Assembly (NCBI RefSeq): GCF_902652985.1 | Contig: NC_047021.1 | Span: forward strand, 24,986,001 to 25,050,000 | Origin: Pecten maximus | Lineage: Eukaryota | Direction of reading: 5' to 3' | Length of the DNA stretch: 64,000 bases | Notes under the pieces: generated by a model | The model's input: the letters and a program-made list of their open reading frames with translations, nothing else | What the model was told of the DNA's origin: nothing | Database searches by the model: none | Made by a program: the position numbers and the translations under genes | Part shown: positions 1 to 64,000 of the stretch, in pieces | Layout of the letters: each line of letters begins with the position of its first letter | Numbering within the stretch: the stretch's first letter is position 1

Positions 1-2905
1 TAATGGTAACATAGACAACATAGAGTATTACTGGTTAATATAATGGTAACATAGACAACATAGAGTATTACTGGTTAATATAATGGTAACACAGACAACA
101 TAGAGTACTACTGGTTAATATAATGGTAACACAGACAACTAGATATAGAGTTCTACTGGTTAATATAATGGTAACACAGACAACATAGAGTACTACTGGT
201 TAATATAATGGTAACACAGACAACATAGAGTACTACTGGTTAATATAATGGTAACACAGACAACATAGAGTACTACTGGTTAATATAATGGTAACACAGA
301 CAACTAGATATAGAGTACTACTGGTTAATATAATGGTAACACAGACAACATAGAGTACCACTGGTTAATATAATGGTAACACACACAACATAGAGTACTA
401 CTGGTTAATATAATGGTAACACACACAACATAGAGTACTACTGGTTAATATAATGGTAACACAGACAACATAGAGTACTACTGGTTAATATAATGGTAAC
501 ACACACAACATAGAGTACTACTGGTTAATATAATGGTAACACAGACAACATAGAGTACTACTGGTTAATATAATGGTAACACAGACAACATAGAGTACTA
601 CTGGTTAATATAATGGTAACACAGACAACTAGATCTAGAGTACTACTGGTTAATATAATGGTAACACAGACAACATAGAGTACCACTGGTTAATATAATG
701 GTAACACAGACAACATAGAGTATTACTGGTTAATATAATGGTAACATAGACAACATAGAGTATTACTGGTTAATATAATGGTTACATAGACAACATAGAG
801 TATTACTGGTTAATATAATGGTAACACAGACAACATAGAGTACTACTGGTTAATATAATGGTAACACAGACAACATAGAGTACTACTGGTTAATATAATG
901 GTAACACACACAACATAGAGTACTACTGGTTAATATAATGGTAACATAGACAACATAGAGTACTACTGGTTAATATAATGGTAACACAGACAACATAGAG
1001 TACTACTGGTTAATATAATGGTAACACAGACAACTAGATCTAGAGTACTACTGGTTAATATAATGGTAACACAGACAACATAGAGTACCACTGGTTAATA
1101 TAATGGTAACACAGACAACATAGAGTATTACTGGTTAATATAATGGTAACATAGACAACATAGAGTATTACTGGTTAATATAATGGTTACATAGACAACA
1201 TAGAGTATTACTGGTTAATATAATGGTAACACAGACAACATAGAGTACTACTGGTTAATATAATGGTAACACAGACAACATAGAGTACTACTGGTTAATA
1301 TAATGGTAACACACACAACATAGAGTACTACTGGTTAATATAATGGTAACATAGACAACATAGAGTACTACTGGTTAATATAATGGTAACACAGACAACA
1401 TAGAGTACTACTGGTTAATATAATGGTAACACAGACAACTAGATATAGAGTACTACTGGTTAATATAATGGTAACACTGACAACATAGAGTACTACTGGT
1501 TAATATAATGGTAACACACACAACATAGAGTACTACTGGTTAATATAATGGTAACACACACAACATAGAGTACTACTGGTTAATATAATGGTAACACACA
1601 CAACATAGAGTACTACTGGTTAATATAATGGTAACACAGACAACATAGAGTACTACTGGTTAATATAATGGTAACACACACAACATAGAGTACTACTGGT
1701 TAATATAATGGTAACACACACAACATAGAGTACTACTGGTTAATATAATGGTAACACACACAACATAGAGTACTACTGGTTAATATAATGGTAACACTGA
1801 CAACATAGAGTACTACTGGTTAATATAATGGTAACACAGACAACATAGAGTACTACTGGTTAATATAATGGTAACACAGACAACTAGATATAGAGTACAA
1901 CTGGTTAATATAATGGTAACACAGACAACATAGAGTACTACTGGTTAATATAATGGTAACACAGACAACTAGATATAGAGTACTACTGGTTAATATAATG
2001 GTAACACTGACAACATAGAGTACTACTGGTTAATATAATGGTAACACAGACAACTAGATATAGAGTACAACTGGTTAATATAATGGTAACACAGACAACA
2101 TAGAGTACTACTGGTTAATATAATGGTAACACACACAACATAGAGTACTACTGGTTAATATAATGGTAACACAGACAACATAGAGTACTACTGCTTAATA
2201 TAATGGTAACACAGACAACTAGATATAGAGTACTACTGGTTAATATAATGGTAACACAGACAACATAGAGTACTACTGGTTAATATAATGGTAACACTGA
2301 CAACATAGAGTACTACTGGTTAATATAATGGTAACACTGACAACTAGATATAGAGTACTACTGGTTAATATAATGGTAACACAGACAACAAAGAGTACTA
2401 CTGGTTAATGTAATGGTAACACACACAACATAGAGTACTACTGGTTAATATAATGGTAACACTGACAACATAGAGTACTACTGGTTAATATAATGGTAAC
2501 ACAGACAACATAGAGTACTACTGGTTAATATAATGGTAACACAGACAACTAGATATAGAGTACTACTGGTTAATATAATGGTAACACAGACAACTAGATA
2601 TAGAGTACTACTGGTTAATATAATGGTAACACACACAACTAGATATAGAGTACTACTGGTTAATATAATGGTAACACAGACAACATAGAGTACTACTGGT
2701 TAATATAATGGTAACACACACAACATAGAGTACTACTGGTTAATATAATGGTAACACACACAACATAGAGTACTACTGGTTAATATAATGGTAACACACA
2801 CAACATAGAGTACTACTGGTTAATATAATGATAACACACACAACATAGAGTACTACTGGTTAATATAATGGTAACACTGACAACTAGATATAGAGTATAC
2901 TAATG
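1..2905. repeat. 40-bp tandem satellite with interspersed 45-bp variants; continues off the window start
   Basis: About 70 near-identical copies of TAATGGTAACACAGACAACATAGAGTACTACTGGTTAATA; variant units read CAACTAGATATAGAG (+5 bp). No long ORF. Confidence 0.97.
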
Positions 2906-4058
2906 GTTATTAGTCTCCGTACGTTATATCATGGACGATAAGTTTGGTCTTAAGACATTATGGTATAACTTCCATGAAGACCAATTGATGTAAAGCAAAA
3001 CAAATATATATGTAAGTACAGTGTATAGAATTACGGGTTCGTTTGACAAGCTTTTCGACAAAAATTTCGCAAAAAAAAATGTTGTATTTCTGAGAAAGCT
3101 CAATTTAAAGCTTTATTTTGATTAATGGGGATTCTCATCAAATCATTCAAAAAAGAAAGAAAACACAAAAGGAACTTTTCTTTTAGATATTTATCTTAAA
3201 ATAGTTTTGAAAATGGTTGTCGATCTAGCCAGGATTGGAACAGCTTAGTGTACTAATTATCACGTATTTTGTCCGTATATTTGTATGTACATATAGGCAT
3301 CCACTCGTTATTAAGACAGGGATATAGAGATGACAATAAGGAATCAATTTCACAAATAAATCTGTTGATAGTTATTGAATCAATCTCTGTCCTGATGTAC
3401 TCGCTATTGTACCGTGTATCTCGTGGGACCTGCAATATGGTAATATCAATTAGCCGCGCGTGCTTACTATTATACTGTAGGTCAATAGAGACTAATTGAT
3501 ACTTTGTTAGAGGACGTCCTTCCATTAAATTACTGAGTATGTGTAATGTTACATATATCATCTATATGGGGCTTCTAATGACCGACACCTGATCACCTTA
3601 ATATACAAGTTATTGAGGAATAATGACACATTTTACTATTTATTTCTTTTTTTCATTGATTTCATGATAAGTTCTGACATATTTCTCATTACGCTAAATA
3701 AATCATATGCTGAAATGTTCTCATGAATAATGTTTCCAGGGAAATTATTCTCTATTTAGTTTTGCATGTTTAACGGATCTGACCGGCAACAAAGAAGATC
3801 GACAGAAAAGAAAAGTTTGTAAATGTTTAACGGTGAAATAACAGGTCATTAAAGCTAACTTTCATTCACATGTTATCTAAAAAATAAATCGTAAAAGTGA
3901 CGACTGACATTTCACTATTCGTGTATTAATATAAGTTGATAGACTTTGTTTCGCAATTGTTGTAGAAAAAAAATTGTTTACATTTGAACATTTTTTCGTT
4001 GGGAAAACATATTAATGAAATGTAAGTATGAACTCACCCCAACACGAACAATACATAC

Positions 4059-4165
4059 CTGTGAATGTTTGTAACGTCGTCCTTTTCATCGTTTGTGTCA
4101 TCTTCTGTTCTTATGTATCCAGGATGTATACAAAGAACAAAAAAGGAAATCCACACCACTTTCAT
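4059..4165 (-). CDS. Putative first coding exon of a secreted protein (signal peptide plus acidic stretch)
   Basis: Minus strand ATG at 4165 reads MKVVWISFFVLCIHPGYIRTEDDTNDEKDDVTNIH, then CAG|GTATGT donor (phase 2). A phase-compatible but weak acceptor (CTCAG, exon start 3532) would join ORF 3253..3532 to give 128 aa. Confidence 0.5.
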
Positions 4166-5019
4166 CACAACACAGCAGCACTCTTTACAAATCTCCCAAA
4201 ACACATTTGTTTTTGGCTCTTTAAAAGTACCATGACTTCACTTTCTCAAAAATATGGAAAAGGACATTGTTGATATAACCATCACGTTTAACTTCTGTGA
4301 CGAGTGTGAACGAAAATGTTATCTCAAATCTGGGAGCAGGTCATATACATGGGTCAGTGAATCTGGAAGGCAATTCAGATCTAGGTGATAACTGTATTTT
4401 GATTATGTTTCGTGATATTCGCGAAATCATTCAACCATAAAATGTCTGTACTCCCTACCAAATTACTGTGTAACGCGCATTGCACAAATTACATGGTATT
4501 AACACCATGCGGAAACTATCAAAATTACCTCAAATTGTTTAACTTGTAATCTTCTCACTCATATTCTTATCCCATAACTATAGTGTTAGATTTACGTCAT
4601 TTATATTTTCTATAATCTAACATTGTTAGTGTGAAGTTATGATTTTTGTGGAAATAATTTGTTTTAAAGCCAGTGCGATTGCTTCAGTATTGCTGTAAAA
4701 GTAACATTGTACACTAAACGGAAAACAGCTAAACTTAAAAACAGTGGCTATTTTGAAATCAATGATAACCGTGTCGGTATAATTTGTGTACATTACGAAG
4801 CCACGTGTAGTATTTATATGATGTTAGGTAATGACGGCCCCTACTGAACAACACACTCTATCGAGTATATTTCTTAAGGCGAATCAAGAGATAGTAAGTG
4901 CTGATAATGACTGCCTCCTAAGGCAAAATCATATTCTCTACTGTCGTTTGATAGCGTATTGTCATAGTGTATGTATCCTAATAACGAGGTAGTAAACGTC
5001 TATAGACTGTTGACAATAC

Positions 5020-6990
5020 TAGAAGTTAGCCAACATCAACAGGTGTTAGTTATAGAAGTTAGTCAACATATACAGGGGACAAGAATAGTAGGAAGTCAAC
5101 ATAAACAGGTGACAAGAATAGTAGGTAGTCGACAAATGTAGGTGTAAGCTATCAAAGGTCGTCGGCAAATGTAGGTGTAAGCTATCAAGGGTAGTCGGCA
5201 AATGTAGGTGTAAGCTATCAAAGGTAGTCGACACACACAGGTGTAAGCTATCAAAGGTAGTCGACACACACAGGTGTAAGTTATAGAAGGTAGTCGACAC
5301 ACACACGTGTAAGTTATAGAAGGTAGTCGGTACACACAGGTGTTAGTTATAGAAGGTAGTCGACACACACAGGTGTTAGTTATAGAAGGTAGTCGACACA
5401 CACAGGTGTTAGTTATAGAAGGTAGTCGACACACACAGGTGTAAGTTATAGAAGGTAGTCGACACTCACAGGTGTAAGTTATAGAAGGTAGTCGACACAC
5501 ACAGGTGTAAGCTATAGAAGGTAGTCGACACACACAGGTGTAAGCTATAGAAGGTAGTCGACGTACACAGGTGTAAGTTATAGAAGGTAGTCGACACACA
5601 CACGTGTAAGTTATAGAAGGTAGTCGGTACACAGAGGTGTTAGTTATAGAAGGTAGTCGACACACACAGGTGTTAGTTATAGAAGGTAGTCGACACACGC
5701 AGGTGTAAGTTATAGAAGGTAGTCGACACACACAGGTATAAGTTATAGAAGGTAGTCGACACACACAGGTGTAAGTTATAGAAGGTAGTCGATACACACA
5801 GGTGTAAGTTATAGAAGGTAGTCGACACACACAGGTGTAAGTTATAGAAGGTAGTCGACACACACAGGTATAAGTTATAGAAGGTAGTCGACACACACAG
5901 GTGTAAGTTATAGAAGGTAGTCGACACACACAGGTGTAAGTTATAGAAGGTAGTCGACACACACAGGTGTAAGTTATAGAAGGTAGTCGACACACACAGG
6001 TGTAAGTTATAGAAGGTAGTCGACACACACAGGTATAAGTTATAGAAGGTAGTCGACACACACAGGTGTAAGTTATAGAAGGTAGTCGACACACACAGGT
6101 GTAAGTTATAGAAGGTAGTCGACACACACAGGTGTAAGTTATAGAAGGTAGTCGATACACACAGTGTAAGTTATAGAAGGTAGTCGACACACACAGGTGT
6201 AAGTTATAGAAGGTAGTCGACACACACAGGTGTAAGTTATAGAAGGTAGTCGATACATACAGGTGTTAGTTATAGAAGGTAGTCGACACACACAGTTGTA
6301 AGTTATAGAAGGTAGTCGACACACACATATGTAAGTTATAGAAGGTAGTCGACACACACAGTTATAAGTTATAGAAGGTAGTCAACACACAGTTGTAAGT
6401 TATAGAAGGTAGTCAACACACAGGTGTAAGTTATAGAAGGTAGTCGACACACACAGGTGTAAGTTATAGAAGGTAGTCGACACACACAGATGTAAGTTAT
6501 AGAAGGTAGTCAACACACAGGTGTAAGTTATAGAAGGTAGTCGACACATACAGGTATAAGTTATAGAAGGTAGTCAACACACAGGTATAAGTTATAGAAG
6601 GTAGTCGATACACACAGATGTAAGTTATAGAAGGTAGTCAACACACAGGTATAAGTTATAGAAGGTAGTCGATACACATAGATTTAAGTTATAGAAGGTA
6701 GTCGACACACACAGGTATAAGTTATAGAAGGTAGTCGATACACACACGGGTATAAGTTATAGAAGGTAGTCGATACACACACGGGTATAAGTTATAGAAG
6801 GTAGTCGACACACACGGGTGTAAGTTATAGAAGGTATTCGATACACACAGGTGTAAGTTATATAAGGTAGTCGACACACAGGTGTTAGTATACATGGTAG
6901 TCGATACACACAGGTGTAAGTTATAGAAGGTAGTCCACACACGTGTGTAAGTTATTGAATGCAGTCGACGCACATAGGTGTAAGCTTTCT
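5020..6990. repeat. 33-bp tandem minisatellite, about 59 copies
   Basis: Unit GGTGTAAGTTATAGAAGGTAGTCGACACACACA; homogeneous centre, degenerate edges. Explains the CVCRLPSITYT and CVSTTFYNLHL repeat ORFs. Confidence 0.97.
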
Positions 6991-8789
6991 ATAGGTAATT
7001 AATTAGTTAGAAACGTGACCTGACCCCGTTTTTCAAATATGCTTCGCTGCATGCGTTTTTTTTTTTTTTTTTTTTTTGATAAAAGTGTTTAATATTCAAT
7101 TATTTACACTCTTTCTTAATGTACAATTGCACTATTGTAGAAGTTCGCGTTAGTGCATAGCTAAACACCACTAGGAAAGGAAGGGCATTATCACGTATGT
7201 TGGAACCAGCACCCTTAGGCCCAGATTGTATCTCAGTCGTTCGCATTTATTAAAATGCAGATAGATACAGAAAACCATTAAGCCTTTCGGCAATTTCAAC
7301 TTCTAAATGACTTTTGTCATATTCCAAACTACCAATCAGATCGGCTGTTATATCTGTCAGACACCAATTGTATCACGTCATGCAAACAGGCCCTCGCTCC
7401 CGGCAGTATTTGTCTGAAGATATTGTCGGTATTAACCAAATCATCAGCTCGATGTTTCCTTTTGTACGTATTGACTTTAAAATATGTGTTTGACCGAAAT
7501 GTCATTTGGGGTTTTACAAAATTCTGAATTCACTGTATCAAACCTTTTTCTTTGAAACACATACATATTCAATATCAAAAATGGAATCTTTAGAACATGA
7601 CCTCACTGAAATTGAAATTATTAATTTAAATAATTGTTTTTATATCCGAACCTGTCCTACCGTGCTATGTTTAACAATGTGACACGGTTCATTTATGCGA
7701 AAACCTCCAAATAAGGACAACCTGGGCATATCATGGCTACGTTCCCCTGCTTCTATGAAGGGCTTTATAGACAGAGTTTTCTGTTACTAAAGCGACAAGT
7801 TTATATTTTTGCACAAACGAAAAGCGACCACTACCGCGCAAGTTACATTGTGTAATTATAATTAACGGTTTGGAAGGTCTGTATATTGTGAAACATATGT
7901 AAACCAATATTAGTGAAATAAACACGCTTCATTAATCTTTGTTTAGAGAATCAATAAAATATCAATATTTAATTAGTTTATCTCTATCGTCCTTATAGGT
8001 ATATCGACAATATTGGATATTAATTGACAATTTAATATTCAGAAAATAAACAATATAATATCTATGTAGCAAACGAGCGTTTCTTTACAGGTAATATCCC
8101 CTAATTAATCGGCAATTCATACCTTATGTACCATCGTTTGAAATAAATAATTAAATGCAGAGACAATATTAATTCTCTCAGTACTGAAAAATCTAAAATG
8201 GTCCTGCTAATTCCGTCAATGCATATACAATTAATTACAGTTTATGGGGGTTCACTTTATCATTTAATTTTCTTTCAAATACTCTTGGGTCGTATGTCTA
8301 AGTATTCATATGATGTGTTACATAGATGAGGGTCTGTAAATTGTGTTAAACAGAATGTATGTTAAATTAACGTACTATTGAAACCACAAAATCATTTACA
8401 GTTTCGGTTGGTTTACTTTTCTAATATTATTGTCTGAGTTAAAGGAATTTCGGTAGGGAGCGATGTGTCCTGTATAATACATATAATTTACCTATGCCTT
8501 AAACACGTCTAATTCCGTCAAAAGATAATTAAGCAGTTCATTAAATTTACAAAAAATTAAAAATCGGGCTCGGAAATTCCTCTCGCGTAAAACATTACTT
8601 GTCCACGTGATTATCGAGACTTTCAAATACATGCACACTGACGTCATTAATTGATAGGTATCTGATTTGTTTCGTCTATTTAATCCAAATCAATGATGTT
8701 TCGCCAAACTTGTCAATCAGTTTTCAGTTTAGCGAACAAAGGCAGTAAGCAGAACTCTAAGGTAGAGCACATAAAGCGCAACACGTTTT

Positions 8790-11700
8790 CAAACAATGAG
8801 GGGTTTGACCTTCGAACAATGAGGGGTTTGTTCTTCGCGCAATAAGGTATTTGACCTTCGAACAATGAGAGATTTCTCCTTCACACAGTGAGGGGTTCGT
8901 CCTTCACACAATGAGGGTTTCTCCTTTCCACAATGATTGTTTCTCCTTCACACAATGAGGGTTTCTCCTTCACACAATGAGGGTTTCTCCTTTCCACAAT
9001 GATTGTTTCTCCTTCACACAATGATGGTTTCTCCTTCACACAGTGAGGGGTTCGTCCTTCACACAATGAGGGTTTCTCCTTTCCACAATGATTGTTTCTC
9101 CTTCACACAATGAGGGTTTCTCCTTCACACAATGAGGGTTTCTCCTTTCCACAATGATTGTTTCTCCTTCACACAATGATGGTTTCTCCTTCACACAGTG
9201 AGGGGTTCGTCCTTCACACAATGAGGGTTTCTCCTTTCCACAATGATTGTTTCTCCTTCACACAATGAGGGTTTCTCCTTCACACAATGAGGGTTTCTCC
9301 TTTCCACAATGATTGTTTCTCCTTCACACAATGATGGTTTCTCCTTCACACAGTGCGGGGTTCCTCCTTCACACAATGAGGGTTTCTCCTTCTCACAATG
9401 ATTGTTTCTTCTTCACACAATGAGGGTTTCTCCTTCACACAATGATTGTTTCTCCTTCATACAATGAAAGGTTCTTCCTTCACACCATTGGATGTTTCTC
9501 CTTCATACAATGACGGGTTTCTCCTGCCCAAAATGATGGTTTCTGTTTCACACAATGAGGGATTTCTCTTTCACACAATGACGGGTTTCTCCTTCACACA
9601 ATGACGGGTTTCTCCTTCACACAATGACGGGTTCCTCCTTCACACAATGACGGGTTTCTCCTGCCCAAAATGATGGTTTCTCCTTCACACAATGAGGGAT
9701 TTCTCTTTCACACAATGACGGGTTCCTCCTTCATACAATGAGGGTTTCTCCTACACAAAATGACGGGTTCTCCTTCACTATAATGTCGGGTTCTGCCTTC
9801 ATACAATGAGGGTTTCTCCTTCACACAATGATGGTTTCACCTTCACACAATGATGGTTTCTCCTTCACACAATGATGGTTTCTCCTTCACACAATGATGG
9901 TTTCTCCTTCACACAATGATGGTTTCTCCTTCACACAATGATGGTTTCTCATTCAGGCAATGAGAGGTTTCTCCTTCACACAATGAGAGGTTTCTCCTTC
10001 ACACAATGATGGTTTCTCCTATACACAATGACGGGTTCCTCCTTCACACAATCAGGGTTTCTCTTTCATACAATGGCGGGTTTCTCCTTCACATAATGAG
10101 GGTTTCTCCTTCACACAATGAGGGGTTTCTCTTTCTAACAATGATGGTTTCTCCTATACACAATGACGGGTTTCTCCTTCACACAATCAGGGTTTCTCTT
10201 TCATACAATGGAGGGTTTCTCCTTCACATAATGAGGGTTTCTCCTTCACACAATGAGGGGTTTCTCCTTCACACAATGACGGGTTTCTTCTTCACAAAAT
10301 AAGGGTTTCTTCTTCACACAATGAGGATTTCTCCTTACATGAGGGTTTCTCCTTCACACAAGAGGGTTTCTCCTTCACAAATGACGGGTTTTTTTCCAAA
10401 ATAGGGTTTTTCTCAACAATGAGGTTTCTCCTTCCACAAAATGAGGTTTTCTCCCCCAAAACAATGGGGTTTCTCCTTCCACAAAATGACGGGTTTTTCC
10501 CTTAAATGGGGTTTCCTTCAACAATGAGGTTCTCCTTCCAAATGAGGGTTTCTCCTTCACACAATGACGGGTTTCTCCTTCACGCAATGCGTGTTTTCTC
10601 CTTCACACAATGAGGGTTTCTCCTTCACACAATGATGGTTTCTCCTTCACACAATGAGGGATTTCTCCTTCATACAATGAAGGGTTTCTTCTTCCAATAA
10701 TGATGGTTTCTCCTTCAACAAAGGGTTCTCCTTACAAATAGGGGTTTTTTCTTCACCAAATGAGGGGTTTACTTCACCCCAATGATGGTTTTTCTTCACA
10801 CAATGAGGGTTTCCCTTCACACAATGACGGGTTTCTCCTTCACACAATGACGTTTTTCTCTTCACAAATGAGGTTTTTCCTTCACACAATGAGGTTTCTC
10901 TCAACAATGAGGTTTCTCCTTCAACAATGAGGGTTCTCTTCAACAATGGGGTTTCTCCTTCCAACATGAGGGTTTTCCTTTCACACAATGACGGGGTTTC
11001 TCTCTCACACAATGACGGGTTTCTCCTTCACAAAATGACGGGTTTCTCTTCAACAATGACGGTTTCCCCTTTTCACAAAATGAGGTTTCTCTTCAACAAT
11101 GGGGTTTCTCCTCCACAAAATGACGGGTTTTCCTTTCATAAATGACGGGTTTCCCCTTCAACAATGACGGGTTTCTCCTTACACAATGACGGTTTTCTTC
11201 CACAATGATGGTTTTCCTTCCACAATGAGGGTTTTCTCCTTCACAAGGGACGGGTTTCTCTTCACCAAATGAGGGGTTTCTCCTTCACACAATGAGGTTT
11301 CCCCTTCAAACAATGGGAGGGTTTCTCTTTCACACAATGAAGGATTTCTCCTTCATACAATGAAGGGTTCTTCCTTCACACAATTGGGGGTTTCTCCTTC
11401 ACACAATGAGGGGTTTCTCCTTCACACAATGAGGGGTTTCTCCTTCACACAATGAGGGATTTCTCCTTCACACAATGACGGGTTTCTCCTTCATACAATG
11501 ACGGTTTCTCATTCACAAATGATGGTTTCTCCTTCACACAATGATGGTTTCTCCTTCACTATAATGACGGGTTTCTCCTTCATACAATGAGGGTTTCTCC
11601 TTCACAAAATGACGGGTTTCTCCTTCACTATAATGACGGGTTTCTCCTTCATACAATGAGGGTTTCTCCTTCACACAATGATGGTTTCTCCTTCACACAA

Positions 11701-14700
11701 TGATGGTTTCTCCTTCACACAATGATGGTTTCTCCTTCACACAATGATGGTTTCTCCTTCACACAATGATGGTTTCTCATTCATACAATGAGGGGTTTCT
11801 CCTTCACACAATGAGAGGTTTCTCCTTCACACAATGAGGTTCTCTTATACACATGAGGGTTTTCTCCTTCACACAATGAGGGTTTCTCCTTCCTTTTCCC
11901 ATCAAATGGGGGTTTTCTCCTTCACAATGAGGGTTTTCCTTCACAAAATGAGGTTCTTCTTCATACAATGACGGGTTCTCCTTACACAATGAGGGTTTCC
12001 CTTCAACATGGGTTTCTCCTTCAACAATGGAGGGTTTCTCCTTCACATAAGGAGGGTTCTCTTTCTACAATGAGGTTTCTCCTTCACACAATGACGGTTT
12101 CTCCTTCACACAAATAAGGGTTTCCCCTTCAACAAGGGAGGGTTCTCCTTCCCCAAATGAGGTTTCTCTTCACACAATGAGGTTCTCCTCACAAATGACG
12201 GGTTTCTCCTTCAAAACAATTTGTTTAAGGGTTTCTTCTTCCCAAATGATGGTTTCTCTCTCACACAATGACGGGTTTCTCCTTCACACAAGAGGGTTTC
12301 TTCTTTCCAAAATGAGGGTTTCTCCTTCACACAATGACGGGTTTCTCCTTTATACAATGAGGGGTTTCTTCTTCACACAATGAGGGTTTCTCTTTCACAC
12401 AATGAGGGATTTCTCCTTCATACAATGAAGGGTTCCTCCTTCACACAATTGGGGTTTCTCCTTCATACAATGAGGGGTTTCTCCTTCACACAATTAGGGG
12501 TTCCTTCTTCACACAATGAGGGATTTCTCCTTCACACAATGAGGGATTTCTCCTTCATACAATGAAGGGTTTCTCCTTCACAATAATGATGGTTTCTCCT
12601 TCACACAATGATGGTTTCTCCTTCACACAATGACGGGTTTCTCCTTCATACAATGAGGGTTTCTCCTTCACAAAATGACGGGTTTCTCCTTCACTATAAT
12701 GACGGGTTTCTCCTTCATACAATGAGGGTTTCTCCTTCACACAATGATGGTTTCTCCTTCACACAATGATGGTTTCTCCTTCACACAATGATGGTTTCTC
12801 CTTCACACAATGATGGTTTCTCCTTCACACAATGATGGTTTCTCCTTCACACAATGATGGTTTCTCATTCAGGCAATGAGAGGTTTCTCCTTCACACAAT
12901 GAGAGGTTTCTCCTTCACACAATGATGGTTTCTCCTATACACAATGACGGGTTTCTCCTTCACACAATCAGGGTTTCTCTTTCATACAATGGCGGGTTTC
13001 TCCTTCACATAATGAGGGTTTCTCCTTCACACAATGAGGGGTTTCTCTTTCTAACAATGATGGTTTCTCCTATACACAATGACGGGTTTCTCCTTCACAC
13101 AATCAGGGTTTCTCTTTCATACAATGGAGGGTTTCTCCTTCACATAATGAGGGTTTCTCTTTCACACAATGAGGGGTTTCTCCTTCGCACAATGACGGGT
13201 TTCTTCTTCACAAAATAAGGGTTTCTTCTTCATACAATGAGTGGTTCCTCCTTCCCACAATGAGGGTTTCTCCTTCACACAATTGGGGTTTCTCCTTCAT
13301 ACAATGAGGGTTTCTCCTTCACACAATTAGGGGTTCCTTCTTCACACAATGAGGGATTTCTCCTTCACACAATGACGGTTTCTCCTTCATACAATGACGG
13401 TTTCTCATTCACAAATGATGGTTTCTCCTTCACACAATGATGGTTTCTCCTTCAAACAATGACGGGTTTCTCCTTCATACAATGAGGGTTTCTCCTACAC
13501 AAAATGACGGGTTTCTCCTTCACTATAATGTCGGGTTCTGCCTTCATACAATGAGGGTTTCTCCTTCACACAATGATGGTTTCACCTTCACACAATGATG
13601 GTTTCTCCTTCACACAATGATGGTTTCTCCTTCACACAATGATGGTTTCTCCTTCACACAATGATGGTTTCTCATTCAGGCAATGAGAGGTTTCTCCTTC
13701 ACACAATGAGAGGTTTCTCCTTCACACAATGAGAGGTTTCTCCTTCACACAATGATGGTTTCTCCTATACACAATGACGGGTTTCTCCTTCACACAATCA
13801 GGGTTTCTCTTTCATACAATGGCGGGTTTCTCCTTCACATAATGAGGGTTTCTCCTTCACACAATGAGGGGTTTCTCTTTCTAACAATGATGGTTTCTCC
13901 TATACACAATGACGGGTTTCTCCTTCACACAATCAGGGTTTCTCTTTCATACAATGAAGGGTTTCTCCTTCACATAATGAGGGTTTCTCTTTCACACAAT
14001 GAGGGGTTTCTCCTTCACACAATGACGGGTTTCTTCTTCACAAAATAAGGGTTTCTTCTTCATACAATGAGTGGTTCCTCCTTCCCACAATGAGGGTTTC
14101 TCCTTCACACAATGACGGGTTTCTCCTTCACACAATGACGGGTTTCTTCTTCACAAAATGAGTGGTTTTTCCTTCACACAATGACGGGTTTCTTCTTCAC
14201 AAAATGAGGGTTTCTTCTTCATACAATGGCGGGTTTCTCCTTCACACAATGACGGGTTTCTCCTTTATACAATGAGGGGTTTCTTCTTCACACAATGAGG
14301 GTTTCTCTTTCACACAATGAGGGATTTCTCCTTCATACAATGAAGGGTTCCTCCTTCACACAATTGGGGTTTCTCCTTCATACAATGAGGGGTTTCTCCT
14401 TCACACAATTAGGGGTTCCTTCTTCACACAATGAGGGATTTCTCCTTCACACAATGACGGTTTCTCCTTCATACAATGACGGTTTCTCATTCACAAATGA
14501 TGGTTTCTCCTTCACACAATGATGGTTTCTCCTTCACACAATGACGGGTTTCTCCTTCATACAATGAGGGTTTCTCCTACACAAAATGACGGGTTTCTCC
14601 TTCACTATAATGTCGGGTTCTGCCTTCATACAATGAGGGTTTCTCCTTCACACAATGATGGTTTCACCTTCACACAATGATGGTTTCTCCTTCACACAAT

Positions 14701-17700
14701 GATGGTTTCTCCTTCACACAATGATGGTTTCTCCTTCACACAATGATGGTTTCTCATTCAGGCAATGAGAGGTTTCTCCTTCACACAATGAGAGGTTTCT
14801 CCTTCACACAATGATGGTTTCTCCTATACACAATGACGGGTTTCTCCTTCACACAATCAGGGTTTCTCTTTCATACAATGGCGGGTTTCTCCTTCACATA
14901 ATGAGGGTTTCTCCTTCACACAATGAGGGGTTTCTCTTTCTAACAATGATGGTTTCTCCTATACACAATGACGGGTTTCTCCTTCACACAATCAGGGTTT
15001 CTCTTTCATACAATGGAGGGTTTCTCCTTCACATAATGAGGGTTTCTCTTTCACACAATGAGGGGTTTCTCCTTCCCACAATGACGGGTTTCTTCTTCAC
15101 AAAATAAGGGTTTCTTCTTCATACAATGAGTGGTTCCTCCTTCCCACAATGAGGGTTTCTCCTTCACACAATGACGGGTTTCTCCTTCACACAATGACGG
15201 GTTTCTTCTTCACAAAATGAGTGGTTTTTCCTTCACACAATGACGGGTTTCTTCTTCACAAAATGAGGGTTTCTTCTTCATACAATGGCGGGTTTCTCCT
15301 TCACACAATGACGGGTTTCTCCTTCACACAATGACGGGTTTCTCCTTCACACAATGACGGGTTTCTCCTTCCCACAATGACGGGTTTCACCTTCCCACAA
15401 TGATGGTTTCTCCTTCACACAATGACGGGTTTCTCCTTCACACAATGACGGGTTTCTCCTTCACACAACGATGGTTTCTCCTTCACACAATGAGGGGTTT
15501 CTCCTTCACACAATGACGGGTTTCTCCTTCATACAATGAGGGTTTCTCCTACACAAAATGACGGGTTTCTCCTTCACTATAATGTCGGGTTCTGCCTTCA
15601 TACAATGAGGGTTTCTCCTTCACACAATGATGGTTTCACCTTCACACAATGATGGTTTCTCCTTCACACAATGATGGTTTCTCCTTCACACAATGATGGT
15701 TTCTCCTTCACACAATGATGGTTTCTCCTTCACACAATGATGGTTTCTCATTCAGGCAATGAGAGGTTTCTCCTTCACACAATGAGAGGTTTCTCCTTCA
15801 CACAATGATGGTTTCTCCTATACACAATGACGGGTTTCTCCTTCACACAATCAGGGTTTCTCTTTCATACAATGGCGGGTTTCTCCTTCACATAATGAGG
15901 GTTTCTCCTTCACACAATGAGGGGTTTCTCTTTCTAACAATGATGGTTTCTCCTATACACAATGACGGGTTTCTCCTTCACACAATCAGGGTTTCTCTTT
16001 CATACAATGGAGGGTTTCTCCTTCACATAATGAGGGTTTCTCTTTCACACAATGAGGGGTTTCTCCTTCACACAATGACGGGTTTCTTCTTCACAAAATA
16101 AGGGTTTCTTCTTCATACAATGAGTGGTTCCTCCTTCCCACAATGAGGGTTTCTCCTTCACACAATGACGGGTTTCTCCTTCCCACAATGACGGGTTTCA
16201 CCTTCCCACAATGATGGTTTCTCCTTCACACAATGACGGGTTTCTCCTTCTCACAATGACGGGTTTCTCCTTCACACAACGATGGTTTCTCCTTCACACA
16301 ATGAGGGGTTTCTCCTTCACACAATGACGGGTTTCTCCTTCATACAATGAGGGTTTCTCCTACACAAAATGACGGGTTTCTCCTTCACTATAATGTCGGG
16401 TTCTGCCTTCATACAATGAGGGTTTCTCCTTCACACAATGATGGTTTCCCTTCACAATGAGGTTTCCTTAACAATGAGGTTTTCCTTCAAATGAGGTTTT
16501 CTTACACATGGGGGGTTCCTTCACAATGATGGTTTTCTTCGGGCAATGGGGTTTTCTCTTCAACAAGGGGGTTTTCCTACAAATGGGTTTCCGATCCCAG
16601 GGAGGGTTTCCTTCCACCATAGGGTTTTCTTAAAATGGCGGGGTTTCTCCTCAAGTGGGGTTCCCTTCACAATGGGGGTTTCTTTCAACATGGGGTTCCT
16701 TACACATGAGGTTTCCCTTCACAATGGGTTCTTTCACAATGGGGTTTCTCTTCCCAAATGAGGGTTCCTTCCAATGAGGGTTTTCCTTCACCAATGAGGG
16801 TTTTTCTTCACAAATAGGGTTCCTTCATACAATGAGGGTTTCTCCCAAAGGAGGTTTCCTACACAATGAGGTTTCCCTTCCACAATGAGGGTTCGTTTCA
16901 AATGAGGGGTTTCCCTTTAAAAATGAGGGTCTTCTTCCAAATGAGGGTTTCTTCTTCATACAATGGCGGGTTTCTCCTTCACACAATGACGGGTTTCTCC
17001 TTTATACAATGGCGGGGTTCTCCTTCAGACAACGATGGTTTCTCCTTCACACAATGACGGGTTTCTCCTTCACAAAATAAGGGTTTCTTCTTCATACAAT
17101 GAGTGGTTCCTCCTTCCCACAATGAGGGTTTCTCCTTCACAGAATGACGGGTTTCTCCTTCACACAATGACGGGTTTCTTCTTCACAAAATGAGTGGTTT
17201 TTCCTTCACACAATGACGGGTTTCTTCTTCACAAAATGAGGGTTTCTTCTTCATACAATGGCGGGTTTCTCCTTCACACAATGACGGGTTTCTCCTTTAT
17301 ACAATGGCGGGGTTCTCCTTCAGACAATGACGGGTTTCTCCTTCCCACAATGACGGGTTTCTCCTTCCCACAATGACGGGTTTCACCTTCCCACAATGAT
17401 GGTTTCTCCTTCACACAATGACGGGTTTCTCCTTCACACAATGACGGGTTTCTCCTTCACACAACGATGGTTTCTCCTTCACACAATGAGGGGTTTCTTC
17501 TTCACACAATGAGGGTTTCTCTTTCACACAATGAGGGATTTCTCCTTCATAGAATGAAGGGTTCCTCCTTCACACAATTGGGGTTTCTCCTTCATACAAT
17601 GAGGGGTTTCTCCTTCACACAATTAGGGGTTCCTTCTTCACACAATGAGGGATTTCTCCTTCACACAATGACGGTTTCTCCTTCATACAATGACGGTTTC

Positions 17701-18495
17701 TCATTCACAAATGATGGTTTCTCCTTCACACAATGATGGTTTCTCCTTCACACAATGACGGGTTTCTCCTTCACAAAATAAGGGTTTCTTCTTCATACAA
17801 TGAGTGGTTCCTCCTTCCCACAATGAGGGTTTCTCCTTCACACAATGACGGGTTTCTCCTTCACACAATGACGGGTTTCTTCTTCACAAATGAGTGGTTT
17901 TTCCTTCACACAATGACGGGTTTCTTCTTCACAAAATGAGGGTTTCTTCTTCATACAATGGCGGGTTTCTCCTTCACACAATGACGGGTTTCTCCTTTAT
18001 ACAATGGCGGGGTTCTCCTTCAGACAATGACGGGTTTCTCCTTCCCACAATGACGGGTTTCACCTTCCCACAATGATGGTTTCTCCTTCACACAATGACG
18101 GGTTTCTCCTTCACACAATGACGGGTTTCTCCTCCACACAACGATGGTTTCTCCTTCACACAATGAGGGGTTTCTTCTTCACACAATGAGGGTTTCTCTT
18201 TCACACAATGAGGGATTTCTCCTTCATACAATGAAGGGTTCCTCCTTCACACAATTGGGGTTTCTCCTTCATACAATGAGGGGTTTCTCCTTCACACAAT
18301 TAGGGGTTCCTTCTTCACACAATGAGGGATTTCTCCTTCACACAATGACGGTTTCTCCTTCATACAATGACGGTTTCTCATTCACAAATGATGGTTTCTC
18401 CTTCACACAATGATGGTTTCTCCTTCACACAATGACGGGTTTCTCCTTCATACAATGATGGTTTCTCCTTCACACAATGAGGGTTTCTCCTTCGT
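8790..18495. repeat. ~9.7-kb satellite of 22/23-bp monomers with higher-order repeats
   Basis: Monomer ACAATGAGGGTTTCTCCTTCAC and variants. A 155-bp (7-monomer) unit recurs at 8881, 9036 and 9191; a longer block recurs at 10006, 12922, 13752, 14811 and 15805. Confidence 0.97.
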
Positions 18496-20116
18496 ACAAA
18501 AAGCGGCTGTCACTGCAGCATGGATTCGTGTATAGGTTATAATATAAGTTATAATCCATGCTTGTGGGCTAACACTGAACAAAACACACATATATAATTT
18601 AGATTTACAATTTATATACAAATATAAACTGTAATATTATTCAGAACCTGTATATGTATCACACAACATTACATAAAAAAGAACGTATCTACACATCATT
18701 TATTGATAGTCAGTTTTTATTCAGGTGACAGTAGCAGAATGTAACTATTTTACAAGTTGAAACTTTTGATCTGCAATCAAAATGTTTTTGTTTTGTTTTT
18801 TGTTTTGTTTTTGGTTTGATTTATTTCTCCTTTCCTTACAGTTGATGACTCGTTTCTTATGTTCTGATATCACGTTTTTAAAGCCCGACATGAAATAAAA
18901 CTGTTCCATTCTGATTATTGAATACGAAGTCATGAACTACAAAATGTATCTCTTCATTGCTGGAATATAGCATTGTCATGTTCATAGTGAGCGTACTGGT
19001 ATTGTACACAAACTTTTTGTTGAATGCTGTTGTCTTTGTTTTCAGGGACAATTCTTGTATCACATCTGCAAACGGCAAGGTCATTGCTTGGTGTAATTCA
19101 GATCAGAACATTGATACCAGCAAAAAATATTTACTAAAACTCAAATCAAAAGCTTAAAAATTTCCCTCGATAGAATCTTATTTCGGAAGTTGATGCTCTT
19201 TAAAATTTGAAAATTCATTTTATTCAACTGAAATATATTTTATATAGTCGAAAGCTAACATTGGCAGCTATCTTGGCAGTTATGGCTAAGATCAACTACA
19301 CACTCAATCAGACAAAATGTTAAATTATTGTGTTGTAATGTATGTATGGGGATCGATTGGCAAAATACCAAACATGTGTTGCAGTTCAAAGTCTCTTTTT
19401 TATTCACCAAATCAAGCATAAAAATAACTTCCGGTTACAAATTACGTAATACAGTGCACAAATAGAGAAAAAAAGACAGATTCCGGAAACTCACTTAAAT
19501 GTTGATAATGATATGTATATAACATATATGGCCAAATCTATCCCATAACTTGCCCGTTCTGCCATGTTATACGGCCATGTCATAAATATCATGTGTAATT
19601 ACACTATTGTGACGTCATAATATATATGTTACGTTAAAATATTTACATTCTGTATGATTGAAAGCATTGGCGAAAATTGTATTCATTTTTCATAATAACC
19701 CCTGATTAGCCTCATTATAGTGTGTAACAATGTCGGGAATCGCGTTACCACAGGTAGTACGCTCCGTCGTCGGATTTATTCTTCTTGTATTCTTTTAAAT
19801 AAACATGATCAGTGTAATATTTTCATAAATACGATGTTGTTACGGTCTCCCTAAATGTTCAAAACATAAACAAAAAATCACTCCAAAAATCTCACAGAAT
19901 AAGTATTGTAGTTTTGAACTACATTATGTTTGTGTTGTTGTGACGGTTGCTAAGACCGTGCCAAGAAATGTCTCACACTTTACCGAGAAAACGGCTGTTC
20001 TCTCTCCGACGTCACTCCCAGATAAACACATCAAAAAATTCATCTTTTTATTATTGGGTGCTTAAACAGATACAATTTAAAATAATCAAAATGTAAATAT
20101 TAGGAAAGAAAATAAT

Positions 20117-20229
20117 TTTTCAACATTCATGAGGTCATAACCACATTGGCTTTCTGGACATATTTATCAATGCGATTCATGGAATTTGTCCAGAGGCCAA
20201 TGTTGTTATGACCTCATGAATGTTGAAAA
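20117..20229. mobile_element. Foldback/palindromic MITE-like hairpin
   Basis: Perfect 25-bp arms TTTTCAACATTCATGAGGTCATAAC ... GTTATGACCTCATGAATGTTGAAAA, with further pairing (CATTGGC/GCCAATG, TCTGGACA/TGTCCAGA) around a short loop. Confidence 0.6.
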
Positions 20230-20390
20230 GATAAATTGCATTCCTTAAATAACTATGTGACGACACGTGATTGTTTGGATAGACGGACACGTCCGATCCG
20301 AGCCGGATTTCGCCTATCTTGTGTAGAAAAAAAATTGAAAGGTTTTTGCTTATAATCTCGTAAAGAGTAGTTATTTGATAAATAAAATTC

Positions 20391-20524
20391 TACACTCGTG
20401 GCTATGTCAGATGAAATTTGTTTAACTCGTTCAATAATTTGACATGCCACTCGCCTACATTCTCGTGTCATATCAAATTATTGAACTCGTTTAATAAATT
20501 CCATATGGCATAGCCACGAGTGTA
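20391..20524. mobile_element. Second foldback/palindromic MITE-like hairpin
   Basis: Outer arms TACACTCGTGGCTATG ... CATAGCCACGAGTGTA; inner arms GTTCAATAATTTGA ... TCAAATTATTGAAC. Confidence 0.6.
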
Positions 20525-20617
20525 AGACGCTCTTTATCTATTGGTTAAAGGTCTTGTTTCATCCGACCAGTGCAAGAACATTTCGAAAATGAAACTACAA
20601 TCACTCTGATATGCACA

Positions 20618-21290
20618 CCACATATATAGAGATACTCACATATATAGAGATACACATATATAGAGATACACACGCATATATAGAGATACACACATATATA
20701 GAGATACTCACATATATAGAGATACACATATATAGAGATACTCGCATATATAGATATATACACATATATAGAGATACTCACATATATAGAGATACACACA
20801 CATATATAGAGATACACACATATATAGAGATACTCACATATATAGAGATACACATATATAGAGATACTCGCATATATAGATATATACACATATATAGAGA
20901 TACACACATATATAGAGATACACACATATATAGAGATACACACCAATATAGAAATATACACATATATAGAGATACTAACATAATATATAGATATACACAC
21001 GCATATAGAGATACACACATATATAGAAATACACACATATATAGAGATACACATACATGTATATAGAGATACACACATATATAGAGATACACACATATAT
21101 AGAGATACTCACATATATAGAGATACACATATATAGAGATATAAACATATATAGAGATACACACATATATAGAGATACACACATATATAGAGATACACAC
21201 ATATATAGAGATACACATATATAGAGAGATACACACATATATAGAGATACTAACATATTTAGAGATACACACATATGCATATATAGAAAA
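20618..21290. repeat. 16-20-bp low-complexity tandem repeat (ATATATAGAGATACACAC)n
   Basis: Direct inspection; accounts for the four overlapping I/Y/V/C- and H/I/Y-rich ORFs. Confidence 0.95.
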
Positions 21291-22097
21291 AGTACAAGAG
21301 ACTATGACCAGGTACTTCGGAAGAACAAGCGTCTTCCTCTTCACTGACGACACACGTCAAACAGATCTGATCAAATTCGGGTCAAGACACCATTAAAAAC
21401 TTAACTTTTGTTAGATTGTATTAATTGTCAATATAAATACAATTTAGATGACAAATAAATCCGTTAAGGCGCCATGAATATTAAACTGTCATCCAAAATT
21501 GCATTTATTGTGAAAATAGATATAATCCAACTAACAAGCGTTTAATTATGATATTTACATATGTTGAAATGTTAAAATCTCTCTTATTTACGTAAATACG
21601 TCCTTTATCTTGACCCATTTCCTTGTATGTTCATTAGAATAGCATTTTCATATCAAAATTATCACTGTGATTGATTCGAAAAAATCTGACACATAGAACA
21701 AAACCTTGCCGTGACGATCATTAACATACCGCCAAAATGACGGCATGGTAACGCAATTCTTCTGAACATTTGTCCTCGCTGCATTTAATTCATTTGTTAC
21801 GCATAGCGAAGCATTTCTATGACGTGGATCAAAATGACGTAACAATCACGTCATGTGATCTTCACTACATCTATCCACTAATAGTTGCAGTCCATATTGA
21901 CATTGAGGCAAATGTAAATATTTTCAAATGATAGTTCGGGTGGTGACAATAGAACCAATAGGTAAACATTGTACCTCGTATAAATATCGTTGTTGAAAGT
22001 GATCCACGTCGTTCATTACATGTTAGGCGCTCACCGACAAGGAAAGTACATGTTATCTTGATCAAAGTTAAATTCGTGAAATATCTTCGATACGCAT

Positions 22098-23028
22098 TTA
22101 TCTTATTTCACAGATGAAATTTCTATTAGTGGAGCATCTTACATCGTACAGCTTAGATCCAGCTCCGAAGATTGCACAATTTTCTGTTGTTTCACCATCT
22201 GGCTCGGTAGGAAGAAAACAACGACATATCTACGCTACTTCCGTCTGAAAAGACCCAGGAACCTTCCGTGACTAGATCCGATGCATCTGTGTAGTATTGT
22301 CCACTCGAGAGATACCCAGACAACGCGCTCATCCTTTCTGTTGAATTAACTTTTACAAGTCCCGCTCCTAAACTGGAACAATAACTCAATGCATCCGAAT
22401 ATATTTTACTTGTAGCAAATACCTTATACATCATTTCTGTTTCCTGGTGATAAGTAAACGTATCTTTACAACAAACCAAAGTAGGGACAGTCCATTCTAG
22501 AGAGGACCCGCACGTGACCTGCGCTGCACCAATATGATAATATCCGGTATTACAAGAATATGTTGCTGTAGAGGAAATGGCATAACTGTTGGCGGTTACA
22601 ACAGCGTTTGGAATAGACAACGGTTGTCCACAAACTCCACCGATACAGACAGAAATACCACTTGATAAGCTCACGCAAGAAAATCCGTTCTCACACGACT
22701 GGTCGTTGCACAAGTAAGACATATTTAAATCAGAGGCGAGTTCACTACGGCGTTTTACAACGAAATTCAAATTTTCTGTGGCTGTAGCGCTGTTGTCGAC
22801 CACCCCTTTATAACATTCTAAGTTCTGTGTATGATAAACCATCACCAGGCAGTTTGCATCTGAGAAACATTCCCTTTCACACTGTTGTAATCCGAATGGA
22901 GATTTAGATACCAGGTCAGTCAAATCATAAGAGGCCAATTGTGGTCTTTGTCTGCAGTTGCCTTTTGACAAATTTACAAGACACATGGAAATGATCCCTG
23001 CCATAAGCAAACGAGTTAATGCTTCCAT
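22098..23028 (-). CDS. Secreted multidomain C-type lectin (signal peptide, PAN/apple-like, EGF-like, Sushi/CCP, CTLD); single exon with a 1-nt frameshift near 22215-22218
   Basis: Signal peptide MEALTRLLMAGIISMCLVNLSKG. QCERECFSDANCLVMVY..CY is PAN-like; CNDQSCENGFSC..C is EGF-like; CGQPLSIPNA..ATYSCNTGY..VTC..WT..C is Sushi; YSDALSYC..LGAGLV..D..EGSWVFSDG is CTLD. After DMSLF the shifted frame gives TEPDGETTENCAIFGAGSKLYDVRCSTNRNFICEIR*, completing the CTLD (309 aa if corrected). Confidence 0.88.
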
Positions 23029-23641
23029 TTTGATTTAATCGCGTCACTTAGACACACATCACTGTATCATCACCTGACCAATTGAGTATGCATTTAAAAA
23101 AACTTACTTTACACTTATAAGATATCAGTTCATTTATGCGTTCAGCCCTTTTTAACAAGCAAACGCTAAATACGGTCTCTCATGGCACCCTGAGATATTG
23201 CGATGCATCATACGAGTTATTGGAGAGAGCACGTCAGCAGCTTGGTAATCTCTGAAAATGCTAATGAGGTGACACAGTATATACGAGAGTTGACTACGAA
23301 CTATTAATCAATTCTCGCCTGAAATCAATAGCGTACACTAAGACAATGTGTCTCCAAGGCATTGTTTCCGTTTTAGAGATGGTACAATACTCAAGGGGTA
23401 TATGTTAAGAATAATTCATTGCAGGTGTAATATTTTAACACAAATAGGGGCACGTTGACATGTACCACTATAAGAGGCATGGAAGGACAATTTGTTTCTA
23501 AGTCATATTACACATTTAGCTTTATCTCTATTTCTCAGACTCATATGTTAACATTTCGAAACTAATCATCAACGTCTAGACTTTTACTAGACTGCTCTGT
23601 TCTGATAATGAACGCGGCTTGTACTATAAATATCAAATCTC

Positions 23642-25395
23642 AACTAGAAATTGTCATGGACAATTTGACGGGCTTTTCACACCTTTGACAAACTTAGGGG
23701 AACATTTACCTTTATAATCTTGAATGTAGGTAAAGGTCATTCATTTAAACAAACTTGTTAGACCGTCATTAAAACATGCTACAGACCCAATATCAACTCC
23801 CTGGGCCCCTTGGCTATTCAGAAGGCATTTCAAGATTTTAGCCAATTTGACATCCGTGACCTTGAATGTAGACCAAGGTTATTCATTTGAACAAAGTTGG
23901 TAGCCCTCCACCCATGCATGTTACAGGCCAAATATCAAGTCCTTGGATCTCTAGGTTTTTGAAAAGATGTCGTTTAAAGATTACACAATGATTGGCAATC
24001 ATGAAATTTTCAAAATGGCGTACACCCTGAACCGGAAGTGCTAAAGAAAAACTGAAGGTACCAAAATCATCAGAATAACATACTGCATCGAAAAATATTA
24101 AAAAATTAAAAATGAAAAAATTGAAAATTTGGTGACCTTTGACCCAATAGCGAACTTTGTTATTTGACATCTGACCTTAAAACCTGTAGAAAGAAAATGT
24201 TAGCCCTAAACATTATCTACAATTGATATAGTTAAATGACCTCTGGAAAATGAATACTTTTTGAGTGAATGCCATTTCAAACTTTTCAATACATGACGTT
24301 ATGGCGGCCATATTGGAATTTGGACCGACCCCTTGATGACAAATTAGGTAGCTCTTTATCCCAGTATGCAACAGGCTAAACATCAAGTCACTGGGACTCT
24401 TGGTTATTGAGAAGAAATCATTTAAAATTCTAGACTATTTGACACCTTGTGACCTTGAATGTAGGTCAAGGTCATTCATAATAACAAACGTGGTAGTTCT
24501 TCGTCCAAGATTATTACAGGCCAAATATCAAGTCCCTGGGACTCTTGGTGTTTGAGAAGATGTTGTTTAAAGAGTTTTTAATGATTGCACAATCATGAAA
24601 ATTTTCAAAACGTTTTACCACTTGAACCGGAAGTGCTAAAGAAAAACCGACGGTACCAAAATCATCGGAATAACATACTGCATCGAACATAATAAAAAAA
24701 AATGAAAAAAATGAAAAAGTTAAGAATTTGGTGGCCTTTGACCCCATAGCTAACTTTTTTATTTGACCTCTGACCTGAAAACTGTTGGTGAATAAAAGTC
24801 AGTGCCAGCACTTATCTACAAATAACATAATTACATAACCTCTGTAGAATGAATCGTTTTTGAGTTATGGCGATTTAAACTTTTCAATACATGACGTCGT
24901 GGCGGCCATATTGGATTTCGGACCAACCCCATGATAACAAGACTTGGTCAGTACTATCTCATAGTCATGTTATCAAAGTTTGTGCTGAATCCCACTGATG
25001 GAATTTAAGAAGAAACTTAAAATGTGAATGGTCTTTACACAAAAAAGAACAAAAGAAATATTCAAAATGAAGTACCGCGTTAACGGCAAACGCTAACGAT
25101 AAACTAAAGACATCAAAATCATCGGAATGATATAACGCATCATATTCCGAACAAATGTTTGAAAAAGATTGAAAAATGAGGATTTTTTAAAAATAAACTA
25201 ACTTGACCCTGGGAGAGCTTTTTTTATTTGACCTCTGACCTTAAACTTGTAATTTTATAAAAGTTACCCCCAGATTCAATGTACCATCAAATCATAACAT
25301 GACTCTTGTATCTTAAATACTTTTTGAGTTATGGTTATTTTAATCATTTTAGGTATGACGCCATGGCGGCCATATTGGATCTATGACCTACTTTT
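23642..25395 (-). mobile_element. Non-autonomous Helitron/Helentron-like element with ~595-bp internal tandem units (~3 copies)
   Basis: Terminal CTAG|T on the minus strand next to the perfect hairpin AAATTGTC-ATG-GACAATTT. GGCGGCCATATTGGA recurs at ~24303, 24901 and 25366; GTGACCTTGAATGTAG at ~23855 and 24449. Family assignment is inference. Confidence 0.6.
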
Positions 25396-27580
25396 AACAA
25401 CGTTGAAACGATCCTTGATACACCAATAACAATAGAAGATACTTTGTTTGAGCTGAAGCTGATGAGTAGAGGAAAAGCAGCTGGTCACGACAGGATATCT
25501 GTCGAACATCTTCAATGTCTCCCTGATATTATTGTGGAATTACTGGTGAAAATATATAACAATATTGAAATACAAAGTGAAATCTGCCGAGAACATTTAA
25601 AGTTAGGGATAGTTGTAACGTTATATAAAGGAAATAACAAAGACGGGCTTGACGTAAACAGTTATAGGTATATAACACTAATGTCGATAATTCAAAAACT
25701 CTTCGAATAATAATTTATAGGCGGTTAGTTCTGTTCTCAGATGAACAATTTCCCTTCTAAATTCCAACAAGGTTTTCGCCGGGGATGTGGTAGTATCACG
25801 GCAGGATTCATTCTTCATGAAAGTATATCTCACAATATGGAGACGTTTTCTCCGGTATGTATAGCATTTTTGGACAGCCAGAAAGCTTTTTAATAGTGTT
25901 TGGATAGCAGGTCTTTTCTACAAACTTTACCAGCTTGGAATAAATTCTAAAACATGGAGACTCCTGTATAATTCATTTCAAAACGTGAAAGTCATGGTAC
26001 TCTATAGTGGAAAAATGTCGGAACCCTACTTCGTCACACAGGGCGTCGGTCAAGGCCGAACCATATCTGCCTGGATGTTTCTCGTCATGATTGACGGCCT
26101 AGCGCAGGAACTAGATTTGTCCCAAAACGGTATATTGGTTGAAAACATACAAGTTCCTTGTATACTACTAGCGGATGATACAGTACTTGTGTCATAGCTG
26201 GATGTAACAGAATGTTGCAACGGCTCCTTGATATTGTATACAACTACTCGTGTAAATGGAGGCTTAATTACAACTCTACCAAGAGTGCAGCTGTGCTTTT
26301 TCGTCCTGAAAGAAGGATCGACGTTGGAAAATGCAAAGTATCGCTTGGCCAGGAACAACTTCCAATTGAAAATTCAAAAATATACGCGGGAATCATCTTT
26401 AATGAAAACCTCAAAAGCGATCTTGCTATACGAGAATCCATTAATAAAAATATAAATAAACTGAATAGCTTCATTTCAATTGGAGTCCACAAAAACGGAA
26501 TGAGCCCCGTCACAAGTGTGTCGATATGGAAAAGGATAATTTCACCATCTCTTTTATTCGGTTGTGAATTGTGGAGCAATTTTTCTAACTATTCGTTAAA
26601 TAACATCGAAATATTCCAACGTAAAGCCGCACGTAGAATACAAGGTTTCGACACTCGTTCTCCGAACGCAGTAACCATAGCCTCATTAGGCCTTCGTGAG
26701 ATTAACACGAAAATTCAACAGTCCAAGCTTTTCCTTTGGAATAAGCTATGTACAGGAGAGGATGTTTTTCTATGGAAACAAATTTTCGACACAAGATTGA
26801 CAACATATTTGACCAAGAACAAGCGTTCATTAGGATGTATACCGGATGTACATAAGATAATGGAAAAGTATAATATAGAGGGATTCTTCAGATTATGCAA
26901 TCCAGATGATGACATTCCATCTAAAAGGTCCAGGGAAACAATTTATCAAAAGAGTGTCACAGACGTATGAAGAAAACAACGGAGAGAATCATTGGCAGGA
27001 AAGGATGGTTTGCGTATTTTCAGCAGTGTTCATGTCAAACTAGATGATATACATCCCTTTTGGAAAATATCTAAGCTTAGTGTTAGAGAAACATGGCTGT
27101 TGGGAGAGCTAATACAGCTGTCATTTGTCTCGGAAGTCTATCCCGTCGTCTGTAAGCTATGTGGTAAAACGGTAACTGATATAGTGGTCCATTTCCTCAT
27201 TGAATGCCACATTCTCTTCGCTGAAAGAGACTTGATTCTAAAGTCAATTGTGAATTTCCTCCCTGTCACCGACTACGTGAAATTCACGGAGATGAGTGAA
27301 ATAGAACAAACAGAATTTATTCTTGGCAAACGGTCAGATGAGGTGACACTATCAAAAAAAACAAGGATTGAAATGATAAAATGCATCGCAAATTTGATAC
27401 CTAAAATGTATTTGAAAATTGACGCAATATTATAAGTGATAATTAAAACATGAACTAGATCAACAACGAACTGTTAATATCGATATCAATAATATATCAC
27501 CTATGTAATTCATTTCACTGCACCATATCTATTTGTTTGTAATCTCATTGAAATGGGGAAATAAAGATTATCTATCTTTC
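25395..27580 (+). mobile_element. 5'-truncated, decayed non-LTR retrotransposon (LINE; RT plus C-terminal Cys/His finger, RTE-X/Proto2-like)
   Basis: RT motifs GKAAGHD, LYKG..D.NSYRYITLMS..KLFE, QQGFR, AFLDSQKAF, GVGQG, LLADD, PSLLFGCELW; C-terminal CKLC..HFLIEC. Several frameshifts and an in-frame TGA at 26968. 3' AATAAA followed by a TATC-type tail. Confidence 0.9.
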
Positions 27581-27582
27581 TA

Positions 27583-27945
27583 CCACAATACCCTGTGTTA
27601 TTCAACTCTCAGACTATCAGTTAATCATCACAGCTGTTGATTAACAATCTGTTTATACCACACGTGGTATAAACTCTGTACGCATTTCGATTGGCTAACA
27701 CGGTGAACTTTGACCCAAGCTGCAATTGTTATTGACGTCATCAATAATCTAATGACGTCACATCACCGGGTTCCGGACGTCACCGGTACACTTTATTTGC
27801 ATACGCGAAATAATACTTGGCCACGTTTCCCTTTGATTCAAGCCGATAATCATCGCTAAAGCTCGTATCTTTTGTAACTTTTAAAAAATAACTTACTCGT
27901 GTGAAATAAATTCCATATCCAACAACCACTCGTTGTGTAACCTCT
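27583..27945. mobile_element. Small palindrome-rich non-autonomous DNA element
   Basis: Internal palindrome GTTTATACCACACGTGGTATAAAC and paired TGACGTCA sites. End motif TAACCTCTA also appears inverted (TAGAGGTTA) near 33398 and 40524. Confidence 0.4.
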
Positions 27946-29749
27946 ATATCTATCTATCCCATACAGGTATGTCATATTTAGGTTGTATGTCATCAACCTA
28001 TGGTATCCTGTTTGGTAAGCTATTTCCGTGGCTTTCAGAAAGGAAGCGTTCAAGTGAAACTGATGTGCTGTTTTGTGACTCACTTTTATATTTAAAAAAG
28101 CAACACTCCGATATCGGGCTAATCTGGTTTGGAAGGAGCTCGAGAGTAGCATGGTTATCCTGTTAGTTGAAAGACAAACACTATAAAAATGCAACAACGT
28201 TATTAGACCGTCCCTTTGTATACAGTTCCAAGCCCATGAACCATGTATTGACTTTGTCCATATATCTATGACTTTATTCTTTGATACACCGGTTGATCTA
28301 TATCCTGATCGACACACGTTATTTTATCATTGATTTGCTCCTTTTGTGTTTCTTCTATAGTTCACGATTCATTGGCAATGCGTAGGTTTTATTATTTTCA
28401 TATCTGTATCGATGTTTTAAGTTTCCGCCAAGATCGTTTCAAGCGATTGAAAGTTGTGAAAATCCAGTATGGTTTCTAAAAAAAAATGCTTTATTAAATT
28501 CATCTGTGGCTGAATAACGAACATGCTACATGGAGTTGAGGTTTCCTGAAACATTGGAAGTGTACTGGCCATCAAAATTCTTACCACAAATATCAATACT
28601 GGTATATTAATGCATGTAGTAGAGGGATTTATGGAATACGTAGTCAGCTCCAATTCTTATAGAAATAATTAATTGCAATATATCGTTATTTCTTAAGCAG
28701 TGAATAACAACAACTAAATATCTATTAATTATGAAAAAAAATGCTTTTATTCTTATGACACGTGGATCATATACTTGAATAAGTAGATGGTATTAAATAT
28801 ACTCTCATTTTTGTGAAATATTTGTTACATTCAACAAGAAACCATTCGATTTGCTATTCATTTCATGTATAATGGCGAAAATAAAGAGAGAGATATCTTA
28901 TCAGTCCAAAAAGAAGCAGCATAATCTGTGATGTCTTTATGATGTTACACTTGACAACTTTGGCTGCTCAACGTAATTTCAGCGTAATCTGCTAGTAAGA
29001 TTTGTTAACATAATCATCCAATTTTAATGTGATGAATAAAACGCAGTGTTCTGCTCAAAATATATGCAATCACTGCATGATGAAAGTAAACCTGCCTTCA
29101 ATAGAAAGTTATTGTACGATAATTTAGAAATGATTGAAGACATCCTGGAGAAACATGAGTTATCTCTCTTCAGTCGTTTTATAACACAAGACCGTATATA
29201 TATGTGTAGATGCCTCAGCTATCCTTCAATTTGACACAGTAGTACAAAAAGCCAATTAGTGCGTACTTGTCCAATTTGTATGACTTTACTATTTCCTATG
29301 CCCCGATTGGTCAAAATACCACAAGGTCTAAATATACCAGGTGCTGAGATGTTACATCGAACTGTACAGAATCCTTATAAGCCAATACAACAGTCCAAAA
29401 CCACGTCCATCCAATCACAGTTGTGATTAATATACTCCAGCAACCTGTGCCGCATTTTTGTTTTACTACACATAAGTAATTAAATAAACAATGTTTATGA
29501 TTACACAGTTTATCACATATACTTGATATGATGTGAATAAGATGTTGCATTAAGCTGAATATTTGCCGAAGTCTGAATAAATCCTTGCTCTCACCTGAAA
29601 TCGGGTCACAAACTGTATGATTGTTTTCATTCTTTGACAAAAACACAACTGATATATCACATATTGAACATTGTCATCTCGTCACTGATATGTCGTTGTC
29701 ACGGAAGTTGCCATTGTCAGTGCAAGAAAACTATTGAAATCTCTCCTTT

Positions 29750-32700
29750 TCAATCGTTTATATTAATAATGGCGCTGGTTATCTGCATACCTCTGTCACT
29801 CTTCTTAAAGACAATCACAGATCTGAAAAAGTCAATAATGGTATATAGATAGGTCCGGTAGCATCAATATATAGTACAACACATATTATTAGGACACCTT
29901 TGCCCTTTCTCTTGTTTGGTATTATAACTCTACAAAAAAGAAAGGCCCGCCAATTCCGATTTCAGTGACCCATTAGCCAATCGCTCATTCGAGGAACCAC
30001 ATCAGCCATTTTCGGATATGTTCGTGAACTTGTATGCGCATGCTCGTATAGACAGTCGTTGGCGGCGATTAATTTTCGCACTTCGGGTCGAATTTACATT
30101 CTGAAAATCACATATTTTTAAGAACTTTCGGTCATCTTCGGGCTTTGAGTGTTTATAACTTTTATTGCTTGAGAAAAATACAAGATTCCTCTTCTTAATG
30201 TTGTGTTTTATAGCTTAAACTCGTTTCAACGACGGAATGCCCCTTTAAGGAATTAATAAGATACAAAAATAAAACGTTGGTAGAGCAATTGCGATGTGAA
30301 TATATGGTCATATATCCAAAGACAGTTTGGTGATGCCCAGTGGCATCCATGGTAGACACATCAGTGATTAAACTGCCAGATATATATCGCTTGCATGCTG
30401 AGAGAGTTATAACACACGGATTTTATTGTCGGGCCACATCTGACACTATACGCAGGTGACAAGTGTGCCTTGATTGGATGTGTCCGAGGTTTGAGATCAC
30501 TCGTCACATCTCGGCCGATTCCGTACCTACATCTAACCGGAATCGGCCGAGGTTAGCCGAATGGTTTGAGGTGCGCCGGTGGATCGCGTGATGTTCTCTG
30601 ACGTATATACTTCCTATATCCCTCAGACGGGAGAAAAGGGCTTTATCGCGAACGTGATGAGCGTGTCGCCGACGCACGCATGGTAAAACTCGATAGACTC
30701 TCTGGAATTATTGTAATGGCTTAGGGAGGCACTTCTTATGGAGAGAAATACTCTTTATTGAACCTAAATCAAAACCTTAATGCCGTAAGATACAGAGACC
30801 AGGTCCTTCAAGCACCTGTCCTTCCTCAGTTTCCAGCAAGACAATGCTTACCGCAGCAATACCCAGCATGTAGAATGTCCTATATATGTCAGTTCTGCCA
30901 TTAAAATTCTTTGGGATGAGTTTCAAAGGCGTATCAGAAAACGTCAGAACCATTCAACTAACCACGCCCAGTTTATTGTAGCATTGACGCACGAATGAAA
31001 CAAAATTCCCATGAAGTGCAAAACGTTCCCACACCACGTAATGAAGTGTCATTTTTTTTTCTATGTGTGTGTGTGTGTGTGGGGTGGGGTGGGGGGTTAC
31101 CACACAGACTTTCGTTTTGTAAATAGTAGATTTGCCCCTTACATTGATATCAAATTTTGCACGAACATACCAAACAATATAAATCAAAAGTTGAATTATA
31201 CGTTTCCTTTTTGTCGAGTTAATTTAATTTTCCTCGACGCTATAGGAAATGTAACCAGGATTTCAATTGATGAAAAATATTCTCTTTTGTTATCTTTAAG
31301 TCTTGTTTTATGTTTTTCGTATGAACATAGATCGTTCTACAACCACAGACGGTTAAACGTGATCTCTTACATCTTCAATAAATCTCTTTATTTGATATTA
31401 TGTTACATTCGTAGGATTCTTCTTTCTATTCTGATAGAACTTCAAATTAACTACAATGGTCCCGCATTTAAGTAATAACTTCACAAAACATAACGATATA
31501 TCTAGTAAAGCACATCCCACTGTGATTTATTTCAATGTTTTTAGGCAAGTCTTGTTTCATTTTCTTATAATAGTAATAAGTTGATGACGTCATACTTACA
31601 TGATAATCGCGACAGACATAAGATTGAAGCCTGCCATGACCAGGAAGGTTAATCCGCGTATGCTGGTCTGAGTATGGGCGTATATGTTGTTAAAGATGGT
31701 AGACCCGGCCATAGTAGAGACCACACTCACTAAGTAAATTACCGCAAACAGGGTTCCTTTAAAGAAAGTTGTTTGTGTGAAAAGGTCAATCATCATGTGT
31801 GTATAATTCATAACAAGTATCATCAATGTACATTTCATATTTTGTCACAGTCAGAAACAAAATGAAGGAATGATTCTGGTGTAGAACATTTTGTGCTTAT
31901 TATACATGTACCTGAAACAAAATTGGGTCGACGTCCACGTTATTAATCATAAACTTCGAAAACTTTCTGCACCATATAATCGCTTTTTACGTATGAAAAC
32001 AGTTGCAAAAAGATCACATGTTTGTGGAATAATTACAGGAGAATTTACGTACAATGTAAATGAGGCAGTGATTCTGAAATCGAAGTCAGTAATACTTTTT
32101 TTATAAACATTTCTATAACAAGAAAGGCTAACCATCTATTCAAATAGATGACTAGCCTTACGTTGTTCATCCGTCATGTTAATCTTTTTTTTTATATCCA
32201 GGTAATGTCGCCATTTTAAAATCAAACGTGGTGACAAAGAAATATGTTACTAATATATCGACTATAAAGCTTTTCTAGAAAGAAAGAATATTTATTTTCA
32301 GTAGATTTTTAATCATTCATGCCGAGTCAACTCTGTGTGTTGAAACGTTCGTATAGACACCCACAAATGAATTGCGATAGGAAAACTGAACTTGTCACGC
32401 TTTCTTCTTACTTCTTCGAAAAGAAAACCTCTCATAAAAATAGAACGAAGGCGTTGGTCTAGTTTGAAATTGGATGTGTAATTGGAAGAGAAAATGAAAT
32501 ACTTTAATAGGAGAGAGGTATTCCGAAAGCAGCTGACTGAAAAGAACGCTCTATAAAATCAAACTAAATTCACATTCTATTAAGTCCACACCTGTGCCAA
32601 CCTGATGATGAAATGTCCAAATTGTGAGGTTTTGGAATCAAATCCAAACGAGTCGGGTTTAAATGTCTATCATTGTACGGTAGATTGCACAATAATGAAG

Positions 32701-34884
32701 CATTGTTAGGTAGTATTTCGTCTACAGAGAAATAGAAGAATCGGAGGCGGTCCGATGAAATAAGGATGGTTATTCTTGGTTGTTTTACTCTACCATCAGA
32801 ACCAGGTGACAAATGAATTGGACAACCTCCTCATTGTCGCTGTATTTTGTCATTTTGCCAATTTAATACAATAATTGTGAAAGGTATATTTCTATGCAAA
32901 CGTTGGTAAAATAAGACACTGAAACCTTACCTTGATATTCTGGAGGAACCATCTTAGATAGCGACACTTTTAGGCATGGTGGGAAAGCCATAAGGAGAAT
33001 ACCAATACCGGCTCCTACAGGAAGAAACATGTATTTTTGTAATTTTGATCATAAAAATGGATCATGTGTGTTGGTTGAAATGTAACCAGATCCATTTTCA
33101 TTTATTATTCGGCATAAATTGTGTATTTTGATTGGGCAAAGAAGAAATTCTAACAGTGTGGACAATGAAAAATGTCATTTTTTCGAGTCACTTCATCCCT
33201 TTATCAAGACATAGAGAATTGATAAAGAGGTGGATAGCCTCGAAAATTTTATTGTTCGCACTGTTAGAATTACTTGTTTGCCCCATATTAACATAATTCG
33301 TTTCCTGCAGACAAACCTTTGGTAAAATCCTGTGTTATTCGGATAATTACCGTGGATAGTACGTTTTTAACCAATATATATATATATATATACAACATAG
33401 AGGTTATCCGTAAGAAATTCATTTCAATTTTAACAAATTTTATTGTACAAAGTATTCAATAGGATCAGATAACAGGCTAAGCCTTTGCAAATCTTCAAAT
33501 CCGTGAAAAAAATGTTTTACAATCATGCAATAATTGCTTTACATGCAAGCCTAAAACAAGAGCATTTTCGAATGAATTTATCACTTTGATAATTATAATT
33601 TTATCATAATTGTTAGAAATAGGAAGCAAAAGATAATTACAGGTATTAATTCATAAAACAATATAACGTACATGTTTACTGGTTCAATAAAACGTCATAA
33701 AATGATTACATGGCTCCGAGGTGCCCATTGTAGCTTAACTACATATTACCTGCATATATCATCCAGTCTGTAACAGCGAATGCAAACATCAGATAAAACC
33801 CCATGCCTGACAATAAACCCAGGACTGCAATAGTTTCGTCACTGAAACACTTCTGTAATATCATCATGAGCGACGGGCCAGCGAGCATATGTACGGCTGA
33901 CTCGGCAGATTGGAACCATCCAATATATTGGGAATCCCAGCAAAAGGGTGTTCTCAGCTGAAGCAAAATTTCTATATCCTCTCTGTTGTCGTTAGGCGCA
34001 TAGAAAAATAGAAAACCCACCAAAGACGCTATATACACCCATATAGGAAAACGTTTATTTTCTTTGTCACTGATAAATGTTTTTAGATTCGATAAAATGT
34101 TTCTAAAACCAGAACTCTTGACTTCGACTTCATTTTTAAAAAACAGAATTACCAAAGCTGCAGCAAGTAGTAAAAGCAAGAATGCAAAGGCAAGAAGCCA
34201 CACAAATCCAGAGCTTTTAATAATAAATCCCTCGACGAATTCGGAAGAAGATAGCCCTACACCAGCTGAGAAATACAATAAAGCAAATGCCAATGAACGC
34301 GATTTACTAGCGACTGTCAAATCTGCAACAGACGCCGACAAAGTTGCAAAAAGGTTAAATTGTGCGCCACCAAGACCTGATATGGCATATCCTATATACA
34401 GATAATCTAGAGGCAAATCAAACGCGGCTACTAAGGACATACATCCATAAAGTAAACTATTGGCCACAAATGAAAAAGATAAACAGTATTTTCGTCCAAT
34501 AACATCAGAGTAGGTACCTAATAATGCTATCATAGGAATGGATATGGACATCTGTACCAGACTTAAATGCCACGTAAGAGTGGCTGCCTCTGTCTGACTT
34601 TCGTCCTCGGCAAGAGACCCGTTGATCTTCCCACACGTCACTGCGGATTTGTTGAAGGCAGAGCTAGATCTAGTATCACTGATTCGTTTGTATAAGAACT
34701 GAGTTTTACACAACATAAACGTGCTGTAACTGATAGCAAAGAGTAGCATCAGGATGTTCCTCAACATCAATCCTGACCATTGGGTTTGTTTGGATCCATC
34801 AGAAATCAATGGACATTGCTCGTCTTTGTTGCCAGTATTAGACTCAACGGCGTGTGCAACTGGTTGTTGTGGGTTGACTCGCAT
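29750..34884 (-). CDS. SLC46-family MFS transporter, copy A (PCFT/SLC46A3-like), 482 aa, 4 coding exons
   Basis: Exons 34884-33750, 33014-32931 (84 nt), 31756-31600 (157 nt) and 29822-29750, all GT-AG and in phase (1,1,2). MFS motif A GTYSDVIGRK; SGLGG; PFCWDS..IG; LSKMVPPEYQGTLFA, typical of SLC46. Confidence 0.9.
30330..31050 (+). mobile_element. Degenerate Tc1-like transposase remnant in intron 3 of SLC46 copy A
   Basis: Homologous to the 37420-37920 copy (GGGAGGC..TTCTTATGGAG, AGATACAGAGACCAG, CAAGACAATGCT = QDNA); many stops and indels. Confidence 0.65.
33144..33271. mobile_element. Foldback MITE-like hairpin in intron 1 of SLC46 copy A
   Basis: Arms AATTCTAACAGTG ... CACTGTTAGAATT; inner CTTTATCAA ... 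TTGATAAAG. Confidence 0.55.
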
Positions 34885-36826
34885 TTCGCTGACAATGAAG
34901 TTCCGATGTTTAGATGGTTTCCTTAGCTAGCACAATAAAACGGAATCGGTCAGCATTAAACAGAACGAATGATTCCTATTGATGTTGGGACATGTTCAGT
35001 CCATGAATGTATGTAAATGAGTAACAGTGTTGTCGAAGAGAAAGTACATGACATCATCAATTTAAACTTAAGCACTCTGGTGTTGTATCTATTGTAGGAG
35101 AGATAACCTACATAATACCACCTGTTATAGTAATACACCAAGATGATAACGAGACTCCTGGCCGGGTCAGTATATATGCACACATTGATATCATATGATC
35201 CATGATAATGATAATCTATATACATTGTTTAAGTAGCCTTAAGCAATTGTGCATTAGACTTTTTATAATGGTTCATAAGTTAGGTCAATGGCTGAATTTC
35301 TATTACATAGTTTCAATCGAACATGTAATATCGATAATCGTGTGAAAACCCGATATTAAACTAGCTCAGGAACGGACATACGTCCCTCCGGGTAACAGGT
35401 TATTGAGCACGAAATCGGGTTATATTCGTATTGTTACATTGCAATGTGTATATTCTTCTACTGAGATAAATGTTAGCAGTTTTAACATTTCTACTTCAGT
35501 TTTGTGGTGTTCATATTGGTGATGACGTAATAAATTAATTACTTCATAATTGACATAATCACATTATACATCAGTTGATTGTACATATGAATTATCTTTT
35601 GTAAGTGTTTCTTATGAAAAAAACATCAACACAGCCGTCAAAGATATACAAAATTCTAGTAATCATGAATGATATCCTAATCACTTAATTCTGCATTAAA
35701 ACAAACTAATCTTTATTGTTATATAGCATATAATGAATACTGAAATGAAGTAACTCTCGGAGTACCTTTGTAAAAATGGCATCGAATCGATAGATTTATT
35801 CAACTCGGTTTGAAATACAATAATATAAATATGTCTAAGGTAGCTTTTGTTGATTGATTTGTCTGTACTATACCTGATATGCTTGCCTTTAATGAATGTT
35901 CTCTATCATATCGTTGAACAAATCAAAATCTATCAGACATCTTAAATGAACAATTTAACTTTTTACTTTTATATTTTGGCATTGTAGACTGTGTTTGCTT
36001 TGATAACACGTTTGCAAAGAAAGAAAGACAATGTATATTAGCATTTATGAGCATTCAACGCTGTATCACAAGACTACATCAAACTGAAAATCCAAATATT
36101 TGATATACAAATGTATATCTGCCTCAGTTATTCTTAAATTTGTCACAGTTAGGTGTTCACCATTTACCTGACAGTAGATCAGAACTCACTAGAATTGTTA
36201 GTCATCACACTAGGTAATAGGAGGCTGTTATGAAAAGAAAACTATTTGACGCAACCAGTTGCTCTGGTAGAAAACGAACTCATCTAACCCGTCCGGAAAA
36301 TTGTCTTATTATATGGCTCTTATTTTTCCTGCAAGCAACTTGGTCAAAACAAATCGAAAGGTTTATAACATATTACTACGAGTCACAAAGCCCTACATAA
36401 TCCTTGCACATGAGGTAAATATAACCGCCCGAATCCCCGTCAGGCGCATAACAGATGTATAGTACAATCCAATATAATATTGTTATCATTAAATACACAT
36501 GTTTACGTTTATCACAAATGTCATACAATAAAAGAGTTATTGACCAATAACAATGTAATTATGTCCATTGCTTAATCAACCAACATTATTTGATCAATCC
36601 TCAAAAGTGATATTTTTCTCAGTTAATATCACCTTCTCAGGTTAATAAGTCATCATATTCATCTTAAAACAGGTCAATAATTGTATACCTATTTTTTACT
36701 ACTTGATACAAACTCAACTGATATATCACATGATCCACGTTGCCATTTCGATACTGGAAACATTTTAGATATTAACGATACCTGAATTAAGCTTTAGTGA
36801 GATGTCATTGCCTCTGTGCAGGAAAG

Positions 36827-36920
36827 CTATTGACAGGTGGTCTTTTCCGAAATATTTATAGTCATAATGGAGGTGATTATCTGTAACCCTCTGTCAATCT
36901 CCCTAAAGACAACCATAGAT
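36827..36920 (-). other. Orphan paralogous copy of the SLC46 copy A terminal coding exon (pseudogene remnant or alternative last exon of copy B)
   Basis: Intact acceptor TTCTTTTTCAG, then open frame (I)SMVVFREIDRGLQIITSIMTINISEKTTCQ* versus copy A (I)SVIVFKKSDRGMQITSAIININD*. Flanking 3'UTR and intron sequences are also homologous. Confidence 0.8.
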
Positions 36921-37419
36921 CTGAAAAAGAATAATAAAAATGTATAGATCGGTCCTCATGCATTATTAAAGTATAAGTCATTTCCCATTTATTTATTTAT
37001 TTATTTATTTATTTATTTTTGGTAGAGGTGAGGTTATATATACTCGATAAAGATATCACGTATAAAGTATTCCCCTGCAGAACACATTAACCTGTAAGAA
37101 AAAAAAGATTATATACACTGTATTTGGTATTCAATAAACCATGACGTCAATATTATCTGGCTTTATAAGCTTCCTAAAACCAAATGCCGTGACCTGATAA
37201 GCTAGGTGGGTTGCTTTTAACTTAGCTTTCCAACGGGGACTTTAGGCTTAGCCACATTCATTTTCAACGTGGATATTTGGATTTCACCATTGATAACGAT
37301 TCAACAAATTTAAAGGGGGTAGAGCAATGTCGATGTTAATAGATGGTCATATAGCCATATTATCTAGATCTTTTTGTGCACCAAAGTTTACAATTAATCG
37401 TTCTTAAATACGTTATCAT

Positions 37420-37920
37420 GCTACTTGGTAAGTTTCTGCCGTCCCAGAAGAGGTTCCCCTTATATAAACAACGCACGACAAGACAGGGCAATTCGAATGT
37501 TGGATCGCTGTAGAGACCCCACCTTAGCCATCTTTGGTAGACCAGTGCTTAAACGGACAGGAATGGCTTTGTGTCCAGTTGAGCGTTTCACTGATGCATG
37601 CCTTGTTGAAAGCGATAGATTTGTTGGGCCTACTGTAATGGTTTGGGGAGGCGTTTCTTATGGAGTAAAATACCCCTTAGTGGTCCTGAACTAATACCGC
37701 CATGCTGTTAGATACAGAGACCAGACGCTACATTTCCTCCCACCTCTAAGACGTCTTAACCTCACTTATCATCAAGACAATGCTCGATCACAAGTTGCCA
37801 GATTCTACCATGACATACAGCAAACAATATGCAGCCTCTAAAATAACCTCCCTATAGTCCCGACATGTCTCTCGTTGAGCATCATTGAGCTTGATAAGCG
37901 TGCAAGAAGTACTCACACCA
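37420..37920 (+). mobile_element. Degenerate Tc1-like transposase remnant
   Basis: Translated fragments SDRFVGPTVMVWGGVSY, AVRYRDQ, YHQDNARSQVAR and *PPYSPDMSLVEH match Tc1 motifs (VMVWG, QDNA, SPDLNPIEH). Confidence 0.8.
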
Positions 37921-37975
37921 AGTAATGAATTATAATTAACAAAAACTAAACAAAAAACAAAAACAAAATGATTAA

Positions 37976-40347
37976 ACCAACAAACGGCTGAACAATTTCT
38001 GCATATGCATATCGCAAATTCGGCAGTTCAAACATTTATCGTTAGTGTTTGCACAGAAACTAATATTTAGGTCAGCGTACTATTTAGTTACATAGTTTTA
38101 TTTGCAAATTTGACCTTGTCAGATACACAGTAAACAATATTTGATTTGTTAACGACATATTGTGACAAGGTACAACGGTACATTTATACATTTTAACACA
38201 CCTGCCCGATGACAGAGCGAAGTAATGACATAGTTCGGCGAATCTCAAAGATGATTTTTAAGAAGTATTCCTGCTCATTAGTTTTTATATCTAGTGTCGA
38301 GGCACCAGTAAGAATCGTGTGGACTATACACGTTCTTTTAATGATGAACTATATATTCGTCTTTTAGCATACTGGTATGAATAACAATCAAATGTGCTGT
38401 AACAGCATGACAATGACTCCAATAACCCTAGGGTCTGTGTCAAATGTATTCAAACAACTTCCTCCTTACCAATAATCCCTTGACCAATGTAAATGTCCTT
38501 CTCTAGATAATGAGAAAGCCCATTGTTATCTTTGGACGTTAAGAAACCTCTAGAAACCTTACAGGAGACCTCGCGACACAACTGTGTAAAGTAAAACACC
38601 TGGTGTAAGGGTATTAACAGTTAAAATGTGAATGATCTTAGCCTTATAAGTTTTAGATACATGCAGCTTAACATACACAAGTATTATACAGTAATTTGAA
38701 ATGTTAAAATCGTCCGAGAGAGAGCAATACTGTGAATAGCTATGATAATCAAAGTGACAAGGCCACTTGATAGGCGGATTAAAATAAAGTAACATAAACG
38801 CAGTACATCATATAAAATGACAGGAAATCGGAACAAAATTTTATTTTCAAGGGACCAACCAACCAATTGTTTTTCCATGGACTTTAGTGTTAACGTTTAA
38901 GTATTTCAATCAAATTCTTGAATTCAATATGACAATTATGGTTTGTAACAAAAGTTTAGGGTCTCATATAACACCTAATAAAAAAAAAGTTGGGTCCTTC
39001 AGCTCAAATTATCTCCAGGGTAGCCATATCTTCGCAGTAAAAATTCTCAAAAATCTTAAATGTCTACCTGTTAATTATCATTACCTGAACTTTTGGAAAG
39101 AAAATAAATCGGACTTACTTACTTATTGATAGTTACCTATAAGGCTATCTATCTCTATTTTCTTACTTCATAAGATACTGGCCAACCAGTGGCTGCCACA
39201 CATTTTATCCTTGGCTCAACTTTCTAAGCACAGGGGATGTTTTAAAGATTTTTTTTTTTTTTTTTTTACAAATGTAGGTTGTTCCTTCAAAGTGATTGTG
39301 TATTCATGGATGGTTACAGATGACGATCATGCATTCTCATGGATATGATTGACTTTGAAAAAACTATTTTGCTGAAGAATGCTTACTTATCTTTTAACGT
39401 CAACTTGGTATAGTTTGATTACATGTAACCTCACAGGTAGGACAAACTGATTTAACTGATTGGGCTTCCGTCGATGTCAGTTTAACTTCATAATAATCAT
39501 GAAAAAGGTGTTTCTGGTGTTTAATTCTTAAATCGGTAGTGCTCAAATGTCCTTCACGTTTCCTTGTCAACCAGACCGCGATTATTTCCCTGCAACATTC
39601 CCGGAAACTGTCCCACATATTAAAGTCGCTCATTTACGCTAAAGTTTTTTTTTCTACATATCAATTAATCTGGATCATGATTAGATAATTGGGTTTTCAT
39701 AAATTTTGCTAGAAGAAATTAATCTTAGAAATTCATCACTTGCTACCGCTTAATAGGCTTATCTTGTCGGTGAATTGTTAAATCACACATTCTGGAGTTA
39801 CATATAGAGGTGAGTGACTAGAATAAGGCATATTGGTCCAGGGATTCTTGGTAAGTTGGTAGTAGTTTGAATGCATTTGACCCCATGGTTATTGGAGTCA
39901 TTGCCATGCTGCTAAAACACATTTGATTGTCATTCATACCAGAATGTTAAAAGACAAATATTGTTTCCTTATACTTTGGACAGCGAACAATTCCATTCAT
40001 TTAAAAAATGCGTATAGCCAGATATATAAGCTATCGAGAAGGAATCTTTTTCGAAAACCATCCTCGTAAAATACACCGAATCTTTGTCATTACTTTGCTC
40101 TCCTCTCTGTCAGGTGCGTTAAAATGTATACCTGTACAGTTATACCTAGTCATAATATAGGTCGTTAACATATCAAATACTGTTTATTGTGCATTTTACA
40201 AAATCCTATTTACACATGAGACTATATAAACTAAATCAAAGCTATCCTCTATAACATATTCTGTGTTAACATTACCGATAACTGTTTGACCATCTGAATT
40301 CGTTAAAACATTCGTTTAACAACTGCATTGTTCAGCCGTTTGTTGGT
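37976..40347. repeat. Diverged ~520-bp inverted repeat (37976-38492 and 39831-40347) around a ~1.3-kb spacer
   Basis: Outer 21 bp perfect (ACCAACAAACGGCTGAACAAT / ATTGTTCAGCCGTTTGTTGGT); further matches such as CAATGACTCCAATAACC / GGTTATTGGAGTCATTG and TGTTAACGAC / GTCGTTAACA. Confidence 0.8.
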
Positions 40348-42704
40348 GAAATAATAATCGTCTAATCATACGATTACATTGTATGATCTTTAATTATGGT
40401 TTTGTTATAATGTCTGTATTCTCTGTTGTTATCAACCAATTACATACAATTCAGAGCAACGTGACAAATATGCTTCCATACTTATACTTCATGACGTAAA
40501 CAGTTATTTTTTCAATTAATTTATAGAGGTTACACAAAGTGTTGTTGTATATATTGTTTTCTTCACTGTCCTTAGTTAATTTTCCAACGTTACAAAAACA
40601 CGAGCTTTACCACGATAAAAGCAACTAATGAATTGACATGTTTTGTGTTAACGTGTGTTCCTTTCAGAATATCAATCGGGTTGTAAGTATATGACCTAAA
40701 GTGAAACGTTGCTAATCAATATGCAAAACTGACAAACAATATCGGAGATGTGTGAAAATATTGAAATATCCTGAATCATAACAAATAATGAGCAAGTTTA
40801 TTGTTTTCAAAGCAAAATTTAGAAATCTATGTAAAAATTAATAATCATAAAAACAATTGGGAACAACTTTTGGTGCTTTATCATTTCCACGATACACCAA
40901 TCAGATCGCATTGAGTCATATGTGGAAATATAGTCCAGGTAAAAGGCCAACGTGACAACCAATTAAAACGTACTTAGAGTTCATTCCACGGGTGGAATTA
41001 GAGTTACTAATTAACTCTAACTAACTCGAGTTAGTTAATTTTCTAATTTTGAAAAGACACTAGCTTTAGCTCAAACTTGGCTAAATTAGCTAACGAGAAT
41101 TTGATAAAAATGATAAACAATCGTCACGAGTTGGGGAACTTGTTTATCCCATAACTTCTTTACTTGTAAGCTTGTCAAGTTCAAATTCTCCCAACGTAGC
41201 ATTTCAATTCCGTGAACCAAATAACTACGCGACAAAATAGTTCGTTATGAACGAAAGCTTATCATTTATTTTAGATGCACGACCAATATCTTCTGTACTA
41301 TATTTGTAAATGATATAATTTTACTGAACGAAATATTTGCTTGACAATCCTTGTGTCTCTGTAATTTATTAATAGGTAACTTGTCGAAATGACTCCGCTC
41401 AAACATATCAAAAGACGATACCGTCATCGCGAAGTCGAAGGTCATCGCTGAATATTTGACTAATCATTGTCGGATTCAATTATTGGTCGTTTCCTGGGTT
41501 TCGTAGGTATGCTATTACTGGTTATTGCGATGTTAAATGTTCATGCTGAGATTAATTCATTCAAGATGCCGTGCATTTCAACAAATATTTCCGAAACCGA
41601 GCTGGAGTGCTGAGCAATATGTATTTCACGTTTGTCAGTGTGTTTTACACGAAATCTCATCAGTTTACTGACACGAGACAAATGTTCCAAAATGATTTTT
41701 ATATTTTTGTTTTTGGGCTATATATATTCGTAATAAAGGTAAGTGGAATGATAAGAAAGTGTTTATTCGTTGGTTTAATTTTCTGATGATACAATATCTG
41801 TACCGAATGACACCGAACTATAAAGTACTTTATAGCCCTACTACTGTACCAGGAAAAAGGAAGCTCTAATGCTTAGGCCAACGTTAGATGCCGCGACCGT
41901 TTTATTCAAATGACTACGATTAGGGACAGCGATTTAACTATTTTGTATTACATTTGTTCATTGTTTTGATAATTCATTCATGGCTATCCGGGTCCACTGC
42001 ATATCGAGAATCAAGGGGGATGGGGTCGTTAGCTTTGGTTCGCTAGGCGTATAATCGAATCAAAATCTCGCTTTCGTGCGTCGTCTGATTTACCATCATC
42101 AAATTATATTTCGTTCGACTCGAACCCCAGATTAATCGTCATTTCCATGAATACACCCATCTTACCCAGTTATGCTAATGTTGACTACCGGCCATTCCAC
42201 AATACGTGTCCATGTCGATCCAGACGACAAAAAAAGAATAAGTGAGGGTTAGGGTTGTAAAAATAGTCCATCGTCAAAGGCCAGAGGTTAGCCAATCAGA
42301 TTTTTGGGGTCAAAAATGACAAATCGGAGGCTTAGAAAGTGGTTATACACCGCGGTGTGTAAACAAAAACAATAACACACTTATACGAATTTTATCACTT
42401 GCCATATCAGTTGTGAAATTGTTAATTGAGTCTTTTTATTGTAATTCAGTATTAACTTAGCATAGAATGTGCTTACAGTCTTGTTTGCTGACACTTTCTG
42501 TTTATATTCAAACGTCCTTGCATCCTTTTGTACCAATCAATTGAGGAACACGATCCGAGCTCCACGAAAATATAATGATATATAAGAATATATGAATGTT
42601 TTCATATATAATCTAACAGAGTTGTAATAAATGAATCAATGTCTGCTTTATACTTATCAACCTTTGTGCATCATTAAACCTTTAATATCTGCTTTGCTGT
42701 TATA

Positions 42705-43505
42705 ATACACTCAAACATCGATGATAGCACTAGACCGAGTCGACTTCAACTGTATAATACTCTAAAGCTGACGACAGCACTAGACCGAGTCGACTTCCTC
42801 TGTATAATACTCCAAAGCCGACGATAGCACTAGACCGAGTCGACTTCATCTGTATAATACTCCAAAGCCGACGATAGCACTACACCGAGTCGACTTCATC
42901 TGTATAATACTGTAACGCTGACGATAGCACTAGACCGAGTCGACTTCATCTGTATAATACCCCAAAGCCGACGATAGCACTAGACCGAGTCGACTTCCTC
43001 TGTATAATACTCCAAAGCTGACGATAGCACTAGACCGAGTCGACTTCATCTGTATAATACTGTAAAGCTGGCGATAGCACTACACCGAGTCGACTTCATC
43101 TGTATAATACTGTAAAGCTGACGATAGCACTACACCGAGTCGACTTCATCTGTATAATACTGTAAAGCTGACGATAGCACTAGACCGAGTCGACTTCATC
43201 TGTATAATACTCCGAAGCCGACGATAGCACTAGACCGAGTCGAATTCATCTGTATAATACTCTAAAGCCGACGATAGCACTACACCCAGTCGACGTCCTC
43301 TGTATAATACTCCAAAGCCGACGATAGCACTAGACCGAGTCGACTTCCTCTGTATAATACTCCAAAGCCGATGATAGCACTAGACCGAGTCGACTTCCTC
43401 CGTATAATACTCCAAAGCCGACGATAGCACTAGACCGAGTCGACTTCATCTGTATAATACTCCAAAGCCGACGATAGCACTAGACCGAGTCGACTTCCTC
43501 TGTAT
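42705..43505. repeat. 50-bp tandem repeat, about 16 copies, overlapping the predicted stop codon and 3'UTR of SLC46 copy B
   Basis: Unit TAGACCGAGTCGACTTCATCTGTATAATACTCCAAAGCCGACGATAGCAC with an exact 50-bp period. Confidence 0.95.
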
Positions 43506-46063
43506 TAACCTCAACATTGTTAGTATCGTCAGGTGGATTACTGTTCATCAAATCGACGTTATCTACGCATGGAGTGTCACTTCTTCTGCAGTTCACTGAG
43601 GGTTCATTGTCTACTGTGGTATATAGATTAGACGTCTCCCACGACGAGGTCAAACACAAACAGATACTGAAACGTACCAACAAAGATATTACACGGGAAA
43701 TATGGAAACAAAACAATTCAAATACATGTTTAACTCAAAAGATATGAACACTTCGTTACACGTTACTTGGACTTTTTTATATTTAACATGAGAATTGAAA
43801 AAGGTTGTAGCTGTAGACATTAAATGTGTTTTAGCATGTAGCTGAAAACATCAAATGTGTAGCTAAAGAAACGACTATTGAGATAATTTAATTGCTTTTT
43901 GTCAGTTTATTACATGTGCATGTATTTTCTTATAAAACGTAGAATCATAATAAATCGACACGGGTGTGATATTTTATTGATCTTATCGTTTACAAACTGA
44001 TATTAACACAGGAAAAGATAACAGTTATGTTGGATATAAAATTGTCTTATTGCTTTATTCAGATGTATCTGACATATTCAATATGTGTAGATGTAATTTG
44101 TAATATTGTACATAGAAGATATACCTACATCAATAAGATCCCTGATAAGAGGTAGACTCCTGCCATGACAAGGAACGTCACACCTTTCATGGTGGTTTGT
44201 GTCTCGGCATAAACGTTGTTGTAAATTGTGCTTCCGCCCAAACTACACAACACTTCAAATATATAGATGTTGGCAAACAATGCGCCTGGAATAAAAGCGG
44301 AGATTGCAAAATATATATTACAAGGAGACATATATTCACTGTCCGCGCGAGTTAAAAAATAAGTACTATATAGTTTCTTTTCCTGGTTATTGTGCTACTG
44401 ACTATTATTAGCAAACTTTCAATTGCCATGAATACTCACTCCAATATAAATATACATCATTCTCGAAGCACAAACAAAACAAATCTATTAATTATAAAAT
44501 GTTTTCACTTTTTAGATAGTAGGACATCAATGACTGTATTTCATCTTACCTTGTTTGTCTGATAAAACTGTTTTCGAAAATATTCCCCTTATCAGCGGTA
44601 GCGGGACTATACACATGATTCCGAGCCCTGTAGCTGAAATAGTCATGAATGAGTTGTGTATACCTCACTATAATAACTAAATCTACATAATCGAACGCTG
44701 TACAAAATTAATTTGATGTTACGTATTGTTAAAAACTTAACGTTACTATTGATAAGTGTTAGGTTCGGTGGTGTGATCTCATTTCATGTTTTCAGTCAGT
44801 TGAGAGACTGGTTGGATCACATAAATTAATAGCATTAATGAAAAAAATGTTACTGTGTTGTAGGACAGACTTACCAAGATACAGCATCCAATCGTTGGAA
44901 GCAAACCCCATTATTAACATTGACGCGATACCAGAAACGCATCCAAGAATACATATTATCTCATCGGAAGTGCAAAAATGTAGAAGTTTTATGAGGATAA
45001 CTCCAACAACCATTTGAACGAAGTCTTTTGCGGCACGATAATATCCTATCTTCACAGATGACCAGCAAAATGGAAAATTCAAGGTGTATAGAATCTCTAT
45101 ATCAGATCTAGCACTTCCCATACTGTAGAGGATGATAAAAACAACTGCATTTGTTAGAAATATAGATAGTGGCATATTTCGTCGTTGTTCTTTATGTGTG
45201 TAAAAACCTGTTATTCTTTTGATAGCATCACAAATACTCCATGATGTTTTGTGTTTTGGTGAGTTGGCATGTTGTCCATTTGTACGGGTTTCTTTATATA
45301 GACATATGATAGATAATGATACTAATATAAATAACCCAGCTACCATCATATTGATATAGATATAGCCCGTAATCTTTATCATGTATCCAGCTGTGATTTG
45401 TGCCACCAAGCCACTGACACCTACCACAGCATCAAGCAATGCAATGCTGAACGTTCTTTGTTTGCTTCGAGCTGTGGTATCTGCGATAGCTGCAAAGGTT
45501 CCAAGATAGAACGAAAAGTAAGTCCCTCCTAAGCCACTAACCGCAAACGAAATATACAGGTAGTTGATGTGAAAGTCTTTATAAATGAAAAACGACGTAA
45601 TTCCGTATTTTAAGCATTCTGCTACCGTTCCGGCAATCATCAAAGGTTTTCGACCAATTCGATCTGAGTAAATTCCGAAAAATACCAGAACCGGAAGAGC
45701 TATTCCTTTTTCGGTCAAAGTGAAAAAAAGAGTCAAGCGAGCTGCGAGTCTTTGGTACTCGTCCTCAGCATCAGATGATGAATTTGTAGCACATTGTTGT
45801 GAGTTGTTACCAGTTGAGGTGGCATTGGTCTCTGGGATGAGGTCAGGCAAGACTGTGTTTAAGGATACCCATTTGTAGATGTATTGAGCTTTACTCACAC
45901 CTCCTATAGTCACAGCACATGCTATCAGAATAATGTTTATATTCCGTATGATGAAGTCATTGGTTGAGATGGTTATGTGAGTATCATGGTCTTTCTTGGA
46001 TACATTCTGAATGACTCCTCTTCTTTCATTCGGAAGAAGGGCACTTTTTTCATTGGTGTCCAT
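43480..46063 (-). CDS. SLC46-family MFS transporter, copy B (PCFT/SLC46A3-like), 538 aa, 4 coding exons
   Basis: Exons 46063-44875, 44633-44550 (84 nt), 44285-44129 (157 nt) and 43666-43480; same internal exon sizes and phases as copy A. Motifs GIYSDRIGRK, SGLGG, FAAIADTT, PFCWSSVKIGYY, DKQGALFA. The last exon assignment is less certain than exons 1-3. Confidence 0.9.
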
Positions 46064-46065
46064 CT

Positions 46066-46119
46066 CTAACGATACATTAGTAAATGTGAGTATAATAGGC
46101 GATTCATATCAGATGACAT
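46066..46119 (-). promoter_or_regulatory. Candidate uORF (17 aa) ending 2 nt before the SLC46 copy B start codon
   Basis: ATG..TAG reading MSSDMNRLLYSHLLMYR*, downstream of a plausible acceptor TATTCAG at 46135-46136. Confidence 0.4.
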
Positions 46120-46601
46120 CCTGTGACTCTTTATCTGAATAGATTATACATAATTAGAGCAGTACAGGGCAAATCTGTTTATTCGCTCTATGTACCTGTG
46201 CAGATGTACTATCGCATGTTTTTTCTCTTCAAATTGCGAGTGAAATAAATATTGGGAAACATATCTTCTCATTGACATCATAAATGCAGTTGTCTAACAA
46301 TTATTCGGGATTGTTTTTGTTTTTTGTTTTTTGTTGTTTTTTGTTTTTTGTTTTTTTGTTTTTGTTATTTTTTTTATTTATTTTTTATTTTTTTTTATTT
46401 ATTTTAGGCTGTACATGTACATACAGTATCATTTATAGAGAAATTAGTTCAGATTTAAATACTTTTATTTCAAGTATCACCCTTGTTCTAATCAGCATAA
46501 GCCAAAAATGTATATGTAACAACGAACTTCGAAATTATACAGTTTAAATTGAACAATACCCACTACCACTACCTCTACTACAACTCCCAACGAGAATGGT
46601 A

Positions 46602-47167
46602 CGAGGGCTAATTGATAAGTTGTAAGCCTAATATTGAAGGATTTGAATTTTCCGGACATATTCTATTATTTTCAACATAATCCCCTTCAGTATTTATACA
46701 CTTTTGCAAGCGGTATTTAAGGGCTTCAATGCCAATTTTATAGAACTCTTTTTTTTCTTGGCTGTTCAGAAATTCATCAACTGCATCTTAGGGTAAAGGT
46801 TAGGGATATGGTGCCTGAAATAGCTGTTTTCAGTTTTTGTTATATTGATGAAAGTCTGATGGAGCGAAATCCGGTGAATAAGGCTGAAACTCAGTCAATT
46901 TAAAGCAACAAACGCGAATGGCATTTATGGTAATGACAGACTATTTCACCCTAACCCTAACCCTAACCGATTTTGTCTATTTTGCAAAAGCTGTTGTTCC
47001 TGTTTACTTTAGAGTGTTACCTCATCGATATAAACTAATCAAATGAGACTAGTCCTTGGGTACACGGCCCTATAAAGTCAAGGACAAGTAGGACTTTAAA
47101 AGAACATAATTAAGTACCCCCTTCAATACGAGGCTCACAACATATTAATCACATCAATCATCTCTCG
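46602..47167 (-). mobile_element. Internally deleted mariner element with TA target-site duplication
   Basis: TA-flanked imperfect TIRs (TA CGAGGGC..GTTGTAAGCC..TATTGAAGG / CCTTCAATA..GGCTCACAAC..CTCG TA). Minus strand encodes a mariner transposase C-terminus: AVDEFLNSQ..EFYKIGIEALKYRLQKCINTEGDYVE. Confidence 0.85.
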
Positions 47168-47689
47168 TACCATGTTACATGTACTTGGCTGTATCGGTGG
47201 ATGAGAGGCCGTCTAAAAAATACAAAAAAGGTGCAAAGTATTATCACCGTTCAATATGAATTAAAACTTGTATTTTCCCCTATAATATCAGTTTAAGGGA
47301 GTTGTTCGAAACAGTTGTATTTTCATTGTTTGTATTTTACTCTACAGAACTTAGATAATTTCTATTGGAACCTTGATATAGTATCATAATTATTTTCCAA
47401 ATCCGCGTTCAAGAGCGAAGCCAACAACCAATCCCCCAACCCCAACAACCCAAACCCCTCCCCTCTCCGACCTGTTTACCTTATGATTATTGAAATGTTG
47501 GAAAATTTCGTGTGCGAGCAAGGTTTTCAAAAAAAAAAAAAAAAGATGACCATATCGAAAGCGATAAACAACATTGGAAGAAATTGAAAACATGTTAACA
47601 AGTGAATCACGTAAAACAGTGTGATAAGCACTGTCTGACCAGGGAGTAAATACTGTATTCTGACTGTGTGTTTTGAACAGTCGTTCGTG

Positions 47690-48670
47690 TTTGCCGTGGT
47701 ATACTCTGCTGCTGGACTTTATTTCCTGAGCTTTGCCGTGGTATACTCTGCTGGTTGACTTTATTTCCCGAGCTTTGCCGTGGTATACTCTGCTGGTTGA
47801 CTTTATTTCCCGAGCTTTGCAGTGGTATACTCTGCTGGTTGACTTTATTTCCTGAGCTTTGCCGTGGTATACTCTGCTGGTTAACTTTATTTCTCGAGGT
47901 TTGCCGTTATATACTCTGCTGGTTGACTTTATTTCCTGAGCTTTGCCGTGGTATACTCTGCTGGTTGACTTTATTTCCTGAGCTTTGCCGTGGTATACTC
48001 TGCTGGTTGACTTTATTTCCCGAGCTTTGCCGTGGTATACTCTGCTGGTTGACTTTATTTCCCGAGCTTTGCCGTGGTATACTCTGCTGGTTGACTTTAT
48101 TTCCTGAGCTTTGCCGTGGTATACTCTGCTGGTTGACTTTATTTCTCGAGGTTTGCCGTTATATACTCTGCTGGTTGACTTTATTTCCTGAGCTTTGCCG
48201 TGGTATACTCTGCTGGTGGACTTTATTTCTCGAGGTTTGCCGTGGTATACTCTGCTGGTGGACTTTATTTCCTGAGCTTTGCCGTGGTATACTCTGCTGG
48301 TTGACTTTATTTCCCGAGCTTTGCCGTGGTATACTCTGCTGGTTGACTTTATTTCCTGAGCTTTGACGTGGTATACTCTGTTGGTTAACTTTATTTCTCG
48401 AGGTTTGCCGTTATATACTCTGCTGGTTGACTTTATTTCTCGAGGTTTGACGTTGTATACTCTGTTGGTCGACTTTATTTCTCGAGGTTTGACGTGGTAT
48501 ACTCTGTTGGTGGACTTTATTTCCTGAGATTTGCCGTGGTATACTCTGATTGTGGACTTAATTTCCAGGGTTTGCCGAGGTACGCTCTGTTGGTGAACTT
48601 TATTTCTCGAGGTTTGACGTGGTATACTCTGATTGTGGACTTTATTTCTCGAGATTTGCCTGTATACTTT
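47690..48670. repeat. 42-bp tandem minisatellite, about 23 copies
   Basis: Unit TTTGCCGTGGTATACTCTGCTGGTTGACTTTATTTCCCGAGC; produces the LCRGILCWLTLFPE repeat ORF. Confidence 0.95.
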
Positions 48671-51464
48671 GCTGGTGGACGAAACAACTTAATGATGAAG
48701 TTTTACTCTTTTTTTTCATTTTTATTCCTGCTTTGCTTTCCTGGATCGACACGGCATTGATCTTCCCAACAAAATCAAATTCACGTCTCGCCGAAGAAAA
48801 TTGTCCTGTTGTAATATTACGTTGTGGTGGGGTATAAACGGTCCGGCGGCATGTATGACATAACACTGTACCATGTTTACAATTACAAATAAACACACCA
48901 TGTGATCATAACCACTAAAATACTAATACTCTTCTTAACGTTGTAATTGATGTAGCACTAATGTCAATTTAAACATTCTAATATCTCTAACGCAGGACAA
49001 ACATGGCAGTACATAAATGAAACTGGAAAATTTGATATGAAACCAAAAACCTCATCAGTGGATGGCCAGTGTGTTATGTATATGGACTGTGTGGCCTGTA
49101 TCTGTTGGGGGAACAAATTCAATATCACCAAATATTTATGTTTGACAGTATATTTATATCAATATTAATATTTATTGCTTTGTATTATTCACTGATAATA
49201 TAACAATCCAGTATTTAAAATCAAGTATTCTTAGTCAAAGGGTTACTCTCTTAAACAACATTGAATAAGTCTAACAACCTCAAGGAGTTACTTCCCCTTA
49301 AGTCAATTTGTCATATCAATGTGTACCTATACATTATATTTGTCTGTATTTCTTACCATCTGTTATTACTAAGGAGAAGACCTGATGTCCAATTACATTG
49401 ACTTTCTTTCTATGTCAATAGAATTTGTTGAAATTGAATTTGAATCGGTGGTTTATTGCCGTTTCCCTTCTATATTCTTCATTTCCTAAATATGAACTTT
49501 TATCTCAAAGATCAGTCTTTCTGGAAAGTGAGAAGAAAATACATCTGATTAATCTATTCCAATTTGGATATAAACTATTTGCAAATCAATTAGATAGACA
49601 TTGAAGATGTATATCAATTTCGTAAAATCTAAGGTTTTAATCCTGTTTTTATATTCCATTTCGGTCGTAATCACCTTAGGAGTCATAGTTATCATAATAA
49701 ACATATTTCAGACGTAAGTTTTACCTGTGTTACACACACTTATAGAACATTAAAGGTGTATAATAAAACAATGATGCTTAAAAACTACAACAACTCGCTC
49801 AAAGAAAACTGGATTTATTAAATCTTCAGAGGATACAATCACAAAGAGTACAATTAAAGATAATGACTCAAAAACCCATATAGTTCATTGTTTTAGACAT
49901 AAAGCGAAGGGGGAGACGTGGGAAATCATGTTTTAATTACTGAAAACTGACAAAGAGATAGGTTAAATGACACACGTTATCTAACGTTTTACTTTATATA
50001 CATACATAAATATGTAAATTACAAAAAAGAAGAATGACAGAAAATTGATAATTTAATAAACTTATCTTCATAATAATCTGGTTCCTTTTTTTCGATTTTG
50101 CATATCTAAAGTCATTCTTCGTCCGATACAGACGATCCAACCGTTATATTATATGTATATGTAATGATTGATATAATTGTTTTACACTATATAAAAATAT
50201 TTCAAAATTACAAAATATGACAAAAAATATTCTGCTACAGGATGATATAAGATAACAATGGCACATGAACTCTGAATGTACTTACCCATAATAACAACAC
50301 TATTCAATGCGATTTTACGTTATAGTTCCTGTCTAGTAAACAAATTAGTCCACCATCTCAGCAAAACGATTGTATAACAAAACCTTCCAGTGAAATACTC
50401 AATGTAACATGGATATACATTACTTTATAGAACAGAAACATTAACAAATCCAGTTTTACTACATGTAACTGTTCGTAACACATCACTTTAATACATATTT
50501 ACTTTAACTTCAAAATTAAAAAGGAACAAGAATTGAACGAAATTAGATGTCTCGCCTGTCACTGTCTATCACTATAGAAAGCACAATCCAAAACTCACTG
50601 AAATTTCAGTATTTTTTTCTAAAAACAACAAAAAAAGATATGAAAATAACCTCCACCTGACAGTTTCACAGCACCCTGTATACATTATAGACATGTGTAA
50701 TGTTGATGCATTGCGAAAACAAATATTAAATTTCACAAAATCTCAAACTTCTCAAACTTCACCTTAATATATATTTCTAACCTTGAAAAATAAGAAGATA
50801 ATACAGCTGATTCATTACAGAAATTATTCCAATTTGGCTATAAACTTATTTGTAAATCAATTTGAGAGGCAATAGATATTTTATATTAAATTCTCAAAAT
50901 GTTTAACCAAAACATACGGCAAAAAAAAAAAAAAAAAATGTATGTCATCTGTAGGGTGCGTTAAGAAGTTTTTGCTACAATGCAACTATATTCCATGTGG
51001 TTGAAATAGCATTGATGCTTTTTGAGAAACGGAGCTGAACACAAAAAGTTATAGTCCAGATTCCCCGCATCCTTAATTTCCAGAGCCCCCGGACCATTAA
51101 TTCCGGATGTAAATGAAGGCTGTGTTCATATTTCCACTATGTGATCTAACTATATAATAATTGTAAGTAAATTGCAACAATATGATACCCTACAGGAAAA
51201 TGAAATCCATGCATCATTATTTTAACGACATATTGGTTGCTTTTTAAGCACCTGTAGTGTAAAGGGACCATATCCAAATTGTGTAAATAGAGTCTACTTT
51301 AAAAAGGAAAACGTTCATAAAATCAGTTTTCGTCATACTTTTCGAACGTTAGCATTTCAAATACATTTTCGTGTACCTAATCAAATTTTGATTGACGCTT
51401 TTGAGAATTTTATAAACACTTCATACATTTTTCTCCTTCAACTTCATTTTTCACATACTTTTGT

Positions 51465-54400
51465 TCAGTTAGCATGGACTTGGACATGGTGTTTTTTATC
51501 GCTTTTAGTGTGCTGTTTCTTCTTCTTCGTTATCATCTTTTTATGTGCAACTTCATTCTTTTTACGCATGACGTCATTCTTCTTGTGCGTAGGACCATTC
51601 ACTTTGTGGCGCATGAAATGGTTCCGTTTGCGTTGCTGAATGTGATTCCCGATGGCAGCCTTCATTCGATTTAGCCTGGCCTGATTTCGATTATCCGGAC
51701 GTGGTCTCATCATCCGGTGTTTGTGGGCACGTTTCATTATTGGGATTTTCAAGGGATGCGTACTTGAAAAAGTATTTCGACGATGACGCATCAATTGTGT
51801 CCGAAGATCGCGACGGAGACGCTTAATACGCTTGAGCGTCTTTTCGGCCCGAACTCTCTTCGCGCGGTGGAGGACAGCTTCTTTCGGAACTCTCTTCGTG
51901 CGGTGGAGGACAGCTTCTTTCGGTACTCTCTTCATTCGGTGAAGTGGCCTTTCCTTTATATGCGGGTATTTGGCGCGTAAAGATCTTCTTGTACGCTTCG
52001 TTCTATCTAAATAGGGTTCCGGGGGCTCTTGTAAACGCTTCATTCGGGTCAGAGCTGGGTCACTTAACTTTCTTTTTGTTCTAACGAGGTCATGGTTAAT
52101 TTGGAGCTCTTTGATCTCTTCAGCCGCTCTGATATGTCGTTGTTTCATCTGAAAAAGATCAATCAATATGTATCCTTTGCACATAGCATTAATGATTAAG
52201 AATGCATTTTCATATGCAACCTTGAAACTTTTCACAGCCTAATCCAAGCAAATTATTCTGTGAATTATAAACAAATAGAATTAGTCTGATATCTGCAAAT
52301 AAGCATAACAACCCCCATACACACACTCATTCACACACACAACCAACTACACCAACAACACCAAAACAAAAACAAAACACCAACAATTTTTTTAAAAGTG
52401 TTTAACAGAATATATTGATCGCGAATGAAGCCATCAGCAGTGTTGCATAGTTCCATTTGAATTATATCGGAATTAACTGGTTTTCATTCAGGGTTAGCGT
52501 TAGTGTGGGCGGTAACTAATCCTACTGGAGTTAGCTATGCCATATGAATGGCCTCATGTGGCTTATTTACAGACCCTCTACACCTTTTCGATTATGATGT
52601 CACTCTAGATAATGTCAGACTCCCAGTCATATGGAAGACATCTCTTGTTTTCGTTGGAAACATGTGTTTCACAGACTAAGGTGAAAGAGCAACGGCTATA
52701 TACCTGTTACAGATGTAATTGTCATCGAGGTCAATTTTCAACATTATACAAACAATAATTAAACATGCGAGATAAAATTTAGCTACAATTCATAAAAAAA
52801 CCAAATTGATATGTTATTGATTGCACTAACCATAAACACACATGTTACAGAATTCACCGTACGTATCGATTAGGATTCCAGTGGTAAAATGGTACTGTGT
52901 CATTTAGTTGTTGTTTTCTTTCTAGTTCGACGTTATTATATACACCTGGAAGTATATATACCTGTATATAAATCTGCAATTTTATCTCATAAATGGTAGA
53001 ACTGTTATTTTCTTGAGGTAGATAAAAACCAATAGTTCCACCATATACCGAGTGCTTTCTCAACTTAAATGTAAAAACAATGTATCCCTAGGCAGTTCAT
53101 TTAATAAATTTCCATCTTTTTGAAATGATATTGTATTAAAATACTGCTTTCTGAAAGAATCTGACAAACACCAGTTCACCAACTAGACATAAAACTAATA
53201 AAAACTGAAATTGATTTAACTTCCGTGTTGAATAAATGAGTTCTAAGTCATATTGCAGATAATTGTATTGATTCCAACGTCAAGGGAGGATTCCCTCTGT
53301 AGCTATTCCGCGGCGAAGAAAAAAACGTTTGCATCAGGCTTCAGACGGAACCCATACAGTTTTATTTCTTTCATTAGGCTATATTTCATGCCAGGCAGCA
53401 TGCAATATTCCCCGATACATTGTCCATGTCACATATAAGCTAACCCACAACCGCTGTAAATTGATTTTTGATACAAAGTTGCTACTGCGTTGCTAGGTGT
53501 TGTGCGTATGTGTATGACGAAGTAATTAGGATAGGTAGTTCATCTCTAAACGTTTAGATTAACGTACAGATGTACCCGATATATTTATAAAATAAGATAA
53601 GTTAAAACAGTGTTTTTATTTCAGAGTGTTTCACAACAGCAAACAATTGTAAACAGTGTATATGTATTAATTTTGACACAATTAGACTATGCTTGTCCTA
53701 TCCGACATATGGCGAGTGTCATTGGCTTTATGAACTGGTACCTGAGAGGAACATATTTCTATGCAACTGAAATTAGAGGGATATTATAACTGTAATTACA
53801 AGGAACATTTAGATGTATTTACAAAGAAAAGTGACTTTGTAATGGTACAAGAGGCATCGACTTGTTAGTGTTAAATTCTTGGAACATTAAGTTGGTTGTG
53901 GTATTTACGAGGGACATTGACAGGGTAGTTAAAATACCAGGGAAATCCATTTGGAATGGATAATTACGAGGGCCATGATTTCAATGACGAGGGTAATTGA
54001 ATTTTAAGTGGTAACTAAGTAGGACATTGATTTCGAAAGGGCAGCTACAAGGGACATTGACATCTTAGTGGTAATTGCGAGGGGTACTTATTATGTAGTT
54101 ATGTACAGAGTCATGAGGGACACTTGCGATTCCTGAACAAAGGCTAGAGCTAGAACAATGGCTATATCAGATGTAACTCACATCATTGGATAAACAGGCT
54201 CAGTTGTTTAGAATCAAAAATGTTTACAAAGATGTTTTGCACTTTTGATAAAGCTTTTTAGAGATTTAGCTTATATATACCAGAGGAATGTATGTAGTGT
54301 AGACAGGGACGTTGCCATGACATCTGTATAGCATGTACCTATATCACCCCACTTATCACGTGACAAGCTGAATCAGAGATATTTGATCTTACGAATGGAA

Positions 54401-56345
54401 GGTACGCCAAACGTCGTGCGCTGTTTATATAGCTAGTTCTGATCGAACAACTCCGACTTCCCTTGGGGTAATATAGAACAGCGTTTTCTAACCGACTATA
54501 TTGCTGTTATAATAATAACATTAGTTAAAGATGTAACATTTTCAGATTCACCTGAAATTTAAATACAGATTGTTCAAGGTAGACTATTACAATATATTAC
54601 CATAAGTAAAGTATATTATGCTTAACAATAATAAAAGGGTGTTAAGATGTTCTTTACGTTTCAGTATTATTTTCATCTTTTAAGAAAAGAGTTTTACTGT
54701 TAAAATCAATGGGCAATTCCTAAATCGATTATAAGCATATAAACAAAGACACATATATTTCTTATTAAGACGGGAAATGATAGTACATGCAATCGTTAAA
54801 CACGGCACTGCTGGTCCCCGATGGGTAACACAGTATATGTGTATCTTACATCCATGCATTCACGTCGCATTTTTTTTATTCCCTCGAGAGAAACGTGATT
54901 TATTTCTGTGGTAAAACGATCCATAATATGTTGGCATGTAGTCATGTTTATCTTAAATTCTACTTATTTTCAGGAGAATATGCTTTATTTGGAATTCTAT
55001 AATCCGAAAACCTTCCTTCCTTTGAAGCTTATTATCAAAAGGTCCATCACTGTTTCGTATCAATTGCATAACATGATTAAGGTTAGAAAGATGAGTCGAC
55101 ATACAACGAGCTATCTAAATATATCAGAATACTGTAAGCCTGTTAGATTTCGCGAACACTTTATTTCGCGAACTAACGTTTTCAGACATATAAGCGGATA
55201 CATGATTCACGAACGTTGATCAATAAATGACATTAAATTCGCGATGGATGAGCTATTAAAGTCATAGATTCTGCAAGATTCCTATATCGGTGACCGATAG
55301 CTTGATCGCCATCTAAAGATTTTATTTTCGTACAGATAATCGCGAAAATAAAACTCACGCAAAATATAAGTACCTTGCAATATATTCTTATTAAAATACT
55401 TTAAAAAAACAATGAGGCGTTCCCGTCAACATACCGTAATAAAAACCAAAACAAACCAACAAAGCAACACTGGAAAATATGCTTTGGTAAATGTGCTTCA
55501 AACATTCGTGAGGTCCATCATTTTTTTTTTTTTTTTTTTTTGCATAATATTAGTCATTCAAAGCGAGTAATTATCTTGCAGATGTAGTTTAGTTTGTTAA
55601 CAAAAACGTTACGTCGCGTACTTTAAAATATGTACGAGTAAATATCCATTAGTTTTTGTCAGTTATAAAACCAATAATAAAATTAACGTCGATGAATTTA
55701 TTAAGACAACAAAATTTGTGACCAATTGTCTTCAAACCGATCATTAAAAAGTTTAGAATTCATATTTTTTTTGCAATCCTTAAAATGTTTTAGCTTAATG
55801 ACATTGTCGAATGGTTCAAGTACAGTCAGACAAGAGAAACACATGTACATGATTTTAGGACGCAACATGACATAAAATAACACTAGATAACAACTGCGTA
55901 GTACCCTTACTCATCAGCGATCAGTAAATGTTGGTTAAGAACTATACAAGAGTATATTCCATTCTTTAATTTAGATAATGGTACAATTGATATGAAGGAA
56001 AGGCTGGTAGATGAATCTTTGAAAATGCGGTCTTCCGACCAAGCACTGTATGATATTTTTCATCTCTGGCTTACTGTAGTCAAAGTAGAGATTGCACAGC
56101 AATGGCACACAGGAAATAGTAAAAGTTTTGTCATGTGATTCTGAACCAACACTTGTTGACCTACATATAAGTACACAAACCGTTCAAATGTTAGGTCCCG
56201 GCTATGTAGTCTAGAATTACTTAAACTATCTAAATTGATTGAAAATACTAAATAATAATTTATTTTAGTTCTTACTCACCCTTTTTCCTTGAACAAGAGT
56301 ACAAGCCACCACAAGAAGGAGGAAACAGATAGTGCCGCCCTTCAT
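51465..56345 (-). CDS. Secreted, highly basic polyprotein-like precursor with multiple furin/prohormone-convertase sites; 249 aa, 2 coding exons; family unknown
   Basis: Exon 1 56345-56280 MKGGTICFLLLVVACTLVQGKR with AGG|GTGAGT donor (phase 0). Exon 2 52148-51465 follows the acceptor TCTTTTTCAG (phase 0) and is a 227-codon GC-richer ORF with repeated L-x-R-x-K-R motifs. Extra intervening exons cannot be excluded. Confidence 0.75.
53760..54110. repeat. Highly degenerate ~30-bp tandem repeat in the precursor-gene intron
   Basis: GTGGTAATTACGAGGGACATTGA-like cores recur at about 53898, 54008, 54039 and 54068. Confidence 0.55.
55130..55382. mobile_element. Degenerate MITE-like element with TACTGTA-type ends and internal TTCGCG/CGCGAA motifs
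   Basis: Begins TACTGTAAG and ends CTTGCAATA; left TTTCGCGA motifs are mirrored by a right CGCGAAAAT motif. Confidence 0.45.
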
Positions 56346-56391
56346 TTTGAGATATGGTCGATGTTCTTCAAATCAAGAATTCGTCCACTGA

Positions 56392-56397
56392 TTTATA
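56392..56397 (-). promoter_or_regulatory. Candidate TATA box for the basic precursor gene
   Basis: TATAAA on the minus strand, about 47 nt upstream of the ATG, which lies in a CAAAATG context. Confidence 0.45.
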
Positions 56398-57724
56398 CAG
56401 ATATTCATTGGAACCAAAATGGCAGCGCTTCTGTTTTGGTCGCCCAGCCCTTCACGCGAATCAATACTTGTATCGATCGTCACGCTGGTCGTGGAAGCAC
56501 TAGCTCTACTGTTGGTCTAAGTAGCGAAATTCCTGTTATACATTACATACATTTAATTCATTACTGGTGGCTGCGTAGGAATATAAAACGGTGCTATTTC
56601 ATCTCAATGATTGACAAGGCTAATAATACTAGCTGACATTATACAAGCTCATTCTCGCCCATAGTTAACAATAAATATTCGTCTAGCGGAAAATGTCAAA
56701 GGACCACAATTATACGACCATAATGTGCATTTTAAACATGAAATCCTATTATGTGTGCACATCAACAGCAGTAGTAAGGCCGATGTACTACATCGTTGGT
56801 AAATATTGATAAGGCTGAAAACCGAGATAAATCGATTATGTACTGATGTCATTTCAATAAGCAAAGTCACATCTGCTACCTAATACTTCAGTTGACACAC
56901 CATTAATTAAATGAATATCGATATTAATTCTTATACCTGCTACCCTCTTCCTATTTTGTCGAGCACAACACAACATTCTTTACAATAATGGCTGAATGTA
57001 CATGTATAGGCAGTCGACTAATTTACTTTTTACTATATTCCTGATTGATAGTGTTAATGAAGTACTGTTATCCATAGCTGTAACTAACGTTAGAATAATC
57101 TCTCTCCGAAAGAAGTTTATTTTGAGGTGACAAATATATAGCAATGCATGATTTGTAAACAAAGTATGATTTACAAGCAATTAATTAAGTGAATATTGAT
57201 TAATTGTATAAATGTATGCTTTACATGCATGGTTCGCTCATTTACCTTATCTTATGTGTTTTATATGCAGACGAAGTTATTTGCTGAATCCACGTGGATT
57301 TTTATTGTCTGCTTCAAGACATTTTTTTTTTAGAAAAGTGAAAATGAGAAAAAAAAATAATGTAATGTTTGGCTATACATCAGCCTTTGCGATGTATCCA
57401 CTATATAGAACTATAGTACTACAAATGTAAATACAATTATCCGACCTACCATCTATCACATTGTTATCTTTCACACTATTATCTCTTATAAAAACACAAC
57501 AAAATCGGTTTGGAAATATCTAACTGGTGTTATATCAAATTCATTCTTTAAGAGAAATGCAACATTTGATCGCCAATGTACATAGTAAATGAATAAATTA
57601 ATATTTTTTGGAGAATGAAATGTACATTGTACACATAACAGATACTTTAAACTAATGTACGAGACAGTAAAGATGTTGCTATGTTTGGAGCTTTGCCAGG
57701 TTTACAAAAACTGATTAGGAGATG

Positions 57725-58566
57725 TGACTGATGTACAGTAATGTACTGGTGTACAGTAATGTACTGATGTATAGTATTTTACTGATACATAATAATGTAC
57801 TGATGTACAGTAATGTACTGATGTACACTTATATACTGATGTATAGTATTGTACTGATACATAATAATGTACCGATGTACAGTAGTGTACTGATGTACAC
57901 TTATATACTGATGCATAGTATTGTACTGATACATAATAATGTACTGATGTACGGTAATGTACTGATGTACAGTAATGTGCTGATGTACAGTATTGTACTG
58001 GTGTACACTAATGTACTGATGTACAGTATTGTACTGATGTACACTAATATACTGATGTACAGTATCGTACTGATGTACAGTATGCACTGATGTACACTAA
58101 TATACTGATGTACTTATATACTGATGTACAGTATCGAACTGATGTACACTTATAAACTGATGTACAGTATGCACTGACGTACACTTATATACTGATGTAC
58201 AGTATGCACTGACGTACACTTATATACTGATGTACAGTATGCACTGACGTACACTTATATACTGATGTACAGTAATGTACTGATGTACACTTATATACTG
58301 ATGTACAGTAATGTACTGATGTACACTTATATACTGATGTACAGTAATGTACTGATGTACACTTATATACTGATGTACAGTAATGTACTGATGTACACTT
58401 ATAAACTGATGTACAGTATGCACTGATGTACACTTATATACTGATGTACAGTATGCACTGACGTTCACTTATATACTGATGTACAGTATGCACTGACGTA
58501 CACTTATATACTGATGTACACTTATATACTGATGTACACTTATATACTGATGTACAGTAATGTACA
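57725..58566. repeat. 18-bp tandem repeat with 35/36-bp dimeric organisation
   Basis: Alternating ACTGATGTACAGTAATGT and ACTGATGTACACTTATAT units. Confidence 0.93.
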
Positions 58567-60535
58567 ATATGATTGTTTTGACTTTGAGGTACATGTAGTG
58601 TATCTATACAAACAGAAAAGACCTTATCTAATTAACTTAGCATTATAATATTGTTGTGGTAATACCTTGCTTAACAGACTGAAATTACAGACAATATGGC
58701 GTCAACGGAATCAGTATAGCATTCTAGGCAGCATTAATAATGAATCTACCTGGCAGTGTAACCTTACTAGTGTACATACACAAAGTCAGTTATCTGATTG
58801 TTGTGTAAACAATAACGAAAACCTACACTTCCATGATTTATACGCAACAATCTGCCCATTTAACACAATATTAATTAAATAATTTACTTTTTTTATTGAT
58901 CATTAGATTTTTTATTTATCTATTTATTCATTTTCTTTGGGATGGCGAAAAAAATCATATTTAACATTTGGTCCCTAGCTGTAGTTGCTCGATAATAAGA
59001 ATACCTACAACGATATAAGCAATAAAGTACACGTGATAAAATATATACATGTATCTAGCATTCAAATGTTCGAGACGTTGCGCATAATACATTGCACTTC
59101 CGGACAAACATAACACAATGACCCTTTAATAGTCTTTTTGGATTACTCCCAAAAGAAAATTACATTTTTTATATTACCAATTTCCATCAGAAATAATTAT
59201 CATGTTGTACCATATTTGACAAAAGAAACTATGTTCAATCACATATGCAGGTTTTCATAAATGATAATCAATACTGTTTGCTTTAGACACGCATGTTAAG
59301 TACCACAAATGCCAATTTCCCTTCAGTCATAAGCTGTCGACTTTAGTGATGGCAGTGCAGTTATGTAGTCAAAGATGAAAATGCAAATATATATTCTATT
59401 GCTATTAGTTTGTTGTTCGGATTTATTTAGCGTAGGATGCACATGAGTATATTATTATAATGCAAAGTGATTGGAGGATCACGTGTCACTTTCTAGCCAT
59501 GATATATATAGGAAACAAAACCTAATATAGATGATGTAGAAGTGAGGGATTGGCTGACATTCGCTTATCTTTAGGTTCCTTGGTCTCATCAAAACAGAAA
59601 AATAAAAAGTATATTTATATACGACTTCTTGGACAATATAATTATTTCGTTTCGTTAATGTAGGTGTGAATTCTGATTCCGTAATTTGGAAGAACATTCC
59701 ATATTTGGGCTAAGGCCATTTTCAATTGGCTGAAATAGGTCAAGTTAAAATGTCTTTGGTCAAGAGGTCAAGGAAAGGGCCGTGGGGCTGAGGCTGAAGG
59801 CCCCACCTCCACTCTCTCCTCTGCATCAAGACGCCATCTTTGATTTGTTGAAAATTTTCCTCAGAAAACAGTGAAAAATTCCGTCCCTCCTCCCCTTCCT
59901 TAGTAAGCGATTGTCTCAATTTATATGGGTTGTTTTTATACTATTTTTATTTAGATCAGCTATATCAGCTGTGTATTGTATGTGAAGCCTTACTAATTAG
60001 GCACTGTCTTTTGTTGCATCATATTTTTTATGTTTGATTCAAACTGCTTATCATCAGATTTAAGTCAATTTGTTGTTTGTTTAACTTCAGGGTCACTTGA
60101 GGCCAAAAAAGTATTGTTTTAGGAGCATTTTATACATTACTCTGAAGAATAACTAGACAAATGTGTATTTTAATCTCTTGTGATATGTTATGTCGAAATT
60201 GTGCCAAACCTTATCAAAGCTCTATATTTCAAATGACTTGTTACCTTACCAGGCATTTCCAGTGTAGATGGATTCTCAATGGATACTCAAAACCATTCCA
60301 GGGTACCTGTAATAAATCAAGTGGTTAATATTAATAAGCACAAGAGTCAGATTATTTTTACTCAAATTAACAAAAGTGAAAGATAAAAACCATATATACA
60401 TATAACTATACGTAAGTAATTAAAACTAACAATTCTTAGACAAAATATGTGTGCCTAACACCGAGATATCAGAGTCATTCTAGAAACATCTGACGTTTTC
60501 TCAAAGGTGCCATTAGAACATTTGGTAAAATCAAA

Positions 60536-60580
60536 ATGAAGGTAGCGGTAGCTGTCCTCTGTTTGTGCGTCGCTGTTGTA
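60536..60580 (+). CDS. Putative first coding exon (partial signal peptide) of a secreted protein; downstream exons not identified
   Basis: TCAAAATG context; MKVAVAVLCLCVAVV followed by a consensus GTAAGT donor at 60581 (phase 0). Confidence 0.6.
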
Positions 60581-60644
60581 GTAAGTATTTGAGAAGGTGA
60601 AATGTAGCTAGTTATTGATTTAATACTTTATATGACTCTCCAAA

Positions 60645-61165
60645 AAACGTATGTTTTCATTGACACTAGGTTTGAATGGGTAAACCGTATGGTTTCATTG
60701 ACACTCGGTTTGAGTGGGTAAACCGTATATTTTCATTGGCACTAGATTTGAGTGGGTAAACCGTATATTTTCATCGACACTAGCTATAGGTTTGAGTTAG
60801 TAAACTGTATATTTTCATTTACATTAAATTTGAGTGTACAAACCGTATATTTTCAGTGGCACTAGGTTTGAGTGTGTAAACCGTATATTTTCATTAAAAC
60901 CTAGGTTTGAGTGGGTAAACCATATATTTTCATTGACACTAGATTTGAGTGGATAAACCGTATATTTTCATTGACACTAGATTTGAGTGGATAAACCATA
61001 TATTTTCATTGACACAAGATTTGAGTTGGTAAACCGTATATTTTCATTGACACAAGATTTGAGTAGTAAACCATATATTTTCATTGACACTAGATTAGAG
61101 TAGTAAACGGTATATTTTCATTGACACTAGATTTGAATGGGTAAACCGTATATTTTCATTGACAA
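60645..61165. repeat. 38-bp tandem minisatellite, about 13 copies
   Basis: Unit AAACCGTATATTTTCATTGACACTAGATTTGAGTGGGT, starting about 65 bp after the 60581 donor. Confidence 0.93.
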
Positions 61166-62649
61166 TAAATTTAATTTGCGGTCACAAAATATGTTTAAAT
61201 GAATATTCACGTCAAAAATCAATCAAGGCCTACCTAACCTCTATCAATAGAGTTTCTACAATGTGTATAGTAGAATTAATCGATAGAACGGAGTCAGGTA
61301 TCAATATCTACAACATGCGATCAACTTGTATCCCATCAGATGATTGGGTTAAGTTTCAGACTTGTTTGATTGGTAATTCGATACTGAATTCAATACCTAA
61401 CCTAAGCAATATTATCAAATTGTATTGCTGAATCTCTAAGCGGATTGCTTTGTTATAAGGCTTGAGGCAGCACAGCTTGTTTATTAGAAATTGAATATAT
61501 GCATAAATACCTAAATCAAATAATCCAATAGTATTTCTCCCTGATACAATATATGTAGATAGAAATATTAACAAGGATCTTTATTGGTTTTTATTGACGT
61601 CCTCTGCCCGGCGAAGGCTTTGTGTGTGGTAAAAGAATCTGATCTGCTGAAATCTGTGAATTGATATTGATTCTTCAGTTCCCCGTTAATTCATCAAACA
61701 TTCCGTAGGCTATTGTTTTTTAGTTTAAACTTTTTTTATTGGCATGTAAAATGACAAAGGGATTAGCCGGTGCATTTGTATTGTGTTTTAATTTGTTGCA
61801 TTAAAGAATTCGCAATATAGGTTGTTAGCTTAACGAAAAAAAATATATCGGGATAAATTGACTTGCGTCTGAGTGAAAGACATTGGATTAGGAAGTAATG
61901 CATTCTATATCAGAATAATATCCGCCTATAAGGTTACAGGCCGTAAAGCTGATTTTTGTTCCGTGTATATTAATTCAATCATAATTTGGAAATAAAAAAT
62001 GACACTGAATATCAGAGCGGAAAGCTCATCGATAAACCGTGGTATCCGACGATGATCTACATTTGTATGTTCATGCTCTGCCTACACTGCTCTCTGACGA
62101 CGACCATCTGTCAGTTTATATTTTCATTTGAGAGATACTTGTTTTCAGTTTTTAATTATGTTTAATCTGGTAACAAAAGATTATGTACTCTATTATATTA
62201 CTACATATATCTACATTCTAAGTATTGATTCTCTTTATGAACATACCAAGTGAAAACAACAAACATTTAACTATGAAATCGATTCACGTGCTAACTTTCC
62301 ACACCATACTTCATTTGATATCAATACGCCAGAAAATAGTCCTCGATTCATTTGCATAAATTGTGTTTTTTGCTGTTGCTATATGTTCACTTAAAATAAA
62401 TCTAATTTAACACGAATTATTGCATTTGATATTAGTTGATGTTTTTTGGTTTTGAATAAAAAAAAAGGATAAAAAAACAGGAAACTTGGGAAAGACACGG
62501 TAAACGATGGCATGGTAATATAAATTGGCGGGATCACCGACTGTTATATTAACTTGCATCTTTTCGTATATAGCTATCAAAAGTAAAAAATTAAAAATGA
62601 CTATGTTCTTATTTGTTTTTATTCCAAATCACCCTAATGTAAATGTATT

Positions 62650-62781
62650 GATTAAATGGATATTTTTAATTTTCATTGCCGCCAAAGATAGCTATTTATT
62701 TATCTTCCGAGGTGAGCTAATGCTAACGAGCCCCACGGGATATTCATAGCCGCAATGAAAATGAAAACAAATCCATTTAAT
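62650..62781. mobile_element. Foldback MITE-like hairpin
   Basis: Arms ATTAAATGGAT..ATTTTCATTGC ... GCAATGAAAAT..ATCCATTTAAT. Confidence 0.5.
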
Positions 62782-63069
62782 TCTTATATGTCAACTCCAT
62801 GTATCACGCAACCTTGTTTGTAATTGTTTATAATTTAATGAGAAAACACTAACCAGCAGTTCCGTAACTAGAGCACGGCAAAATCCATACCTCCCTCTAA
62901 CTTGTTAAGGGGTTGGGGCAGCCCGCTCGCAGCGCACACTAAATTGGTTTTTTTTTATTTAAAATTTTTCATGATTTGTTAGTAAATTTGCTCGCGGTAT
63001 TTGTTGCCGCACCTTCACTCAAACAATCTTGCATGTGATGTTTTGTAACATTTATTAAGAAATTTGATC

Positions 63070-63185
63070 CGAATTTCCGGACTGGTGAGTACAAATAACG
63101 TTACGGAAATCCGTTCCCGTGCATTTACGTCCGGACCGTGAGTTTTCCGGACTATCGGCGTCCGGATTATCGCGGGTCCACTGTA
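63070..63185. mobile_element. One end of a pogo/Tigger-like MITE
   Basis: Clustered TCCGGA(C/T) motifs ending in GGGTCCACTG-TA (reverse complement TA-CAGTGGACCC). The partner TIR was not found. Confidence 0.4.
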
Positions 63186-64000
63186 CTGAACTTTAATATT
63201 CGAACAAGTAGAATCAGTACAATAAATAAATGTCGGAAACCCTGAATGGATTAGCCATTCACGCCAATACCTGTGTCAGTTTGCTGTGTGTCTTTGTTAG
63301 TAAACACAGCTTTACTGTATGTGGGGGATTGGGTGATGAGAAACATGGAAAGAATTAGAACAGGGCAAAAATGCTCATTACACATTGAACTGCTCGCGAT
63401 TTCTCTAAGGTATCAGATATGTTGTATACATTTCCTTGCAATTGGCATACGTAGATTTATACATGTACCTGATGGAGAGCTGAGTGTAGACAGGGTATGG
63501 ATATTCGTTATACTAGATGTAGATGATCACCCCAGCTTCACGTGAAATAGTGTACCCGATAACCTGAACAATGACGTCAGATTCCACAAATAAACAGCCA
63601 TTATGAAGAGTCATAACATTTACACGAGGAGGTAAATACGCGTCATTTGGCCTAAAAAATTCCTCCATGTTCATTACTTTGTGATGTATGCGTTCCATAT
63701 GGAAAAGATGCAAGCCACAAGTGTCTGGGTTTGTGTTTGTACTCTATCAACAGTAGAGTAGAGGCTAGAGTTTGTTTCTATAAATACTGACCAGGTGCAG
63801 TTCCCAATGCCTGAAATAACCAACACGCTATAGTTTACCTATCGCGATATTAAATGTTCGCAGAAATAACTAAAGAAATTGTAAATTCGGGAGTATCGAG
63901 AATGGAGTCGGCTTTGTCTAAAAAATACTTCTTTACAATTTCTATTTTTGTTTAAAGATACATAACTAATACGGACAGTTTTGTTTTCTACATTTTTGTC

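Follow-up and report, generated by a model that had tools for sequence, protein, structure and literature searches.

A very basic secreted precursor of the scallop Pecten maximus is very probably an orthologue of the lophotrochozoan LXRX proneuropeptide

On the minus strand of a 64,000-nucleotide stretch of Pecten maximus DNA (the window: contig NC_047021.1, positions 24,986,001 to 25,050,000), a highly basic exon carries a long series of furin-like cleavage sites, which raises the question whether it belongs to a new peptide or secreted-matrix system, as the original prediction proposed, or to a family that already has a name. The locus is a genuine scallop gene with a spliced transcript, and the secreted protein that it encodes is predicted to be cut into many short peptides. 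It is no new system: LXRX is an already named family of nerve-peptide precursors of worms and molluscs for which no function was found in print. Very probably the gene encodes the P. maximus orthologue of LXRX, a lophotrochozoan proneuropeptide, and its product is a neural precursor processed by prohormone convertases.

The predicted joining, in phase 0, of a signal-peptide exon to a Cys-free exon of 227 amino acids rich in Arg, Lys and His is borne out by the sequence and by RNA contigs (Table 1). The junction 52148/56280 is contained in contigs of all four expression runs examined, each from a different study, and the skipped intron has GT..AG ends on the minus strand, with the donor G|GTGAGT and the acceptor TTTTTCAG| at 52149/52148; exon 2 is present in 18 of the 24 listed expression runs, from six studies. 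The length of the 5' UTR, which holds one upstream open reading frame (11 codons, start at 56408), is a minimum, as the contigs do not fix the true transcript start. A TATAAA at 56397 was rejected as the promoter of the main transcript because the contigs run about 100 nt past it. Contigs of three runs end on the 3' side at 49909, 49915 and 49874. The stop-to-stop frame 52238-51465 opens with 30 intronic codons, in agreement with the false N-terminus that had been pointed out for this open reading frame. The joined 249-residue model (P0003) is identical in sequence to RefSeq XP_033744451.1 of P. maximus, and the gene was thus not unrecognised.

Table 1. Features of the LXRX gene, in coordinates of the window
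Feature	Position	Strand	Remarks
5' UTR	56346..56498	-	at least 153 nt; contig ends at 56498 (two runs), 56490 and 56470
Coding exon 1	56280..56345	-	22 aa: signal peptide (residues 1-20) and K21-R22
Single intron, phase 0, GT-AG	52149..56279	-	4131 nt; joint in 4 of 4 runs
Coding exon 2	51465..52148	-	227 codons and stop
Family N-terminal motif R-x-x-E ... L-Q-[IL]-x-x-[DE]-L-x-R-x-K-R	52071..52130	-	residues 29-48; ends in the first site
LXRX repeat region	51777..52088	-	residues 43-146; ten R-x-[KR]-R, seven of them L-x-R-x-K-R; spacing 12-22 aa
Recent tandem duplication of one peptide unit, 36 bp	51855..51926	-	residues 97-120
Lys/Arg/His-rich tail	51468..51776	-	residues 147-249; net charge about +27; more KR/KK pairs
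Conserved C-terminal peptide H-H-[VI]-Q-x-H	51468..51491	-	after a KK pair
3' UTR	49909..51464	-	about 1.55 kb; ATTAAA at 49937

Exon 1 encodes a hydrophobic core (Kyte-Doolittle 9-residue mean up to 3.5), and judging from the sequence the signal peptide is likely cut after V-Q-G; the core and a small residue at -1 are kept in all four scallop proteins. No Pfam family matched either exon at E up to 1, and the protein is predicted to lack a stable fold (pTM 0.17). Exon 2 contains no Cys and 16.7% R, 15.4% K and 8.4% H, and the cleavage sites counted in the original prediction (seven R-x-K-R, ten sites in all, mostly with Leu at P6) lie well above shuffle expectation: 7 R-x-K-R versus 0.96 (7 were reached in 5 of 100,000 shuffles), 10 R-x-[KR]-R versus 1.94 and 7 L-x-R-x-K-R versus 0.07 (0 of 100,000 shuffles in both cases), with Leu at P6 in eight of the ten R-x-[KR]-R sites. 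The 36-bp duplication had rightly been called recent; TRF gave a period of 36 at 51851-51941, the copies differ at 2 of 36 nt, and the three other scallop proteins lack it. Single contigs cross the duplication with no listed gap in three of four runs, and the fourth run breaks there. It is also true that the internal sites have no amidation donor, the only Gly before a basic pair being G20 at the signal peptide.

Several features place the protein in the LXRX family: a signal peptide (by hydropathy and conservation), no folded Pfam domain, repeated L-x-R-x followed by a K-R pair, similarity to named members, and the tail and end motifs. Three scallop orthologues have 60-66% identity to the P. 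maximus protein. A profile built from the four scallop proteins alone and run against 5.8 billion proteins matched P0007 and P0008 (E 3.9e-5 for the latter, which comes from a cluster that includes a Mytilus coruscus protein), and a second round reached Mytilus, chiton and oyster-cluster proteins. In a comparison by eye, P0020 is identical to residues 1-65 of the C. gigas row in the published LXRX alignment, and P0008 is close to the M. californianus row of that alignment, which includes Platynereis LXRX. The Yesso scallop orthologue P0006 is, again by eye, PY_T01465, which heads a block with LXRX_platynereis in supplementary file 3 of the De Oliveira 2019 data set (PMC6425005) and comes after labelled phoronid LXRX rows in the Thiel 2021 data (PMC8557429); both placements follow from the order of entries in the files, the later of which incorporates the earlier one.

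The scallop profile aligned with the oyster and mussel profile at a probability of 97.2% (E 3.5e-11). It should be noted that the repeated site supplies much of the cross-family score: P0003 scored 19.8 bits on the oyster and mussel profile, a value reached by 3/500 and 12/500 site-keeping shuffles, and its signal beyond the site is modest. Non-repeat motifs at both ends are common to the family proteins in an alignment of 16. The N-terminal motif occurs in 14 of these, both misses being without an N-terminus, and HH[VI][QR]xH in 15, with the chiton copy 43 aa from the end, both patterns having been drawn up after inspection of the alignment. A basic His-rich tail terminates every labelled LXRX precursor examined. 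P0011, which has eight L-x-R-x-K-R sites but neither end motif, was left out of the alignment, and P0009, a kinase fragment with a repeat, was rejected as a family member (no L-x-R-x-K-R, 2.3 bits). Exon 2 (P0001) as query against the genome yielded 17 matches with E values of 10 or below; the best after self (L002, E 0.005), which was inspected, is a simple genomic repeat, so that no credible paralogue emerged. Genome searches with P0020 and P0008 are uninformative because they missed even this locus. Six accession identifiers looked up in the literature yielded no mention, and LXRX appears neither in the consulted section of a Yesso scallop ganglion survey nor in the searchable text of its supplements. 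The bare string "LXRX" in the literature mostly denotes kinase motifs.

PY_T01465 of Mizuhopecten (Patinopecten) yessoensis (LOC110456206 / OWF46083.1), with 60% identity over the whole length, agrees with the P. maximus protein in signal peptide, tail and terminal motif and has nine of the ten sites, whereas P. maximus has one additional 12-aa unit, from the recent duplication. Cragi-LXRX of Crassostrea gigas (XP_011417984.2; Realis-Doyelle et al. 2021, PMC8398477) resembles the scallop protein in its signal peptide, N-terminal motif (L-[QR]-L-E-N-E-L-x-R-x-K-R), repeated L-x-R-x-K-R, basic tail, HHVQxH near the end and absence of amidation, but it has five sites, mostly R-V-K-R, and more acidic spacers. 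In the oyster the repeat region is less basic than in the scallop, and the scallop protein has about 33% local identity to P0020, a close match to Cragi-LXRX. LXRX of Platynereis dumerilii (Conzelmann et al. 2013, PMC3890597) and phoronid LxRx (Thiel et al. 2021, PMC8557429), compared by eye, likewise have a signal peptide, tandem L-x-R-x-K-R units (often followed by x-K/R-R), a long basic His-containing tail and non-amidated products, but their spacers are strongly acidic and no HHVQxH end was seen. In 12 non-scallop members, whose rows are related and not independent, the exact form L-x-R-V-K-R accounts for 54 of 129 sites (8 LKRVKR, 2 LLRVKR and 1 LYRVKR).

Ganglion expression is shown in the oyster and processed peptides in the oyster and Platynereis, whereas P. 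maximus is known here from sequence and RNA contigs. Expression of the oyster gene is almost confined to the visceral ganglia and is stage-dependent, with few functional reports (PMC8398477). Seven LXRX peptides were detected in the oyster, one ending L-H-R-M, and two in Platynereis, one ending L-S-R-T, so that only 1/7 and 1/2 end in L-x-R-x; both precursors are cleaved at KR/KK into non-amidated peptides, and oyster peptides from the basic tail, bounded by KR/KK, were also found (PMC8398477, PMC3890597). Compared with P0020, three of the seven oyster masses match at KR-flanked starts and one with one extra Lys; two are unmatched (allelic differences by eye) and one matches only at an unrelated stretch. 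Carboxypeptidase E-type trimming removes only terminal K or R. Since some of the detected family peptides end in L-x-R-x and cleavage in relatives occurs at KR/KK, the peptides listed in the original prediction are two residues short, R-x having been dropped: VPKEAVLHRT and VPKEAVLHRA are expected rather than VPKEAVLH, and the basic tail, which was to be released whole, is probably cut. The secreted, non-amidated, convertase-processed precursor from two exons stands, whereas the peptide ends do not, release of the tail as a whole is improbable, the alternative roles are unsupported, and the novelty gives way to the match with the named family LXRX, an outcome that the prediction itself had allowed for.

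In scallop neurons or neuroendocrine cells the precursor would enter the regulated secretory pathway, where subtilisin-like convertases (PC1/3, PC2 or furin type) would cleave behind every K-R, which would then be taken off by a carboxypeptidase E-type enzyme. The expected products would be peptides of 9-24 residues ending in L-x-R-x and short tail peptides, including the conserved terminal His-His-Val-Gln peptide; predicted masses are 1148.667 and 1118.656 for the duplicated unit, 1130.612, 1456.720 and 1168.613 for further products and 940.463 for the terminal peptide. Dense-core vesicles may release them; most likely they would form a set of related signals that have the C-terminal L-x-R-x in common and might act on a putative receptor. 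Seven convertase P-domain matches are present in the P. maximus genome. No LXRX receptor, function or activity was found in the literature searched.

Only the receptor-ligand step competes with a further reading, which fits family membership: LXRX precursors might act in granules, as granins do, and control the activity of prohormone convertases, with their tandem L-x-R-x-K-R sites serving as competing substrates or inhibitors and the peptides as by-products, an idea we consider improbable. With the same low probability, LXRX precursors would be less a source of ligands than the functional equivalent of proSAAS in lophotrochozoans: abundant granule proteins of neurons that compete for or inhibit convertases; jointly with this, the polycationic His-rich tail would help to pack granules. 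Such regulation may be considered because conservation is concentrated in the convertase site, and this site resembles the proSAAS inhibitory hexapeptide. In the repeat region of the four scallops, 32 of 34 site residues are invariant versus 25 of 58 others, the variable peptide bodies being a weak fit for receptor ligands, and 25 of the 27 R-x-K-R sites in scallops have Leu at P6. Three L-x-R-V-K-R hexapeptides of the relatives, LKRVKR, LLRVKR and LYRVKR, are listed as PC2 inhibitors at 0.36-0.72 uM in the consulted portion of a study that ascribes PC1/3 inhibition by proSAAS to its C-terminal hexapeptide (PMC3579927). High, neuron-restricted expression and the absence of amidation are consistent with a granin-like regulator; vertebrate proSAAS (PCSK1N; Pfam PF07259) is itself neuroendocrine and non-amidated, with an L-L-R-V-K-R site of equal shape, and is the sole Pfam family matched by more than one of the 16 members. 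However, these are two sub-cut-off matches (E 0.17 and 0.8, about 30 model positions, 12.3 bits at best versus a cut-off of 23), none of them to a scallop protein, and they reflect motif likeness, not homology. The exact L-L-R-V-K-R motif occurs in some mussel, oyster and other rows but in 0/27 scallop sites, which never have Val at P3. Moreover, the likeness may be trivial because a good substrate and a competitive inhibitor have one motif in common, and mass spectrometry in relatives indicates that the sites are cut. We know of no counterpart of the LXRX polybasic tail in proSAAS, and no paper linking the two was found among those listed on LXRX neuropeptides, the hexapeptide or proSAAS.

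The remaining readings depart further from a neural precursor. It is quite unlikely that peripheral tissue secretes the protein as a source of antimicrobial (cationic) or pheromone-like peptides. A pI of about 11.9, the tail charge, transcripts in runs of six studies and the more basic scallop repeat region could speak for this, but the oyster member is almost strictly ganglionic, its tail is processed into short peptides and exon 2 has no Pfam match, which leaves the pheromone, antimicrobial and adhesive roles once suggested without support. An apidaecin-type precursor (PF00807) was rejected, with no Pfam match and an ESM Atlas feature score of 0.76, a lead at best for an antimicrobial role and below the lead threshold; the other feature match, an uncharacterised fish protein, also scored 0.76, no structure match exceeded a TM of 0.49 by query, and searching with just the repeat region brought up no feature match that could be used. 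Still less probable is an uncut secreted basic matrix protein of byssus, shell or egg coat. The His/Lys/Arg-rich, Cys-free composition and the predicted lack of a fold would suit it, but the convertase sites are the most conserved residues, processed peptides were detected in two relatives, and Tyr and Gly, at 0.9% each, are unlike those of adhesive proteins. That exon 2 is part of a nuclear or sperm basic protein with an unrelated signal exon, which the original prediction had named among its refuting conditions, is barely conceivable despite the very basic composition; the exon joint in four of four runs refutes it, and all four scallop proteins start with a signal peptide.

The discovery is small, and LXRX is an orphan family. 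Nevertheless, an "uncharacterized" RefSeq gene and its relatives in Ylistrum, Mizuhopecten, Mytilus and C. virginica can now be named LXRX, a chiton protein labelled "ATRX homolog" is likewise assigned to the family, and corrected peptide masses are available for scallop peptidomics. The conservation pattern directs attention to the L-x-R-x peptides, the terminal His-His-Val-Gln peptide and convertase inhibition, the last of which, if true, would give an invertebrate counterpart of proSAAS.

The joined two-exon model (Table) is identical, letter for letter, to P0003, the 249-aa Pecten maximus protein XP_033744451.1 ('uncharacterized LOC117330345'), so that the gene described as unrecognised in the original prediction was already present in RefSeq, as an uncharacterized entry. 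Exon 2 contains no Cys, is rich in Arg (16.7%), Lys (15.4%) and His (8.4%), and carries seven R-x-K-R and three R-x-R-R sites. At least seven R-x-K-R sites were obtained in 5 of 100,000 shuffles of this exon (mean 0.96), and neither ten R-x-[KR]-R (mean 1.94) nor seven L-x-R-x-K-R sites (mean 0.07) were reached in any of 100,000. The two copies of the 36-bp tandem duplication differ at 2 of 36 nt. The predicted signal-peptide exon joined to a Cys-free, basic 227-aa exon with ten sites and a 36-bp duplication is confirmed.

Exon 2 is present in 18 of the 24 expression runs listed, from six studies. The junction was examined in four runs, one from each of four studies (one recorded as RNA, three presumed to be RNA), and in all four a contig joins 52148 to 56280 as predicted, skipping 4131 nt with GT..AG ends, with slight or no intron cover. 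The contigs extend to 56470-56498 on the 5' side and, in three runs, to 49874-49915 on the 3' side, where an ATTAAA is found nearby (49937); because the expression data consist of contigs, they convey no level, strand or tissue information. A genome search found no second copy fit to be a processed gene. The 5' UTR contains an 11-codon uORF (56408-56373, minus strand) that shares the reading frame of the main ATG but stops ahead of it, and may damp translation. Within 50809-51157 of the 3' UTR, short stretches are common to many other transcripts, with many contig loose ends, and probably represent a dispersed repeat. The 3' UTR also carries an imperfect repeat of 24 bp, at 51055-51102.

Table. 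Coding exons of the precursor gene and other features of the window
Feature	Position	Strand	Remarks
Coding exon 1	56345-56280	-	66 nt, 22 residues, hydrophobic core; end G|GTGAGT
Coding exon 2	52148-51465	-	684 nt, 227 residues; preceded by TTTTTCAG acceptor
Large exon, MFS transporter	44792-46108	-	MFS_1, E 7.5e-15; downstream of LXRX gene
Large exon, MFS transporter	33739-34926	-	MFS_1, E 3.8e-12; downstream of LXRX gene
Several frames, broken non-LTR retrotransposon reverse transcriptase look	25387-27435	+	by eye
Open frame	22192-23034	-	likely signal peptide, weak PAN match, Sushi domain, C-type lectin domain

The two MFS exons belong to tandem Major Facilitator Superfamily transporters, which we take to resemble SLC46-type genes.

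Three scallop orthologues, among them those of Ylistrum balloti and Mizuhopecten yessoensis, share 60-66% identity. Comparison of the repeat region across all four scallop species shows 32 of 34 site residues to be invariant versus 25 of 58 other residues; the duplicated 36-bp unit occurs in P. maximus only. In the ESM Atlas, P0003 matched a fish cluster, 'uncharacterized protein si:dkey-12l12.1', with a feature score of 0.76, below the lead threshold.

A profile built from the four scallop proteins retrieved two further proteins, P0007 and P0008. An exhaustive profile search gave five matches, including P0009, which was rejected as a repeat artefact. The six-sequence profile yielded 17 matches at E up to 10, including proteins of Mytilus trossulus, M. 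edulis and a chiton and a cluster with a Crassostrea virginica protein. The 16 aligned proteins (P0013 was omitted as a near-copy of P0012) have in common a signal peptide, five to nine L-x-R-x-K-R sites and a basic tail. Fourteen of them carry an N-terminal motif that closes with the first site, the other two lacking the N-terminus, and 15 carry HH[VI][QR]xH, both patterns having been composed post hoc with the alignment already seen. Scallop and oyster-plus-mussel profiles match over 71 N-terminal columns (probability 97.2%, E 3.5e-11). On the latter profile P0003 scores only 19.8 bits, equalled by 0 of 500 full shuffles and by 3 and 12 of 500 site-preserving shuffles; scores of 32-35 bits were obtained for the three remaining scallop proteins, the shuffle controls covering P0003 only.

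A name for the family exists in the literature. By eye, the Crassostrea gigas row in the supplementary alignment of Realis-Doyelle et al. is residues 1-65 of the relative P0020, and its Mytilus row is close to P0008; it also includes the Platynereis sequence to which Conzelmann et al. 2013 gave the LXRX label (PMC3890597). P0006, the M. yessoensis orthologue, equals by eye PY_T01465 in supplementary file 3 of De Oliveira et al. 2019 (PMC6425005), which, judged from sequence order, heads a nine-sequence run with LXRX_platynereis, two phoronids and four other bivalves. In the data set of Thiel et al. 2021 (PMC8557429), which reuses that of De Oliveira et al., PY_T01465 directly follows labelled phoronid LXRX rows. 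As a point against, LXRX was not found among the Yesso scallop ganglion precursors in the passages and text supplements examined of Zhang et al. 2018 (PMC5996578), a figure of which could hold it. In the main texts of the literature searched, none of six accessions or identifiers is mentioned. On sequence grounds, the gene belongs to LXRX, a known proneuropeptide family that is still a functional orphan, as its king scallop member. The original interpretation is thus partly supported, but not the novelty of the system, since P0006, P0008 and P0020 match published rows of a named family. P0019 (Liolophura sinensis), labelled 'transcriptional regulator ATRX homolog' at source, combines seven L-x-R-x-K-R sites with a signal peptide and the N-terminal motif of the family, and is probably a chiton LXRX. 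The 397-aa ENA protein P0011 has eight acidic L-x-R-x-K-R units spaced 12-14 aa apart but has neither of the end motifs; it may be an annelid-type LXRX or reflect an incorrect gene model.

The genome contains seven convertase P-domain matches on four contigs. Trimming by carboxypeptidase E-type enzymes is expected to halt at a non-basic x. For Cragi-LXRX, the C. gigas member, seven peptides were reported by mass spectrometry (Realis-Doyelle et al., PMC8398477); one, LEKEIALHRM, has an L-x-R-x end and is flanked in the published row by KK and KR, and three others begin directly after K-R in P0020, one being a tail peptide followed by KK. The Platynereis peptide DRDLEEPELSRT ends in L-S-R-T, with K-R next (PMC3890597). 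These ends indicate cleavage after K-R and trimming up to the non-basic x, and therefore the scallop products should end in L-x-R-x, with further cleavage expected at the KR/KK pairs of the tail. The peptides originally listed, such as VPKEAVLH, would consequently be two residues too short, and the detected oyster tail peptide argues against a long intact cationic tail.

Because conservation covers the whole convertase site, LXRX precursors might alternatively work like proSAAS, an analogy of function rather than of family membership. Of the 27 scallop sites, 25 have Leu at P6, and the exact L-x-R-V-K-R is found in 54 of 129 sites of 12 other members (related rows), which is the shape both of the proSAAS site (PMC12083831) and of hexapeptides tabulated as convertase inhibitors (PMC3579927, Table 1). 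However, the Val of this shape occurs in no scallop site, and Pfam ProSAAS matched only 2 of 16 members, below cut-off (E 0.17 and 0.8) and in the motif only; we regard a proSAAS-like action as unlikely. For the antimicrobial, pheromone or matrix roles of the original prediction, charge is the one feature in favour. Most likely, a neuronal precursor would release a mixture of non-amidated peptides, and their common L-x-R-x end would mediate signalling via a receptor.
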